64,000 bases of DNA from the IMG/VR virus record IMGVR_UViG_3300019889_000008, positions 9,827 through 73,826 of that record; one strand, 5' to 3'. The position numbers and the translations under genes are program-made. Of this stretch, positions 1 to 64,000 are shown in pieces (the stretch's first letter is position 1; the number at the start of each line of letters is the position of its first letter). The notes under the pieces were generated by a model. That model had not been told where the DNA came from and did no database searches. It saw only the letters and a program-made list of their open reading frames with translations. Source of the stretch: a virus.

Positions 1-2
1 TG

Positions 3-578
3 GCCCTGTCGGCCACGGATTCGCAACTGATCGAGCAGCTCCGCTGGACCGGCGAGGTGGTGTGCTCGACCTTCGGCGTTCCCGCGTACATGGCTGGGAT
101 CGGGCCGATGCCGGCCTATAACAACATCGAGGCGCTGTCGCAGCAGTATTACTCGCAGTGCCTTCAGATCCTCATTGAGAGCATCGAACTCTGCCTCGGC
201 GAGGGGCTGGCGCTGCCGAAGCCCTACGGCGCCCGGTTCTCGATCGACGATCTGCTGCGGATGGACACGGCCACCATGGTCAAGGCCGAGGCCGACGCGG
301 TCGGCGCCGGCATCAAGTCGCCGAATGAGAGCCGGCTCCGCCTCAACCTGCCGCCGGTCAAGGGGGGCGGGACCCCGTATCTCCAGCAGCAGAACTACTC
401 GCTCGCCGCCCTGGACGAGCGCGACAGCAACGACCCGTTCGCGCTGCCGCCGGCCCCGGCGCCCCAGGTTCCGGCGCCGGCTGATGACCAGGGGGATGAC
501 GAGCCGCCGGTCGACGAGGCCGTGGCCGCTTCCTTCGCAGCGCGGCTGACCCGGCGGCTGCTCCAGGCGGCTGCATGA
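3..578 (+). CDS. Phage portal protein, HK97 family (C-terminal part; truncated by window start)
   Basis: Motifs [22 protein letters not shown] and [20 protein letters not shown] are typical of HK97 portal C-termini. Confidence 0.9.
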
Positions 579-2221
579 TCACGGTGGTGATCGGTCCGCC
601 GACCGCGGGGAAGTCGACCTACGTGGCCGAGCACGCCAGGACCGGCGACGTGATCGTCGACTATGACGCCATCGCCAAGGCGCTCGGCTTCGCGGCCGAC
701 CATGATGTCGAGGGCTCGATCCGGCTGGTGACCCGATCCGCGCGGGTCGGCGCCATCAATCGAATTGTCGACGGCCTCGACGACGACGCTTGGATCATCG
801 CCACGAAGCCGAAGCCGTTCCGGCTCCTTGCCTACGCCAAGGCCGGGGCGGAGTTCGTGATCGTCGACCCCGGCAGGGAGGAGTGTCTCCGCCGGGCCAA
901 GCTCCAGAGCCGGCCGCCGGGCGTCTTCGCGGCGATCAATGACTGGTACGACGATCCGCCCGTGTTGCCGGGAGCGGATGGAGGGCCGAAGGCGATGCTC
1001 GGAAAAACTGCCGGCGTGGCCGACATGGCCGATGCTGTCTATGACGCGGTCGAGGTCTATGTCGAACGCCAGATGCGCCCGATGCGGGGGCTGGCCACCA
1101 CGAACCGGCAAGACATCGAAGCCTGCACGGCGATGCTGTGCGTGATGGAGACCGAGGTCAAGGATCTGCGCTCGGTCAATGGCGACCTTGTCGAGCGGCT
1201 TGTCGACCTGACAGAACGGCTGTCCATCCTGGAGGCCAGAGAGGCCATTGCCGGCCCGCAGGGGCCCGCTGGGGCCGATGGGGCGCCTGGAGTGGCCGGT
1301 GCCAGGGGCGAACCCGGCGAGGCTGGCCCAGCCGGCCCCCAGGGGCCTCCGGGCCAAGACGGCGTGGCCGGCCTGGCGGGCGAGTCCGGCCCGAAGGGCG
1401 AACCCGGCGAGATGGGCCCCGAGGGGCCGCAGGGTCCGGCTGGCCAAGACGGCCTGGCCGGCGCCGATGGCGCGCCCGGCGAGATGGGTCCGGCTGGGCC
1501 CCAAGGTGACATGGGCCCGGAAGGGCCTGCTGGCCGCGATGGTCTAAACGGGGCGCCCGGCGCCGATGGCGCGCCCGGCGAGGCGGGTCCGGCTGGCCCG
1601 CAAGGGGATATTGGCCCGGCTGGCCCCGCGGGCCTGGACGGGGCCTCTGGCGCCCCTGGCGAGGCCGGGGAGCCGGGTCCGGCTGGTGCCCAGGGCGAAC
1701 GGGGCCTGGAGGGGCTACCGGGCGCCCCTGGCCGCGACGGGCGCGATGGCATGGCCGGTGCCCAGGGCGAACGGGGTCTGCCCGGTCCGCAGGGCGAGGC
1801 CGGCCCAGTTGGGCTGCGGGGCGACCGCGGCGAGAAGGGCGACCCCGGCCGCGATGGTGCCAGCGTCGCCGACATGGACTTCTCCTCGCCGGATGGCGGC
1901 CGGACGTTCGTCTTCAGCATCGAGGGCGGCGATACCGTCCTCACCAACGAAGTCCAGACCCGGAACACGATCTGGCAGGGCGTCTATCACGAGGGCGAAA
2001 CCTACCAGCCCGGCGACCTTGTCACTCTCGGCGGCTCCATGTGGCACTGCAACCTGGAGACCACCGAGCGCCCCGGCGAGGCCAAGGCCGCCTGGACGCT
2101 CTGCGTCAAGCGCGGACGCGACGGCAAGGACGGCAAGGACGGCGACCGCGGCGAGCGCGGGCCCGAGGGCAAGGCCGGTCGTGACCTGACCCAGATCGCT
2201 CCAGATGGGACGCGCTACTGA
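575..2221 (+). CDS. P-loop kinase-like domain fused to a collagen-like head accessory protein
   Basis: N-terminal GPPTAGKST Walker A; long G-X-Y repeat; C-terminal [30 protein letters not shown] module seen after portal genes. Confidence 0.75.
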
Positions 2222-2523
2222 TGGCCACCACCCCGCTCGTGACCTTGGAGATGGTGCGCGCTCGGCTCCGGATTGATGCGACCGACGACCAAGAGGACGT
2301 CGAGCGTCTCATGGCCGAGGGCACCCGCATCATCCTCGGCTATCTGAAGCCGCAGCCGGCGGGCACTGCCCTCGACCGCGGCTGGACGATCAGCACCGTG
2401 CCCGAGCACATCCAGACCGCGATCCTGCTCGTGATCCGGGCGCTCTACGATGGCGAGGACAACGTGCTGTCGCAGTCGGTGCTCGACGTCCTCCATCGAG
2501 ACCGGGACCCGGCGCTCGCATGA
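2221..2523 (+). CDS. Head-tail connector (HK97 gp6-like)
   Basis: LVTLEMVRARLRID...VPEHIQTAILLVIRALYD; position in gene order. Confidence 0.85.
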   Translation: MATTPLVTLEMVRARLRIDATDDQEDVERLMAEGTRIILGYLKPQPAGTALDRGWTISTVPEHIQTAILLVIRALYDGEDNVLSQSVLDVLHRDRDPALA

Positions 2524-2867
2524 GCCGGCAGCCGCTCCGGGCCCGGCGGCTCCGGACCCGTCTCCAGTTCTATCGTCCGATCGAGAACGTCAGCCCGACC
2601 GGCAATGTCGATCTCGGTTGGGTGTTGCACGTGGAACGTTGGGCCGAGATCGCGGAGATGAAAGGGCGGGAGCAACTGGAGGCCGGTCGCCTGGAGGCAC
2701 AGGTGCCGGCGACGGTCCGCGTCCGGTACGACAGCGAGACGGTGCAGATCGACGCCTCCTTCCGGGCCGGTCCGACCGGGCCCGACCTTGCGGTCGTGTC
2801 GGTCGCGCAGCCGGACCAGATGCGCCGAATGATCGAGATCGTCCTGCTCACGGGGAAGCCCGGCTAG
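2520..2867 (+). CDS. Head closure / head-tail adaptor (SPP1 gp16-like)
   Basis: LRTRLQF..WAEI..GRE..ATVRVRY pattern; position. Confidence 0.8.
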   Translation: MSRQPLRARRLRTRLQFYRPIENVSPTGNVDLGWVLHVERWAEIAEMKGREQLEAGRLEAQVPATVRVRYDSETVQIDASFRAGPTGPDLAVVSVAQPDQMRRMIEIVLLTGKPG

Positions 2868-2871
2868 ACCC

Positions 2872-3336
2872 GTGGGCACGTTCAAGGTCGATGGCATGGC
2901 CAAGCTCGATCAGAAGCTTCGGGAGATGCCCGAGGCTGTCCGAGCGGCGATGTCGGAGGCCATCTCCGATGGGATGGATGATCTCACCAACTACCAGCGC
3001 CGGCTCGCCCATCGGGTTTGGCGCACGGGCGAGTTGGAACGAAGCATCGGCTGGGGCTGGGTCACGCCGGGCCAAGCCGGGCTGGAGGGGCTGAAGAAGT
3101 TCCGGGCCGTCAACCTCGCGGCCAAGGGGGCGCTCCAACTGGCCGCCAAGGCATATGCCGGCCGGGTCGACGGGCACGAAGCCTACTACGCCAAGTTCGT
3201 TGAGTTCGGCACACGCTTCATGCCGCCGCGGCCCTTCTTCTATCCGGCCTATCGGATCAAGAAGAAGGAGATCAAGCGCAACATCTCGCTCGCGGCGCGC
3301 CGGGCCATCAAGCAGATCGCGAAGGCTGCCGCATGA
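2872..3336 (+). CDS. HK97 gp10-like tail component
   Basis: TGELERSI and YYAKFVEFGTRFMPPRPFFYPA motifs. Confidence 0.9.
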   Translation: MGTFKVDGMAKLDQKLREMPEAVRAAMSEAISDGMDDLTNYQRRLAHRVWRTGELERSIGWGWVTPGQAGLEGLKKFRAVNLAAKGALQLAAKAYAGRVDGHEAYYAKFVEFGTRFMPPRPFFYPAYRIKKKEIKRNISLAARRAIKQIAKAAA

Positions 3337-3749
3337 GCCCAGATGCCTCGAACGAACTGCTGGAGGCGGTGCGTGACCGGCTGCTCGCCGACCCGGCGGT
3401 GACCGCCATAGTCGGGACCCGTATCTTTGATCGGCCGGACATGGGCGTCGCCTTCCCCTGGCTCCAGATCGGGGAGACGCAACTCCTCCCGTTCGAGGCG
3501 CACTGCGTCACCGGGACGAGCATCTTCTTCACGCTCCATGGCTGGGGTCGGGACGGTCACGCTGGCGACGCCATGCGGGCGCTCGGCGCCGCCGTCTACG
3601 GCAGCCTCCATGCCCAGCGCTTCGCCCTGCCGGCGCCCTACGCGCTTCAGACCCTCGAACATCAGAACACGCAGGTTCTGCGCGATCCGGACGGCACGAC
3701 CCGCCATCTGGTGACCGAGTACCGCGCCGACACCACGGCCGACATCTAA
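3333..3749 (+). CDS. Tail completion/terminator protein (DUF3168)
   Basis: LLADPAVTAIVGTRIFD..FPWLQIG..RDPDGTTRH. Confidence 0.85.
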   Translation: MSPDASNELLEAVRDRLLADPAVTAIVGTRIFDRPDMGVAFPWLQIGETQLLPFEAHCVTGTSIFFTLHGWGRDGHAGDAMRALGAAVYGSLHAQRFALPAPYALQTLEHQNTQVLRDPDGTTRHLVTEYRADTTADI

Positions 3750-3830
3750 CCGGCCTGCCCCGACCCGGCCCTTGGGCAAGGCTGACCGGCCCGCAGCGAT
3801 GCGCGCCATTCCCATGATGGAGCCCTTGCC

Positions 3831-4283
3831 ATGGCCCAGCCCGAACTCGTCGGTGCGAGGGAACTGCTGCTGTACTTCGAAGATCCCGATACCCCCGACG
3901 CTTGGCTCTTCGCCTGCGGCATCAACTCCCGAGCCCTCAACGGCACCCTCAACAACACGGAAACGCCGACCGCGGATTGCGATGACCCCACGGCGATGCC
4001 CGTCCGGCGAGTGACGGCCAACTATTTTGCCGAGGACATCTCGGGCACCGGGATGCTGGCGATGGAGCGCTTCGACGACTTCGAGGAGATCTACCAGTCG
4101 GCAATCTCGCACCGCTGGCGGATCGGGCTCCTGAACAGGGGCTATTGGCAGGGCCCGTTCCTGATGACCAGCCGCAACGTGGGTGGCGAGCAGGAAGGGT
4201 ACGTCACCCTTGAGATCGCCCTCACGAGCGATGGCCCGGTCCCGTACACGGCCGATCCCACCTTCCCCGGAGTGACCACCTGA
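3831..4283 (+). CDS. Major tail tube protein
   Basis: CGINSR..DCDDP..ISGTG..WQGPFLMTS..IALTSDG; position. Confidence 0.85.
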   Translation: MAQPELVGARELLLYFEDPDTPDAWLFACGINSRALNGTLNNTETPTADCDDPTAMPVRRVTANYFAEDISGTGMLAMERFDDFEEIYQSAISHRWRIGLLNRGYWQGPFLMTSRNVGGEQEGYVTLEIALTSDGPVPYTADPTFPGVTT

Positions 4284-4714
4284 TGACCTGGACAGCCCTG
4301 ATCGAGGTGCCGTTCGCCGATGAACTGCACCGCTTCCGCCTTGGCCTCGGCCAACTGGAAGATCTGGAGACCCGGTTCCGGGTCGGCACGATCGAATGGG
4401 TCGAGCGGTTCCGCGCGAACCAATGGCGCATCGGCGAGATGCGTGCCGTGCTGATCACCGCGCTCGTCGGCGGCGGCATGGACGCGGCCCAAGCCAAGGA
4501 GGTCGTCGACCGCTGCATGATGGCGTGGCCGATGGTCAAGAACGTCAAACTGTTCTGGCTGATCGTCAACGCCGCAATCCTGGAACCGCCGAGCGGCCTG
4601 TCCGCGGGAAAAGATCAAGCGGACGAGGAGGAGGAGGAGATGGTCTCAGCCTCGCCCGCCTTCTCGGCCTCGGCGGAGCCCTCGGTTACACGGCGGAAGA
4701 AGTCTGGCGCATGA
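4283..4714 (+). CDS. Tail assembly chaperone (G); -1 frameshift would give GT ending at 4839
   Basis: FRLGLGQLEDLE..LVGGGM motif; slippery G-GGA-AAA at 4606-4612; -1 frame open to 4839. Confidence 0.8.
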   Translation: MTWTALIEVPFADELHRFRLGLGQLEDLETRFRVGTIEWVERFRANQWRIGEMRAVLITALVGGGMDAAQAKEVVDRCMMAWPMVKNVKLFWLIVNAAILEPPSGLSAGKDQADEEEEEMVSASPAFSASAEPSVTRRKKSGA

Positions 4715-4813
4715 GCCTGTGGGAGTTGACCGCTCTCGTGGACGGGTTCAACGCCGCTCATGGCAGCGATGGCGATAAGCCGGAAGGCATGACGGTGGAA
4801 CGGTTGAAGCAGA

Positions 4814-5218
4814 TCAACCCGCCGAAGACGCTTCACTGAGCGAGCGCTTCAATTCTTGGGCCCGCGCCTCGTCGCTTTCCACCTTCGCGGGGTCGCAAGG
4901 GCCAGCGGACCGGGCGTTGAAGCGGTCGAAGTAGGCATCGACGATTTGCTTCACCGCTTCACGTGAAAGGCCTGCCTCTTCGGCAAGGCCGGGCAGCGCA
5001 AGGCCGTGTCCGACGATGGCGTTGCTGGCCTTGTAGCGCTCGGCCGCGTCGTCCTTGAGGCAAAAGATCCTGCCGCCATCGGCGTCGCCCTGGGCTCGTG
5101 CCATCTCGACAAACGCTTCAGCCGGGCTCGGCTTGCCCGATCCGAAATCGTGGACGTTGGCGCCGACCACTCCGCCCATCAGGGCGGCGATCACAATCAT
5201 CGGGATGTAATGGCTCAC
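4814..5218 (-). CDS. Exported/membrane hypothetical protein (moron-like, antisense within tail operon)
   Basis: GTG start preceded by AACCCGGAG; hydrophobic N-terminus MIVIAALMGGVVGA. Confidence 0.55.
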   Translation of the reverse strand: MSHYIPMIVIAALMGGVVGANVHDFGSGKPSPAEAFVEMARAQGDADGGRIFCLKDDAAERYKASNAIVGHGLALPGLAEEAGLSREAVKQIVDAYFDRFNARSAGPCDPAKVESDEARAQELKRSLSEASSAG

Positions 5219-5272
5219 TGAAATCTCCGGGTTTCTGAGTCGTTCCCGCACGCATACCATGAGGCGGGTTTT

Positions 5273-7795
5273 ATGGCAAATACAGAGCTTGAGACCCTGC
5301 TAGTCACGGTCGAGGCCGATCTCCGCCGCTATTCCAAGCAGATGCAGCAACTCGGTCAGATGACCGATGGCGGATTCAAGAAGGCCAGCAAGGCGGCCAA
5401 CGATGCGTTCGGGAACATCGAGACCCGATCGGTACGGGCCGGCGCCGCCGCCACACGGGCGATGCAGGACGCCCAACGCTCCTCGCGCCAATTTGGTCAA
5501 CAACTTCAAAACGTTGGCTACCAAGTCGGTGACTTTTTTGTGCAGTTGGAGGGCGGCCAGGGGGTCGTAAGAGCCCTCACGCAACAAGGGTCGCAAGTGC
5601 TCGGCGCCTTCGGCCCGTGGGGCGCCATCCTCGGCGCCGCCGCTGGTGCGGCAGGCGCCCTGGGCACGGCGCTCCTGGGCATGGGCGAAGAGGCGAACAA
5701 GGCTGCGGCGGCAACCGACTCGTTCAAGGTCGCCCAAACTGCGCTCGGCGGGGTCCTGACCGAAACCCAGGGAAAAGTCTCCGACACGAAAGACGCTCTG
5801 AGCCTCCTCCAGCTCGGATATGCCAGCCTGGCCAAGCTGGCCCTGAGCGACGCGATCAAGAAGAACAACGAGGCCATCGCCGAGAGCTTCAACGAGATCA
5901 AGGATGCCGGCGACTGGGAGTGGGTCGTTACGGTCCTCGACCAATACGATGCAGCCGCGAAACGTGCCGGGCAGACCTTTGCCGAAAAGTTCGGGCCGGG
6001 GCTGGACAGGTTCCGGCAGTCGCTCGACGAACTCGGCAAGACGGCGACGCCGACGCTCGCGCAGATCGAAGCTTTCATCGACGAATTGATGGCCCTCCAG
6101 GGGACCGTGCCGGGCGCCGAACAGCGCATCCGCGGCCTCCTCGAAGCCGTCGCGCCGCTGATCATGAAGCTGAAGGATCAAGCGGACCGCACCCGCGCGC
6201 TCAACGAGTTGAACGAGGCGTTCGCGCGAAGCGGCGGCAAGGCTACTACCGCTCTTCAGGTACTCGGCTTCGGCTTCGTGAGCGCCACCACGCAGGCGGC
6301 CGATTTCGGCAATGCCGTCCGTGGCGCTGTCGGAGCGATGGACACGCTGTCCAACATGAAGCCGACGTTCCCGATGGTCGAGGGCACCGGCAACTTGAGC
6401 TTCGGCGGCAAGCCGCGCGGAGTCCAGGGCTTCGGGACGACCGGCCAGACCTTCGGCAAGCTGGACCCGTCGTCGCTGCTGTCGGAGCCCGCCTGGGTCG
6501 ACAGCGACGAGATCAATAAGGCGATCAAGCCGCTCAACGTGATGGGGCTCGGCTTCGCCAAGGTCGTCCCCGAGGCGGTGGAATTCACGGAGTCGCTCAA
6601 CGGCGCCAGGGGCGCGATCGTTGACCTGTCCAAGGCGCCCAAGACGTTCGCCTTGGGAGGGCAGGGTCTGGCCTTCGGCGGCGCCATGGCCGATCGTCCC
6701 GACCTGTTCGGTGGCACCTTCGGCCAAGACAACCCGGCGTTTTTGGAGTCCAGCAAGTTCTCCGATTACGAAGGCGGGGTCATCAAGGAGAAGAAGCCGA
6801 AAGCCGAAAAGGCCGAGAAGCGGACGCCAGAGGATCGCGCCGAGGACCGGACCCAGGCCCTTAAGGACGAGATCGCCTACAACGAGCAATTGGCGGCCGT
6901 CTACGGCCAAGGAATCGAGGCCCGTAACCGCGTCACGGCCTCGTATGAGGCGCTCAAGGAGGCCCGCAAGACCGGCCTGGCCGAGGGCTCCAAGGAATTC
7001 CAGCAGTTCGTCGACACGCAGACCGCGCAGAACGTGGTCAACCTCGGGCTGGAGCATCGTCTCGACCTGATGAAGCAAGGTCAGACGCTCACCGAATCCG
7101 TGATGACGGATCAAGAGCGACTGAACAAGTTGCTCGCTGAATACAAGGCGATGCTCGACGCGGGCGCGATCGGGAATGAGGTCTACAAGCGGGCCGTCGA
7201 GACTGCCACGAACCAAAATCAAGATCTGATCAGCGCCATCGAAGGCGTCGGCGGCGCGATCGAGTCCGGCATCCAGGACGCCGAAAGCTTCGCCGATGCG
7301 CTGGAAAAGATCGGCCTCCAGCTGCTCCAACTCGTCGGCCAAGGGCTGTTCGGCCAAGGCCCGCTCGGCGGCATCATCAACGGCCTCCTCGGCGTCGCGG
7401 GTGGCGGCATCCTCGGCACTCCGGCCGGCGCGATCGGCGGCGGCGGGGCGACCGCGGGCGCTACCGTGGGGGGTTTGTCCGCCGGGCTCGGAACCGGGTT
7501 CCGGCGCTCCTTCGCTGCCGGCGGCATGGGCGGGCCGGGCCCAATCCTGACCGGCGAGCAGGGCCCGGAGATCGTCAACATGCCGGCCCGCGGCTACGTC
7601 ACCCCGGCCAGCGCCACGCGGCGGCTCTTGGCGCCGGCCAGCAAGGCCCAGCCCATGCACATCACGGTCAGCGGCGCCAAGGGCAATCAGGAGATCATGC
7701 GGATGATCTCGGTCGGGGTGGCCGAAGGGGTGCGCCAGTCCGGCAAGAACGTGCCGGGCATCCAGAACAATTACAATCTGCGGTTCGCACCGTGA
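5273..7795 (+). CDS. Tail tape measure protein
   Basis: 840 aa, Ala/Gly-rich helical; NVGYQVGDFFVQ..QQGSQ motif; C-terminal FAAGG..GEQGPEIV. Confidence 0.92.
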   Translation: MANTELETLLVTVEADLRRYSKQMQQLGQMTDGGFKKASKAANDAFGNIETRSVRAGAAATRAMQDAQRSSRQFGQQLQNVGYQVGDFFVQLEGGQGVVRALTQQGSQVLGAFGPWGAILGAAAGAAGALGTALLGMGEEANKAAAATDSFKVAQTALGGVLTETQGKVSDTKDALSLLQLGYASLAKLALSDAIKKNNEAIAESFNEIKDAGDWEWVVTVLDQYDAAAKRAGQTFAEKFGPGLDRFRQSLDELGKTATPTLAQIEAFIDELMALQGTVPGAEQRIRGLLEAVAPLIMKLKDQADRTRALNELNEAFARSGGKATTALQVLGFGFVSATTQAADFGNAVRGAVGAMDTLSNMKPTFPMVEGTGNLSFGGKPRGVQGFGTTGQTFGKLDPSSLLSEPAWVDSDEINKAIKPLNVMGLGFAKVVPEAVEFTESLNGARGAIVDLSKAPKTFALGGQGLAFGGAMADRPDLFGGTFGQDNPAFLESSKFSDYEGGVIKEKKPKAEKAEKRTPEDRAEDRTQALKDEIAYNEQLAAVYGQGIEARNRVTASYEALKEARKTGLAEGSKEFQQFVDTQTAQNVVNLGLEHRLDLMKQGQTLTESVMTDQERLNKLLAEYKAMLDAGAIGNEVYKRAVETATNQNQDLISAIEGVGGAIESGIQDAESFADALEKIGLQLLQLVGQGLFGQGPLGGIINGLLGVAGGGILGTPAGAIGGGGATAGATVGGLSAGLGTGFRRSFAAGGMGGPGPILTGEQGPEIVNMPARGYVTPASATRRLLAPASKAQPMHITVSGAKGNQEIMRMISVGVAEGVRQSGKNVPGIQNNYNLRFAP

Positions 7796-8460
7796 TGCTG
7801 CTGATCCCGTTCCCCAGCGTCTTGTCGCCAACGTTGCAGAACTGGTGGCTCGACGCGCGCTCCCGGTCCGGCGGCGAAACCGTCGCCGGGCGGGAGCAAG
7901 TCATCTCATCTGGGCTTCAGCGCTGGCGCGCGTCCATGAGTTTCCCTCTGTTCAACAGGGAAACGATCCTGGCCTTTCGGTCCTGGATTACGCAGATGGA
8001 TGGACGTGCCAATCGGACGTTGATCGGTCCCTGCGATTGCTCCAACGGCAACCGCCTCGGCCCGTCCATCGGCGGCATCCCGCACAGCGATCAGACGATG
8101 CACAGCGACGGCGCCGGCTATGCCCAGGGCGCGGTCCCTGGAGAGGTGGCGGCGGCTGCGTCGGTTGGGAGCAATCAAGTCCTGATCTACAACGGCTCGA
8201 CCGAGATGCCGATCCAACTCGGGGCATTCATCGGTCTCGGCGACTATCTCTACGTGATCATCGCGGCGGTGCCGGGTTCCAACAACGAGACCCTTCTCAC
8301 CTTGGCCCCCAAGCTTCGGGCGACTGTCCCGATCGATACGCCGATCGACTGGTGCCGCGCCCGCTGTCCGATGCGGCTCATGGCCGACGACAGCGGCTCT
8401 TACGATCTCAGCCTCGGGCGCTACGGCACCGCGACGCTCGACCTTGTCGAGGTGTGGTGA
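7792..8460 (+). CDS. Distal tail protein-like
   Basis: Directly after TMP; WRASMSFP..WITQMDGRAN pattern. Confidence 0.6.
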   Translation: MMLLIPFPSVLSPTLQNWWLDARSRSGGETVAGREQVISSGLQRWRASMSFPLFNRETILAFRSWITQMDGRANRTLIGPCDCSNGNRLGPSIGGIPHSDQTMHSDGAGYAQGAVPGEVAAAASVGSNQVLIYNGSTEMPIQLGAFIGLGDYLYVIIAAVPGSNNETLLTLAPKLRATVPIDTPIDWCRARCPMRLMADDSGSYDLSLGRYGTATLDLVEVW

Positions 8461-9065
8461 TGCCATTGTTCCCGGATGCCGTGCGCGATCAGGCGCAGGG
8501 CCTGCACGTCGTTGCAGCGCTCTTCGTCACGTTCGATTTTCTCTCGGGCCCGGTGTTCGTTTGGGAAGGCGACGGGCCTCTCGATCGTGCTGGCGTCACT
8601 TGGCGCGGTCTGGGGTCTCGCGTCGACAACGACGGCAGCCCATTGCAATCGATTGATGGGCTGGAGCAGGCCGTCAACGGGGTGGCGCCACAGGTGACGC
8701 TCACCCTGTCCGGCGTCGACCAAACGGTGGTCGCCGCAGCCCGTGAGGATGTCGCCAACAACGAGATCGAAGGCCGCGACCTGACCATTCAGATCGGCTT
8801 CTTCGACGCCACGCAGCCAGGCTTGGTTCCCTTGGACGATCTTCTCGTCCTCGGCGTCTGGAGCATGCAGAAGCCCAACTTCACCGCCACTGGGCCGACA
8901 GTCAGGACGATCACGTTGCCTTGCGAGACCCTGTTCGCGCAACGCAGCCGGTCGCCGTTTGGCCTGCTGACCGACCGTGATCAGCAGCGCCGTTTCCCAG
9001 GCGACCTTGGCTGCCAATTCCCGCCGTGGCTCGTCGACAGGGACGTTGCGTGGCCGCGCCACTAG
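8460..9065 (+). CDS. Minor tail/baseplate protein
   Basis: DFLSGPVFVWEGDG..TWRGLG..TDRDQQRRFPGDLG. Confidence 0.7.
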   Translation: MPLFPDAVRDQAQGLHVVAALFVTFDFLSGPVFVWEGDGPLDRAGVTWRGLGSRVDNDGSPLQSIDGLEQAVNGVAPQVTLTLSGVDQTVVAAAREDVANNEIEGRDLTIQIGFFDATQPGLVPLDDLLVLGVWSMQKPNFTATGPTVRTITLPCETLFAQRSRSPFGLLTDRDQQRRFPGDLGCQFPPWLVDRDVAWPRH

Positions 9066-9475
9066 GCGCCTCCGGGCCGGCCTTCGACGCCGGCCTGGCC
9101 GACCATCTGGCCATCGGCAACGAGACCGCGTTCGAACTGGGCCGGTGCGATTGCTCGCTTTGGGTCGCCGACTGGGTTCGCAAGCGGGTCGGCGTCGACC
9201 TGGCGGCGGACTTCCGCGGCAAGTACCGCACCCGAACCGAGTACCTGCGGCTGCTGATCCCCATGGGCAACCTCGTGCGGTTGACCGCGCGGAGGCTGGA
9301 AACCATCGGCTCGGAGATCATCCCGGAAGCCGAGGCGCAGCCCGGCGACATCGGGATCGTGCCATCGACCGATGGCCCGGTGCTCGCGATCCGTGGCGAT
9401 GGCGAGTGGCTCTGCAAGACCGACGACCGGCTGTTGGCCGCCCCACACGCGACGATCGCCTGGAGACTGCCGTAG
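9026..9475 (+). CDS. NlpC/P60-like tail assembly protein (DUF6950-like)
   Basis: FELGRCDCSLWVADWV..GVDLAADFRGKY..AQPGDIG. Confidence 0.7.
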   Translation: MARRQGRCVAAPLGASGPAFDAGLADHLAIGNETAFELGRCDCSLWVADWVRKRVGVDLAADFRGKYRTRTEYLRLLIPMGNLVRLTARRLETIGSEIIPEAEAQPGDIGIVPSTDGPVLAIRGDGEWLCKTDDRLLAAPHATIAWRLP

Positions 9476-12400
9476 ATGGCCAAGGCAATCCCGATCGTCC
9501 TTGGCGTGGCGGCAATCGCCCTCACTGGTGGCGCGGCTATCCCTGGGGTCGCGGTTGGCCTCGGCATGACCGCGGGGATGATGTCGGCGATTGGTGTCGG
9601 GCTTTCGATCGCCGGCACCCTGGCCGCGACGCTCCTGGCGGAGACGCCGCCCAAGCCGCAGATGCAGGAGGGCGACGTCTCGATCCGGCAGGCGATCCCG
9701 CCTCGCGTCCGGCTCTACGGCCGGCAGCGGATCGGCGGGACGATGCTGTATTACGACAGCACCAACGACGGCGATCTGCTCAACCTGATCTGCCACTGCG
9801 CCCACGAGGTCGCCGAGTACGAGGAGGATTGGCTCAACGACGATCGGGTGCAGATCGACGAAAACGGCAACGTCCTAGATGACCCGTGGTGGCAAGAGGG
9901 TTCGTTCGGGGAGGAGGGCAGCAGCACCGTCGTCATCGTCCACAACCTGGGCTCGCCCGACCAAACGATCGGCGACCTACCAGATCCGCCGTGGACCGCG
10001 GAGCATCGCGGTCGCGGCCTCTGCGCCACGCGGGTCAAATATTCGGATCTGAAAGACGAAGACCAACTCAAGGTCTTCCCGAGTGGTCCGCCGCCTTATC
10101 GAGTGGTGCTGAAGGGCGCCAAGATCTTCGATCCGCGAGACGTTGGCCAGACCGCCGGGATCGAGGCAGGCTACCAATGGTCGGACAACGCGGCGCTCGT
10201 GGTCCTGGACTATCTGACCCGAACCGAAAGCGGCATCCCGGTCGGGTTCGGCATCCCGTTCGACCGCATCGATCTCACCAGTTTCACGCTCGCCGCGGAC
10301 GTGTCCGATCAACTGATCCCTATCAAGATCGAGGGCGAGGTCGTGGGTGTCGAGAAGCGGTGGCGCTCCTGGGGAGCCTACGAGCTGACCGAGGACCGCA
10401 AGGACGTCCTGAAAGATCTTCTCGACGCTTGCGCTGGCCGCCTGATCCAAGGCGGAGACGGCAGGATCGGATTGTCGGTCGGCTCCGGACGATATCGGGC
10501 CGAAGTGCTCGATGAATGGACTGTTCCAGATGGCATCCCCGTGTCGTCGGTGACCCTGGACGAAATGCAACTCTACGGGTGGGACCTGACCGAGGGGCGC
10601 CCCGCGATCGAGCGGGTGAACGAGGTCCGCGCGACCTACGTGTCCGAGGCTTGGGAATGGGCCGAGACCGAGGCCGGCATCCAGACCGACGAGGACGGGA
10701 TCGAGCGGAACGGCACCGAAAGCAGCCAGATCAAGCTTCGGTTCGTCCCGTCCGAGAGCCAGGCGCAGAGGGTGGCGCGGGAGGTTCTGCGCCGGGGCAA
10801 TCCGACCTGGACTGGTACGGTCCGCACCACCCTCGCGGGCCTCGACGCCTGGGGTGAGCGCTGGATTACCCTTCAGATCAGCGAACTCGAAATCGACGGG
10901 ATCTTTGAGATCACGGGAATCCGGCTCGATCGCGAGACCATGATGGTCGAGATCGGTGTCGCGTCCTATGACGCGTGGTGGGACTGGACCGCAGAGACCG
11001 ACGAGAAGGCCCCGGCTGTGCCGCCGCCCCTGATGGACGACGACGCCGAGATCCCGGTCCCCGAAAACGTCGTCGTCACGATCGCGCATCGTGCGCTGAA
11101 CAATGGCACCCTTGTGGCAGTCGGCATCATCGCGTGGGACCCGCCGCCGCGCTCGGTCTATGTCGGCAAGGCTCGGTATCGGCCGGTGTCTCCTGCGAAT
11201 GGGCCATGGCAGCCGCTCCCGGTGGCGCAGGATAGCAACCAAGTCGAGACGTTCCCGCTGGAAGACGGCATCGCCTATGAGGCCCAAGTGCGCTTCATCG
11301 GATCGCGCGGTTCCGGCAGCGATTGGTCGACCCCGCCAGCGCTGTTCACCGCGATTGCCGATCCGGTAGCCCCGTCCGCTCCTGTACTCCTGTCCGCCAC
11401 ACCAGCGGGCGCCAACGTCAACCTGTCCGCGACTGCCGCGAACAGCTCGAACCAACGCCTCATTCGGTTCTGGCGCGATAGCGATGCCACCTTTGCGGGC
11501 GCTGTCGACATCAGTGGTGCGATCTGGACCGGCCCGAACGGCATCGCAACCTACACCGATACGCCGGGTCCTGGGGCTTGGCGATATTGGGCGACCGCTG
11601 GCAACTGGAGCGACGTCGACAGCGCACCAATTGGGCCGGAGGCGGTGACGATCACGCCAGCGGCCCCGGTCATCGTCTCGCCGGCCACGCCCTATCTGAC
11701 CAGCGACAACACGCCCACTTACAGCGGCACCGGCCCAAACGGCACCACCGTGCATCTCTACGATGGCGCCACCGATGTCGGATCCATCGCTGTCGTAGCC
11801 GGCGCCTGGAGCATCACCGCGTCGACGCTGGCCGATGGTACGCGCAATGTCACGGCCGAGGCGGTTGCGCCAGGCCCAATCACCAGCGTCGCCAGCAACG
11901 TCGTTGTGACCACGATCGACACGGTGGTGTCGCCGCCGGTCATCACCACGTCGTCGCCGCTGTCGACCACCGACACCACGCCGGACACCAGCGGCACGTC
12001 GGAGCCCAGCGCCTCGATCGCCATGTTCCGCGGCGGCTCGACTCCTGCGGGATCTGCCACCGCGGACGGCGCCGGGGTCTGGACGGCGACGCTCTCGCCG
12101 GCACTGGCGGTTGGCAGTTATAGCATCACCGCCAAGCAGACCGACCTGGCAGGGAATACCTCGGGTGCGTCCTCGGCGCTGATCCTGAACGTAAACCCGC
12201 TGGCGCCAGCGATCAGCACCAGCACCGCGACCATTGGCAACACCAACCCCGTCGTCGCCGGCACGTCCACCGCCTCGGCCAGCATCGGCGTCTATGTCGA
12301 CGGCGTGCTCAACCAAACCGTGGCGGCCGATGGCTCGGGCGCCTGGACGGCGACCCTATCCGGCCTCACCGCCGGGGCGCGCAGCATCACGGCTCGGCAA

Positions 12401-13657
12401 ACTGTCGCCGGCTTGACGTCGGCGGACTCGACGGCGATCACGTTGACCGTCGTCTGGTACGACCCAGATGCGACGATTTCGATCGACTATCCGGGGCAGC
12501 GCTATCGGCTTAACGGTTCCGAGGTTGACGCCTCGGTGTCCGGCTGGGGTGGCCTGTTCACCACCCTGACCACGCCTGCCCAGATCGCCCTCGGGTTGGA
12601 TGGGCAGATGCACTACTGGGCCGCGAACACCCTCCCGATCGTGACCGGTTCCTCGGGCTCGCTGATCCGGCAGCCCACTCGGACCAACAGGCAGACCAAT
12701 TTCAACGTCGCCCCGGTCACCAGCGTGACGACCAACCTGACCATCAGCGGCGGAGCCGGCGGCACGCTCACGGCGGCATCGGATAGCTCTGCCCTGACCA
12801 GCGGGATCTTCGACGCCTCCATGGCGGCGATCATGACCACGGGCAACGCCTTCAAGATCGACAGCACCACGGCGGCCGGCGACGTGCTGGTGACGATCAC
12901 CGGCACCTGCGGGATCACCACCAACTGCTCGTTCCAGATCTGCATGCGGGGCGATAACTGCTCAATCGAGACCAGCAACGCCAGCCCGGCCACGCTCGCG
13001 ACAGTGATCGGCTCGGGCTCGGTCTATCAGCGGATCGCGGTCACATTCGTCCCCGCCGCGATCGGAGATCAGATCGTCATTCGGGTGCCGACCGGGCTGG
13101 TCGTTTGGTTCATCCTCAACTCGCTCGAACAGGGGACCGGAGTCAGCGGCCCGATCGTAGTTGCGGGCGCGAGCGCGACCCGCGGCAGCCCCACGGTTCG
13201 CCGCACCCTTGGTGCCGAGTGGAACGCCACCGAGGGTTATGTGACTTCGAAGGTGCAGCAGATCGCGAACGCCGCGAACGCCGGCTACATCGCCGAAGTT
13301 CGGGCCGCCGACGCGTCTAATCTGCAACGCCTGAAGGCCGCTTCCGCCAGCTCGTTCAGCGGCACCACGATAGTTGCGGCAGTCGCCCAAGCCGCCCCGA
13401 CCATCACCGCGACGGCGGGGGCGACGCACACGATCTGCTATGGCTGGAAGGCCAATGACTATGCCGCCGCCATCGACGGCGGCGCGGCGTCCATCGATAC
13501 CAGCGGCTCGGTCCCGACCGGCTCGCCAGCGGTGCTTGAGGCGATGCGGCCCGACGCCTTCGAATTCTTTGGCCATCACATGCGGCTGAACCTCGGCGTC
13601 ACGAAGCCCGCGAACGTGACCATCCAGGCCAAGAGCGGCTGGACGACCCTGACCTAA
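9476..13657 (+). CDS. Tail tip / host-specificity protein with FN3 and Ig-like repeats
   Basis: 1393 aa; LYGRQRIGG, WSDNAALVVLDYL; repeats such as TDTTPDTSGTSEP..ADGAGVWT..YSITAKQTDLAGNTS. Confidence 0.85.
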   Translation: MAKAIPIVLGVAAIALTGGAAIPGVAVGLGMTAGMMSAIGVGLSIAGTLAATLLAETPPKPQMQEGDVSIRQAIPPRVRLYGRQRIGGTMLYYDSTNDGDLLNLICHCAHEVAEYEEDWLNDDRVQIDENGNVLDDPWWQEGSFGEEGSSTVVIVHNLGSPDQTIGDLPDPPWTAEHRGRGLCATRVKYSDLKDEDQLKVFPSGPPPYRVVLKGAKIFDPRDVGQTAGIEAGYQWSDNAALVVLDYLTRTESGIPVGFGIPFDRIDLTSFTLAADVSDQLIPIKIEGEVVGVEKRWRSWGAYELTEDRKDVLKDLLDACAGRLIQGGDGRIGLSVGSGRYRAEVLDEWTVPDGIPVSSVTLDEMQLYGWDLTEGRPAIERVNEVRATYVSEAWEWAETEAGIQTDEDGIERNGTESSQIKLRFVPSESQAQRVAREVLRRGNPTWTGTVRTTLAGLDAWGERWITLQISELEIDGIFEITGIRLDRETMMVEIGVASYDAWWDWTAETDEKAPAVPPPLMDDDAEIPVPENVVVTIAHRALNNGTLVAVGIIAWDPPPRSVYVGKARYRPVSPANGPWQPLPVAQDSNQVETFPLEDGIAYEAQVRFIGSRGSGSDWSTPPALFTAIADPVAPSAPVLLSATPAGANVNLSATAANSSNQRLIRFWRDSDATFAGAVDISGAIWTGPNGIATYTDTPGPGAWRYWATAGNWSDVDSAPIGPEAVTITPAAPVIVSPATPYLTSDNTPTYSGTGPNGTTVHLYDGATDVGSIAVVAGAWSITASTLADGTRNVTAEAVAPGPITSVASNVVVTTIDTVVSPPVITTSSPLSTTDTTPDTSGTSEPSASIAMFRGGSTPAGSATADGAGVWTATLSPALAVGSYSITAKQTDLAGNTSGASSALILNVNPLAPAISTSTATIGNTNPVVAGTSTASASIGVYVDGVLNQTVAADGSGAWTATLSGLTAGARSITARQTVAGLTSADSTAITLTVVWYDPDATISIDYPGQRYRLNGSEVDASVSGWGGLFTTLTTPAQIALGLDGQMHYWAANTLPIVTGSSGSLIRQPTRTNRQTNFNVAPVTSVTTNLTISGGAGGTLTAASDSSALTSGIFDASMAAIMTTGNAFKIDSTTAAGDVLVTITGTCGITTNCSFQICMRGDNCSIETSNASPATLATVIGSGSVYQRIAVTFVPAAIGDQIVIRVPTGLVVWFILNSLEQGTGVSGPIVVAGASATRGSPTVRRTLGAEWNATEGYVTSKVQQIANAANAGYIAEVRAADASNLQRLKAASASSFSGTTIVAAVAQAAPTITATAGATHTICYGWKANDYAAAIDGGAASIDTSGSVPTGSPAVLEAMRPDAFEFFGHHMRLNLGVTKPANVTIQAKSGWTTLT

Positions 13658-13718
13658 CGCGCTCGGCGCCGCCCTGCGTCTTCCGAAATCACGCCAATCC
13701 CCACGGAGATGCCCGATT

Positions 13719-15785
13719 ATGGCAATCCCGACTGCTGACCAGATCTGGAAGGATTTCGATCCGGAAGGAAATCCGCACGAGCCGATCAAGGAGGAGATCC
13801 GGCGCTACCTGAATTTCGTGTTCGCGCTCGCCACTGCGGCCGGGATGAAGACGTATCCCACCAAGGCGGCGATGGATGCGGATACGACCCAACCGGATGG
13901 CATGCCGGCTCTGCTCTATGCCGACCCGGTTGCCGCGAACAACTTCCCGACCGTCTGGGTCTGGAATGACGCATCAAACATCTGGATCGCAGGTGTCGAT
14001 CGGATTGCCGAAGTCAAGGCCACGGCGGACGACGCCAGCGCAAAGGTCAACCCGCTCGCCGCGGCAATGACGATCGTTCCGACGAACATCGTCAACTTTG
14101 TCGCCGGGTTGAACCTCGGCGAGGTCATGCAGCGGCTGATCGCGTCCCCGGTCTACAGTTACTTCGTCAGCAATCAGATCGATGGAGTCTTCCACGGCGC
14201 GCGGCTCGACGGCGATTACGAGTTCATGGGGCTCAAGTTCCGGGTGGTCCGGTCGCCCTATCCGATCTTCGTCACCAACGAGCAAGGCGAGCCGGTCTGG
14301 ATGCTGGGGGACGATGGCTTCCCGCTCGGCGGCCTCACGCCGGACCAGGAGGCCGAAGTCCAGACGATGATCGACGCCTCTGGCGGTGGCGCCTCGGATG
14401 CGACGTTGACTCCGGTCTACCTGGACGCGGGCAAGCTCTACGAGGTCGATGCGGACGGCCCGAGCCTCGTGCTCGACCCGGCGCCGTATGCCTTCAGCCG
14501 CAGCGCGGTCAGGGACGCCGATCGGACGGTCACGGTCACGAACCGGCCCTTCATCTCCGCCACCGAGACGGCTGTCGCGGTCGATCAGGGGCTCGGCCTG
14601 GCGGTGCCGGCCTCCCCGAAGATCCTCAACATCTGCCCCGGCACCGGGCAGAGCCTCTTGGTCGGCTTCCAGGGCAACCCGCTCACGCTGGGCCTGACCA
14701 ATCCCTATCCCGAGAAGATCCTCAAAGGGCTCGGGCTCGATGTCCGGCTCGGGCTCGCCTCCGACGCCGGGACGAACCCGGTCTTCAATCCGGCGGTGCT
14801 GACCGACTTCGATCCGCTGATCTCGATGACCGGCACCGGCGGTTCCGCCTTCGGGGTGACCGTGTTCGAGGGCATGGGCCCCGGCATGCTGGCGCCGCTC
14901 GACGAGGCGATCGGCCTCACGCCGCGCCACCTGTTCATGGCGATCGGCCGGGGCGGGCAGCCCTACTCGACGATCAGGAAGGGCACGAACTGCTACGCCA
15001 ACATCATCGCTGCGGCGACCAAAGCCTGCGCCCTGGCCGTGGCGAAGGGATGGGTGCCCTTTATCCCGTTCGTGACGATCGTCCACGGCGAGGCCGATGG
15101 CGCCAGCCTGACGTATTACGACGATCTCATCGAGTGGCAGGACGACCTCAACACCGACCTGAAGGCCATCACCGGCCAAGCGGCCGACATCTTCTTCCTC
15201 ATCAGTCAGCCCTCCGCCTTCAGCGCCGGCAATCACCTATCCGGCCTGGCCATGGTCAAGGCCATGGAGGACTTCCCGGATCTGTTCACGGTCGCCGCGC
15301 CGAACTACCAGTTCCGCACCCTCTACGATGCCGACCTAACCCATCTGACCGGGCCGGGCTACTACGCCCTCGGGCGCGACTACCTCGCCCGTGCCGCCCT
15401 CCAGCAGGCTTACGGCGGCGGGTGGCGTCCGCTCTGGCCGATCCGCGCGGACGCGACCTGGGATGGGACCACGCTCACCGTGCCGTTCAACGTCCCGGTC
15501 GGGCCGCTGGTGCTCGACACGGTCACGCTCCCCGATCCCGGCTCCTACGGATTCAAGGCCGTTGATGGCAGCGGCGATTTCCCGATCCTGACGGCGGCCC
15601 TCGCCGCCGGAAATACCGCGATGGCGTTCACCTTCACCCGCGCCAAGTCAGGCGCCGCCACGCTGCAATATGCCCTGACCGGTTACGGCATGCCGAAAGT
15701 GCTCGCCGATCAGCCGCGCGGGAACCTGCGCGACAGCGCACCCGGCGCCCCGAACTGGTCCCTCCATTTCGACCTCGCGTTCTAA
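13719..15785 (+). CDS. Tail spike/fibre with SGNH-hydrolase (acetylesterase-like) domain
   Basis: GTGQSL, GRGG, VHGEAD and DLTHL blocks. Confidence 0.6.
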   Translation: MAIPTADQIWKDFDPEGNPHEPIKEEIRRYLNFVFALATAAGMKTYPTKAAMDADTTQPDGMPALLYADPVAANNFPTVWVWNDASNIWIAGVDRIAEVKATADDASAKVNPLAAAMTIVPTNIVNFVAGLNLGEVMQRLIASPVYSYFVSNQIDGVFHGARLDGDYEFMGLKFRVVRSPYPIFVTNEQGEPVWMLGDDGFPLGGLTPDQEAEVQTMIDASGGGASDATLTPVYLDAGKLYEVDADGPSLVLDPAPYAFSRSAVRDADRTVTVTNRPFISATETAVAVDQGLGLAVPASPKILNICPGTGQSLLVGFQGNPLTLGLTNPYPEKILKGLGLDVRLGLASDAGTNPVFNPAVLTDFDPLISMTGTGGSAFGVTVFEGMGPGMLAPLDEAIGLTPRHLFMAIGRGGQPYSTIRKGTNCYANIIAAATKACALAVAKGWVPFIPFVTIVHGEADGASLTYYDDLIEWQDDLNTDLKAITGQAADIFFLISQPSAFSAGNHLSGLAMVKAMEDFPDLFTVAAPNYQFRTLYDADLTHLTGPGYYALGRDYLARAALQQAYGGGWRPLWPIRADATWDGTTLTVPFNVPVGPLVLDTVTLPDPGSYGFKAVDGSGDFPILTAALAAGNTAMAFTFTRAKSGAATLQYALTGYGMPKVLADQPRGNLRDSAPGAPNWSLHFDLAF

Positions 15786-15801
15786 TTAAGGAGCCCCAAG
15801 C

Positions 15802-16542
15802 ATGGCGCTGCATCCCCTTGCCTTGCAGATCATTGCCCCGCAGGCGACGCCCCGGCCCGGCCTGCCGTCGCCGTTCGGCACGAGCGCGCTGACCGGCTTC
15901 TCCGGTGCCCTGGCCGTGTTCGACATGCTCTCGGAAGGAGATCTCACTGGGAACGGCTACCGGCTGCTCGGCGATTATGAGCTGACCAGTACGGGCCTGC
16001 TGCTGCCGGGCGGCGTCTCCGGTCTCAGCATCGGGCTCGTGCCGCCTTCGGGCAGTTACACGATGTGCATCGCGGCCAAGGCGGCGGCCGATGCTGCCGC
16101 GGACGGCTTCTTCGTCTCCTGCCTCGACACCGATGGCAATGTCGGAGCCGGCATCCGCTACGTGATCAGCACCACGAATGTGCAGGGCCAAGTGTTGCAG
16201 GCCAGCGGCACCGCGCTCACGACCACGACCGCGGTGACCAGGGCACTCGACACGTGGTTTGCAGTGTGCTTCCGCACCAACTCGGCCCTCGCCCCGCCGA
16301 GCAACATCGGCTTCATGCTGTCGAATACCTCTGGCATCTCCGCCACCGCCACGGTCGGCGCCCTCAACACGCCGACGAAGAACTTCCGGATCGGTGACGG
16401 CTGGACGGCCACCAAGGGCGTCAAGGGCACCCTCGGCATGCTCGCGATCTATGATGGATTGAAGAGCCAAGGCGACATGGCGGCGATCATCGCCGCCATG
16501 CGCTCAGAGATGGCCACGAAACACGGCGTCACGATCCCTTAA
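15802..16542 (+). CDS. Beta-rich (LamG/lectin-like) virion protein
   Basis: DTWFAV..NFRIG..GTLGMLAIYD pattern. Confidence 0.45.
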   Translation: MALHPLALQIIAPQATPRPGLPSPFGTSALTGFSGALAVFDMLSEGDLTGNGYRLLGDYELTSTGLLLPGGVSGLSIGLVPPSGSYTMCIAAKAAADAAADGFFVSCLDTDGNVGAGIRYVISTTNVQGQVLQASGTALTTTTAVTRALDTWFAVCFRTNSALAPPSNIGFMLSNTSGISATATVGALNTPTKNFRIGDGWTATKGVKGTLGMLAIYDGLKSQGDMAAIIAAMRSEMATKHGVTIP

Positions 16543-16842
16543 CCGGGGCGTGGCGCCCGGTCACACCGCCGGGCAAGAGCCCTCTACTGGCGCCGGGGCG
16601 AGGCTCAAGTAAGCGGCGAATTTCTGCTGCTCGCAATCTGTTCCGGTCGATAACCCCCATGCGGTTCCCACGAGTAGGGCAAGCGCAAAGGCGATGCCGG
16701 CGAGTAGAGGGTTCAACGTGATCTCCATCAATGCTTAATCGACTATTCGTGTGGCGCGCCACTAGGCGCGGGTCTGACAATATGGCCTCCCAAAAGACGA
16801 GTCCAGACCAGACCCAAGCGGAAACTCATAAGCGGGTCCAAA

Positions 16843-17151
16843 ATGTCCGACCATGAAGACGGGCCACGCTACTCTATGCGCCGCGCCAGCGACTTGCCCG
16901 AGATCCGTGATCTTGTTCGTGAGGTGCAGGAACTCAGCCGCCGGGTCACGATCATCGAGACCAAGCTGGACCTATCGCTTCAGCGGGTGAATGAGGCGCT
17001 CGCCGATCTCCGGACCGACGTGGCCGGCTGCGCGACCAAGGAGCAACTCAAGCCCGCGGTCTGGCTCTTGGGGATCATCGGGTCGACCGGTGTCGGCGCC
17101 TTCGTCCTGACCTTGTGGAATCTGGTGCTCAAGCGGGGCGGTGGCCCATGA
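16843..17151 (+). CDS. Coiled-coil membrane protein (lysis region)
   Basis: Heptad region plus C-terminal TM helix. Confidence 0.5.
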   Translation: MSDHEDGPRYSMRRASDLPEIRDLVREVQELSRRVTIIETKLDLSLQRVNEALADLRTDVAGCATKEQLKPAVWLLGIIGSTGVGAFVLTLWNLVLKRGGGP

Positions 17152-17690
17152 ATGGTCGCGTGTCGGTCCCCTGGTATCGGCAGCCCCTGTGGTGGCTGAC
17201 GATCATCGTCGGGCTGCCCATGGCGGCTGCCATGTCCATGATGCTCTGGGCCCTGATCGACCGCGCCCCGCCCGCGGTCTACAGGGGGCTCAATGCCGGC
17301 GCCTACGACCCGGCGACCCGCATCCTGTCGCTGCAATGGATCGTCCATCGATACCGCTACTGCCCAGGGGTGTTGACCCGCTCGATCGAGGCGGATGTCG
17401 GCGGGACGATCAGTTTGCCGTCCGTCGTCATTGATCCGGACGCGATGACACCAGAGGTCCGCGCCGCGCGGATCGGAACGACCTACATCGGTGGGACCAA
17501 TCTCATCGAGATCCCCCCCACTGTCGGCGGCACGATCAAACTGACGACAGTCCCCCGGTTTGCCTGCTCGCCGTTTCAGGTTTTTGCCCCGATCGAGGCG
17601 GCGGTGCCCTCGATCGTCTTCACGCTGCCGGACCCTGAGTCCTGGCCTGGCGGCGGCCTGCCTGTTCAGGTAGCGCCGATCCCGGAGTGA
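17148..17690 (+). CDS. Membrane-anchored hypothetical protein
   Basis: N-terminal TM; ATGA-type overlaps with both neighbours. Confidence 0.5.
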   Translation: MNGRVSVPWYRQPLWWLTIIVGLPMAAAMSMMLWALIDRAPPAVYRGLNAGAYDPATRILSLQWIVHRYRYCPGVLTRSIEADVGGTISLPSVVIDPDAMTPEVRAARIGTTYIGGTNLIEIPPTVGGTIKLTTVPRFACSPFQVFAPIEAAVPSIVFTLPDPESWPGGGLPVQVAPIPE

Positions 17691-18076
17691 TCATGGCGAC
17701 CACACCGCGCGAGACATCGAGCCGAGCCTTCGACCGTGGGCGCGAGGCCGGGGAGATAGCTGGTCAGATCTCGGCGCGGCTGGAGGGCCACGATCGGCAT
17801 TTCGAGGCCATCAATGGATCGATCGCGAAGGTGGCGGCCGAACTGCACGTCATCACTCTGACCATGCAGCGGCTCGCGGATCAGGCGGCGGCGCGGGATG
17901 CGACCACTGTCGCGACATCCCAGGCCCGACGAGATGCCGGCGAGGCCCAGCGATACACCGCGGCCGACAACTGGTCACGGTGGCAGAAGGTCTTCGCCGT
18001 CCTGGCCGCGATCGGCGTTGTGGTCGGCGCCGTGGCCGCCCTGTGGGTCTTCGGGACGCCGCGCCCCATCCCATAG
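17687..18076 (+). CDS. Coiled-coil membrane protein
   Basis: RLEGHDRHFEAINGSI followed by C-terminal TM. Confidence 0.5.
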   Translation: MIMATTPRETSSRAFDRGREAGEIAGQISARLEGHDRHFEAINGSIAKVAAELHVITLTMQRLADQAAARDATTVATSQARRDAGEAQRYTAADNWSRWQKVFAVLAAIGVVVGAVAALWVFGTPRPIP

Positions 18077-18088
18077 ATCGAGGCTTAC

Positions 18089-18799
18089 ATGATCTCTGCC
18101 GAGATGCTGCGCGCCCTGTGCCCACAGGGCGCGGAGACCGTCATTGCCGGCCTGGCGCGATCGTTCGATCTGCTGTTGCCGGCCTTCACCCTCTCGACGC
18201 CGCTCCGCCAGGCGCACTTCGTGGCCCAGGCCGCGGTCGAGACAGCCTACTTCCGGACCCTGCGCGAGTACGGCACCGGCCAGCGCTATGCCCCCTATAT
18301 CGGCCGCGGGCCGGGCCAACTGACGTGGGAGGCCAACTACGTCGACATGGGCCGCCGCCTGGAACTGCCGCTCAAGGCGCAGCCCCAGCTGGTCGAGGAG
18401 CCCGCGCTCGGCACGCTGGTCTTCCTGATCTACTGGATGCACCACGGCCTCAACCGCTACGCCGACGAGGACGATGGCCGGGCGATCTCGCGCGCCATCA
18501 ACCGCGGTTCCGCGGCTTCCGACAAGCCGGCGAACGCAGAGAGCGAGCGCCTAGCGATGGCCGAGACGGCCAAGGCCCTGCTCGGCGCCAGCAAGCCAAC
18601 GCGCACCATCAAGGCCCTCCAGGCGGCGCTCAATCGGCTCGGCGCGCAACCCAAGCTTTCGCTCGATGGTATCGCCGGCCCAGCGACCGAGGCCGCGGTG
18701 CTTTGGTTTCAGGCGGAGCGCGGCTTGGCGGTGGACGGCAACGCCGGGCCGGGGACCTGGGCTGCCATCGACGACGCCCTCGCCGAACTCGACGCCTAG
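18089..18799 (+). CDS. Endolysin: GH19 domain plus peptidoglycan-binding domain
   Basis: RQAHFVAQAAVET, YIGRGPGQLTWEANY, LQAALN..DGIAGPAT..FQ..GLAVDGNAGPGTW. Confidence 0.92.
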   Translation: MISAEMLRALCPQGAETVIAGLARSFDLLLPAFTLSTPLRQAHFVAQAAVETAYFRTLREYGTGQRYAPYIGRGPGQLTWEANYVDMGRRLELPLKAQPQLVEEPALGTLVFLIYWMHHGLNRYADEDDGRAISRAINRGSAASDKPANAESERLAMAETAKALLGASKPTRTIKALQAALNRLGAQPKLSLDGIAGPATEAAVLWFQAERGLAVDGNAGPGTWAAIDDALAELDA

Positions 18800-18814
18800 G
18801 AATGGAGCGCCTCA

Positions 18815-19000
18815 ATGGCCCCTCTCCCGATGCTTGCCAATCTCATAGCGGCGGTGATCGCCGTCGCGCTTTTGGTGTGGCTTATCAAGCAGATACCGAT
18901 CGACCAATGGGTCAAGAGCGCTCTCTACGTGCTGCTCGTGGTTCTGCTGCTGCTGTGGCTGCTCTCGATCTTCCCGATCGTGCAACCCGTCATCCAGTGA
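18815..19000 (+). CDS. Small two-TM membrane protein (holin-associated)
   Basis: 61 aa, two hydrophobic helices separated by QIPID. Confidence 0.6.
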   Translation: MAPLPMLANLIAAVIAVALLVWLIKQIPIDQWVKSALYVLLVVLLLLWLLSIFPIVQPVIQ

Positions 19001-19008
19001 GGTGATCC

Positions 19009-19197
19009 ATGGACTTCGGCAAGATCTCGAAGGCAATAGCTGGCGCTCTCGCTGCCGGCTTGGGTGGCGCCGGTACGACTGCGGTCGTGATCCCCGATGG
19101 CGTGGCGATGCCATGGTACGGCTACGTCATTGTCGGAGCGATCAACGCTGTGTTCGGTTTCGTGGTGGTCTACTTCGCACCGCGGAACACGGCTTGA
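19009..19197 (+). CDS. Putative holin
   Basis: 62 aa, KAIAGALAA..VVYFAPRN, two TMs, follows endolysin. Confidence 0.6.
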   Translation: MDFGKISKAIAGALAAGLGGAGTTAVVIPDGVAMPWYGYVIVGAINAVFGFVVVYFAPRNTA

Positions 19198-19198
19198 T

Positions 19199-19435
19199 CT
19201 AGCGTTGGATGGGCCGCCGTCTTCCGGATCGTAAGCCCCGTTCGAACTCTCCTAGAGCGGCTTTGCGCTCTGCCACCAACTCCCTGAGCCTTGGGACGTT
19301 CGATTCGGGCACCTCGCCCAGGACTTTCCACTTGTAGATTGTCCGACGATTGACCCCCAGAGCCCGAGCGGCCGGAATTATCCAGTTGTCACCGAAAAGG
19401 AGCGCCCCAGCCTGCTCAAAGTAATCGAAATCCAT
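19199..19435 (-). CDS. Small HTH transcriptional regulator
   Basis: AARALGVNRRTIYKW HTH; GGAG upstream. Confidence 0.75.
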   Translation of the reverse strand: MDFDYFEQAGALLFGDNWIIPAARALGVNRRTIYKWKVLGEVPESNVPRLRELVAERKAALGEFERGLRSGRRRPIQR

Positions 19436-19459
19436 GTGCAACTCCGTTAGAGACGAATC

Positions 19460-19490
19460 GCCCCGGTCTTCTTGGCCGGGGCTTTTTTTT
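19460..19490 (+). terminator. Rho-independent terminator of late operon
   Basis: GCCCCGG/CCGGGGC stem followed by T8. Confidence 0.85.
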
Positions 19491-19558
19491 GCGCGCGTGA
19501 TCCGGCGGATTCCCAGGTCTTTGGCGCGCTCATGTTTCCGGGATCGAAGTGACATAAG

Positions 19559-19689
19559 GGGCACCACTATGAGACCAAGGGGGCACACTCTCGCGCCCGG
19601 CACCTTAGCAAAGAATGTCGCAGGTTTGTACTAGCTTAATGAGCGGGCTTACCCCCCAAGGACTACTAGAGGGGCACATGGCCGTGCCC
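19559..19689. promoter_or_regulatory. GGGCAC-N6-GTGCCC operator-like palindromes
   Basis: Perfect copy 19672-19689; 1-mismatch copy 19581-19598; 2-mismatch copy 19559-19576. Confidence 0.55.
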
Positions 19690-20306
19690 CTCCCGTGCTC
19701 GAATCTGAGCCCTGCCGCGATATGCCACAGGGCACACTTTTAACAGAAAAACCGCCACATTTAGCAAATGATGGACATATGGTGACTCTGGCTCGGAGTC
19801 CCTGGGAGTCTCGGCGAATCGATTACCACTATTCCATTGTAGCGAGTTGTTGAGCGTTTCGCCAAAATACTCGACTGTATACTTTGTCTAACTCTGAATC
19901 TCGTCGAGTCAGTCACCCGTCACTGCCTGTCGTATTGTTGATTCCGCCTTTAGCTTCACTGCGGAGATCTTTATTCTTTCCTTATGCGATCGTTCGGCGA
20001 CTCGCTCGGAGGGGGTTGCAATGGTTCTCGACTCGGGATTAACTTCTCAGAGGGAGGCTCATTCGTGCAATTGATCGACCTTTTTCTTGATAACGGCTCG
20101 CAGCCCGCGGAACACCGGGCAATAACGGGGCCAGTGCCCCGTGCCGTCTCCCCGCCTATTCTGTGGCTGTCGCAGGAGGAACCCTGATGGAACGAACGAT
20201 TGGTCAGCCTTTGTCTAAAATTGTTCCGAATTCTAGTTTCACGATATCCAAACGTCATTTGAGATCCGTTGATTTCCGTCCCCTGTTGATGCAGGAGGGT
20301 CAACGA

Positions 20307-21923
20307 ATGACAGACGACGAGATCCCCGACACGGCCATCGCCCTCGCGCTGAAGCGGGCGGCGGGTGAGAAGCTCAGGAAGAGGAAGGCGACACGGGCCG
20401 AACGCGAGGCCGCCAAGCAGCGCCGCCTGGACAAGGTCAAGAGCAAGGCGCCAGCCGAGGCGCGGCCACCGCGACCGATGCCGGCGCCACAGACTGCTGC
20501 CCCGCTCCAGGTCTCGGCGCAGCAGCATCTCCAGGACAAGGCCGCCCGCGAGCGCCGCATCCGCGAACTGACCGCGATCTCCCTGGGCCGCGCCGTGGCA
20601 ACGGTGGTAGCCCCGCCAGAGCGGCCACCGCCATCACCGCCCACGGGCCCCGATGATCCGCGGATCAGGAATGGCACCCTCGCGCCATCGCCCAAGGTGG
20701 CGGCGATGCTCAGGTCAACTGTCTCCGAAGCAGCGACCGCGGCCTCCGCGCCGAGGCCGCGGGTCGAGCGGAGCGGCTATCCCGCCGAGTACCTGGAGAC
20801 CCTCCGATCCGGCACGCCCGAGGCGATCCTCGCCGGGAGGCTCGCCAAGGATCTGAAGGGCACCGACCTCGACGCCTTCAATCGGGCTCGGAAGCGCGAG
20901 TTGGATGCCGTCCTCGCCGGGCGCCGGTTCAACGAGTTGAGCCGGGACGAGCGCAAAGCCTACATGCTCGTCAAGGCGCGGCACCTGAAACTGATCCTCG
21001 ATCCCACGCTCCCAAGGGCGCGGCGGAAGGGTGCGGCGCGCGGCCGTGTCGGGACGATCATCGACCGGCTCCGCCACGAAGCCCGGCTCACGATCAAGCA
21101 GGTGGCAGAGCAGGCCGAGGTGCCGGCTTACAGGCTGGCGCACATCGTCGCCGGCAAGCGCCCGGCCAAGGAGGCAGACGCCAAGCGGCTCGGCAACCTG
21201 TTCAACGTCAACCCGGAGACCTTCATGACGACGACCAACACCGCTGCTGCATCACCGCCCGAGCCCCGGCGCTCCGCGGTGAACGGCATCACCCCGCCGA
21301 AGACCAATCCGAACCGGCCGGGCTACAATGAGACGACGGACATCGCCCGCCTCGCGGCCCTGACCGAGCCGCGCTCCAGCGACACCGCTTTCCAGGCCAC
21401 CCTTCGCCGGATCATGCGGGAGCGCGGGCTCATGGCCCAGCACGTGGCCAAGGTTTGCGACCTGTCGCTCGACGTGCCGGGCCGGCTCTTGCGCGTTGGC
21501 AGCGTGCCGAGCCCCGCCACCCGCAGGAAGCTTGTCGCCGGCCTCGGCATGAGCGAGGAGTTGTTGTTCGGCAAGCCCGCGCCGAAGGCCACCAAGCCCG
21601 CGCCAGAGGCCCCGCCAGCGGCCGTCGCCGTCCCGCGGCTAGCCCAGCCCCAGGAGGCGCCGGTTTCCGACTTCGTCGGCCCCACCGTCGCTGTTGAGAT
21701 GGGCGTCCCCATGCCGCCCATCGTCCTGCGCTCCGATCGCTACCCCTGGGCCATGCCCAAGGGCGGGAGCTTCAAGGCCGATGCGCCCTTCGGCATGTCG
21801 TGGGGAACGTTCCGCAGCCGGTTCGTAAAGATGCTCGACCGGCAGAGCGAGATCCTCGGCCACTGGTACACGTTCGAGGAGAACGAGCCCGATGGCTCGA
21901 TCCGGGTCTGGAGGGTCATCTGA
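20307..21923 (+). CDS. Large protein with two XRE-type HTH domains
   Basis: IDRLRHEARLTIKQVAEQAEV and LRRIMRERGLMAQHVAKVCDLS; CAGGAGGG RBS before 20307. Confidence 0.65.
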   Translation: MTDDEIPDTAIALALKRAAGEKLRKRKATRAEREAAKQRRLDKVKSKAPAEARPPRPMPAPQTAAPLQVSAQQHLQDKAARERRIRELTAISLGRAVATVVAPPERPPPSPPTGPDDPRIRNGTLAPSPKVAAMLRSTVSEAATAASAPRPRVERSGYPAEYLETLRSGTPEAILAGRLAKDLKGTDLDAFNRARKRELDAVLAGRRFNELSRDERKAYMLVKARHLKLILDPTLPRARRKGAARGRVGTIIDRLRHEARLTIKQVAEQAEVPAYRLAHIVAGKRPAKEADAKRLGNLFNVNPETFMTTTNTAAASPPEPRRSAVNGITPPKTNPNRPGYNETTDIARLAALTEPRSSDTAFQATLRRIMRERGLMAQHVAKVCDLSLDVPGRLLRVGSVPSPATRRKLVAGLGMSEELLFGKPAPKATKPAPEAPPAAVAVPRLAQPQEAPVSDFVGPTVAVEMGVPMPPIVLRSDRYPWAMPKGGSFKADAPFGMSWGTFRSRFVKMLDRQSEILGHWYTFEENEPDGSIRVWRVI

Positions 21924-22273
21924 TGCTCAAGGTCGAGGCCGGCGCCCTCTGCCCAAATTGCGGTGCCGAAATCCAGTATTGCATCATCCAGACCGTTGAC
22001 GCGCCGCCGGAAGCGATCAAGGCGCTGAAGCGAGCGATGGCGGCGCACGCGGTTGAGCAGCGGCTGGCCCGGCACAGCGAGCGATCCCTGATGTGGATTC
22101 GGTTCCTCTGGTACGTCGTCGCCTTCATGTCGGCTTGGGCTGGCTTCGCCCGAGCGTTCGGCCCGGAAATGATCCCGACATGGGCTGCTGTCGTTGCGAA
22201 CGCCACAACGGCGATGGTGGCGATGACCGCTGCGATGTGGGTCGTCGACCTGAAGCAACGGGCGACCCGCTGA
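21923..22273 (+). CDS. Membrane hypothetical protein with CxxC
   Basis: CPNCG plus two TMs. Confidence 0.5.
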   Translation: MLKVEAGALCPNCGAEIQYCIIQTVDAPPEAIKALKRAMAAHAVEQRLARHSERSLMWIRFLWYVVAFMSAWAGFARAFGPEMIPTWAAVVANATTAMVAMTAAMWVVDLKQRATR

Positions 22274-22782
22274 TGGCCGAATCTGGCTTAATCCCCGATC
22301 AACTCAGGGAACAGATCGTCGCCGGTCTGCCTGCCCATTGCGCCAAGATCTGCGAGCAGATCCTCGTGGAAATGGGCGAACTCATGTTCGCTTTGGCCAT
22401 CGTGGTCACGGAGAGTGACGTGCATACGATCATGATCCCGGTCCCGACCCCCGAGACCGAGGCCGCGGTGGCCGCCGGGATGCGGCGCCATCTGCGGGAG
22501 CATGGCGCGGTCGCCTATGCCGTTTGCACCGAGGGCTGGCTTCGATTCACCGGTCGGGATGGCCTGTCGGACGAGGCGCCCCCCAGCGAGCATCCGGACG
22601 GGGTCGAGGCGGTGCTGGTCATGGGCCAGACGCCGGGCGGCCCGTTCCATTCGTTCTTCCGGACGATGCGCGATGCCGATGGGAAGATCTTTGCCCTCGG
22701 CGAGGATCTTGTGGCCGGGCGCACGCCGCCAACGACCGGGCTCTTCATGGGGCTCCTTGACCCCGCTCCGCAACTGCATTGA
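22273..22782 (+). CDS. Hypothetical protein (paralogue of 22793-23329)
   Basis: AVAYAVCTEGW..HPDGVEAVLVMGQT. Confidence 0.6.
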   Translation: MAESGLIPDQLREQIVAGLPAHCAKICEQILVEMGELMFALAIVVTESDVHTIMIPVPTPETEAAVAAGMRRHLREHGAVAYAVCTEGWLRFTGRDGLSDEAPPSEHPDGVEAVLVMGQTPGGPFHSFFRTMRDADGKIFALGEDLVAGRTPPTTGLFMGLLDPAPQLH

Positions 22783-22792
22783 GGGACGAGCC

Positions 22793-23329
22793 ATGGACCT
22801 TGGGGAATGGAGCCGGCTGCCTGAGCCGCAGCCCCTCTCGGACGAGCAGCGGACGGTCTTCGAAACCGACATTCTCGGGATCGGGCTGGACACGTGCGAG
22901 ACGCTCTTCCAACGGCTTGGCGAGATGCCGGGCGGCCTGCTGGTCATCGTCTCCGCCAAGGGGGCGCGGATCATCAGGGTCCCCATGCCGCAGGACTTTG
23001 CTGTCCGCACCGCGGTGGCGGAGACGTGCCGGAACCTGATCCTCGCCGATCACGCGACCGCGTACCTTTTCGCCTTCGAATTCTGGCTGCGGACCGGCTC
23101 GGCCGAGGATCTGAAGAAGCCCCAGCCCAACTATGCCGATCTTCCCGACAGCAAGGAGGGCGTCATGATCTGCGGCCAGACGTCGGAAGGCAGTTTCGGC
23201 TCCGCTTTCGACATCGTTCGGTCCAGGCGGGGAGCGTTCAAGAAGCTCCGCCCGCACGATCACGTCGGCGGCTACATGCAGTTCACCGGCATCTGGACCG
23301 ATCTGCTCTACCGCCAGCAGGCGAGTTAA
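22793..23329 (+). CDS. Hypothetical protein (paralogue of 22273-22782)
   Basis: ATAYLFAFEFW..LPDSKEGVMICGQT. Confidence 0.6.
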   Translation: MDLGEWSRLPEPQPLSDEQRTVFETDILGIGLDTCETLFQRLGEMPGGLLVIVSAKGARIIRVPMPQDFAVRTAVAETCRNLILADHATAYLFAFEFWLRTGSAEDLKKPQPNYADLPDSKEGVMICGQTSEGSFGSAFDIVRSRRGAFKKLRPHDHVGGYMQFTGIWTDLLYRQQAS

Positions 23330-23663
23330 CAGCACAAGGGAGGAAGGTCATGGCAATCGAAATGCCGGACGGGACGATCGGCCTCACGCCGGAAGAGGGC
23401 GCGGCGTTCTACGGGCGAGCGAACGAGGCGCTCATGACCGACATCGCAGCCGCAGCCAAGACCCACGGCCTGCGCGCGATCAGCGTCGTCGCGTTCACCC
23501 GCGACGTCGGTGTCCTCACGTTCTCGACCGGCGCCGACGACGAGTGGCGCGAGATCGCGCGGTCGCTGGCGCTCAAGATGGGCGTCGATCTCGGCGAGAT
23601 GTTTGACACCAAGCCGCGGGTCGTCGGGCCGACCAAGGTCCGCAGGATTGGGGAGAGCAAGCG

Positions 23664-24011
23664 GTGACCCAGGCGGGCCCAATGTCCGCCAGCGACGCGG
23701 CGCTCCTGCACGACGAAGCGGCCAAGGAGGACATTCTCACGATCTGGACGGTGACCACAGGCACCGCCGATTTCGGATCTCGCTTCGTGGCCCGGCCGCA
23801 CTTCATCGGCGGCGTGCGCAGGGTCCCCATCGGCCCACTGATCGCCGACACATACGTCTCGTCGCGCTACCTGATCGCCGACACATACGTCTCGTCGCGC
23901 TACCTGATCGCCGACACGCTGGAGGAGGTTCGGGAGATGTTGCCGCACGGTCTGAGCCGGCTCAATTGAAACGCTGAAGACGACGCGGTGATCGTCGAGA
24001 CATGGATCTAG
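23664..24011 (+). pseudogene. Hypothetical gene with 33-bp tandem duplication and in-frame TGA
   Basis: LIADTYVSSRY x2; TGA at 23967 followed in frame by NAEDDAVIVETWI*. Confidence 0.5.
23838..23917 (+). repeat. 33-bp tandem repeat (about 2.4 copies)
   Basis: CTGATCGCCGACACATACGTCTCGTCGCGCTAC x2 plus a partial copy. Confidence 0.95.
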
Positions 24012-24020
24012 GAGCACGCG

Positions 24021-27000
24021 ATGGAAAAGCTGATCAGGGTTTCGATGATGATCGACGGCCGGGGCGAGACCATCACGGTCGGCAGCCTCTACGATGCCGG
24101 GGCCCAGGCCGCGTCCTTCATCCGGCACCTCAATCTGGACGAGCACGTGGACGCCGAGGTTCGGATCGAGGTCGAGATCAGTGAACTTGCCACGTCCGGC
24201 TCTGTGGAGTTCTGACATGGCGGAGGAGTTGATCCGGCGCGCCGCGCCCAAGATCGTTCGGACCTACCACGATAAGTCGTCCTGGGGTCCCGGCCCCTGG
24301 CAGTCGGAGCCCGACGAGGTCCGCTGGAGCGACAGCAGCACCGGCATCCGCTGCGTGCTGATGCGGGCCCGCGGTCTCGGGGTCTGGATGGGCTCGTGCG
24401 GCCTTCCAGGAAATCACCCGTGGGAGCGCCTCAAGGCCGAGGACATTCCGACCGGCGTCCATGGCGGCATCACCGCCAAGGCCGTCGTCATGGGCGACGG
24501 CTCCGGGATGACTTGGATCGGGTTCGGCTGCGCCGGCCCGCGGGATTTCGCGCCGGGTGTGACCGACGTGCCGCGCGGGCAACGGCTGATCTACCGTGAT
24601 CAATGGTTCGCCAAGATTCAGGTGCTCCGCCTCGCCGTGGAGATCGTGCTCGCCACCGGGCCCGGCGCTTGGTGGGAGGGCGCCCATGGCTGACTTCTGC
24701 AATCAGTGCGCTGCGGAACTCGGGTTCCCGTATGGCGACCTGGACGGCATCACCACCGCGGCCGGCTGGGCAAGCGGCCTGGCGGCGATCGTCCTCTGCG
24801 AAGGATGCGGCCAGACCCAGGTTGACCCCGAGGGCAACTGCATCGCGGACGACTGCCTACGGCAGCACGGCTTAACCAAGGGGAGGCAAGGCGATGAAAC
24901 AGATCCCATTGGACATTGAGATCCCGGAGGACATGGAACGGGCCGCGGAGGCCCTGGGCCCGGAGCGGCTGGTGGCGATGCTTGACGCCATGTCCGCCGC
25001 AGCGGCCTTCCTGCACGAGCACGGCTGGATGAAGTTCGGGGTGGTCATGCAGAAAGGCGATCTGCGCGTCGTCTTGACGCTTGATGGTCAGATCTCGGTC
25101 GGGGGCGACGTGCCGGACTCCGGGGTGCCACCAGAGATCCACCGGCTTGCTGGAGCGCGGAGGCCGAACTGATGACCGATAGCAAAGATCTGATGCAGCG
25201 GGCCTTGCGGCTGCTCGGCCGAGCCCGCGCGGTCCTGGAGGAAAAGGACGGCGATCTCGTCAACAGGTCGGTCGAGCATGACCCCTTGATCCTGGTCACC
25301 GAGGCCGAAGATCTGTTCGAGGATGTTGCCATGCGGCTCGGCCTCGTTACCCCGCCGCGGACGGTGTCGATGCCGATGCCGAGCGGGGCGCCGGTCAAGG
25401 GCCTCCCGCACCAGGACCGGGCATGGTTCGATGCTGGGCTGGTGCTGGAGTTCCTGAAGCGGTGCCCCCACCACGGCGAGGCGCCGCAGCAAGGATGGCT
25501 CTCCCTCGTGAGGGAGGCGTGCCATCGCGTCGCCATCCTGGAGGGCACCAACGCAGCGCTCGAAATCTTGGTCGAGAAGCGGACCCTGACGCCGACGAGC
25601 GCGGCGACCGGAACGATGGACGAGTTCGCCCGCACGGTCGGGCTCATGCTCGATCTATTCGTGAGGCTGGGCTTGATGAAGGACGTCCTCGCCGATGCGC
25701 TTCGGTTTGAAGCCGATCGGCTGGATGCCGAGGACGAGGCGGAGGCGGCACCATGAGCGGGATGATCTCAGATTTCGAGACCAGACTGGAGCAACTGATC
25801 GACGAATGGATGGCCCATGGCGGCGAGATGGGCGACGTGGAGGATGAGCACGGCCAGAACCGCAGCGTCGAAAGCGGGGACGAGCCATGACCGACAAGAC
25901 GACGTGCCAGAGCTGCGAGATCGGCACCCTGACCGAGACCCTGGAGCAACAGGTCTTCGATCTTCGGGTCGGGCCTCGGCCGACTGATCTCGTGTCCCTG
26001 GTGGCCGAGGACGTCCCGGTGAAGACCTGTGACCATTGCGGCGATCAGACCACCGACTGGCGTGGCGGCCGGGCCCAGGAGCGCGCGGTCGCCGCCTATC
26101 GCGAGCAGGCGCGAGGGGAGTGACGCCATGACCGGCTATGTCCATCCGCCGGCCTTTGACCCCCCCAGGGTCTTGGTCACCGCGGAGCGGCTGGTGTCCG
26201 CCATGGCGTACATCGAGACCGCGCGTCCGAAGCGCTTCCTGAATCTCCTGCGCCAGGCCGGCCTCCTGGCCGCTGGAGTGGCGAAGCTGATCGACGACGG
26301 CATCGCGGGTGGTCGCGGCGGATATGTGGATTTCGGCGAGGTCGCTTCAGCCATGGTCCGGGTCGCGTCCTCCCGCCCCAAGATCGGTCGCACCGGGCTG
26401 GAGGCAGGATTGAGCGCGCTGGCCGACTTGGTGCTGATGCACCGCAACGAGGCGGACAAACCGCGGGCCGAGGCCGAGATGGATGCCCTTGCGGTGGCCT
26501 CGCTTGCTGCATTCGATCTGCTGAATGGAGACCAGCCATGAGCCCATACATCGAAGATCTGCTGCGCCGCATGGGCGACTACGTCAAGGCCGAGAGCGAT
26601 CGGCTCGGTCCCGGCCCCCATTACCACGTCATGCACCCCGTGACCTTGATGGCAGAGGCCAGGACCGCGCTGCGGGCGGCCGAGATGCTCGCCGAGCGCC
26701 ACGGGCTAGGAGAATACATCCAATGAGAGAACCCCCCACGATCGAAGACTTGGTCGACCTCGTCGTCCGGATGGAGGAGGCCGGCTGGCAGCGCAAGGGC
26801 TTCAAGATGGAGCGGGGAGGCCACTGCGCCCTGATCGCACCGGACGGGACCATCAAGGTGACGGGCCCAGGGGACGCCCCCTCTGACATCGGCGAGATCC
26901 TCTCGCCGCCGGGCGACGGGAAATGGAGGCACGATGCTTGACCGGGTTCTTACCGACCGAGCGGTGGTCGACCGCGCCTGGCCGATCGTCATCGTCCAGG

Positions 27001-27444
27001 ACCGATACGGCGGCACATACAGCGGCGGCGGCTGGCTGGCCATCGCCAAGGCCGACGAGGTGGAGCCTCACGCCTACGGCATGAGCCGCATCGCGTGCTG
27101 CCTCAACGCGGGCCCGCACGGCAGTGACACCGCCGCCATGGCCTTTTGGCTCTTCCCGCCGGATTGGATCGCCGCTGGCCGGTCACCGGACGAGGCCGCG
27201 GTTGCGCTGCTGGCCAAGTTGACAGGGCTGGAGGAGCGTCCCGATGTTTGAGACCACAGAGCACAGCGTCGTCTTCATGGCCAAGCTCCGCGATCTGGAA
27301 CGCGGCGGCTTCAAGCTCTGCGGCGTCGTCCTGCAAGACCGGGAACAGCCCGACCAGCTCGTGGTCCTGACCGAGCAGGGGAAGGTGATTTGCCTGCCGG
27401 CAGCGCCACCGCAATCGACCGACGATGGAGGCGGCGATGCTTGA
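24021..27444 (+). other. Cluster of small, translationally coupled hypothetical genes (e.g. 24217-24693, 24686-24919, 24894-25172, 25172-25756, 25887-26123, 26128-26541, 26934-27251)
   Basis: ATGA/TGATG overlaps and GGAG RBSs; several CxxC Zn-ribbon proteins. Confidence 0.6.
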
Positions 27445-28084
27445 CCCGACGAAGTTGACGGAATGGCCATGGCGACCCGCCGGACGGGTGGATCAAGCAC
27501 TTCAACACGAGCCGGTGCCGCCCGGATGGCGACCCAGCAAAGGAATCAATCGGATGGCCGGAGCCGGCTTCAACATCTCGCAGATAGACCCGGAGGATGC
27601 TCGCATTATCCGCGAGGCCGCCGCGGACTCAGTCGTCCCCTGTGGCTCGTGCAACGCTTGCTGCCATAGCCCGGTCGGTGTGCAGCCCCAGTTCGGCGAC
27701 GACCCATCGCTCTACGAACTGGCGATCAACGTCGACACGTCGGCGCCGAACGGGCACACGATGGTCACGCTCAACCGCAAGCCGGATGGCTCCTGCTACG
27801 CCCTGAAGAACGGGCGGTGCTCGATTTGGGAGAAGCGGCCCCAGGTCTGCCGGGCGTTCGACTGCCGGAAGATCTTCGCCATGCACACCAAGGAGGAGCG
27901 CCGGGCCCTCGTCGATCTGAAGTATTTCAAGCAGGCCATCTTCGACGCCGGGCGCAAGCGGTTGTCCACCCTGGCCAACGCCGAGGCCCTGCGGGACGCC
28001 TGCAAGCGGATCGGCTATGGCCGGATGGCCCTCGACTACATGGAGCGCCGCCGCGGCGTGGTGCCGAAGGGGCCGCGGTCATGA
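27437..28084 (+). CDS. YkgJ-family cysteine-cluster protein
   Basis: CGSCNACC..DGSCYAL.NGRCSIWEKRPQVCRAFDC. Confidence 0.85.
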   Translation: MLDPTKLTEWPWRPAGRVDQALQHEPVPPGWRPSKGINRMAGAGFNISQIDPEDARIIREAAADSVVPCGSCNACCHSPVGVQPQFGDDPSLYELAINVDTSAPNGHTMVTLNRKPDGSCYALKNGRCSIWEKRPQVCRAFDCRKIFAMHTKEERRALVDLKYFKQAIFDAGRKRLSTLANAEALRDACKRIGYGRMALDYMERRRGVVPKGPRS

Positions 28085-29294
28085 GCCGGCCCATCCCACC
28101 AGAGGATCTGCGTGACCTCTTCATGCGCGTGCTCGCCGGCTATGCCCACTTTTGGGCGACGCTGCCGGACAAGACCCCGCTCGAACGATGCAACGGCCTC
28201 GCCTTCTCGTTCCTGGTGATGCTCGACGGGGGCAACATGAGCCTCCCTGTCTTCGATTTGGTCGCTCGTCCGCATCCGGACGACAAGGCGTTCCATCAAG
28301 GGCGTGGCACAGATTGGGTCGAGGATGGCACGGTCATCAGCGACATCGGCCTTCATGAACTCTGGCATCGATACGAGAAGGGCCCCCAGCCATGACCATG
28401 CACATCGATCGCCCGGTGCCCGGAGAGTTCCGCGCTGCCTGGAAGCCAACGGCACCCGAGGACCCCATCTTCAAATGCCGGGCTTGCGGCTCTGCCGATG
28501 TCTGGTATCGCCCATGGACGTCAGCCTGCGGCGGCCATGAGGACGTCCTCTATGAGTGCCGGTCGTGCGATCGGGAATGGTGGGTCGAGGGGCCCGACGC
28601 CTGATGGCCAAGACATTCGGCGAGCTGGGGCTGCGGCCCCGCGAGATGCGAGTGATCAAGGCGTGCCTGTATGCCCGCACGCTGGTGCCGAATGGGCATT
28701 ACCTGTGCGCGCTCCATGAGGTGGCATCGGCCAAGCGTTTGATCGCGAGGGGCTTCGTCACCGACGTGACCAGCGAGGCCGGACTGGCGCCACGCTTGCC
28801 GGGTTGGATCGTCGTCAAGATCGACGAAGCGAATATTGAGGCGATGCAGAAGGCGTAACGCTATGACCGGCTACGTCCATCCGCCCGGCTTCGACTTTCC
28901 GATGGTCACCGTGACCGCCGATCAGCTTGAGCGCGCCATGGCGTACATCAAACTTGCCCGTCCCGCGGAGTTCCGCCCCATCATCAAGCGATCCGGCTTG
29001 CTCACCGCCGGGGCGGCAAACCTGATCCGCGATCAGATGGGCGGCGGCCGAGGAGCATTCGTCGCTTTAGGAACGATCATGGCCGCGATGGTTAGGGTCG
29101 CTGCAAAGCGCCTGGACATTGGGCGCGCCGGCCTCCATGCCTCGCTTCTGGACCTCGGGGACTTGGCCGTGATGAACGTCAAGGAAGAGCAGCGGGCCAC
29201 GAAGCGCGATGAAGTGCAACGGATGGCCGAGATGGCGCTGATCGCGTTTGATCTGTTGACGGGGGCAGCCGAACGATCTCCTAGGCCATCGTAG
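28081..29294 (+). other. Hypothetical genes 28081-28395, 28392-28604, 28604-28858, 28863-29294
   Basis: Coupled ORFs; the last is a paralogue of 26128-26541. Confidence 0.55.
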
Positions 29295-29709
29295 GCCAGG
29301 GAGCGAGCGTGAGGGAGGGCGGGGCCGACAAGGGGTTCCGGGGTCATCTTCACCGTTCGAGGATGTAGACCACCGAGAGCATTCGGCCCCGCCGAAGAAT
29401 CTATCAGATCGAGACCACCGGTCAAGGCGGCCTGGCCGCTGATCCCGATGGTCAGCCGTTCGGGTCTTCGCCGCCGGCTTCGCCGATCTGATCCTCGACG
29501 AGCGAGAACTCGCCGCAGGTTTCGTCGCCGTCTGAGATCTCCCCTTCGGCCTCGCAGCTCTCGACCCGCTCGGCAACCGACCGAAGCAGCGCGGCAACCT
29601 TGGCCGGCCCTCGGCCGAAGTCATCGATCTCCAGGGTGAATGACATCTCGCTCTCCATCTGTGGAAACCCGCGCCCCGCGGGCGGCGCATCGTTTCCCGT
29701 TTTGGAGCC

Positions 29710-29754
29710 AAAAGAAAGACCCCGCCATGTGGATGGAGTCACTCCATGGCGGGG
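29710..29754 (-). terminator. Terminator-like hairpin, minus strand
   Basis: CCCCGCCATG/CATGGCGGGG 10-bp stem followed by TCTTTCTTTT on the minus strand. Confidence 0.6.
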
Positions 29755-30093
29755 CCTAGTGTGGCGATCCTGTCTGCGCTCAACCCGGAGAGGAATAACG
29801 CAGCGCGGCGGTGATGCCCGTGTAAACGGCGCCGCTAGGTGCCTGGAAGGACCATAGCGCAACGGGTCGGGCATTGCCACCCGGCTCGACCGGAGATGGA
29901 CACCGGGTCAGGGCTCACATATGATGCCCTCGCTGCAACACGTCACGCACGAACCGTCTTGCCAGCCTCGGGCCCAACATCGAGCCCCCCTCGTTGCCGG
30001 TGCCCGATGCGGCCGGTCCCCTTCCCTGGGCCTGTGGCTTCGATAGCCACAGTAGCTTTGCGGGACCGGCCGCTCCCTTAGAAAGCCCCAGAT

Positions 30094-30300
30094 ATGACCG
30101 CAGGACGCATCCACCCCCCGTGGGACGAGAAGACGATTGCCGGCCTCAACCGGTGGCAGGCGAACGACCGGGTGCATCCGTTCACGTGTGGCAACGGGCA
30201 CGATCTGGTGGCGAGGCCCGAGGGATGGTTCTGCCGGGATTGCGACTACACGCAAGATTGGGCTTGGGCCTTCATGGCCACCTATCAGCCGCCGCTCTAG
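30094..30300 (+). CDS. Small Zn-binding phage hypothetical protein
   Basis: HPFTC..GWFCRDCDYTQDWA. Confidence 0.6.
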   Translation: MTAGRIHPPWDEKTIAGLNRWQANDRVHPFTCGNGHDLVARPEGWFCRDCDYTQDWAWAFMATYQPPL

Positions 30301-30550
30301 ACATCGCCCGAGGGCCGGCCTAGATTCTTCGGGCGAATGTTGACCCACACCATCCGCACCGGTCCGGCCCCATCTTTCCCCTTTTGCGCGGGGGGGTCTG
30401 ATGCGGGCCGGCCACCTTCCACCACCGTCCATCGCTAGAAGGCCCCGCCGTCGCGCACAGCGCGCCCGTGGCGGCCGAGGCGCCCCGCCGCTACACCGGG
30501 GCGCCTCGGCCTGGCGGGCCTCTGTGCGCGCCCTGTGCGCGGCCGGCCAT

Positions 30551-32140
30551 TTACCGCCGGATGAAGTCGGCGATGACCGCGGGCGTATCGGCATCGAACC
30601 CCACCACGTCCAGCATGCCGCCATCGTTCGGGTCCGCGATCGTGAACCCGTTCGAAGTCATCGCGACGACCGCCAGCTTGGCAGCGATGCCGGTCTTGGT
30701 CCGGTACAGTTGCAGGGCCTGGACCGGGTGCATCCGGCCCGCATAGGTCTCCGCGTCCGTGTAGATCACGAAGGCGTCGACCTCCAGGCCGTGCTCCAGC
30801 GCATAGAGCATCGGAAGCGAGCAATCGGTGCTCTGGAACCCGAGCGTGCCCATGTAGCGGACCACGTCGCCGAGCCGCTGGCGGGGCGAGATCGCGAGCG
30901 GCATGAAGCCGCGCGAGAAGCCCATCAGGTGATAGTTCTGCTCGGTCGCCGCCGTCACGAGCGCCATCGCCGCCGCGCCCTCACGAGCGGTCAGCGAGGT
31001 GCCGGCGATCTTGTTCCCCTCCATGGAGCCCGAGACGTCGATGCCGAGCAGGAGGCGCTTGCCGGTCGGCTCGATGGTCCGGAACGCCGCATAGAAGCCG
31101 GCATCGAGCGCATCGACGATGCTCTGCACCGGCGCCCACGTGAGGCTCCCGCGCTCGCCATGGCCGCTCGCATAGGTCCGCTGCGCCAGCAGCAGGGCGA
31201 GCGGATGGACGCGGGCCGCCTTCAGCGCCGCCTCATCCTGCACGGTTCGGCAGACATGCATCGCCGCGTCGCCGAGCGGCTTCAGCAGCCCCACGGCCGT
31301 CATCTTGGCCAGCGACCGGATCATCGCCGTGAGCGGCATGCCCGAGAGCAGCGCAGCCCAGACCTCGACGCTGTTCAACGCCGGAATCGGCACCGCCTCG
31401 CGCGGCAGAGAATACGTCCGCACCAGAGCCGCGATCTCGCGCGACGGCACGCCCTCGACGTTCGCCTCCTCATAGCCGCGCACGATCGCCGGCAGGGCCT
31501 CTGCCGTCTTCTCCCGGCCGCAGATCCAATCGAACAGGGCACGCCGCTCCGCATCGTCGACCGCAGTCAGCGGGTGCGCGAGCCGCAGCAGATCTCGATG
31601 CGCCCAGCCGTCGCGCTGGCGATACTTCACGGCCTGGAGCGCCAGCCTGTCGATCGGCTTGCGGGCATACCAGTCGGCGAAGGCGCGCTTCGTGCCACGG
31701 CCCCAGCCGCCGAAAGCCTGAACAAAGTCGGCGGCGTGGAACAGATGGGTTCCAGTGCGGGCGACCTTGTGGAGCGCATCGCCGGCCGCGCGGCGGGTCC
31801 GGTCATCGCCGAGCTTCATTGCCATGGCGAGCGCGAACAGCGCCGGGTCGTTCTTCGGCGCCCGGCCCTCGACGCTGATCGCCACGATGGTCTCGACCGC
31901 GCGCAGGCCATCTGCCGCGATGCAACGCTCGACGGCGTCCGCGCTCTCACGGGTCAGCTTGCCCTCGTTGATGTAGAAGGTGCCGCCCTCGGAACCGAGG
32001 ATCAGGAACCGCTCCAGACGCATCCAGTCGTCGACCGGGAAGGCGTAGCCCCCAGCGGAGTTCGGCACGGTGCCCGCGATCGGCTCGGTCTGCGGGGTGG
32101 CTCCGCCGCGCCCGATGTGCCGGGCGAGGTACGACGTCAT
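30551..32140 (-). CDS. rsr: Ro60 / TROVE-domain RNA-binding protein (Rsr orthologue)
   Basis: NSAGGYAF..RFLILGSEGGTFY, KYRQRDGWAHRDLLRLAH, RVHP, vWA DVSGSM, TDCSLPM, DVVGFD; GGAGGG RBS. Confidence 0.96.
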   Translation of the reverse strand: MTSYLARHIGRGGATPQTEPIAGTVPNSAGGYAFPVDDWMRLERFLILGSEGGTFYINEGKLTRESADAVERCIAADGLRAVETIVAISVEGRAPKNDPALFALAMAMKLGDDRTRRAAGDALHKVARTGTHLFHAADFVQAFGGWGRGTKRAFADWYARKPIDRLALQAVKYRQRDGWAHRDLLRLAHPLTAVDDAERRALFDWICGREKTAEALPAIVRGYEEANVEGVPSREIAALVRTYSLPREAVPIPALNSVEVWAALLSGMPLTAMIRSLAKMTAVGLLKPLGDAAMHVCRTVQDEAALKAARVHPLALLLAQRTYASGHGERGSLTWAPVQSIVDALDAGFYAAFRTIEPTGKRLLLGIDVSGSMEGNKIAGTSLTAREGAAAMALVTAATEQNYHLMGFSRGFMPLAISPRQRLGDVVRYMGTLGFQSTDCSLPMLYALEHGLEVDAFVIYTDAETYAGRMHPVQALQLYRTKTGIAAKLAVVAMTSNGFTIADPNDGGMLDVVGFDADTPAVIADFIRR

Positions 32141-32167
32141 GATCCGTCCCTCCATGCTGGCGTGGGT

Positions 32168-32300
32168 GGTGCGAACGTGTTGTTTGGCAACCGTCGAGGT
32201 GCTCTACCACTGAGCTACGGCAGGCTTTCGCCCGACGACGGGATTCGAACCCGCGGCCACCCGCTTACGAGGCGATAACGATTACCAGTCGGCTCGCACC
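32168..32300 (-). ncRNA. yrlA: YrlA-type Y RNA (tRNA-mimic domain)
   Basis: Terminal stem GGTGCGA/TCGCACC; T arm (GCGGG TTCGAAT CCCGT) lies 5' of D arm (GCTC AGTGGTA GAGC); acceptor-like stem closed by GAAA; directly upstream of rsr. Confidence 0.9.
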
Positions 32301-32309
32301 CTATGGGGT

Positions 32310-32375
32310 GCCCCGAGCGTGTTGCTGGCGGTGGGTGTCATCATGCGAGATAACCCATTGCCTCCGGCTCAGAGC
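32310..32375 (-). ncRNA. Second, minimal Y RNA (Ro-binding stem only)
   Basis: GCTCTGAGC/GCTCGGGGC stem; shares GAGCCG..GTTATC and CAACACGYTC with the YrlA. Confidence 0.7.
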
Positions 32376-32645
32376 GCGGTCCTGCTACTGCGTTTTGGAT
32401 TTGGCCGCAATGCTGTTTCGTATTTCAGCCTGGCGTCGGCCTGGCCGGGCGCCTGACAAACCTCTTGCCCCTGCCCGGCGGCCATTCGGCAACACCTAGC
32501 TTCCCGAGGAGCCGCCGTAGGAAGCGATCCTCCCATCGGTCCTGCCAGATCCGATACGCAATCTCGGTCTTGAAGCCGGGCAGGAACCGGGCAGACCAGC
32601 GGTAATGCGCGCCAAAGCGCCGCCGTTTTTGGCTATGACTGGGCA

Positions 32646-33261
32646 TTATCTGGTGACCTCGTTCTTGCCGGCCGCCTTACGGCGCATCTGGCGCCTCCGG
32701 TGATTGGTCCGGTGCGGCTGCGCGGCTTTCTTGGAGATCCGCCTCCAGAGCCGCATGAAGATGTCATGGGGCCGGCTCCAATAGTTCTCGTTCCCAAGGA
32801 AGACCTGCATGGCGATCCAGGCCGCCCTGCGATGGTTCGACCCTTTCCGAACTTCTCTGACCCCGATCTCGACCGCTGCCGCTTCGCTGACGCCAGCGTT
32901 CGCAGGCTGATCCCTCGCAATCCTAAAGCGGCTGCGGTTCCTCCTCCGCCACTCCTTCTCTTCCGGTGTGCGCACTGGACCGGACGTGCCGTTCAGGCGC
33001 GCGAGCAGCTCGTCGATGGCTCGGTTACGGGTGGACATCGGTCTCGCCCCGCCAATAGGCCAGCGCGGCGCAGCGGTGGCGCTGTAGGGCCTTGGCGCGC
33101 TGGGCCTGGGCCACGGCGGCCCGGCGCTGCGCCTTGGCCTGTAGGGCCTTGCTGCGGCGGCGGGTGCGGTGACGCTTGGGGTGGCTGCGCTCCTGGCGGT
33201 TGTCCAGGAGCGCTTGCCGGGCCTCGTCGCTATTCGGATTGTCGAATGATCGGCGGGTCAT
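32646..33261 (-). CDS. Two very Arg-rich small hypothetical proteins (32646-33038, 33025-33261)
   Basis: Coupled ORFs, highly basic. Confidence 0.45.
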
Positions 33262-33270
33262 GACCGGAGA

Positions 33271-33347
33271 TGGAGGCAGGAAGCGGATTCGAACCGCTGA
33301 CCTTCAGGTTATGGGCCTGACGAGCTGCCGGGCTGCTCTATCCTGCC
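33271..33347 (-). tRNA. tRNA-Met(CAU), initiator-like body with G1-C72, C33 and U73
   Basis: GGCAGGA TA GAGC AGCCCGGCA GCTC G TCAGG CCCATAA CCTGA AGGTC AGCGG TTCGAAT CCGCT TCCTGCC T CCA. Confidence 0.92.
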
Positions 33348-33392
33348 TGCCGATCATATGCCAATGATGGCCGCGGCGGCAACAGCCGGGTC

Positions 33393-33935
33393 TCAGGCAC
33401 CGAACTCGTCGGTATAGTGCAGCAGCATATCGATGTAGGCATCGCCGTTGACCGACGACGGATTGGACCCGAGCAGCGCATTCTGGATGTCGCCGCGCGT
33501 GATGTAGCCGTCCGCATGGGACCAATCGACCCGGCCTGTCGCACGGAGCCGGCGCAGCGTTTCGATCGCCTCGGACAGCCTGATGTGCTCGAAAGCGTAG
33601 ACCCAGCCGCGATTGTCGTAACCGTGGAACAGTTGCTCCGCGCTCCTGCTGTCGAGCCCGAGCCATCGAGCGGCGACAATCGGGATCGCCCATCTCCCAT
33701 GAACGTCGCCAGTCCAAAAGCCCACCGGATCTGCCAGCAGGACAGCGTGGCCTGCCATGCAGGCCGGCGTTCCACATTCATCCGAGAGGCCGCACCAAGA
33801 GCCCATGAAGAACCGCGCTCGATGCCCGGTCACCGGGTCCAGCCACCCGGTCTCGCCCGCAGCTTGGACCTCTTCCATGTGGGCGATCAGGACGTCAAGA
33901 TTGGTCGTGGTGATGTTGAACGAACCATCGGGCAT
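33393..33935 (-). CDS. Phage hypothetical protein
   Basis: CGTPACMAGHA motif; GAGGAG RBS. Confidence 0.6.
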   Translation of the reverse strand: MPDGSFNITTTNLDVLIAHMEEVQAAGETGWLDPVTGHRARFFMGSWCGLSDECGTPACMAGHAVLLADPVGFWTGDVHGRWAIPIVAARWLGLDSRSAEQLFHGYDNRGWVYAFEHIRLSEAIETLRRLRATGRVDWSHADGYITRGDIQNALLGSNPSSVNGDAYIDMLLHYTDEFGA

Positions 33936-34217
33936 AGCTGGGCTCCTCTGTGAGCGGGCTAGGAGTAGATCCGGCGCCGCTGGTGATGGAACGGCATGTA
34001 GCCATAGAGCGGCCGGCGGGACGGCAGGCCCATGCGAAGGCGCCACCGATGGCGAGCAACGATCTGGGCCTGCTCCCGCTTTCGAGAGAAGGTCCGCCAT
34101 TCGTGCGCCAATCGCTCATGGAATGGCGTGTCGAAGTCGAGCAGCCGATCGTCTAGGCGAAACCGCAGCCGGCGCCTGAAGGGGATCAGCCGAAGGACAA
34201 CCATCTTCCCCTCGCGT

Positions 34218-35015
34218 CTATTCCTCGCCGGCCTTCATGGCTTCCACCATGAGCGCGGTCAGATCCCTTTTGCGGCTCGGCTTGCACTGGACCTTGATCA
34301 GGTCGACAGGGCCGCCGGGCACCTCGTCGTTGAACACCCCGACCACGATGCGTCCCGTGAACCATGCGAAGGTGTCCAGGTCGGTCCGGCCGGCATACAG
34401 CATCGGGCCCTCGGCGAACTGGTGATGCCCATGAACGACATGCCTGTCGCCGTGGCCCCGCTCGTCGTCGTCATCGTAGAGCTTCCACATGAGCACATGA
34501 GGGCTCTGCTCACCGAGCGAGACAGTGGGGTCGACGCCGGCATGGACGAACACCCGATGTTGAGTGACGCAGATCATCGGAAGGCCGTCGAGCCAATCGA
34601 GGTGCTCGACCGGCACGATCGCCCGGTCGGCTATCTCGCCGACCTTCTGGCCGTATGAGATCAGCGTCGCCCCGCCGCCGTTGACGATCCACCACCCGAG
34701 GTCGGCTTTCCCGGATGCGCATTGGACCATGATGTCCTCGTGGTTCCCCTTGAGGCAGATCCAAGTCCAGCCCGGCGACGGCCCGGCCATCAGCCGGTCG
34801 ATGATCTGCTTGCTCTGCGGGCCCCGGTCGACATAGTCGCCCAAGAAGACGATCGTGCCAGGCCGCTTTGCATCGGCCTCGATGGCGGCCAGCGCCGCCT
34901 CCAGGATGTCGAGGCGTCCATGCAGGTCCGCGATGGCATAGGTGTAGCCCCGCGGGGCCTGGAGGCCCGCCAGCAGCCGGTCGCGCATTTCGTGTGCGGA
35001 GATGGTCTTGGGCAT
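34218..35015 (-). CDS. Metallophosphoesterase (Ser/Thr phosphatase, NinI/PphA-like)
   Basis: DLHG, GDYVDRG, GNHE, HAG and HGH motifs. Confidence 0.92.
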   Translation of the reverse strand: MPKTISAHEMRDRLLAGLQAPRGYTYAIADLHGRLDILEAALAAIEADAKRPGTIVFLGDYVDRGPQSKQIIDRLMAGPSPGWTWICLKGNHEDIMVQCASGKADLGWWIVNGGGATLISYGQKVGEIADRAIVPVEHLDWLDGLPMICVTQHRVFVHAGVDPTVSLGEQSPHVLMWKLYDDDDERGHGDRHVVHGHHQFAEGPMLYAGRTDLDTFAWFTGRIVVGVFNDEVPGGPVDLIKVQCKPSRKRDLTALMVEAMKAGEE

Positions 35016-35038
35016 CGTCTCACCGGTGTGCAAAGATC

Positions 35039-35186
35039 GCCGCGGGCCGGGCGCTAATCCGGCCTCCCTCTTGAGCCGACCTGATTCTCTTCGGCCGGGC
35101 CCGGCCTCCAAGGATAGGGCTCCCGAACCTGTACAAAGGTGGGGCGCCTGAGACGGCGGCATGTCTGCTTCCCACGCTGCCGCGGC
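35039..35186 (-). ncRNA. tRNA-shaped structured RNA with non-canonical loops
   Basis: GCCGCGG/CCGCGGC closing stem; D-like hairpin GCGTG GGAAGCAGA CATGC; T-like hairpin GCCGG ATTAGCGC CCGGC. Confidence 0.5.
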
Positions 35187-35234
35187 CACGCCATCATATC
35201 CGAGATCGGGCACAGATCAATGCCCATTGCGTGG

Positions 35235-35323
35235 TGGTGGGCGCCCGAGGATTCGAACCTCACGCGGCCGACCCGTCTCGGATTGCGCGCCGGGTTTACA
35301 GCCCGGTGACGGGAAAGGCGCCC
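35235..35323 (-). tRNA. D-armless tRNA-Tyr(GUA)-like RNA
   Basis: GGGCGCC TTTCCCGTCA CCGGG CTGTAAA CCCGG [27-nt variable arm] TGAGG TTCGAAT CCTCG GGCGCCC ACCA. Confidence 0.8.
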
Positions 35324-35499
35324 CGAGAGGTTTGAGCGGGGAATACACACGGCAGCCCTCCCCGCCCGACACAGCTACCTCAGACCGCGTCCGGCCCTTG
35401 GACCACTGCGGCGCCCCCACCTCGGAGGGACCGCTGCTGAAGCCTACCCATCTGCCGAGAGAAGGCTTCCATCTCGCACTGCCACCTAGCCCGCATGGG

Positions 35500-35570
35500 A
35501 TCGGGCGGCTGGATTCGAACCAACGTTGCAGAGACCAAAGCTCTGTGTCCTACCGCTAGACGACGCCCGA
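35500..35570 (-). tRNA. tRNA-Gln(UUG)
   Basis: TCGGGCG/CGCCCGA acceptor; CAGAG CTTTGGT CTCTG anticodon arm; GTTGG TTCGAAT CCAGC; U73 followed by CCCA. Confidence 0.9.
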
Positions 35571-35579
35571 GCGGGAGGA

Positions 35580-35668
35580 TGGCGGAGGGCGGAGGAATCG
35601 AACCCCTAGCGCTGTCAACGCTACCCCGGTTTTCGGGACCAGTTGCCGGCCATTCAGCGGCGCCCTCC
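35580..35668 (-). tRNA. (8/4) allo-tRNA / tRNA-Ser(CGA)
   Basis: 8-bp acceptor GGAGGGCG/CGCCCTCC; 4-bp T stem GGGG/CCTC; G73 CCA; long variable arm; anticodon loop CCCGAAA. Confidence 0.88.
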
Positions 35669-35670
35669 AT

Positions 35671-35759
35671 TGGCGGAAGGGGAGAGGATCGAACTCTCGC
35701 GAGGACTGGCCCCGGCTCCCGGATAGCAACCGGGCGCATTACCGCTCTGCCACCCTTCC
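35671..35759 (-). tRNA. tRNA-Ser(GCU), canonical 7/5
   Basis: GGAAGGG/CCCTTCC GCCA; CCCGG TTGCTAT CCGGG; long variable arm. Confidence 0.93.
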
Positions 35760-36138
35760 AAAATCAGAAGGATGATCGACTCGATTGCTGTCGATATCGC
35801 AGGGCGTGGGTCATGTCGGCCATGTAGCACGGCGCCTTCGCGGAGTCTAGATCGGCCAGCAATCAGCCCGCCGGTCTCGGAGACTAGCGCCCCGCCCAAA
35901 AACGGCAATTATGCATTCGTTTTTGGATGCTGTCGTCTTAACCATTCGAGCCAAGAAATTATGAACAATCCCATATACAACATGGGCGGCGAGGTTGGTG
36001 GCGATCCGGTTGTCGATCAACTCGCCATCCTGCTACTCGTCGCATTGGTCGTGATCTTCATCGTCGGATATTGCTGGTGGTCGCGACGACTTTCCAGCCG
36101 TGGCGACCGCCCCCCGAAACCATGAGATCTCCGCTGGG

Positions 36139-36366
36139 TTAAGAGGGGGGCAACATTTCGTTGCGGAGCTTCCTCACGGTCTCCGCGAGCCTGTCTGCGG
36201 TCTCGCGGGCGGTGACCATCCGCTCCTCCATCCAGAGCAGCCGGTGGCACGCCTCCTCGACAAGCGAGAACCATCCCTGCTGTGGTGCATCGGCGGACGT
36301 CCGCACGAAGTCTAGGACCGCTTGCGCGTCGAACGTGTTTCGGTCCTGCTCGGGGAGCGTTCCCAT
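36139..36366 (-). CDS. Hypothetical protein (matches an internal domain of 25172-25756)
   Basis: LPEQDR..FDA..APQQGWFSLVEEACHR. Confidence 0.6.
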   Translation of the reverse strand: MGTLPEQDRNTFDAQAVLDFVRTSADAPQQGWFSLVEEACHRLLWMEERMVTARETADRLAETVRKLRNEMLPPS

Positions 36367-36827
36367 GGTGATCTCTCCTGGGGCGGCCGGAAGACGATGA
36401 CTTCAGCGGCCAGCGGGTTGAGGTAACGGAAGATCTCGGCGGCCACCAAGAGCCACGGCAGGCCACCCTTGCCGCAGCCAAGGGCTGGGACGCCGATGGA
36501 ATTGATGCCAAGCCGCTCGATCGTTGGGGCCAAGTGGCTCAACCCCCAGCCGATCCATTCGGGCCGGCTGGGCTTGCGCCACTCCCGCTTCGTCGGGAAA
36601 TGGATGACCCACCGCGGGTGCGAGCCGGAGCCACGGTCGAATTCGTGCAGGCGCCCCGGCTGCAACTGGCCAATGGCGCAGGCGGCCATGTAGGAGCGGC
36701 TCGCCTCGGGAAAGCGGTGCCGGAACTCCTTCGCCAGCCCAGCGCCCATCACGCCCTCGCAGTTCACGGGGTTGACCAGGGCCTCGGCGCCGCAGGCGAA
36801 GATGTCGCCGTCGCTGTATCGGATCAT
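36312..36827 (-). CDS. Macrodomain protein, DarG-like ADP-ribose hydrolase
   Basis: GDIF..ALVNPVNCEGVMGAGLA, IHFPTKREWRKPS, SIGVPALGCGKGGLPW. Confidence 0.9.
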   Translation of the reverse strand: MIRYSDGDIFACGAEALVNPVNCEGVMGAGLAKEFRHRFPEASRSYMAACAIGQLQPGRLHEFDRGSGSHPRWVIHFPTKREWRKPSRPEWIGWGLSHLAPTIERLGINSIGVPALGCGKGGLPWLLVAAEIFRYLNPLAAEVIVFRPPQERSPWERSPSRTETRSTRKRS

Positions 36828-36828
36828 C

Positions 36829-38081
36829 CTATCGCCTCCTCGGCGCCCGATGCCCGAGCGCCTTATAGAGCGCATCGCGGGTCTCGACGTCGTCTGGCCC
36901 GTACCGGAGCGAGTTGTTAAAGTGAGCCCCAAGCACCAGAGCAATCGCTCGAACTCCGGGCTCCAAATAGACGTACTGGACCCATCCGAAGACGGGCCGA
37001 CACGGGGTAGGAGGTTTTGGCAACCTCTCTTCCGTGATCCAGGTGGCCACTGCCGTCCCGCTCCGCCCGAGAAGCTTGGCCAACTCGGGCGGCGTGAACG
37101 TGAGCAATGATGCCCATTCGTCGTCGACATTGACCTCACGGACACTGCCGAAATCCATCAAGCGATCAAGTCGCAGCCGGGGATCATCGACGAACACGCC
37201 CGCACGCTCTCGATATGAGTCGCGAGCGCGCTCGGCGGTTCCAGAGCCATAAGCCTTGCGGCGCCGCCGGTTGTGCTCTTCGCCCCAATAGCGATCCTTC
37301 CGCTCTTCAGGCGTCAAGCCGCCGCGCGGGCCTGACCCGATGCCCAAGGATCGCCCGGGATGTTTCCCGTCTCGTTTCATCAGCGGGTGCTCAGGGGAAC
37401 ATACCGCTTGCTCGACACGTCGTACCGCATCAGGTCGGGGCACCGCGCTTTGATCTGTGACAGATCATGCGAGGCTTGGGCATAGGTGACCTCGCCGATC
37501 CGAACGATGTCGGCGCGGTTCAATGATCCGGTGCGCATGAGATGTTCAACGGCCTTGGCGAGGCGCACACGGACTCCTGGCCGTAGTCCGGCCCATGTCC
37601 CGCTCCCATCGCCGTTGTCACCTTCGGACGCCACGGCATCGCGCGACCGCTCCGCCTCGGTCAGGATCGCAAGAACGTCGGCGATCTTGAGCGTCGTATA
37701 GGTGACGCCAGGGATTGCTGCGTGGCTCTCGACGACCCGACGTATCTCTGCGAGATCGACCATCTCCGGATCAGTCCCGGCAGCCATTCAGATGGTCCGC
37801 TTGCTCGGCCAATCGCGGGGCATGTTCGTCGCCGCCCCCGGCACCTTGGTCGCCGAGGCGAGGTAGTCCATTCGGGTCCGGTCGCGACGGCCCTCGGCGT
37901 CGCGCTCGTTGTCCGACAGCGCGAGCCAAGCCGTCACCATGGCCCGATACACGTCGCCGAGGGTCTCTGGTGCTGGCAAGCCCAGCGCCGCCATACGGGC
38001 GAAGCAGCCGGGCTCCATGTCACAGGCATGCAGCACCATAATGGCGCCGTGCTGCTCGATCGCTTGTTCAACGGTAATCAT
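36829..38081 (-). other. Hypothetical genes 36829-37380, 37380-37787, 37788-38081
   Basis: Coupled ORFs; the first has an HTH-like segment ELAKLLGRSGTAVATWI. Confidence 0.5.
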
Positions 38082-38180
38082 CTGTCTCTCCGGGTTGCCT
38101 TATGGGGCCACAATACCGTGCCCAGCCCAAACGTTGAAGGGCCGCCTGGACAATGCCCGGCGGCCCTTTCCAAGCATCGC

Positions 38181-38350
38181 GGTTTGTAAGTCTCCGTGGA
38201 ACCCTATGGGCCGCCTTGGTCCCCGCATTTCGGTTTGTAAGGCCCAAGTCGTTGATATCGCTTAATTCAAGGGATACTGGAAGTTCTTCTACCCTGCCCT
38301 GTGTGCCGCAGAAATCCTGGAGTTTTTGGCAGGTTTGTAAAAGGTTTGTA
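38181..38350. mobile_element. Candidate attP (arm-type repeats plus IHF site)
   Basis: GGTTTGTA at 38181, 38232, 38332 and 38343; CAAGTCGTTGATA (WATCAAN4TTR on minus strand) at 38245-38257. Confidence 0.55.
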
Positions 38351-38372
38351 GAACAGGTCCCGTCCGCCGTTC

Positions 38373-40124
38373 CTATTTCGGTCCCTTCTGATCGCGCTGG
38401 TGGGGCTCGGCGAATACCCTTTGGCACCACTGCGCGGCATCGAACTCGTCGTCCATGGCCGCCTTCAGCGCCGCCTCGGCGACCTGGAGATCGTTGCGGG
38501 CTCGCTCGACGGCGCGCTTGGCGGTTTCCCATCGCCGCTGCGCCCGGCGCTGCTCCAGCGTGGTCATCGCTTGCGCTCCCACGTTCCACCTTTCGCGATG
38601 ATCCGCCGGGCGCAGTCCAGGCCAAAGGGGAACCATCCCTGCGACCGATCCTCTGGGACATCCTCCCGGTCGTGATACGTGTTGTCACGCTGATCCAACT
38701 CCAGCCATGCGGCCGGGCCCTTGAGCGGCTCCCCGCATCGGGTGCAGGACCGGTTGCTCGGGTCGATCTCGTCGGCGCGGCCGATTTGGCGCGGTTTCGG
38801 TTTGCCGGTCACTTCAGCGCCTCCTCAATCGCAACCCGCACGGCCTCGGCACGCTCTCGGTCTGCTCGCCGGATGGCCACGGTAAGCCGCCGGATTTTCC
38901 TGGCGCTGGTCACGGCAAGCACCCGAAGGATCTCATCGTCGGAGCAATGGGCTTCGCGAAGCATGGTCACGACCACGGATTTCTCGGCCATGGTCATTGG
39001 CCGTTCGCTAGCGGCCTTCAGGAGGCCCTCAATCTCCGCCAAGCGGCGACAGCCGATGGCAGGCATGCTCTCGATTTGGTGGACACCAGCGGCGGCAAGG
39101 TCCGCGGCCATGGCGGCGCGCTCGACCCTGGTCATCTTGGCGGAGTCAACCGCGGCCCCCGGCTTCAGCAGCGCGCGGCTGCCGTGGCTCCGATACACGT
39201 CCTTGATCTTGCCGGACCCGATGGCCTTGAGATCGGTGTCCTTGATGGCCCGCCGGGCTTGCCGCCGCTGCTGGGCCCGCGTCGTCGATTTGCCGGTCAT
39301 GATTGTGGTCCCTTGGGCACGGCCTCTCTGCCTGCATCGGTGATGTAATGATCGCCGTGAACGTTGGGGACGATCAACCCTGCTGCCTCCAGGCCGGCCA
39401 AGGCGACCTTGATCCGGTGCCGATCAAAGCCGGTCCGGCCGCCGCCACGGACGACCCCATCGGGGTGCGCCGCGCCGTCCTGGAGGAGGCGCACCTTCGT
39501 GACGGACAGGCGGACGGTCATCGTGTCACCTCCCGCGCCGCTGGCGCGGCCTTCTGTGCCTGGATGGCCTCCTCGGCCCAGCGCCGCACCATGGCGGGGT
39601 CGGGGCCGTTGAGCAGCGAAGTGATCTGCTCGACGCTGTTGCCGGCCTCGACCATGCGCCTGACCATATTTCTGGAAACCGAGAGGAAGGAAGTCATCCT
39701 TGGCCTCCCTTCGGGTCGGCAATCTCCAGATCCTTGCCCCATACGTCGCCGCTGTTGATCAGGTAGACCAGTGCTCTGGAGATCGTCGGCGTGGTGACCG
39801 TGGCGATCACGACCCCGAGCCTGTTCCTGATGGCCAGACCATCGGCCCTGACCGGCGGGAGGACGAGGCTCTTGGCAGTCTGGGTCATGGCCGGCCTCCC
39901 ACGGCGGCGCTGGCCGGCGTTGGGCCCTGTGCGGCGTCCAGGCGGCGCACGGTGGCCTCCAGGCGCCGGATATAGGCCACGGCCAGCGGCAGGGCGTATT
40001 CGGGCGCGAGGCCCCGGCCGTCGGCGGCGTCGGTCAGGGCCGCGGACAACTCTTCGTCATCCTTGAAGGTGACGAAGAGATCATCCAGACGGGGGCGGCG
40101 GGCGAGTAGATCGAGCATGTTCAT
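38373..40124 (-). other. Small coupled hypothetical genes between candidate attP and integrase
   Basis: 38564-38812, 38809-39300, 39297-39521, 39694-39888, 39885-40124. Confidence 0.5.
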
Positions 40125-40135
40125 GGCTGCCACCC

Positions 40136-41251
40136 TCACCCGACGTCCCGGAAGCGATCCCGCATCTTGCGCGCAACGCCCTTTTGCAGGATCGCCTGCT
40201 GTGCGGCATCGCAATACCGCTGGACCTCGGAGAGGGTCTTGTGGCCCGTCACGGTCATGATCTCGTGCGGGGTGCAGCCGGCCTCGGCCAGCCGCCGGGC
40301 CGCCGCCTTGCGCAGGCCATGCGACACGCACCGATCGGGAAGCCCGGCGGCATCGAAGTTGTCGGCCATCCAGCGGCTCAGGGTGGTCGGGGCGAACTTG
40401 CGGTGGATGCCGTTGAGGAGAATGTGCTGGTGGATGTCGGTCGGCACCTTCTCCCGCGCGCAGGTTTCCTTCCACGCATCGAGCGCCTCGATCAGTTCGG
40501 GCTCGCAGTTGATGTTGAGCGTCCGATCGTTCTCGGCGTCGTCGCCCTTCTCCTGCTGCACCGCCATGGTGGCCCGGCGATGACCCTCCTTGTCGGTCCA
40601 CCACGTGATCTCGGGCAACTTCATCTTGGCCACGTCGACCACCCGCTGGCCGCTGTAGAGGAACAGGGCGAAGGCCGTCCGCTCCCGCGTCCCAAGCTTC
40701 CACCGCTTCTCGTACTGCGCGATCTCCGCCTCGTTCCAAGTGTGGTGACTGCCGATCTCCAACTTGTCGACGCCCATGGTCGGGTCGCGGTCGATCCACC
40801 CGCGCCGGATCACAAACTTGGTCAGTTGCCGCATCACCTTGAGCAGGTTGTTATGCTGGCCGGGGCGATCGTGGTAGGTCGCGAGGAACTCCTCGATCTT
40901 GGCGACCGGGGTGCCCCGCACCGACCGGTGGCCATGGAGCCGGCAGAAGATGTTGAGCAGCCGGGTGGTCTTCTTCTTGGCCTCCTCGCCCTGCGCGCCG
41001 AGCCCGACCTTGATGAAGTCGGTCTTGGCGGCGTTCCACGTCCGGTCGCCGCTGCTGGTCTTCACGACCTCGGTCAGCGGCGTCGCCTGGGGCGCGAAGC
41101 CGAGCGCCATGGTGTACTGCCCCATGTATTCGGGCGAGCCCGGCTTGCCGATCAGCTTCACCGCCTTCTGCTTGGGATACCGGAAGTAAGACCGCTCCTT
41201 GCCGTGCCGGTCGGTGAAAGTGTTAACGTATTTCAAATTTACGGTTGTCAT
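40136..41251 (-). CDS. int: Tyrosine integrase
   Basis: LFLYSGQRVVDV, HGLRKAAARRLAEAGCTPHEIMTVTGHKTLSEVQRY; N-terminal DRHGKERSYFR. Confidence 0.95.
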   Translation of the reverse strand: MTTVNLKYVNTFTDRHGKERSYFRYPKQKAVKLIGKPGSPEYMGQYTMALGFAPQATPLTEVVKTSSGDRTWNAAKTDFIKVGLGAQGEEAKKKTTRLLNIFCRLHGHRSVRGTPVAKIEEFLATYHDRPGQHNNLLKVMRQLTKFVIRRGWIDRDPTMGVDKLEIGSHHTWNEAEIAQYEKRWKLGTRERTAFALFLYSGQRVVDVAKMKLPEITWWTDKEGHRRATMAVQQEKGDDAENDRTLNINCEPELIEALDAWKETCAREKVPTDIHQHILLNGIHRKFAPTTLSRWMADNFDAAGLPDRCVSHGLRKAAARRLAEAGCTPHEIMTVTGHKTLSEVQRYCDAAQQAILQKGVARKMRDRFRDVG

Positions 41252-41267
41252 TATGATCTCCGGGTTA

Positions 41268-41359
41268 GGACACGTATCGGTGCCAGGGCACACATTAGTG
41301 CCTTCGCCCGGAGATCGGGAAGGACTATTTTTACAAACCAAGGGCACCGGGGCGTGCCC
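41268..41359. promoter_or_regulatory. Three GGGCAC-N6-GTGCCC-type palindromes upstream of int
   Basis: 41268-41285, 41286-41303 and 41342-41359 (perfect). Confidence 0.6.
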
Positions 41360-41628
41360 TAGGCGTCGTCCCATGACGTGTCGCGGACCGGCGCCGCCAG
41401 ATCCCAGACGCCACCGACATGCGGGATGGCCTTGTATGCCGCCCGCAGTTCGTCGGCATCCCAGGTCATGACCCCGCCTACCAGCCTGGCGGGCGGCATC
41501 TTCCGGTCCTTGACCATCCGCTGGAAATTCGACACGCCGATGCCGACATAGGCCGCGGCCTCGTTGATCTGGAGGCCGAGCAGGCACGGCAGCCGGTCCA
41601 GGGCTTCAGCGCGGGCAACCTTCTTCAC
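41359..41628 (-). CDS. xis: Excisionase/AlpA-like HTH protein
   Basis: EAAAYVGIGVSNFQRMVKDRKMPPAR..WD; directly upstream of int. Confidence 0.8.
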   Translation of the reverse strand: MKKVARAEALDRLPCLLGLQINEAAAYVGIGVSNFQRMVKDRKMPPARLVGGVMTWDADELRAAYKAIPHVGGVWDLAAPVRDTSWDDA

Positions 41629-41817
41629 CTAGACCTCCCTGATCACGTAGCCATAGAACTCCGGATCGGCGGCGATGAAGTCGAAGACGTCGCCGTAACC
41701 CAGCCCCAGCTTTTCATGCACCAGCATCCAGTGCGCGCCCTCGGGGAGATCGAGTTCCCCGACCTCCTCCAGCACGTCGCGGACCCGATCCTTGGTCGGC
41801 CTGGCCACGATCCCCTC

Positions 41818-42711
41818 CTAGACCATCTCGGGGAACGTCTCCTTGACCCCACCGCGGGTCCGGAAGACGAAGTTATTGGGCCTCTTACCCAAGCGCACGG
41901 CATTCCAGGCTTTCCAGAGCACCGCCAATTCGATGATGATTGGTCGCCGCCCGGCATCGGCCGCCGCATTGACGAAGTACCGGCGGACGGTCATCGCCGG
42001 ATGATCACTCGACAATCCGACCCCGGTGGCGATCTGCTCGCAGAACGACAGGGCGAGATCTGGGTCTATGCGGGAAGTCCGCAAATAGAAGAAGCCCCAA
42101 GCCGCAACCTTGATCGGCCTGAAAACCCTGTTCCAATCCCGCCCTCGCATGCTCGCGTCGATGATGTCGGGGTTCGCTTCCACGTGCAGCCGCAGATCCT
42201 CGTTCGGGACGATCTCGTTGAATGTCGTGTTCCCGGCGTTCAAGGAGATGTCGAACCGGGCGATGGCGGCGGTGTTCCGATCCTTCGCCAGATCGTGCCG
42301 TTTCAAAGTGTCTTGGCCAGTCCGAACACCGGGTCCATCCATTGTGTCGTATGCATCCGGGTCGATACCGAAGATCACGTAGGACACGAATGGTTTGCGG
42401 GCCCTTCGGCCGCCGAGCAGTCGGTGCTGGCCATTGGCCAAATTGCCGTCCCAATCGAAGATGATCGCCTCGCCATTCAGCCGCCATTTTCGGGCGCTGA
42501 TGCGACCGGAGTACAGCGTGATGCGCCCCTTGCGGATGGCTCTGTTGTTGACCGGGTTTCGGGCCAGCATCTCCTCAAAGCCATTCTCGTCGATCTCGAT
42601 GACGACAACCGCAGCCGTTTGGACGAGATAGTCCAGGAGCCTTGCCCAGCCCGCCCTCGTCTTTGGCGTAACGATTCGCGGGACATCAATCACATACGGA
42701 AGCTGATCCAT
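41818..42711 (-). CDS. ParB/Srx-like domain protein
   Basis: NRAI..WRLNGEAIIFD.DGNLANGQHRL. Confidence 0.7.
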   Translation of the reverse strand: MDQLPYVIDVPRIVTPKTRAGWARLLDYLVQTAAVVVIEIDENGFEEMLARNPVNNRAIRKGRITLYSGRISARKWRLNGEAIIFDWDGNLANGQHRLLGGRRARKPFVSYVIFGIDPDAYDTMDGPGVRTGQDTLKRHDLAKDRNTAAIARFDISLNAGNTTFNEIVPNEDLRLHVEANPDIIDASMRGRDWNRVFRPIKVAAWGFFYLRTSRIDPDLALSFCEQIATGVGLSSDHPAMTVRRYFVNAAADAGRRPIIIELAVLWKAWNAVRLGKRPNNFVFRTRGGVKETFPEMV

Positions 42712-42977
42712 TCCTCCCCCCTATTTGAGCCGCTTGAGACCGATCTCCTTCACCGTCTCGAACTCGATGCGCGAGCGGCGGAAGACCTCGTCCTTGGCCC
42801 AATACAGGACGTGCCAGCACTCGCGGACGTCCTGCATCCCGGCGGCCCGGCCCATCGACTGATAGGTCACGATTTCGCCGGCTGGCACCTTGAGCAGCAG
42901 GGCGACGAGGCCCTTCCGCTGATCGATGCGGGGCCGGCTCGGCCTGCGCATGGTGGCGATGCCCATTTCCATCTCGG

Positions 42978-43457
42978 TCACCTCCTGTTGAGCGATGCTT
43001 CCTGGCTCGCCCGGTCGCGCTGACTGCGGTAGGCGTCGGACAGCCGGGTCCAGATCCCGGCGGCGTCGGGGTTGCTGTCCAGGTCGCGCCGGCTCTTGCA
43101 GCCGCAGATGCGCCGCACCTGCACGGCCGCCGCCTCCTCGCTGTCGACCTTGAGCCAAGCCTGGAATTCGGCGTCCTTGCACAGGATGCCTGCCTGCTTG
43201 ACGAACGGGAGCTTCCGCCACGACTGCCGCTCGGGTTCCGGGGCCGGGAGATCTTTGGTCATGCGCACCGCCAGAACGTCGGGGTCGAGGGTGACGATGG
43301 CGCAGGGCCGCGACACCCCTGGCAGCGGGAAGCCGCCGAGCCGGTGGTGGATTCCATCGCCATCCTCGATCGGGGCCTCGAACAAGATCTGGACGACCCC
43401 GCGGCTGGGGATGGCTTTCAGCTGGACGAAGTCGGCGATGATCGGTTGCTCGGTCAT
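42978..43457 (-). CDS. Phage hypothetical protein
   Basis: AGILCKDAEFQAWL..VRRICGCKSRRDL. Confidence 0.6.
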   Translation of the reverse strand: MTEQPIIADFVQLKAIPSRGVVQILFEAPIEDGDGIHHRLGGFPLPGVSRPCAIVTLDPDVLAVRMTKDLPAPEPERQSWRKLPFVKQAGILCKDAEFQAWLKVDSEEAAAVQVRRICGCKSRRDLDSNPDAAGIWTRLSDAYRSQRDRASQEASLNRR

Positions 43458-43978
43458 GCCGCCGGCTCCGCTGGCAACGCGAACTTCAGGCCCCACGACC
43501 TCCAGGCGGCGCCGACCGCGCCAGTGCCGGGGAACAGGTCGTGGAGATCATCTTCCGGCCTGGCGCCGGCCATCTCGAACGCCCAATGGCAGACCGCCTC
43601 GGGCTTGGCCCCGGTCAACCCGCGCCGCAGGGTGATCGACTCTGCGATCCAATCCCGCATGACGAGCCGCTTCGACACGACCGGTTTGCGCGCGGCCTTG
43701 ACGATGACCGGTTCCCACGCGAAAGCGACCGAGACGTTCCGCTTGAAGGCGGCGAAGCCTTTCACCCATGCCATCCAGCGGGCTCCGGTGCCCTCGACCA
43801 TCGGGGCGAGGAGCGCCATCGAATAGGGGGTCGCGTTGGTGTGCAGGACCCACCCGTCGAACTCGGACTGGAGCCGATCGATCAGACCGCGGAAGTCGAT
43901 CTCGCCCGAGTAATCCGGCTGGTCCCGGTAGAGATGGGCGCAGCCGGGATACGGGGGGTCGGCGTAACCGATCCTCAT
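43454..43978 (-). CDS. Small amino (N6A/N4C) DNA methyltransferase-like protein
   Basis: YADPPY catalytic motif; DLFPGTGAVG SAM-binding motif. Confidence 0.75.
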   Translation of the reverse strand: MRIGYADPPYPGCAHLYRDQPDYSGEIDFRGLIDRLQSEFDGWVLHTNATPYSMALLAPMVEGTGARWMAWVKGFAAFKRNVSVAFAWEPVIVKAARKPVVSKRLVMRDWIAESITLRRGLTGAKPEAVCHWAFEMAGARPEDDLHDLFPGTGAVGAAWRSWGLKFALPAEPAA

Positions 43979-44177
43979 CACCGGTTCGCCCCTCTCGGAA
44001 CGATCGTGAAGCCGCGGGCCTCCAGCCTTGCCAGGGCCTCCTCGGCCTCGACCATATAGCCGGACCAATAGCCGTCGACCATGTCCAGGTCGGCATCGGC
44101 CTTGCACGCTTCGAACCGGTCCAGCTTGCCGTCGATGCTGGCCCAGACGGCGGCGAGCGCCTCGATGGCGGACGTGG

Positions 44178-45032
44178 TCATTGCGGCAACTCCATCGGTT
44201 CGGCGGCCAGGGTCTCGGCCTCGGTGATCAGGTCGATGGCCCAGCCACGCTCGGGGTCGGTGGCGGCCCAAGCCCGGATCGCCTGGACGGCATCCTTGTT
44301 CTCCTGGATGTCGATCAGCCGCCGGTTCGTGCCGAGACCCCGGATCAGATTGGTCAGGAAGTCTTTCGCCCCGGTGCCGTTGGCCGGGAACTTCCGCTCC
44401 ACGACCCGGCCGGTGAACGTGTCGGGCGGGAATGACAGGACGAAGTGCCGGCCGCCCGTGGCCGCGTCCTGGGGCCGCTGGGCCGGCACAGGCGGCGATG
44501 GCGGGCTGGTGGGGGTGTCGGCCTGGCGTTCGGCCTGGCGGCGCCCCTGGCCACCCTGTGCGCCCTGGCGCTGGCCGTCGCGTCCGGCGTTGGCCACTCG
44601 GTCGCGGACGAAGTTGCCGGCGGCGAGCCCACCATCATCGTCCTCGTCGCCGGTCAGCCCGACCGCGGCGCCGAAGGCATACCGCTTCGCATAGGTGATC
44701 GCGCTGCCCATCTGCTGGGCCGTGTATTCCCGGTCCAGCACCACGGGGATCTCGGTCTCGACCCATTGGCCCGAGGCGTGCATCAGCAGCGTGGTGACGA
44801 CGAGCGGCCCCTTCTGGGAATACTCGGGGGCCTGCATCCAGGCGATGGCGTTTTCGCTCAGGGCGGCGCGGGCCGCGTCGATCAGGGCATCGAAGGTCGC
44901 ATACTTGAAGGTGTACTTGCCGCCGGTCTTGGTCTGAACCTCGACCGGCCGATCCCGGCCGGGGTTCTTCATCGCGCCCTGAGCCTTGGCCAGGGCCTCG
45001 GCGAACTTGTCGATCTCCATGCTGCGGATCAT
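44178..45032 (-). CDS. erf: ERF-family ssDNA annealing protein
   Basis: ALAKAQ..YA..TTLLMHASGQW..QQMGSAITYAKRY..DEDDDG. Confidence 0.93.
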   Translation of the reverse strand: MIRSMEIDKFAEALAKAQGAMKNPGRDRPVEVQTKTGGKYTFKYATFDALIDAARAALSENAIAWMQAPEYSQKGPLVVTTLLMHASGQWVETEIPVVLDREYTAQQMGSAITYAKRYAFGAAVGLTGDEDDDGGLAAGNFVRDRVANAGRDGQRQGAQGGQGRRQAERQADTPTSPPSPPVPAQRPQDAATGGRHFVLSFPPDTFTGRVVERKFPANGTGAKDFLTNLIRGLGTNRRLIDIQENKDAVQAIRAWAATDPERGWAIDLITEAETLAAEPMELPQ

Positions 45033-45034
45033 GG

Positions 45035-45541
45035 TCAGCCCTGCCGGATGGAGATTGTGGGGGCCGGGTTCGACAGGGCCGCGCCGGGCACGTCATCGCC
45101 AGCATCGAGCGCGGCCTTGATGTCAGCCTTGACCGGCTTCCGGATGATCTTGACGTAGGCGTCGGGCAGCGCCGCCTCGTCGGTGACGATCACGTGCCGG
45201 CTGCCCTTGGTCAGGGTGACGGTCGCCTCGGGGAAATCGAACCGCTTCCGGGCCGCCGCCTCCATGGCCGCCTGCACCAGGAACTGCTTCCGCATGACGC
45301 GGTCCTCCAGCCGGCTTTTCCGGGACGCCATCTTTCTGATCCGCGCGGTCAGCGCCTCCGCCATCGTCTCGTCGTCCAGCGACGACACGATCAGCGCCCG
45401 GCACCGCTCGGGGAAATCCGAGATGCCGTCGAGGGTGTCGGTCAGCGCCGGCTCGTCCTCGGCCAGGGTCGGGAACTCGCGCAGCAGAGCTTCGCGCAGG
45501 GCCGCATCGGACGCGGCATCGGCCTGGAGGCTTCGATTCAT
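45035..45541 (-). CDS. Siphovirus Gp157-family protein
   Basis: DEAALPDAYV..KADIKAALDAGDDVPGAALSN. Confidence 0.85.
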   Translation of the reverse strand: MNRSLQADAASDAALREALLREFPTLAEDEPALTDTLDGISDFPERCRALIVSSLDDETMAEALTARIRKMASRKSRLEDRVMRKQFLVQAAMEAAARKRFDFPEATVTLTKGSRHVIVTDEAALPDAYVKIIRKPVKADIKAALDAGDDVPGAALSNPAPTISIRQG

Positions 45542-46440
45542 GGCTTCATCCCCAATGCGACATAGGCGGCCGGCATGCCCCACAGGATCAGCACCAGACC
45601 GGCGGCGAGGATGATCGTGCCGAGCACGGTCTCCGCGGCGCCCGATGTGGTTCGGCAATGGGGCGATGCGACGAGCGCGGTCCCGTAGATGACGAGGAAG
45701 ACCGCGGAGATCAGGAGGATCACGCCGGTCACAGGATCATCTCCTGGACCAAGCGGGCTCCGATGGCGGCGACCCAGAACACGGCGTTCATCCCGAGGTA
45801 GATGTAGAGAGCCTGCCGGGTTGTCTGCGCCGTCCAGACGATCCGGCCAGCCATGCCTTGGACGATCATCATCGCGGTCCCGAAACCGGCCGTGAACGCG
45901 CACGTGGCCATGAAGGCGGCGAGGAGGGCCCTGGTCATGCCGCAGGCCCCTGGAGGATCGCCGAGACGAGGCAGATGACCCAAAACAGGGCGATCGTCCC
46001 GAGGTAGTAGCAGGCGGCTTCCCGGCGAGCCTGCCGCGTCCAGGCGACGGGGCCATTGAGCTTCTCGGCGATCATCAGCATTAGGCCGAAGCCTGCGATG
46101 AAGCCGCCGGTCGACATGCAGGCGAGATAGATGGCGTCGATCACGGCATCTGCTCCCGCCGGACCTGGGCACGGATGCGGTCGCGCTCACGGCCGTCGTC
46201 GATCTTGTCCTCGGTCCACCACCGATGATGGGCAACGATGTCGAACGGGGCCCAATGGAGCCGGGGCGTCCCGTTGCTGGTGACCTCCATGACCTTGGAG
46301 CCACCGATCACGTCGTAGCCGGGCTCGCTCTCGTCATAGGCGGAGCAGGCGTCGTCGAGGCGATCGTAGAGCGAGACCATGTGCTTGTGGTCCAGGACGC
46401 TCCACCAGATCAGGACATAGAGGGGGGGCATGGCGCGCAT
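45538..46440 (-). other. Three small membrane proteins plus hypothetical 46141-46440 (start of leftward operon)
   Basis: Hydrophobic coupled ORFs; 45729-45938 and 45935-46144 resemble each other. Confidence 0.5.
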
Positions 46441-46582
46441 ACCGATCTCCCGGTTGCACCTTGCGGCTGGGCTGTAAGGGGTAGATGTCGAGGGCTCCGA
46501 TCCGAGCCCGTGTCGATCCATCGATCATGTGATTCGACCGTTTGGCCGTCAAGCACGTTTTCTAAGCGGATCGTGTCATGCC

Positions 46583-46649
46583 TGTGGATAAATCTGGGGG
46601 TTGTAAGTTCCGGATCTGTCATATGGGCCCATATGGGCCCATATGGCCC
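46583..46649. promoter_or_regulatory. Divergent control region: DnaA box and CATATGGGCC repeats
   Basis: TGTGGATAA at 46583-46591; three 10-bp repeats at 46620-46649. Confidence 0.45.
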
Positions 46650-46790
46650 CAATAGAGTCCCGTACAATAAAAATTCAACCGTCCGAGTTCATGAAGTCAT
46701 CGGCGACAGTTTATGACCTAATTGTATGGCACTCATTTTTACTTTGCTTTTCCAGTTGCCAAGCCGTCCAAAACGCGATCTCTTTTGGGC

Positions 46791-47051
46791 ATGCTCTATT
46801 GTGATGCAGCCCTGTATCGAGTGCAGCGGTGGATCGAAGACCTCGATCCGAACCTGCGTTCTGCTGTCGTTCTGGCGGGCCTGACAGGGCTCAGTCTTGG
46901 GACCATGCGCCGCTTCTTGGCGCCGGGCGGGGTCGGCAACGCGACCCTCGATACCCTGCGGCGCCTGGAGCGGCACGTGCCCGCGGATTTCATGCCGCTG
47001 CGCATGCACGCGGAGATCGCGCGGGACGAAAAGTCGGCGAACGCCGCCTGA
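46791..47051 (+). CDS. Cro-like HTH protein
   Basis: LAGLTGLSLGTMRRF..NATLDTLRRLE; first gene of rightward operon. Confidence 0.55.
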   Translation: MLYCDAALYRVQRWIEDLDPNLRSAVVLAGLTGLSLGTMRRFLAPGGVGNATLDTLRRLERHVPADFMPLRMHAEIARDEKSANAA

Positions 47052-47399
47052 CCACCAACGGGCCGGCGCGACCGGCCACGGGAGGCTCCCTATGGTCGAT
47101 TTCGAGAAGATGGTCGGTTCCGGAGCGCTGAAGAAGCGTCTGGCCACGGCGGTTGAGACGATCGCGGGGTACGACCGCGACATCGCCGGGCTCAAGGCCC
47201 AGCGGAAGGAGGCCCTGGCCGCCGCCGAGGCCGACGACAAGCTGTCGCCCGGCGCTGTCGCCTATCTGGCCCATCTCCACCGCACCGGCAACAGCGATCG
47301 GGTCACGTCGGCCATCTGGCCCGTGGTCGAGAAGTATGCCGAGGTGCTGGGCCTGAAACTGCCCGGCAAGGATCAGCTCGATCTCTTCGACGAGGGCGA

Positions 47400-47870
47400 A
47401 TGATGGTTCGGCCGCCCAGGCCGCCGCCGCTCGGCACGTTGACGCCGTCCCAACTCCGCCGGCACCAGCTCTCGCTCGTGACAGAGGATGCGGTGCAGGC
47501 GGAGATCGTCTCGGTGCTGCGTCGGCTCCCGCCGCCGCCGCTCGGCCCCGCTTGGACGGCGATCAACCCGATCCCGGCCAAGAGCAAGGCTGTGGCCGGC
47601 ATGTCGAAGCGGCTCGGGCTCGTGCCCGGCTTCCCGGATCTGCACGTGCTGTGGGGTGGCGTCGCCGCCTATGCCGAGTGCAAGCGGCCGATCGGTGGAC
47701 AAGCCGGCTATCAGCAGCCCGAGGTCCAGGCCGCGCTCCGTGAAGCCGGCGGCCGGGTCGCGGTGGTGACCAGCCTGGACGAGTTCCTGGGCTTCCTCCG
47801 GTCGACGTTCCCGGAGCAATGGGCCGCGCTCGGCCTTGCCGCCCCGGTCCTGTGGAAGGCGATGCAATGA
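47400..47870 (+). CDS. VRR-NUC / PD-(D/E)XK nuclease
   Basis: EDAVQ..GLVPGFPDL..AECKRP..Q. Confidence 0.8.
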   Translation: MMVRPPRPPPLGTLTPSQLRRHQLSLVTEDAVQAEIVSVLRRLPPPPLGPAWTAINPIPAKSKAVAGMSKRLGLVPGFPDLHVLWGGVAAYAECKRPIGGQAGYQQPEVQAALREAGGRVAVVTSLDEFLGFLRSTFPEQWAALGLAAPVLWKAMQ

Positions 47871-48395
47871 ACGCGATGTATTTCGCCGTGAAGGTCGGCC
47901 TGGCCGGCAATCCCAAGATCGCCGAGGCGGCCGAAATCTCGGGCACCGACCGGTCGGCCGTGGTGGCGGTGCTGCTGGCGATGCTGGAGGCGGCGGCGCA
48001 GTCGGACCCGCCCGGCGACCTGTCCGCCTTCGATCCGGAGGTGTGCGCCGAGGCTTACGGGATGGAGTGGGTCGACATCGCATCGATCGTCGATGCCCTC
48101 CGGGCTGCCGGCGTCGTCGGTGTCGGCTTCAAGAACTGGGCCGACTGGGGGCCGCACGACGAGGGGGCCCGCCAATGACCCCGATCGCCGACATCCTCGA
48201 CCGGGTGCTGTTCGAGATGGCCGAGGCGATGGACTGGCCGCTCGATCCCACGTCGCGGTTCTTCTACCGGCTCGCCGATCTGCTGCCGGCGGCCACGGTC
48301 AAGTCGCTGATCCTGGACGCCTGCCAGGCCGGCATCCTGTCGGTCAATCAGGCCCGCCGGCTGATCGTGGCCCTGGACCTGGGGGCCGAATAGGG

Positions 48396-49217
48396 ATGGT
48401 CGAGAACTGGCTCCGCTGGCACGTCGGGACCGGAACCGATCCGAAATGGAAGGTGGTCGCCCGCCGTTGCCGCCAGCCGGTCCATGCGGTCCTCGCGGTG
48501 TGGGCGCTGATGCTGGAGTGCGCATCGCAGGCTGCCGACCGGGGCACCCTGGAGGGGTGGGACGACGAGGATGCCGGCGCAGCGCTGGACCTGACCGTCG
48601 AGGATGTGGCCGCGATCCGTGAGGCCATGCAGGGCAAGGTGCTCGACGGTGGTCGTCTTGAAGCCTGGAGCCGGCGGCAACCGAAACGCGAAGACAATTC
48701 GGCAGATCGTGTCCGTGCGTTCCGCCAGCGAAAGCGAGCGTCACCGATCGTTACGGATGGCGATGTAACACAGGGTAACGCTTCGGAAACGCAAAGAAAC
48801 GCTAGAGGAGAGGAGAGGAGAGTAGAGGAGAAGAGAGAAGAACAAGATCCGGTTTTTTCGCTTCGCTCAAAAACCGACGCTCCTCGCGTTTCGGCTGAAG
48901 CCGAGCCCGCGGTCGCGTCGCCGATCGAACCGAAGGCCCCGGAAACACCGCAGCAGGCCCCGTCCAGGCCCATCGGCGACGTGCTGTGGGCGGAGGGGCT
49001 GGCGTACCTCAAACGGGCTGGTGTGCCGGAAAAGCAAGCCCGGTCGCTGCTGGGTCGCTGGCGCCGCGACTTCGGCGACGGCGAGGCCCTGGCCGCCATT
49101 GCCGAAGCCGACAAGGCCGCTGCCACGCAGCCGGTCGAATTCGTCACCGCCATCCTCCAGCGCCGCCGGCAGACCAGAAGCCGCGATGCGCCGTCGTCCA
49201 CCCGGTACGCGATCTAG
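48396..49217 (+). CDS. Phage replication initiator-like protein
   Basis: WLRWHVGT.TDPKWKVVAR, W..RQPKRED.SADRVRAFRQRK, EERRVEEKRE. Confidence 0.7.
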   Translation: MVENWLRWHVGTGTDPKWKVVARRCRQPVHAVLAVWALMLECASQAADRGTLEGWDDEDAGAALDLTVEDVAAIREAMQGKVLDGGRLEAWSRRQPKREDNSADRVRAFRQRKRASPIVTDGDVTQGNASETQRNARGEERRVEEKREEQDPVFSLRSKTDAPRVSAEAEPAVASPIEPKAPETPQQAPSRPIGDVLWAEGLAYLKRAGVPEKQARSLLGRWRRDFGDGEALAAIAEADKAAATQPVEFVTAILQRRRQTRSRDAPSSTRYAI

Positions 49218-49224
49218 GCCGGCC

Positions 49225-49539
49225 ATGCGGGTCGAGGTCACCAGCGTCCGCCAGGGGCTCGAAGCCCAAGGCTTCCGGCTCCGCTCCTACAACCCCGGCG
49301 AGCACCACTCCGTCTGCCCACGGTGCAGCCCCCAGAGGACGAAGAAAAATGCCCGATGCGTTTCCGTCCGGATCGAGCCCGATGGGGCCGCATGGCAATG
49401 CCACCACTGCGGATGGCGAGACGGCTTCCGGCTACACGGCGATCAGCCGGGCCGCCGAGAAGTGGTTCCACAAGCGGGGCATCCATCACGGCGCCCTTCG
49501 GGTTGGCGGCGTGTATTCGGAGGTTCGGGGCGGCTCTGA
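49225..49539 (+). CDS. Primase zinc-binding domain (separate reading frame)
   Basis: CPRCS..CVSV..WQCHHCGW. Confidence 0.75.
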   Translation: MRVEVTSVRQGLEAQGFRLRSYNPGEHHSVCPRCSPQRTKKNARCVSVRIEPDGAAWQCHHCGWRDGFRLHGDQPGRREVVPQAGHPSRRPSGWRRVFGGSGRL

Positions 49540-51901
49540 GGCGATCGTCTTCCCCTACCGGCGTCGCGGCACGATCGTGAACCGGAAATATCGAGCCGAG
49601 GGCAAGCGGCTCTGGATGGATACCGGCGGCGAGTTGATCCTGTGGAACCTGGACTGCCTGCTGTCGAACCCGGATCACGTCTACATCGTCGAGGGCGAGC
49701 CGGACGCCCTGGCCTTCATGGAGGCCGGGATCTGGAACGTGGTCTCGGTCCCGAACGGCGCGGCTCCGCCGGTTGAAGATGGCGACCGGGGGGTGCCCGA
49801 GCCCGACCGGGACGATGCCTTCCGCTACCTGTGGAACTGCCGGGACGAGTTGGCCGGCAAGCGCTTCGTCCTGGCCGGCGACACGGATGCGCCTGGCGTG
49901 CATCTCCGCCATTCGCTCGTGGCCCGGCTCGGCCGCGCCAACTGCGACGTCGTCGATTGGCCCGAGGGGGTCAAGGACGGCAATGACTACCTGATCGAGG
50001 TCGGGCCCGAAGCCTTCGCCGAGTACGTGCGGGCCAGCCGCAAGCCGTATCCCATCCGGGGCCTGTGGGCATGGAACGAGGTCCAGCCGACCCCGCCGAT
50101 GGAGACCCTCGACATCGGCATCCCGCTGCTGCGCCAGCACGTCCGGCTGGCCCGCGGAACCGTCTCGGTCGTCACCGGCATCCCGAACCACGGGAAGGCA
50201 TTGGACATCGACACGCCGATCCCGACGCCATCGGGCTGGACCACCATGGGCGCGTTGCAACCCGGCGATCAGGTGTTCGACGAGAAGGGGAAGCCGTGCC
50301 GGGTCGTCGCCGCAACGCCGGTCATGCACGACCGACCGTGCCACCGGATGCGGTTCTCGGGCGGCGCCGAGATCGTGGCCGATGCCGCTCACGAATGGGC
50401 GACCGTATCTGAGGCGGCTCGGCGCCGCGCCAGGACCACCAGCACCAATGCTCGGCTGTCGATCTCCACGACCGCGGAGATCGCGGCGTCGCTGAAATCG
50501 CAAGGCAAGAACAACCACCAGATCCCGCTCTGCCGGCCGCTGGAACTCCCGGAGGCGGCGTTGCCGATCGAGCCCTATGTCCTCGGCGTCTGGCTCGGCA
50601 ATGGCACCACCGCATCGTCCGGCCTCACGCAGTTCGACCTAGCCGTGATCACGGGCATCCGCGAGGCCGGCTACGGCGTGAACGAGCGAGCCCGCGCCGG
50701 GAGCTTCTGGATCGTCGGCCTCAACCCGCTGCTGCGTGCCCTGGGCCTGCTCGGCGACAAGCACATCCCGGCGATCTATCTCCGGGCCTCGGCTCCGCAG
50801 CGGCTGGCTCTGCTGCAAGGTCTGATGGACACGGACGGTTACTGCCATCCGGAGAACGGATGCGAGTTCACGTCCGTCAAGCGCGCGCTCGCCGAGGGCG
50901 CCTATGAACTGGCACTGTCGCTCGGTATCCGGGCTCGCTGGAGCGAGGGCAGAGCAACGATCGACGGCCGGGATTGCGGCCCGAAATATCGGGTGCTGTT
51001 CTCAACCGACGTCCCGGTGTTCCGCCTGGAGCGGAAACTCGCACGCCAGAAGATCGGTCGGCACACGAAGGTCGGCGCCTGGACGGTCACCGCCTGCGAC
51101 CCCGTCGACAGCGTGCCGGTGCGATGCATCCAGGTTGACTCGCCGTCCAGCCTGTTCCTCGCCGGGCGGCAGATGATCCCGACGCACAACTCCGCCCTGT
51201 GGAAGCAGATCGCCTGCCAGATGATCAAACTCCACGGCTGGAACGTCACCGCCGCCAGTTTCGAGGACCGGGTCTACGCGAACCTCATGCCCGAGCTGCT
51301 CCGGATCATGAGCGGCCTCGGGCCCTCCCTGGAGCCCTGGGTCGTGGCGGCGCGGGCCGAGGCGGCCCTGGTGCTGGCCAAGCACATGTCCTTCATCGCC
51401 GACGAGGGCTATGTCGACGAGCCCATGACCCTGAAGTGGCTGGTCGACATCGCACGGGATGCGAAGATCCGGTACGGCACCGCCTTCTTGATCTTCGACC
51501 CGTGGAACGAGATCGAGCACCTGTGGGGTCGCGATCAGAACGAGACGCAGTACATCGGCGAGGCGCTCCGGGATCTGAGGCGGCTCGCCGTCGAACTGGA
51601 CATGCACATCATGATCGTCGCGCACCCGACCAAGGTGCTCGATGGTCAGGCGCCAGGGCTCTACCACATTTCCGGATCGGCCCATTGGGCAAACAAGGTC
51701 GACATCGGCCTTGTCGTGCATCAGCCGCACTTCGCCCAAGGCCCAGGCGGCCCGACCGAGATCTACGTCCGCAAGATCAAGCGCGCCGAACTCGGTCAGC
51801 GCGGGATCGTGACCGTCCAGTTCAACCCGGCCACCGCCTCGTTCGAGGCCCCAGCCGGCCGCCCCTTTGATGATCCCGACGTGGAAAGGACCGCAGCATG
51901 A
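49349..51901 (+). CDS. TOPRIM primase-SF4 helicase (T7 gp4/Twinkle-like) containing an intein
   Basis: IVEGEPDAL, SVPNGA, DTDAPG, KDGND, TGIPNHGK|S, IFDPWN, VAHPTK, ISGSAHW; start codon uncertain. Confidence 0.9.
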   Translation: MPDAFPSGSSPMGPHGNATTADGETASGYTAISRAAEKWFHKRGIHHGALRVGGVYSEVRGGSEAIVFPYRRRGTIVNRKYRAEGKRLWMDTGGELILWNLDCLLSNPDHVYIVEGEPDALAFMEAGIWNVVSVPNGAAPPVEDGDRGVPEPDRDDAFRYLWNCRDELAGKRFVLAGDTDAPGVHLRHSLVARLGRANCDVVDWPEGVKDGNDYLIEVGPEAFAEYVRASRKPYPIRGLWAWNEVQPTPPMETLDIGIPLLRQHVRLARGTVSVVTGIPNHGKALDIDTPIPTPSGWTTMGALQPGDQVFDEKGKPCRVVAATPVMHDRPCHRMRFSGGAEIVADAAHEWATVSEAARRRARTTSTNARLSISTTAEIAASLKSQGKNNHQIPLCRPLELPEAALPIEPYVLGVWLGNGTTASSGLTQFDLAVITGIREAGYGVNERARAGSFWIVGLNPLLRALGLLGDKHIPAIYLRASAPQRLALLQGLMDTDGYCHPENGCEFTSVKRALAEGAYELALSLGIRARWSEGRATIDGRDCGPKYRVLFSTDVPVFRLERKLARQKIGRHTKVGAWTVTACDPVDSVPVRCIQVDSPSSLFLAGRQMIPTHNSALWKQIACQMIKLHGWNVTAASFEDRVYANLMPELLRIMSGLGPSLEPWVVAARAEAALVLAKHMSFIADEGYVDEPMTLKWLVDIARDAKIRYGTAFLIFDPWNEIEHLWGRDQNETQYIGEALRDLRRLAVELDMHIMIVAHPTKVLDGQAPGLYHISGSAHWANKVDIGLVVHQPHFAQGPGGPTEIYVRKIKRAELGQRGIVTVQFNPATASFEAPAGRPFDDPDVERTAA
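50198..51190 (+). mobile_element. Ala-starting (class 3-type) intein with LAGLIDADG-like endonuclease in the helicase P-loop
   Basis: GK|ALDIDTPIPTPSGW..HEW..LQGLMDTDG..VRCIQV..IPTHN|S. Confidence 0.92.
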
Positions 51902-52188
51902 GCGATGCAATGAACGAGGGCCTGCCCGTGGCCGGCTACCGGCCGCAGACCGACGAGGCCGTCGCTCTCGTCAACGAGAACAAGGAACTGGAGGAGCGCG
52001 TCCTTCGCCAGATGGATGCGATCCGCGCGCTCGTCAACGAGGGCGAGCCGGACCTGATCGACTTGCGGTGGTTCGCCATCGCCAGGACGCAGATCGAGCA
52101 GGGCTTCATGGCGCTCAACCGGTCGATCTTCAAACCCGGCCGGGTCCGCCTAGCCGACGACGATGCGCCGCCGAAGGCAGGGCCGTGA
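51898..52188 (+). CDS. Acb2/Tad1-like cyclic-nucleotide sponge (anti-CBASS)
   Basis: GYRPQ..VNENKELE..RWFAIARTQIEQGFMALNRSIFKP. Confidence 0.7.
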   Translation: MSDAMNEGLPVAGYRPQTDEAVALVNENKELEERVLRQMDAIRALVNEGEPDLIDLRWFAIARTQIEQGFMALNRSIFKPGRVRLADDDAPPKAGP

Positions 52189-52387
52189 TGGGATGGTTCC
52201 TCAATTGGTTTTGGGGGCCTGAGCCCGAGTTCAAGCCGGGCGAGGCCCTGCCGTTCCTCCGCTGGCGCGGCGACCGTCTCGTCCGGCCGCGGGTCCCGCC
52301 GCCGATCCAGTACATCATCCAGGGCCCCCGGCTCCCGTGGGTCAACGAGCACAAAATGCCGGGCCGCCGTCCGGAGGATCTCCGCTG

Positions 52388-53479
52388 ATGCTCCGCCTGC
52401 TCGATCTCTTCGCCGGCATCGGCGGCATGAGCCTGGGCCTCCAGCGATCGGGCCATTTCCGCCCGGTGGCGTTCTGCGAGATCGATCCGTTCTGCCAGCA
52501 CGTCCTCCGCAAGCATTGGCCCGAGGTTCCGATCTATGGCGACGTCCGAACCCTCAACCGAGCCCGCCTCGCCGCCGATGGAATTGCCGTTGACGCCATC
52601 TGCGGCGGCTTCCCCTGCCAGGACATCTCGGCCGCGGGGCGAGGCGCGGGGCTTCATGGCTCCCGTTCCGTTCTCTGGCGTGAGTTCGCTCGACTGCTTG
52701 GCGATCTACGACCCCGATACGCGATCGTGGAAAACGTCGATGCTCTCGCTTTTCGGGGTCTCGGAATCGTTCTTGGAGACTTGGCCGCGCTCGGGTTCGA
52801 TGCGGTCTGGCATTGCATACCGGCTGCCGCCGTTGGTGCCCGACACCTGCGCGAGCGGGTCTGGATTGTGGCCTACACCGATCGCTCGGGATTGGAAGAG
52901 CAGTTCTACCGCCACGCGCCAGAACTCGCGGCCGCTGTCGGAACACATACCTGGGGCTCTGAACCCCCTGTGGGTCGAATGGCTTATGGGATTTCCCCTT
53001 TACTGGTCGGAGGTGGCGTAGATGAAGCGGCCGTGGCGCATCCGGAAGGCGGCGCAGCGCGCCGTCTCGCTGGCCGGAAAGCAATGCAGCGAGTGCAACG
53101 GGACGCACCGGCTCCAGAGACATCATCCGGATTATTCGAAGCCGAGCGAGATCGTCATCCTCTGCCAGCGGTGCCACGTCGCGGCCGACATAGCAGCAGG
53201 CTTCCGGAAGGTGAAGCAGCCGAAGCTCTGCAAGGTGTGCGGAACCGAGTTCCTGCCGAACCACAGCCGGAAGCACAGCACGTGCAGCCGGGAGTGCCTC
53301 TCGGAGATCGGCCGCCAGAATTCGTTGAAGCGGTGGCGCCGGGTGGCCGAAAACCAAAGGCCCGCAAGCGCAAGCTGATGAAGAACCGCGTCAACCGCGT
53401 TCGCGCGCTCGGCAATTCCGCGGTCCCACAAATCCCGGAAATCATTGGCCGTCTGATCGGCAACCTGGAGGCAGCGTGA
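52388..53479 (+). CDS. C5-cytosine DNA methyltransferase, alpha chain
   Basis: LDLFAGIGG, GGFPCQD, ENV, RERVW; motif X RVRALGNSAVPQ. Confidence 0.9.
   Translation: MLRLLDLFAGIGGMSLGLQRSGHFRPVAFCEIDPFCQHVLRKHWPEVPIYGDVRTLNRARLAADGIAVDAICGGFPCQDISAAGRGAGLHGSRSVLWREFARLLGDLRPRYAIVENVDALAFRGLGIVLGDLAALGFDAVWHCIPAAAVGARHLRERVWIVAYTDRSGLEEQFYRHAPELAAAVGTHTWGSEPPVGRMAYGISPLLVGGGVDEAAVAHPEGGAARRLAGRKAMQRVQRDAPAPETSSGLFEAERDRHPLPAVPRRGRHSSRLPEGEAAEALQGVRNRVPAEPQPEAQHVQPGVPLGDRPPEFVEAVAPGGRKPKARKRKLMKNRVNRVRALGNSAVPQIPEIIGRLIGNLEAA
52536..53021 (+). CDS. MTase beta chain overprinted in an alternative frame
   Basis: TWPRSGSMRSG, LWPTP.ARDWK, LNPLWVEWLMGFP (motif IX-like). Confidence 0.75.
   Translation: MATSEPSTEPASPPMELPLTPSAAASPARTSRPRGEARGFMAPVPFSGVSSLDCLAIYDPDTRSWKTSMLSLFGVSESFLETWPRSGSMRSGIAYRLPPLVPDTCASGSGLWPTPIARDWKSSSTATRQNSRPLSEHIPGALNPLWVEWLMGFPLYWSEVA
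53022..53378 (+). CDS. HNH/zinc-finger protein nested inside the MTase alpha gene
   Basis: CSEC..HHPDYSKP..LCQRCH..CKVCG..CSREC; GGAGGT RBS. Confidence 0.75.
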   Translation: MKRPWRIRKAAQRAVSLAGKQCSECNGTHRLQRHHPDYSKPSEIVILCQRCHVAADIAAGFRKVKQPKLCKVCGTEFLPNHSRKHSTCSRECLSEIGRQNSLKRWRRVAENQRPASAS

Positions 53480-54156
53480 TCCACTATCACGGGACGCCGA
53501 TCTCCCCGGTGATCGAACGGCAGAAGATGGCCGGCAAGCACTTCTGCGTCTCGTTCGAGCGGCCGGACGATGCCGAATGGTGCCTCGCCAACGGGCAGTC
53601 GGTGCTGTGGGACAATGGGGCCTATAGCGCCTTCCGCCACGGCAAGCCGCTGGACACCGGCAAGCTTTACGCATGGCTTGAGCGGCGTCTGGCGCAGCCC
53701 CATTGGGCCATCATCCCAGACCGGATCGGCGGCGACACCGACGAGCAGCGGGCCATGGTTTCGGCCTGGCCGTTCCCGAGGACCCTCGGAGCGCCGGTCT
53801 GGCACATGGCGCTGGCGATCGACTATTTGCTCGAACTGGCCGACGAGTGGCCGAGGATCTGCTTCGGCAGTTCCGCTCGATACTGGCAGATCGGCAGCCC
53901 GATTTGGGAGCGCCGCTGCGACGAGGCGTTCAACGCCCTGGCCAAGCGGCATCCGCGGTTGCCGTGGGTCCACATGCTGCGCGGCCTCGCCCTGGCCGGC
54001 GACCGGTGGCCCTTCGCCTCGGTCGACAGCGCCAACGTCGGGCGAAACTTCAAGACCCTCAACACGTGTCCCGAGCGCATGGCCCGCCGGCTCGACGCCA
54101 TCCAGTGCCCGATCATCTGGACCCCGCGGATGGTGCAGCAGGATCTCGTCGCATGA
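53476..54156 (+). CDS. TGT-fold DpdA-like 7-deazaguanine transglycosylase candidate
   Basis: DNGAYS, PDRIGG, PVWH, GSS, HMLRG and SVDS in TGT-barrel order. Confidence 0.6.
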   Translation: MIHYHGTPISPVIERQKMAGKHFCVSFERPDDAEWCLANGQSVLWDNGAYSAFRHGKPLDTGKLYAWLERRLAQPHWAIIPDRIGGDTDEQRAMVSAWPFPRTLGAPVWHMALAIDYLLELADEWPRICFGSSARYWQIGSPIWERRCDEAFNALAKRHPRLPWVHMLRGLALAGDRWPFASVDSANVGRNFKTLNTCPERMARRLDAIQCPIIWTPRMVQQDLVA

Positions 54157-54662
54157 TGCTCCTGGCCCTCTACGTCCTCACGGTCCCGGCCGCCAATTGG
54201 CTGATCGGCAACGTCGGTCGCTGCGTGCCGGATGGCCCGTGCCTGATCCCGGTCGGGCTGGGCCTGGAGGCACCGAGCGGCGTGCTCATGGTCGGCCTGG
54301 CGCTCGTCCTCCGGGACGCCATTCAGCGCCGATACGGCGTCGCCCGCTCGCTCGCCGCGGTCCTGGTGGGATGCCTTGCCTCCCTGCTGCTGGCGCCGCA
54401 CGAACTGGTCATCGCCTCGGGCGCCGCCTTCCTGTTCTCCGAGTTGGCCGACCTTGCCGTCTACACGCCGCTCCAGCGGCGCCGGCTCGTCCTGGCCGTG
54501 CTCGCCTCCGGTGTCGTCGGCGCCGCCGTAGACAGCGCGCTCTTCCTCTGGATCGCGTTCGGGTCGTTGGACTTCTTCGCCGGGCAGATGCTCGGGAAGG
54601 TCTACATGACCGTCGCCGCGATCCCTCTCGTGCTCCTGACCAGAAAGAGGGCTCTCGCATGA
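54153..54662 (+). CDS. VUT/YhhQ-family preQ0/preQ1 transporter
   Basis: AANW..LVLRDAIQ..ASGAAFLFSELADLAVY..VDSALFLWIAFG..GK. Confidence 0.85.
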   Translation: MMLLALYVLTVPAANWLIGNVGRCVPDGPCLIPVGLGLEAPSGVLMVGLALVLRDAIQRRYGVARSLAAVLVGCLASLLLAPHELVIASGAAFLFSELADLAVYTPLQRRRLVLAVLASGVVGAAVDSALFLWIAFGSLDFFAGQMLGKVYMTVAAIPLVLLTRKRALA

Positions 54663-57600
54663 CATCGTTGATCAAGGACGTGGTCGCCCATATCCGCCGC
54701 CAGGCCGAGGCCGACCTCGCATCGCATCCCCACTCCGCCCCGGTTGACCGGGACTATCTGGCCATCGTTCTCGCCGCGGCCGATCTGTCGACCGAGATCG
54801 AGGGCCTGACCATGGGGCAGGCATACCAGATCGTCGGGCACCTCCTGGCGGCGCATGGCGACCCGTCCCACTGGCCCAGCGAGGCCGAGGAGGAGCGGGT
54901 CCTGAACTACCTGTCGGCCGGGGACTATCAGGACTCGTTCCTGCCGTGGCCCAGCGAGGCCAAGGAGGCATCATGATCAGCACCCACAAGGACCGGACCT
55001 ACGGCACCAAGCGCGTCCAGATCGGCGACCGCTGGCGCACCGACTTCCTGCTGCACTGCTCGGGCTGCGGCGGCGAGGACACGATCCACATGGACCCGAA
55101 CTGCAAGCCTGACCTGATCGTCCAGAAGTTCGAGCGGATGGGCTGGAAGGTCGACGAGCGCAACCCGACCCGCAACCTGTGCCCCATCTGCTCCAACCCC
55201 AAGGCCAAGCCCCCGAAGGAGGACGTCATGGCCGAACTTCCCAAGGGCCCGTCCCACGAACAGCGCAAGCGCATCGCGGCGCACCTCCGCGGGATCTTCG
55301 ACGAGGCGCGGGGCTGCTACTTCGACGGCCACACCGATCAGACGGTCGGCCAGGAGTTGCAGATGCCTTGGGCCTGGGTTCGCGAATGCCGCGAGGTGCT
55401 GGGGTTCGACATCAAGATCGATCCGGAGATCGAGGCGCTGCGCAGCGAGTTCGCCACCCTGGCCGACATGCTCGTCGCCGCCGAGGCCAAGCTGGCAGCG
55501 CTCGAAAAGAAGCGGCTCGCGTCATGACCGCGAGCCCAGAGCAGGAGGCCCGCATCCGAGCCATCGGTGCCGCGGCAATCGAGATCATCGAAGCCATGAG
55601 ACTGATCGGCCAGGCCCATGGCCTGTCGACGTCGGAAGGGCTGACCGCGATCCGCATTGCGGCTGCGTCGATGGAAGGGGCCGCCGAAGCCGTCGAGGCG
55701 ATCATGCGTTCGGCCATGGGAGGGAATGATGGCGCCCATTGATGTTGAAGCGGCGGTTGCCGAGCTGGAGGCGGCGACGGACACGATCGCCGGCGTGATC
55801 TTCAGGGTCGTCGAGGAGGCGGACATGAACCCGGCCCGCGCGATCTATGCCACCGCCTGTTGCCTGCTGGCCATGGTCGAGGCGCTGCCGGCCGAACTCC
55901 GGGAGCAGGCGATGAGCGACGTCGTGGCGCTCCTACAAGGCGGCCTGGCCGAGTTGGCACAGGACGTCCCGGAGGAGGCCGTGACCGCATGACCACGCCG
56001 CAGATCATCATGACGGTCCTGCTGACCCTCCGCTTCGTCGGCCCGCTCGCCCGAAGCTTCGGGGCCGAGTTCCCGATCCGGAAACCGACCGCGCCCTGGG
56101 CTGACTTGGTCGCGCAGGGTCTGGCCGTTGCCACCTTCGCGGGCCTGCTGGCCTGGGGCGGCTTCTGGAGGGACGCATGAGCCCGCCGGCCACGCTGACC
56201 CGCAAAGGCGTCAAAAGTGTGCCCCAGGGTCTCCCCTACGGGCTGCATTTCGCCTACAACGGAGCCTTCATCAAGATCGACCCGGAGGTTCTGGCGAGTT
56301 GCCTCTGGAGCGATGGCCGGTGCTGGACGGCCGACATCGATTGGGCCCAGCGGATCACGGAACGGCTCGCCGCAAAAATCACCGGAAAGGCATAAGCCAA
56401 TGAGAGATCTCCGACTGCTCGACGCCCACCGTGTTCAGATCAATGGCCTGTCGGCCGGCGACGACCGGGAGGGCGCATTCCAGATCCCGTCGCCGATCGA
56501 CCGTGGCACGCTGCGCATCATCGCCTCGGCCGACCTGGGATGGGATCACGTGTCGGTCAGCCGGCAGAACCGCCCGCCAAACTGGACCGAGATGTCGTTC
56601 GTGAAGCGGCTCTTCTTCAAGGAGGGGGAGACCGCGATGCAACTGCACGTGCCGGTCGAGGACCACGTCAACTGCCACCCAAACTGCCTCCATCTTTGGA
56701 GGCCCCATGACCAGGAGATCCCCAGGCCGCCGTCGATCATGGTCGGGGCGCCGAACGGGACGGTCGGTGATGGGGTGGCGGACGACACCGCTGCCGTCCT
56801 GGCCGCGCTCGACGCCGCCGGGGCCTTGGTCCAGAGGAAGGCGAGAGGGTGACCATGATGGCGACGGCACGCACCGATCCCGCCAGCATTGCCGAGGCGC
56901 TGCACGATCTGCAAACGCATGCCCGCGCTTGGCGCTCGCTGCTCAACGAGGCGGCCGACAAGGCGATCCGTCGTCCGCCGGACATCGACGACCGGTTGTA
57001 TTGGGAACACGAGATCGAGGTCTTCGACCGGGTGGTCAGCACACTCGCCGGGCTCGGCGTCCACTTCGATGATCCGATGGAGATGCCGTGATGGCGGACA
57101 ACCTGAGCGATGCGGAGGCCGTCGTCGAGGCGCTAATGGCTCTGCAAAAGCATCGCCGCACGTGGCGTTTGGCGCTCGTTGCCGCCATGGAGCGGGAACT
57201 GGCGTCGCCCGAGAACTGGGATGACCGGTCCTATTGGCCGGCGGAGATCGCGGCCTTCGATCAGGTGCTCGATGCCCTGTCCAATTTCCAGGTCGTGGTC
57301 CTTCCCGGCCCGAACACGGGGGTGAAATGATGGACCCCAGGTTCGCCGATGAGGGGCTCATGGCATGGCTCGGCGTCGATAATCCCGAAGCCGAGCAGCG
57401 GGTGCTCGATGCCATGGCGCCAGCTTGCCGGGCCGTCTCCTCGTCGCTTCGGAAGTCGGGACTCGATGACCGCCAGGCCGCCTTTATGGTGGTGATGATC
57501 ACGGGCGCTGTCCTGGCTGCCCAGCCCAGCCCCAAAGACCGCGACAGGCTGATGGTCGAGGCCATCCTGGCCCTGGACCGGGTCCGCGACGGATGGGCCC

Positions 57601-57870
57601 AGGCGCGGCCCAGGCGCGGCCCCCGGCCGCCGGTGCAATGACATGGAAATCGCCGTCACCGAACTGGACGCCGAGGGCGTCGAGATCATGGGCTCGGTCC
57701 ATGCCCTTGTCGGCTTCGCCGATGCCAGGAGGGTCAAGGAGAGCCGGAAGCTCCGGGTGACCGGATTCGTCTTCACCAGCGAGGACGGCACCCGCGTGTC
57801 GATCCAGATGGAGGCCGACGAGATGCGCGAACTGCGCCGGCTCATGGATATGGCCATAGAGGGGACGTGA
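54659..57870 (+). other. Cluster of small hypothetical genes (incl. 54973-55527, 56400-56852, paralogues 56849-57091 and 57088-57330)
   Basis: Coupled ORFs; 56400 has the conserved GWDHVSVS..PNWTEM..HPNCLHLW motif. Confidence 0.55.
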
Positions 57871-58262
57871 TCATGATCAAGCTCATCACTCTCACGCTTG
57901 TGACCTTCGGGCTGGCGGCAGGGTTGGCAGCCTGCAACGATGCCGACGTGGCCTCCTCCAATCTGTCCAAGGCTGCTGACAATTTCGAGATCAATCGCCG
58001 CGTCATCTTCTACAACGGCATCACGGACAGTTACATGTTGACGATCGAGGGCCGCTGTTCCCTCGGAAACAAAGACGGGCCAAAGCAATTGACCGTCACC
58101 TGTAAGACCGGGGCCAACTCCTTCAAGAAGCATTTCCTCGGCCTCTCAGACAACGTGACTTATTTCGTCGAGCAGATCGACGGCGCGGACGTGAGCACTT
58201 ACCACTACCGGGTCATCTTCAAGCCGGCCACGATCATCCCCGATGTGGATTTCAGAAATTAG
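57867..58262 (+). CDS. Conserved phage lipoprotein
   Basis: Lipobox LAAC; ADNFEINRRVIFYNGITD..KKHFLGLSDNVTYFVEQ. Confidence 0.75.
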   Translation: MIMIKLITLTLVTFGLAAGLAACNDADVASSNLSKAADNFEINRRVIFYNGITDSYMLTIEGRCSLGNKDGPKQLTVTCKTGANSFKKHFLGLSDNVTYFVEQIDGADVSTYHYRVIFKPATIIPDVDFRN

Positions 58263-58538
58263 GAGCCCGGCGATGGCTGATCCCGACGTGATCTACCTGG
58301 AGCCCGATCCGGGGCCCTCCGATGACCGGACGTGGTGCGTCAATGACGTCTGGCCCGAGGAGTATGGCCAAGGCCCGAGCGGGATCAAATACGTCCGCGC
58401 CGATCTCCACGAGGCGGCGCTGAAAGCGGCCCGCGCCGAGGCCGCCGCCGCCTGCACCGCATGGCTTCTGCAACGCTGTGGGAAGCGCGTTGACGTCGCG
58501 ATGTCGGTCGGGATGCAGATGGTGGTGCTGGACGGATC

Positions 58539-59087
58539 ATGAGCGGGACCAAGACCAAGGCCAGGACGCAGCCGCTGCTCGAAACATCCGAGCGGGCCCA
58601 GCACGCCGCTGCGATCATCGACCGAAGCATCGGGACGGCCATCGGCGCCCCGCGTGGCCGGCTCATTCAGAACCCGCTTGACCGGCTGTTCGTCCGCAAC
58701 ACGATCACGCAGCGGATGTATTCCGCCGGGGCCAAGCTGAAGGAGGATTTCGAGATCGGGCTTCTCGGCGCCCGTGACACGGAGGGCAACTTCCATCTCG
58801 GGATCAAGGGCCAGTCGAATCACGCATGGGTTCCGGACGTCCGACTGGACGCCATCACCCGGTTCAAGGGCGCCATGAAAGCGCTGGGGGCGCCGCTGGG
58901 CACCGTCCTGGTGGCCTTCTGCTGCTACGACCGGGACGTGGTCAAGATTGCCGCACAGCAGGGCCGCAACCGGGACAAGGTGATGGGCATCGTCGAGATC
59001 GGGCTCGAAACCCTGGCCGATCACTACGGCATGCTCGGCAACGACCGGCAACGCAAGATGCAGGGCTATAGAGTCGAGGAGGATTGA
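58539..59087 (+). CDS. Putative late-gene activator/antiterminator (DUF6456-like)
   Basis: PLDRL..ITQRMYSAG..GLETLADHYG; last gene of replication operon. Confidence 0.55.
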   Translation: MSGTKTKARTQPLLETSERAQHAAAIIDRSIGTAIGAPRGRLIQNPLDRLFVRNTITQRMYSAGAKLKEDFEIGLLGARDTEGNFHLGIKGQSNHAWVPDVRLDAITRFKGAMKALGAPLGTVLVAFCCYDRDVVKIAAQQGRNRDKVMGIVEIGLETLADHYGMLGNDRQRKMQGYRVEED

Positions 59088-59332
59088 GGATGGTGGGGTT
59101 CGCGCCGACACCAATGCCGCCGCCGGGCTACTACATCGCCGAGGAACTCAAGGCCCGCGGCATCACCGTAGAGGACTTCGCTCGCCATCTCCGCATAGAC
59201 GGATGGCACGCGGAGCGGCTGCTGGACGGGGGTCTGCGGATCGATGAGCCATTCGCCGCTGCGATCGGGCAGCTGTTCGAGGTGTCGCCCGATCTGTTCC
59301 TCAACCTCCAGCGGGCATACGACGATCAATAG
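59084..59332 (+). CDS. HigA-like antitoxin HTH protein (orphan)
   Basis: PPGYYIAEELKARGIT..FA..SPDLFLNLQRAYD. Confidence 0.8.
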   Translation: MRMVGFAPTPMPPPGYYIAEELKARGITVEDFARHLRIDGWHAERLLDGGLRIDEPFAAAIGQLFEVSPDLFLNLQRAYDDQ

Positions 59333-59415
59333 CCGGGACTCATGCCGGAAAATCAATATCTTGTGCGATGCCGCACGGTGTGTCAGCATCCCCCCCATCA
59401 TGACGAACTGTCAGT

Positions 59416-59447
59416 GACGCCCGGCCTGAGCCGGGCGTTCCTGTTTT
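59416..59447 (+). terminator. Terminator hairpin between convergent genes
   Basis: GACGCCCGGC CTGA GCCGGGCGTT then CCTGTTTT. Confidence 0.65.
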
Positions 59448-59755
59448 CAGTGCTGACTCACCTGCCCGGGCGAAGTCGCGATCTCCTCCGCCGTGGACAT
59501 GGCGTCGAGGATTTTAGCCAAGTGGTCGATGTCGGTCTGTTTGAGATCGTCCGGCGAAGACCGGTTGAAGAAAACATGGCTCAACTTGCCCATCGCCAGG
59601 ATCTTGGCGTCAATCTGTGCTTTCAGAAATAGGAACTGATCCTCCAGGCTAAGGACAGGGTCTTGGTCAGGCATGATCGGTATCTCCGGGTTGCGGCCTT
59701 GTGGCCTTGGTTCGACGGCTGGACGTTCGCTCTTTCTGGCGGCGAATGGAAGCGA

Positions 59756-60229
59756 TCAGGGCTGATCACTGATCAGAAGCTCGAACTGGTCTGGACCGAT
59801 CTTCATCCGGAGCACCTCGCCCGCGGTCCTGTCGATCCAATGCTGGATGTCGTAGGCGTCGATCTTCTCGACCCCGTCGTCGCCGCCGAAGGACTCGTTC
59901 TTGGCGCCCCACACTGTATCGGGGTCCATGGTTTCGGGATCGCACTCCTTGGCGTAGGCGACCCGCTGCATCCGTTCGCTGGCCATCAGCGCCGGCCGCC
60001 CGTTGCTGACGAGGTAGACGCCGTCGTCGCCCACCAGATGCAGGCCGGGAGTGATCAGGGCCGGGTCCACGTCCTCGGGCAGCACGGCGCCCGCGTCGAA
60101 GTCTGGCGCGTTGCCGTCCTTGCGGCACTCGGGATCGCACATCTCTTCGAACGTCGGGGCGTGCTCGGGCGCGGTGAAGGCGTGATCGAGAAGCTCTTTC
60201 ACCGCGGCTTTGTTGAATGTGAGGATCAT
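59756..60229 (-). CDS. DUF3085-like protein
   Basis: PGLHLVGDDGVYLVSNG..VAYAKECDP..FGGDDGVE. Confidence 0.75.
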   Translation of the reverse strand: MILTFNKAAVKELLDHAFTAPEHAPTFEEMCDPECRKDGNAPDFDAGAVLPEDVDPALITPGLHLVGDDGVYLVSNGRPALMASERMQRVAYAKECDPETMDPDTVWGAKNESFGGDDGVEKIDAYDIQHWIDRTAGEVLRMKIGPDQFELLISDQP

Positions 60230-60245
60230 CTGGTCTCTCCGGGTT

Positions 60246-60398
60246 GTCGTCGATTCACTAGGGGGTCGTCGATCTACTTGGGGGTTTTGCCGGCCGCCGG
60301 CCGATTTCGGCGGCCCTCGGGCCGAGCCCGGCCGCCCGGTCGTCGATCGACTGGGGGTGGTCGTCGATCTACCAGGGGGTCGTCGACCGACCGGGGGG
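60246..60398 (+). repeat. Five ~19-bp repeats GTCGTCGAYYNACYNGGGG
   Basis: Copies start at 60246, 60265, 60339, 60360 and 60379. Confidence 0.8.
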
Positions 60399-61163
60399 TT
60401 CGGGCGATCCGGCCGATTTCGGTGTCTCCCATCGGAGACACCCCCTGTCACCGAATGGAGACACCCCCCAACCGCGACTCGGTCGCAACGGTGGCCGGCC
60501 CGCCAAAATGCGAAGCGGTCGCAATGGACCCCAGGCTCGGCGATCTCGGGCCGCCCACAAGGGCCGCCCGTGAAACCCGGCCGATCGGTACTACCAGCCC
60601 GGCTTGGCGATCTCTGGCCGGCCGAAAACCGTCCAAGCGGACTGCCCTGGCCCGCTAGGGCGAGCCCCGCCGGGGGCCAAGCTGGGGCCAAGCTGGGCGA
60701 GCCCGGCTGTAGGGCCGGCCCCACCAGCGCCACCAGGGCCGCCCCACCAGGGCCGGGCCCGGCTGGCCCCCACCAGCGCCGGCCCGGCTGTAGAGCGGCC
60801 CCACCATGGCGGGCCATGGCAACGCGGGGCGATTTGGGCCAGGGCCGGCCCGCACAGGGGGCCGCCAAGGGCCCTTGGCCGAGTGCCGTGGTAGGGTGGC
60901 CTAGGCGAAACCGACTGCCCTTGTACAGGGCCCCTACGCAACCGGGCCCCCGGCCCCCGGCCCAGGCCGGCCCCGTTGGGCCCGCCTGGACGAGGCTTGG
61001 CCCGCCGGCTGTAGGGCCGCGGGGCTGGGCTTGGGTCGGGCGTAGGCTGGGGCTGGGCCCCATGGCGACTCCTGTGGCGCCGGGGCCGGCTGGCCCTGGC
61101 ACTGGCAAAGCCCCGCGCGGCGGTTGCCGGCGGGGCTGTAGGGGCTGGGCTGGTAGGGCTGGC

Positions 61164-61770
61164 CTAGCGGGGCTTGGGCGGGGCGTTTTTCGCCCCCCAG
61201 GCGGCCCGGTTTTCGCCCTCGGCTCTTGCCATGGCTTCCGAATAGTAATGGCCAAGGTCTTGGTACTGTAGCGCAACACCATAGGCGTGCCTGGAAAGCT
61301 CAATAGCCAAGTCATACTGGAAAGAAACCCTGGCTTCCGTGGTTTTCACCAGTAGCCACTCAACAATATCCTCTGGTGGCAACTTGCCGATTTCTACATT
61401 GCGGCGGCGCGGGTTCATAGGTTTGGCTCCGGGTTGTGGGGGCCCTGGCCGGCCCCTGGCACTGCCTCGGCCCCGCGCGGCGAAAGCCGGCGGGGCTGGG
61501 CTGGTGTAGCGGCGGGGCCGCCTAGCAGGTTTCGCCGCTGGCAAGTAGGGCGTAGAAAGCGCGCTGCTGGGCTTCCTGGGCCGCGCTCTTGGCTTCATGG
61601 GCCGCCACCAGCGCCGGGCCCCAGTCGGCGCGCTGGTAACTGTAGCGCCGGGCTGTAGCGGCCCGCCGGCCAAACTGAGCCACTAGGGCCGCCGTGAAAG
61701 CGTTGTCGGTTTCCTGGGCCGCCAAGTTGGCATCGTAGTAGGTTTGGCCCAAGGGGGTACGGGTGGCCAT
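61164..61770 (-). CDS. Two small hypothetical genes (61164-61418, 61522-61770)
   Basis: Each preceded by AACCCGGAG and a GGCAGTGC element. Confidence 0.6.
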
Positions 61771-61891
61771 GGTGGACTCCGGGTTAGGGGGCCGCGTTGC
61801 GGGCCCTTGCACTGCCTTAGCCCCGTTGGCCGGGGCCAAGCGGGGCTGGTGGCAAGTAAGGGGCCAGCCGAAGCCGGCCCCCGCCAAGTAA

Positions 61892-62560
61892 CTAGCCAAC
61901 GATTCGGTACACCATTTCACCGTCGACCTTTTCGGCTTCTACGGCCAGCCCAAGCTTCACCTTGATGGCCCCAGCAATGGCGCCGCGGGCCGTGTGGCGT
62001 TGCCAGCCGAAAGCCTCCATGGCCTGGGTCAGGGTACAGCCCTCGGGCCGCCGCAACATGGCCACATAGCGCGAAAGCTTGGTGTCCCGCGGCGCCTTGG
62101 GCTCGGCCGGCTTCTTTTCCGCCTTGGGCTTGCGGGGTGCCTTGGCCGGCTTCGCCCCGCGCTTGGCGCGCTCCTTCAAGAGTCCGGCGGTAAGCGCATC
62201 CTTGCCCTTGCCACGGGCCGCCTTGGCAGCCTTGCCGGCCGGCTTGGCCCGCAACTTCACCGGGGGCTCGTCCACCAGATCCGAAAGCGGAGTCCCTGAG
62301 TCGGTGGCCGGGCCGCCGGCCGGCTGGCCCGCCGAGTTCGTAGCCTCGGCGAAAGCGTAGGGCACCGGCTCGGTGGTGGCGCTAGGGGATGGCCCAGGCT
62401 GCGCGGGTTCGAAGGCGTGCGCTGTATGGATCGATGTAGCGCCGGCCGGGGCCGCCGTGGGGAAAGTGAATCCCCCCTCGGTGGCGTACACGGTGGCCGG
62501 GTCCACGTTGGCAGCCTTGGCTGCGCGGATCGCGTTGGACTTGGTGCTGTAGGTTTTCAC
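61892..62560 (-). CDS. DUF3489-domain protein
   Basis: TKL..VAMLRRPEGCT..GWQRHTARGAIAG..KLGL..VYRI. Confidence 0.85.
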   Translation of the reverse strand: MKTYSTKSNAIRAAKAANVDPATVYATEGGFTFPTAAPAGATSIHTAHAFEPAQPGPSPSATTEPVPYAFAEATNSAGQPAGGPATDSGTPLSDLVDEPPVKLRAKPAGKAAKAARGKGKDALTAGLLKERAKRGAKPAKAPRKPKAEKKPAEPKAPRDTKLSRYVAMLRRPEGCTLTQAMEAFGWQRHTARGAIAGAIKVKLGLAVEAEKVDGEMVYRIVG

Positions 62561-62661
62561 GGTGGTTCTCCGGGTTTGCGGGCCCCTGGATCGGGGCCCT
62601 TGCACTGCCCTAAGCCCAGCCGCTTTCGCGGGCTGGGCTGGGCTGTAGGGGCTGGGCCGGC

Positions 62662-62868
62662 CTAGTCCTCGGCGCCGATGGCCAACTCGGCGACCCGCTC
62701 CAGTAGGGTCGCGATCCGGCCCGCCTCGCCAACGTGGCCCCAATTCACGTCGTCCGGGCTCACGCCGAAATGTTCGTTGCTGGCCCGCTGGACCACCGCC
62801 AGTAAGGCGTCGATCCGGTTCTTGTGGGCAACAAAGTTGGCCAGGGCTGACTCGTTGGTGGTGGCCAT
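62662..62868 (-). CDS. Small conserved phage protein
   Basis: ALANF..IDALL..HFGVSPDDVNWGHVG. Confidence 0.75.
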   Translation of the reverse strand: MATTNESALANFVAHKNRIDALLAVVQRASNEHFGVSPDDVNWGHVGEAGRIATLLERVAELAIGAED

Positions 62869-63041
62869 GGGGCTTCTCCGGGTTGCGGGCCCTTGGGGCC
62901 CTGGTGGCGTTTCCGCCGGGTTCGTTTCAACACCAGCAATATGGCTCGTTTCCGGGCCCCGTGGGAAGTCGGAAACCGCGGAAAACCGCGGAGTTCGATT
63001 GCGTAGATCCCCCCCTTTCTGATAATCATCGGGTCACACAT

Positions 63042-63377
63042 ATGAGCCCTGGCCAGCCCCGCCGGGCCCGCTACGCCAAGGCGCCGTGGGACTCCCTATA
63101 CAAGACCGCGCGGTGGCGCGCGCTACGGCGGGCCCAGCTTGCGCGGGAACCCTGTTGCGCCATGTGTACAGCCGTGGGGCTGGTACGGGCCGCCACCGTG
63201 GCCGACCACATACAGCCCCACAAGGGCAACCCGGCCCTTTTCTACGACCCGGCCAACCTACAGACCCTTTGCAAGCCCCACCACGACTCGGCCAAGCAAC
63301 GGTGGGAAAGGCTGGGGCTGGTGGAAACCGGGGCCAATGGTTGGCCCGTGGTGGCCCCGCCGGGCCCCCGCCGCTAG
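63042..63377 (+). CDS. HNH endonuclease (terminase-associated, HK97 gp74-like)
   Basis: W..LR..QL.REPCC.MC..ATVADHIQPHKG..NLQTLCKPHHDS.K. Confidence 0.9.
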   Translation: MSPGQPRRARYAKAPWDSLYKTARWRALRRAQLAREPCCAMCTAVGLVRAATVADHIQPHKGNPALFYDPANLQTLCKPHHDSAKQRWERLGLVETGANGWPVVAPPGPRR

Positions 63378-63580
63378 GGCCAGCCCCGCTCCGGCCGGCC
63401 AGGGCCCAGCCCGGCCCCACGCCATGGGCTCGACCCACGGGGGCCAGCTGGCCCAGCTTGGCCCCAGCTAGCGGCGGGCCAGGGCCACCAGCCCCAGCCG
63501 GCCAGCCCCGCGGGCCCAGCGCCACCAGGGCCACGCCGAGCCCCGGCTGGCCCCACCCTTTCGACCTGGTCGCGGCCCGG

Positions 63581-63930
63581 CGATCCTACACGGCGGCGAC
63601 GATGAACCCGGCCAAGCCATACCACCAGCCCGGCTTGGCGATCCGACCCGGTATCCACTCGGCGCCACGGTGAAACCGGCCAAGCGATCCAACTCGGCCG
63701 GCGCGGCGATCCGAAACGATCCACACGGCAGGCGCGATGAACTCGGCCGGCCGATCCTACACGGCGGCGACGACCATCGATCCACGATCCACCCGCCGCC
63801 GACGATGAACTCGGTCGATCCACCAGGGGCCGATGGAAGATCGAGGCGGCCGGGCTCGATCGAGGCGGGGGTCGGCGCCTTTGGATCCAAGGTCTGGACC
63901 GTGAACATCGACTCGATTCTTGCTCGGATC
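63581..63930 (+). repeat. GATC-dense degenerate repeat block near the presumed genome end
   Basis: 13 GATC in about 350 bp; 22-bp repeat CGATCCTACACGGCGGCGACGA at 63581 and 63752. Confidence 0.75.
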
Positions 63931-64000
63931 GGCCGGCGGACCGCTCGATTCTTGCGGGAAGGGGGGGGTCCCTGCGACTGCTTCTTAATACGGCCGGGGG

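Follow-up and report, generated by a model that had tools for sequence, protein, structure and literature searches.

Close to the physical right end of this 73.8-kb phage genome, recovered from a soil metagenome, lies a 3-kb island (60613-63581 in the window, the 64,000-nt stretch of DNA that was analysed) in which words containing the GA/TC step have been removed where function allows, and whose DNA is held at its own compositional equilibrium in the related phages that carry it. The depletion acts at the DNA level, down to synonymous sites, and is costly, as rare codons are taken into use. The explanation tentatively preferred here is selection on the DNA itself, by a putative agent, in the segment that would be the first to enter the cell and the first to be expressed. 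Positions are those of the window (Table 1).

Table 1. Features of the right-end island and its flanks
Feature	Position	Strand	Basis or remark
Left repeat array, normal composition	60240..60612		Repeat families D1, D4, D5
Five 20-nt boxes of the left array, GGTCGTCGATCYACYRGGGG	60245-60397		Conserved in L001, L076, L182
Inverted repeat of the left array, GGTGTCTCC/GGAGACACC	60421-60465		Repeat search
51-nt unit of the left array, same family as right-array units	60565-60615		Repeat search
Left copy of the exact 20-bp repeat	60593..60612	+	Core motif C[CG]GG[CG]N2-3GG[CT]GATC
Left GGCC-rich tract, 76-79% GC	60613..61163		Non-coding
Gene A, 84 aa, 57% GC	61167..61418	-	No family, this genome only
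Intergenic module B->A	61419..61524	-	Hairpins H1, H2, box, SD
Gene B, 82 aa	61525..61770	-	No family; L001 homologue 65% identity
Intergenic module C->B	61771..61894	-	Module alignment, folding
Gene C, 222 aa, C-terminal DUF3489	61895..62560	-	PF11994, E 2.1e-22
Intergenic module D->C	62561..62664	-	Module alignment, folding
Gene D, 68 aa, phrog_14596 (unknown function)	62665..62868	-	Least depleted island gene
Divergent control region, gene D (leftward) / HNH (rightward)	62869..63041		Conserved in L001
HNH endonuclease gene, terminase-associated kind	63042..63377	+	PF01844, 22.8 bits (cut-off 21.4)
Right GGCC-rich tract, same word set as left tract	63378..63581		106-bp GA/TC-free run
Right GATC-rich repeat array	63582..63930		Families D1, D8, D9
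Physical right end (cos end)	63931..64000		Independent Logan contigs stop at 64000

Composition and synonymous recoding of the island

By dinucleotide signature the island alone stands out from the rest of the genome (delta* 0.41, z 6.5), with the next-best deviation outside it reaching a delta* of 0.15. The scarcity of GA/TC seen by eye in the first-pass annotation is borne out by an odds ratio (rho) of 0.57 in the island and 1.29 in the rest of the genome, and non-coding island DNA obeys the same rule as coding DNA (rho 0.48, against 1.22 in the non-ORF DNA of the rest). This step is the depleted unit, most strongly in GAT/ATC and GAC/GTC and hardly in GAA; AT and CG are also depleted, and the frequency of words with GA/TC, AT, or CG is lower by a factor of 2 to 6 than elsewhere in the genome. 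The two gaps in GATC that had been described are exact, the first running from the GATC at 60609 to that at 62278 and the second from 63006 to 63582. The wider claim that the island is poor in GATC and TCGA holds against the rest of the genome (GATC, 2.4/kb versus 11.7/kb; TCGA, 2.4/kb versus 8.5/kb; CGATCG, 0 versus 1.5/kb) but not against base composition, which predicts 7.9 where seven of each are observed. It is the remainder of the genome that creates the contrast, by an enrichment of 3.7-fold for GATC and 2.7-fold for TCGA that the island does not share; after correction for GC these tetranucleotides are at expectation, and the GA/TC step is still depleted.

Several words are abundant in the island, as had been noticed: CTAG (3.4/kb versus 0.54/kb), GGCC (38.7/kb versus 14.6/kb), and GGCTGTAG, all six copies of which are on the + strand within the island. 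Palindromes are also enriched relative to the rest of the genome (4-bp, 102/kb versus 84/kb; 6-bp, 32/kb versus 19/kb), so general restriction avoidance fails as a cause. The depletion is uneven. Six of the seven island GATC fall in 62278-63006, the GA/TC density of 62280-63040 is near normal, and the divergent control region is not depleted, having 21 GA/TC in 170 bp (62872-63041).

If the amino acids are kept and codons are drawn at bulk usage, 80.5 TC are expected on the coding strand of the island genes and 38 are observed (z -7.5), while for GA 108 are expected and 83 observed (z -4.8); the observed/expected ratio for TC is 0.21-0.68 per island gene and 0.75-1.24 in 45 bulk ORFs. The codon fraction of CTC drops from 0.38 to 0.03 and that of GTC from 0.56 to 0.10, use is made of the rare codons CTA, CTT, and ATA, and all five island genes stop at TAG, while TGA ends 26 of 45 bulk genes. 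Serine TCN codons are not replaced (ratio 0.92). The most strongly recoded island gene is HNH (TC 3 versus 14 expected), which is also the most depleted gene in three genomes (2-3 versus 14-17 expected); gene A has 5 versus 14 expected (z -3.5) and gene B 3 versus 10.

Local mutational bias, for example deamination of cytosine within TC in DNA that is heavily transcribed or, near the end, often single-stranded, is an improbable source of this pattern. It would fit the fall of TC with a rise of TT (z -7.5 and +7.4), the fall of GA with a rise of AA, the fall of CG with a rise of TG and CA, the replacement of NTC by NTT in all four codon boxes, and the untouched serine TCN codons, for which no one-step silent change is possible. 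Many of the shifts, however, are transversions or run in reverse (GTC to GTG, GCG to GCC, ACG to ACC), GAT, TAT, and CAT move towards C-ending codons, and the GC content of the island is higher, not lower, than that of the rest of the genome. The borders are moreover sharp, with no gradient from the end, and the outermost 420 bp are unaffected.

Packaging end, repeat arrays and cassette modules

The end of the record is the physical end of the genome, as independent contigs stop there and the contig of a relative (L182) terminates at the homologous base; two further relatives (L001 and L076) read through this point with about 11-12 additional nt, and loss of a 3' overhang during end repair would account for the absence of these nucleotides from record ends. 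Between the island and this cos end the distance is 0.4-3.4 kb, and the Terminase_4 TerS and TerL genes (genome positions 2303-4367) lie at the opposite one, so that by analogy with lambda and HK97 the island end would be packaged last and ejected first. The island side would thus enter the cell first, and, again by analogy, the cassettes, which as an operon read away from the cos end in the presumed direction of entry, would be expressed early in infection. The stretch is the cos-proximal right end of a cos-packaging siphovirus. The earlier suggestion of a first-injected leader free of restriction sites therefore keeps one half, in that the island adjoins a real end of virion DNA, and loses the other, in that sites are not missing and palindromes are enriched. 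Scans of genome contigs with gene C and with TerL found no relative, and cumulative GC skew was uninformative. The single host hint is an HNH relative in Phenylobacterium at 58% identity.

The 20-bp repeat ACCAGCCCGGCTTGGCGATC has exactly two copies, at 60593 and 63624, as first reported, and the copies of its core motif in this window, L001, and L076, all of them in direct orientation, fall nowhere but in the right array and at the island's left edge. The flanks had both been called GATC-rich, which is right of the right block (13 GATC in 63581-63930 versus 4.1 expected at genome density, P = 3.5e-4) but not of the left (8 versus 4.8, P = 0.12). That these arrays are decoys finds no support; they are conserved repeat boxes, with one motif common to both edges in three genomes. 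Units of the right array have the form GATCC(W)AC...GATGAAC(Y)CGGCC, and within this array also lie the second 20-bp repeat (63624-63643) and a single box of the left type (63814). In the left GGCC-rich tract there are oriented words, CCACCAG(G/C) and GGCTGTAG, and at about 61054-61170 a vestigial module that has an SD and an ATG. The tract was considered as coding sequence and ruled out, since its indels relative to L001 and L076 are not multiples of three. Its 551 bp hold 16 GA/TC, with GA/TC-free runs of 94 and 76 bp inside, and a 120-bp free run (61070-61190) begins in it and extends into gene A. Rfam and tRNA scans of the island gave no match. A role for CCACCAG(C/G) as a Chi-like guard of the right end was rejected, as the words face the wrong way for an enzyme entering there.

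Each of the four small leftward genes is preceded by a conserved module in the order hairpin H1, box GGCAGTGCMA, hairpin H2, AACCCGGAG, and start codon (alignment A2, 12 copies). Folded singly, the copies give an H1 of -22 to -30 kcal/mol in three mutually compensating stem versions; RNAalifold on a MAFFT alignment of the modules did not recover the hairpins. Residual GA/TC is found almost only in the SD and the loops, with one exception (CCTCGG at 61467). Scans of viral and metagenome contigs for the module pattern returned only the lineage itself and chance single matches, and a sigma-70 scan of the modules and the divergent control region found no consensus. A sigma-54 promoter in the GGCCCTKGCACTGCC box was discarded on inspection by eye (the box points antisense, and several copies have the -12 GC out of register), and enrichment of GANTC (CcrM) was set aside as a signal, several copies being, as the module sequences were read, the SD GGAGTC of the modules. 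In T4-type phages, PeSL cassettes likewise have regulatory stem-loop repeats flanking small non-essential ORFs, in a hyperplastic region where shuffling makes the gene content differ from one relative to the next (Arbiol et al. 2010, PMC2839356), but the modules here have neither a sigma-70 promoter nor a U-tract and consist of two hairpins, a box, and an SD.

It is highly improbable that the island is a functionless by-product, in which copies of GC-rich hairpin words happen to be without GA/TC and accessory genes are weakly codon-adapted. Non-coding repeat-derived DNA does make up 42% of the island and the modules are clearly duplicated, yet a GC3 of 0.78-0.87 in genes B-E is not weak codon adaptation, and in L182 the same modules surround near-normal cassettes. 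The depletion of HNH, a conserved packaging gene, strains this account further.

Conservation in relatives and the question of origin

Three other contigs (L001, L076, and L182) share the island at the same place with 68-87% identity. At sites that differ between these relatives GA and TC account for 5.9% within the island, against 12.4-13.3% for the flanks, so changed sites keep the avoidance and the signature is maintained, rather than being that of a decaying import; it has persisted through 14-20% sequence divergence. Gene content turns over and the non-coding arrays stay. Gene C, whose DUF3489 is presumably of winged-helix type, is the core gene present in all four members (homologues at 61% identity in L001 and 55% in L076, and one in L182). 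Avoidance is not inherited with the gene families: homologues of HNH and gene D in other phages are of normal or near-normal composition (gene D in L078, L079, and L280), as are D and X2 where they lie outside the island in L182.

The HNH protein (phrog_2323, E 2e-32) has the HNH motif, adjoins cos and the terminase genes, and keeps a conserved synteny. Its gene stops 623 bp short of the physical end, and in seven distant relatives it sits 0.1-0.7 kb upstream of a ParB-MTase gene, the HNH-cos-ParB/MTase order being found there in DNA of normal composition; closer relatives, at 75% and 71% identity, are on two short contigs (P0001 and P0002). HK97-like phages also have a small HNH gene just upstream of cos and Terminase_4 TerS and TerL across it, but the gene here is recoded to avoid TC while homologues in other phages are not.

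Atypical composition, sharp borders, and flanking direct repeats are features of a horizontal island, and a compositional island is by standard reading a mosaic module. A foreign module could have been acquired before the four members diverged, by recombination at shared arrays, with the donor signature kept and refreshed by exchange between islands. This is unlikely, although the sharp edges coincide with the conserved direct repeat, codon usage is atypical, and gene content is variable. The island is present in all four lineage members, has no integrase or transposase, and shows no drift towards genome composition at changed sites, HNH retains its ancestral synteny, and elsewhere DNA of normal composition carries the same gene families. 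Neither IMG/VR nor the metagenome loci yielded a donor: across 74 HNH loci, the gene B/C/D loci, 80 ParB-MTase loci, and 119 metagenome loci, the signature was seen in the lineage only. Recent import, which would have explained the composition away, is disfavoured by the missing drift and by the lack of a donor among these loci. Megablast of the island and tblastn of a 534-aa ORF gave no match in 50,697 phage records.

Modification, entry and known systems

The idea of a zone free of the phage's own modification motif, raised in the first-pass annotation, is possible. In a fuller form, which is unlikely, the island would be kept short of the sites that the phage's own enzymes modify, so that readers of injected modified DNA are unhindered; candidate readers are host RNA polymerase at the first genes and the terminase or HNH protein near cos, and candidate enzymes are a DpdA-type 7-deazaguanine transglycosylase with a YhhQ importer, or one of two methyltransferases. 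A transglycosylase and a source of its base are both encoded, as a DpdA-like protein (53476-54153; phrog_887, E 4.5e-35) and a Vut_1/YhhQ protein (54153-54659; E 8e-14), the former detected through PHROGs only and PF01702 (TGT) giving no match in the genome. GA/TC is the most depleted step, on the coding strand it is TC, read as GA on the template, that is most depleted, and GA is a proven motif of two phage DpdAs, being the sole motif in iggy and one of those in CAjan (PMC10484667, PMC7544227). The DpdA here, however, is short and distant, it is accompanied by a transporter only and no preQ0 synthesis genes, and an unmodified zone has been reported for neither iggy nor CAjan. Its nearest characterised relative is that of MED16 (35% identity), which replaces just 0.13% of G and leaves GA-containing sites cleavable (PMC8306585); a salvage-only pathway likewise argues for sparse marks. 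The Rhizobium phages with the closest DpdA and DUF165 pair, RHph_X2_30 and RHph_N3_2, show no window poor in GA (rho does not fall below 0.91 and 0.98, respectively). GAA is barely depleted, AT and CG are depleted too, and the GA-rich arrays beside cos are not avoided.

Selection on first-entering DNA is a possible explanation and the one tentatively preferred. The right end holds a hypervariable array of small leftward cassettes with a terminase-associated HNH gene, set between two GGCC-rich tracts and two repeat arrays. Packaged last, it would enter and be expressed first, before any phage-made protection, and purifying selection on the DNA itself would remove GA/TC words, making the segment a poor substrate for a putative factor that reads a short GA/TC-containing word; the phage's own DpdA (7-deazaguanine) is one candidate agent. 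Against this stand the 13 GATC of the outermost 420 bp, a segment whose entry would come earlier still, the partial and uneven depletion (GAA, serine TCN, and 62280-63040), and the overall richness in palindromes. A more particular proposal, to which a low probability is given, is that a cell factor reads the GA/TC step and that first-entering phage DNA must escape it, the reader being a host factor or the phage's own 7-deazaguanine mark; such a mark would hinder host RNA polymerase on injected DNA. On that proposal the island would be an entry leader, with repeat arrays that may form a checkpoint for the expression or further entry of the DNA.

Davison and Brunel reportedly worked on the first-step-transfer region of T5, a system to which the island is likened here. 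The pre-early region of T5 takes up a few kb of a siphovirus genome at the end that enters first, which the island end would also be. Its small genes, themselves poorly conserved, are flanked by untranslated repeat regions of high conservation, and it too turns over its gene content while the non-coding arrays stay (bioRxiv 10.1101/866236). The T5 repeat regions resemble the island arrays in their direct repeats, inverted repeats, and DnaA-box-like words, and the boxes and inverted repeats of the left array (60240-60612) resemble the T5 injection stop region in form only. Sites harmless elsewhere in the T5 genome are absent from its pre-early region, and the island is likewise short of sites frequent elsewhere (GATC, TCGA, and CGATCG), though palindromes overall are enriched. 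In contrast to T5, this is a cos genome with no terminal repeat, and the avoidance concerns a two-letter step with the words that contain it, not the site of a single enzyme. None of A1, A2, or dmp is among the Pfam and PHROG matches of genes A-D, which comprise only DUF3489 and families of unknown function. The leading end of T7 is comparable as first-entering DNA, as are the anti-defence leading regions of conjugative plasmids with their small establishment genes, but plasmid DNA enters single-stranded and no compositional purge has been described there. A DUF3085 gene adjoins the island, and DUF3085 is enriched on broad-host-range plasmids (PMC12826799).

In this phage, a two-letter step is avoided in just one 3-kb block beside the physical end of the genome. 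Site avoidance in phages is known for restriction or PAM motifs of 4 to 8 bp, and genome-wide. If a reader of GA/TC exists, in host or phage, the locus would be a direct assay for it, and a reader that proved to be the mark of the phage's own DpdA would make this the first phage to spare its first-read genes from its own hypermodification. The block may also serve as a compact, swappable store of small early genes (DUF3489 and several orphans, with DUF3085 next door), and blocks of this kind are where anti-defence functions usually hide.

Dinucleotide composition of the island

The block at window 60613-63581 (the island) is the sole dinucleotide-signature outlier of the genome, with a delta* of 0.41 (z 6.5) against 0.15 for the top window outside it. 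Compared with the rest of the genome, the odds ratio (rho) in the island is lower for GA/TC (0.57 vs 1.29), AT (0.84 vs 1.53), and CG (0.81 vs 1.15), and higher for TA (1.10 vs 0.41), AA/TT (1.70 vs 1.01), and CC/GG (1.16 vs 0.90). The counts of the first-pass annotation were all correct on recount, and the island is indeed poor in GATC and TCGA relative to the rest of the genome, but not relative to base composition alone (7 GATC and 7 TCGA observed, 7.9 expected). Outside the island these words are 3.7-fold and 2.7-fold above base-composition expectation (11.7 and 8.5 per kb, respectively), an enrichment that the island lacks. The unit depleted in the island is the GA/TC step: GAT/ATC is hit hardest (0.17-0.27 of bulk), followed by GAC/GTC and then GAG/CTC, with GAA/TTC the least affected. 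Non-coding island DNA has a rho of 0.48 for GA, compared with 1.22 outside ORFs in the remainder of the genome, and the island contains GA/TC-free runs of 92-120 bp, while mean GA/TC spacing elsewhere is 6.9 bp. The GATC-rich flanks proposed for the island are found in the right block (13 vs 4.1 expected), but not significantly in the left (8 vs 4.8). The idea of a region free of restriction sites fails, with 4-bp palindromes at 102 per kb in the island vs 84 in the rest and 6-bp palindromes at 32 vs 19; GGCC, GGGCCC, and GCCGGC are 3- to 9-fold enriched.

The GA/TC depletion acts at the DNA level. With amino acids held fixed and codons sampled at the frequencies seen in 45 bulk ORFs, the island genes have 38 coding-strand TC vs 80.5 expected (z -7.5), 61 TT vs 30, 176 CG vs 225, and 83 GA vs 108. 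TC observed/expected ranges from 0.21 (HNH) to 0.68 (gene C) in the island and from 0.75 to 1.24 in bulk ORFs. From bulk to island, the codon share of CTC goes from 0.38 to 0.03 and that of GTC from 0.56 to 0.10, and the rare codons CTA, CTT, and ATA are employed. TGA is the dominant stop elsewhere; all five island genes end in TAG, which explains the excess of CTAG. GC3 is 0.78-0.87 in genes B-E, so these are not low-GC3 aliens, and the amino-acid composition of the island proteins is only mildly shifted (Asp, Ser, and Ile down; Ala up). A local mutation bias would fit the shifts from TC to TT, GA to AA, and CG to TG/CA, together with the untouched Ser TCN codons, but it is a very unlikely explanation: the shifts from GTC to GTG, GCG to GCC, ACG to ACC, and NAT to NAC go the opposite way, GC content is higher in the island, and its borders are abrupt. 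On the same grounds, a simple C-to-T mutational footprint was rejected.

The genome end and the anatomy of the island

The virus record (73,826 bp, GC 66%, final 64 kb in the window) comes from a soil metagenome and represents a siphovirus-like phage encoding a tape-measure protein, tail fibres, and a primase-helicase. Genes for a ParB_N + N6_N4 methyltransferase, the Terminase_4 small subunit, and the large terminase lie at the far left end of the genome. The end of the record is a physical end of the genome: two independent Logan contigs terminate precisely at window 64000, and L182, a related contig from another sample, breaks off at the homologous base. In two relatives the sequence continues past this point with ~11-12 extra nt (CGGCGCGNGGC...), which are absent between the last and first bases of the record (window 63990-64000 with genome 1-30; L001:7130-7170). 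The missing nucleotides would fit a cohesive (cos) end with its 3' overhang removed in library preparation or end repair. Since the record end is physical, the island lies 0.4-3.4 kb from the right cos end. The IMG/VR contigs L207, L209, L213, L224, L234, L243, L244, L256, and L260, which belong to more distant relatives, start 15-250 nt upstream of the ParB-methyltransferase gene; such starts suggest a common cos position throughout a wide phage group.

Features of the island and its surroundings, with window coordinates unless a contig is named
Feature	Position	Strand	Description
DpdA-like gene and transporter gene	53476-54659		overlapping pair
Region leftward of island	59084-60229		rightward operon meeting a leftward gene
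HigA-like HTH gene	59084-59332	+	closes the operon
Hairpin	near 59416-59439		meeting point
DUF3085 gene	59759-60229	-	
Left array			first element from left; five 20-nt boxes and an inverted repeat
Left tract			550 bp, GGCC-rich, non-coding
Genes A and B		-	small; no family matches
Gene C		-	DUF3489 domain
Gene D		-	phrog_14596, "function unknown" family
Divergent control region			between gene D and HNH
HNH gene		+	terminase-associated kind
Right tract			second GGCC-rich tract, between HNH and right array
Right array			GATC-rich repeats, then cos end
Modules	61054-62668; L001:3460-5243; L076:5885-7530; L182:1019-5017		four copies in the window
CCACCAGG octamers	60721-60776, 63485-63528; L001:3100-3230, 6400-6680; L076 (reverse) island		in GGCC-rich tracts

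The 20-bp repeat reported earlier at both edges belongs to a 51-nt unit from the right array that also has one copy at the left edge of the island; in this genome and the related contigs L001 and L076, the core motif of the unit is confined to the two island edges, in direct orientation. Upstream of every leftward gene is a ~100-nt module consisting of a stop codon, hairpin H1, the box GGCAGTGCMA, hairpin H2, AACCCGGAG, and a start codon. H1 has a folding energy of -22 to -30 kcal/mol and three mutually compensating stem versions, and 12 module copies from three genomes can be aligned (alignment A2). The GA/TC left in the modules is almost only in the Shine-Dalgarno site and loops, with CCTCGG at 61467 as the one exception. 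In L182, the module also borders cassettes beyond the GA/TC-poor island. As its hairpins lack a U-tract, it may serve in the processing or stabilisation of RNA, or act as a PeSL-like recombination joint.

The octamer CCACCAGG shows a strong strand bias in the GGCC-rich tracts, with counts of +3/-1 here, +12/-0 in L001, and +10/-0 in L076, and is not found in L182. Its complement, CCTGGTGG, differs from E. coli Chi (GCTGGTGG) at a single position, and four copies of CCACCAGC are exact Chi complements. Chi-like protection from the right end was rejected, as the words are oriented wrongly to halt an enzyme entering there. DUF3085, found leftward of the island, reportedly shows the highest enrichment of any family on conjugative plasmids of broad host range (PMC12826799).

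Conservation of the island and its possible origins

The same island is present in the same place in L001 (68 kb), L076 (72.8 kb), and the more distant L182, with nucleotide identity of 68-87% in island and flanks alike. Gene C and HNH form its core; genes A, B, and D and four further small genes are variably present, and the tracts, modules, and arrays are kept despite this turnover. At sites differing between relatives, GA+TC account for 5.9% of dinucleotides within the island, compared with 12.4-13.3% for the flanks; the island is therefore at its own equilibrium, with no drift towards that of the genome. The signature is absent outside the lineage, even where island genes recur: composition is normal at 72 other HNH loci and at the gene D homologues L078, L079, and L280, as well as in D and gene X2 of L182, both situated to the left of the box array. 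The HNH-cos-ParB/MTase order recurs in seven distant relatives, with normal or near-normal composition. An old import of foreign DNA is unlikely given that changed sites keep the island composition and that no donor carrying the signature was found among roughly 280 loci.

Three DNA-modifying functions are encoded: a DpdA-like transglycosylase with a YhhQ-type transporter, a C5 methyltransferase, and the ParB-fused N6/N4 methyltransferase. The transglycosylase is short (226 aa) and overlaps the start of the YhhQ/Vut_1 transporter gene; the canonical TGT domain PF01702 has no match in the genome. The closest phage homologues, at 52-42% identity, come from phages of Rhizobium, Caulobacter, and cyanobacteria. 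The iggy DpdA has GA as its proven target, and CAjan has it among its targets (PMC10484667, PMC7544227), so the match with the avoided GA/TC step is notable. That the island is spared the target of the phage's own modification is nonetheless distinctly unlikely: in MED16, the nearest characterised relative of this DpdA (35% identity), only 0.13% of G is replaced (PMC8306585), two Rhizobium phages with the closest DpdA and transporter pair have no GA-poor window, and the island also avoids AT and CG but not GAA.

Proposed packaging order and entry into the cell

The explanation preferred here, possible rather than probable, is DNA-level selection on the segment packaged last, hence entering and read first; the chance that the signature is instead a by-product appears remote. 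Among the closest models is the pre-early region of T5, which has variable small genes amid strongly conserved repeat regions and lacks sites that are tolerated in the rest of the T5 genome (bioRxiv 10.1101/866236). The PeSL cassettes of T4-type phages are a model for swappable genes flanked by modules (PMC2839356). By analogy with lambda and HK97, the terminase genes would mark the first-packaged end and the last DNA in would be the first out, so that the right end would enter the cell first. The right-end segment would then be read first, and the D-C-B-A operon would read in the direction of entry.
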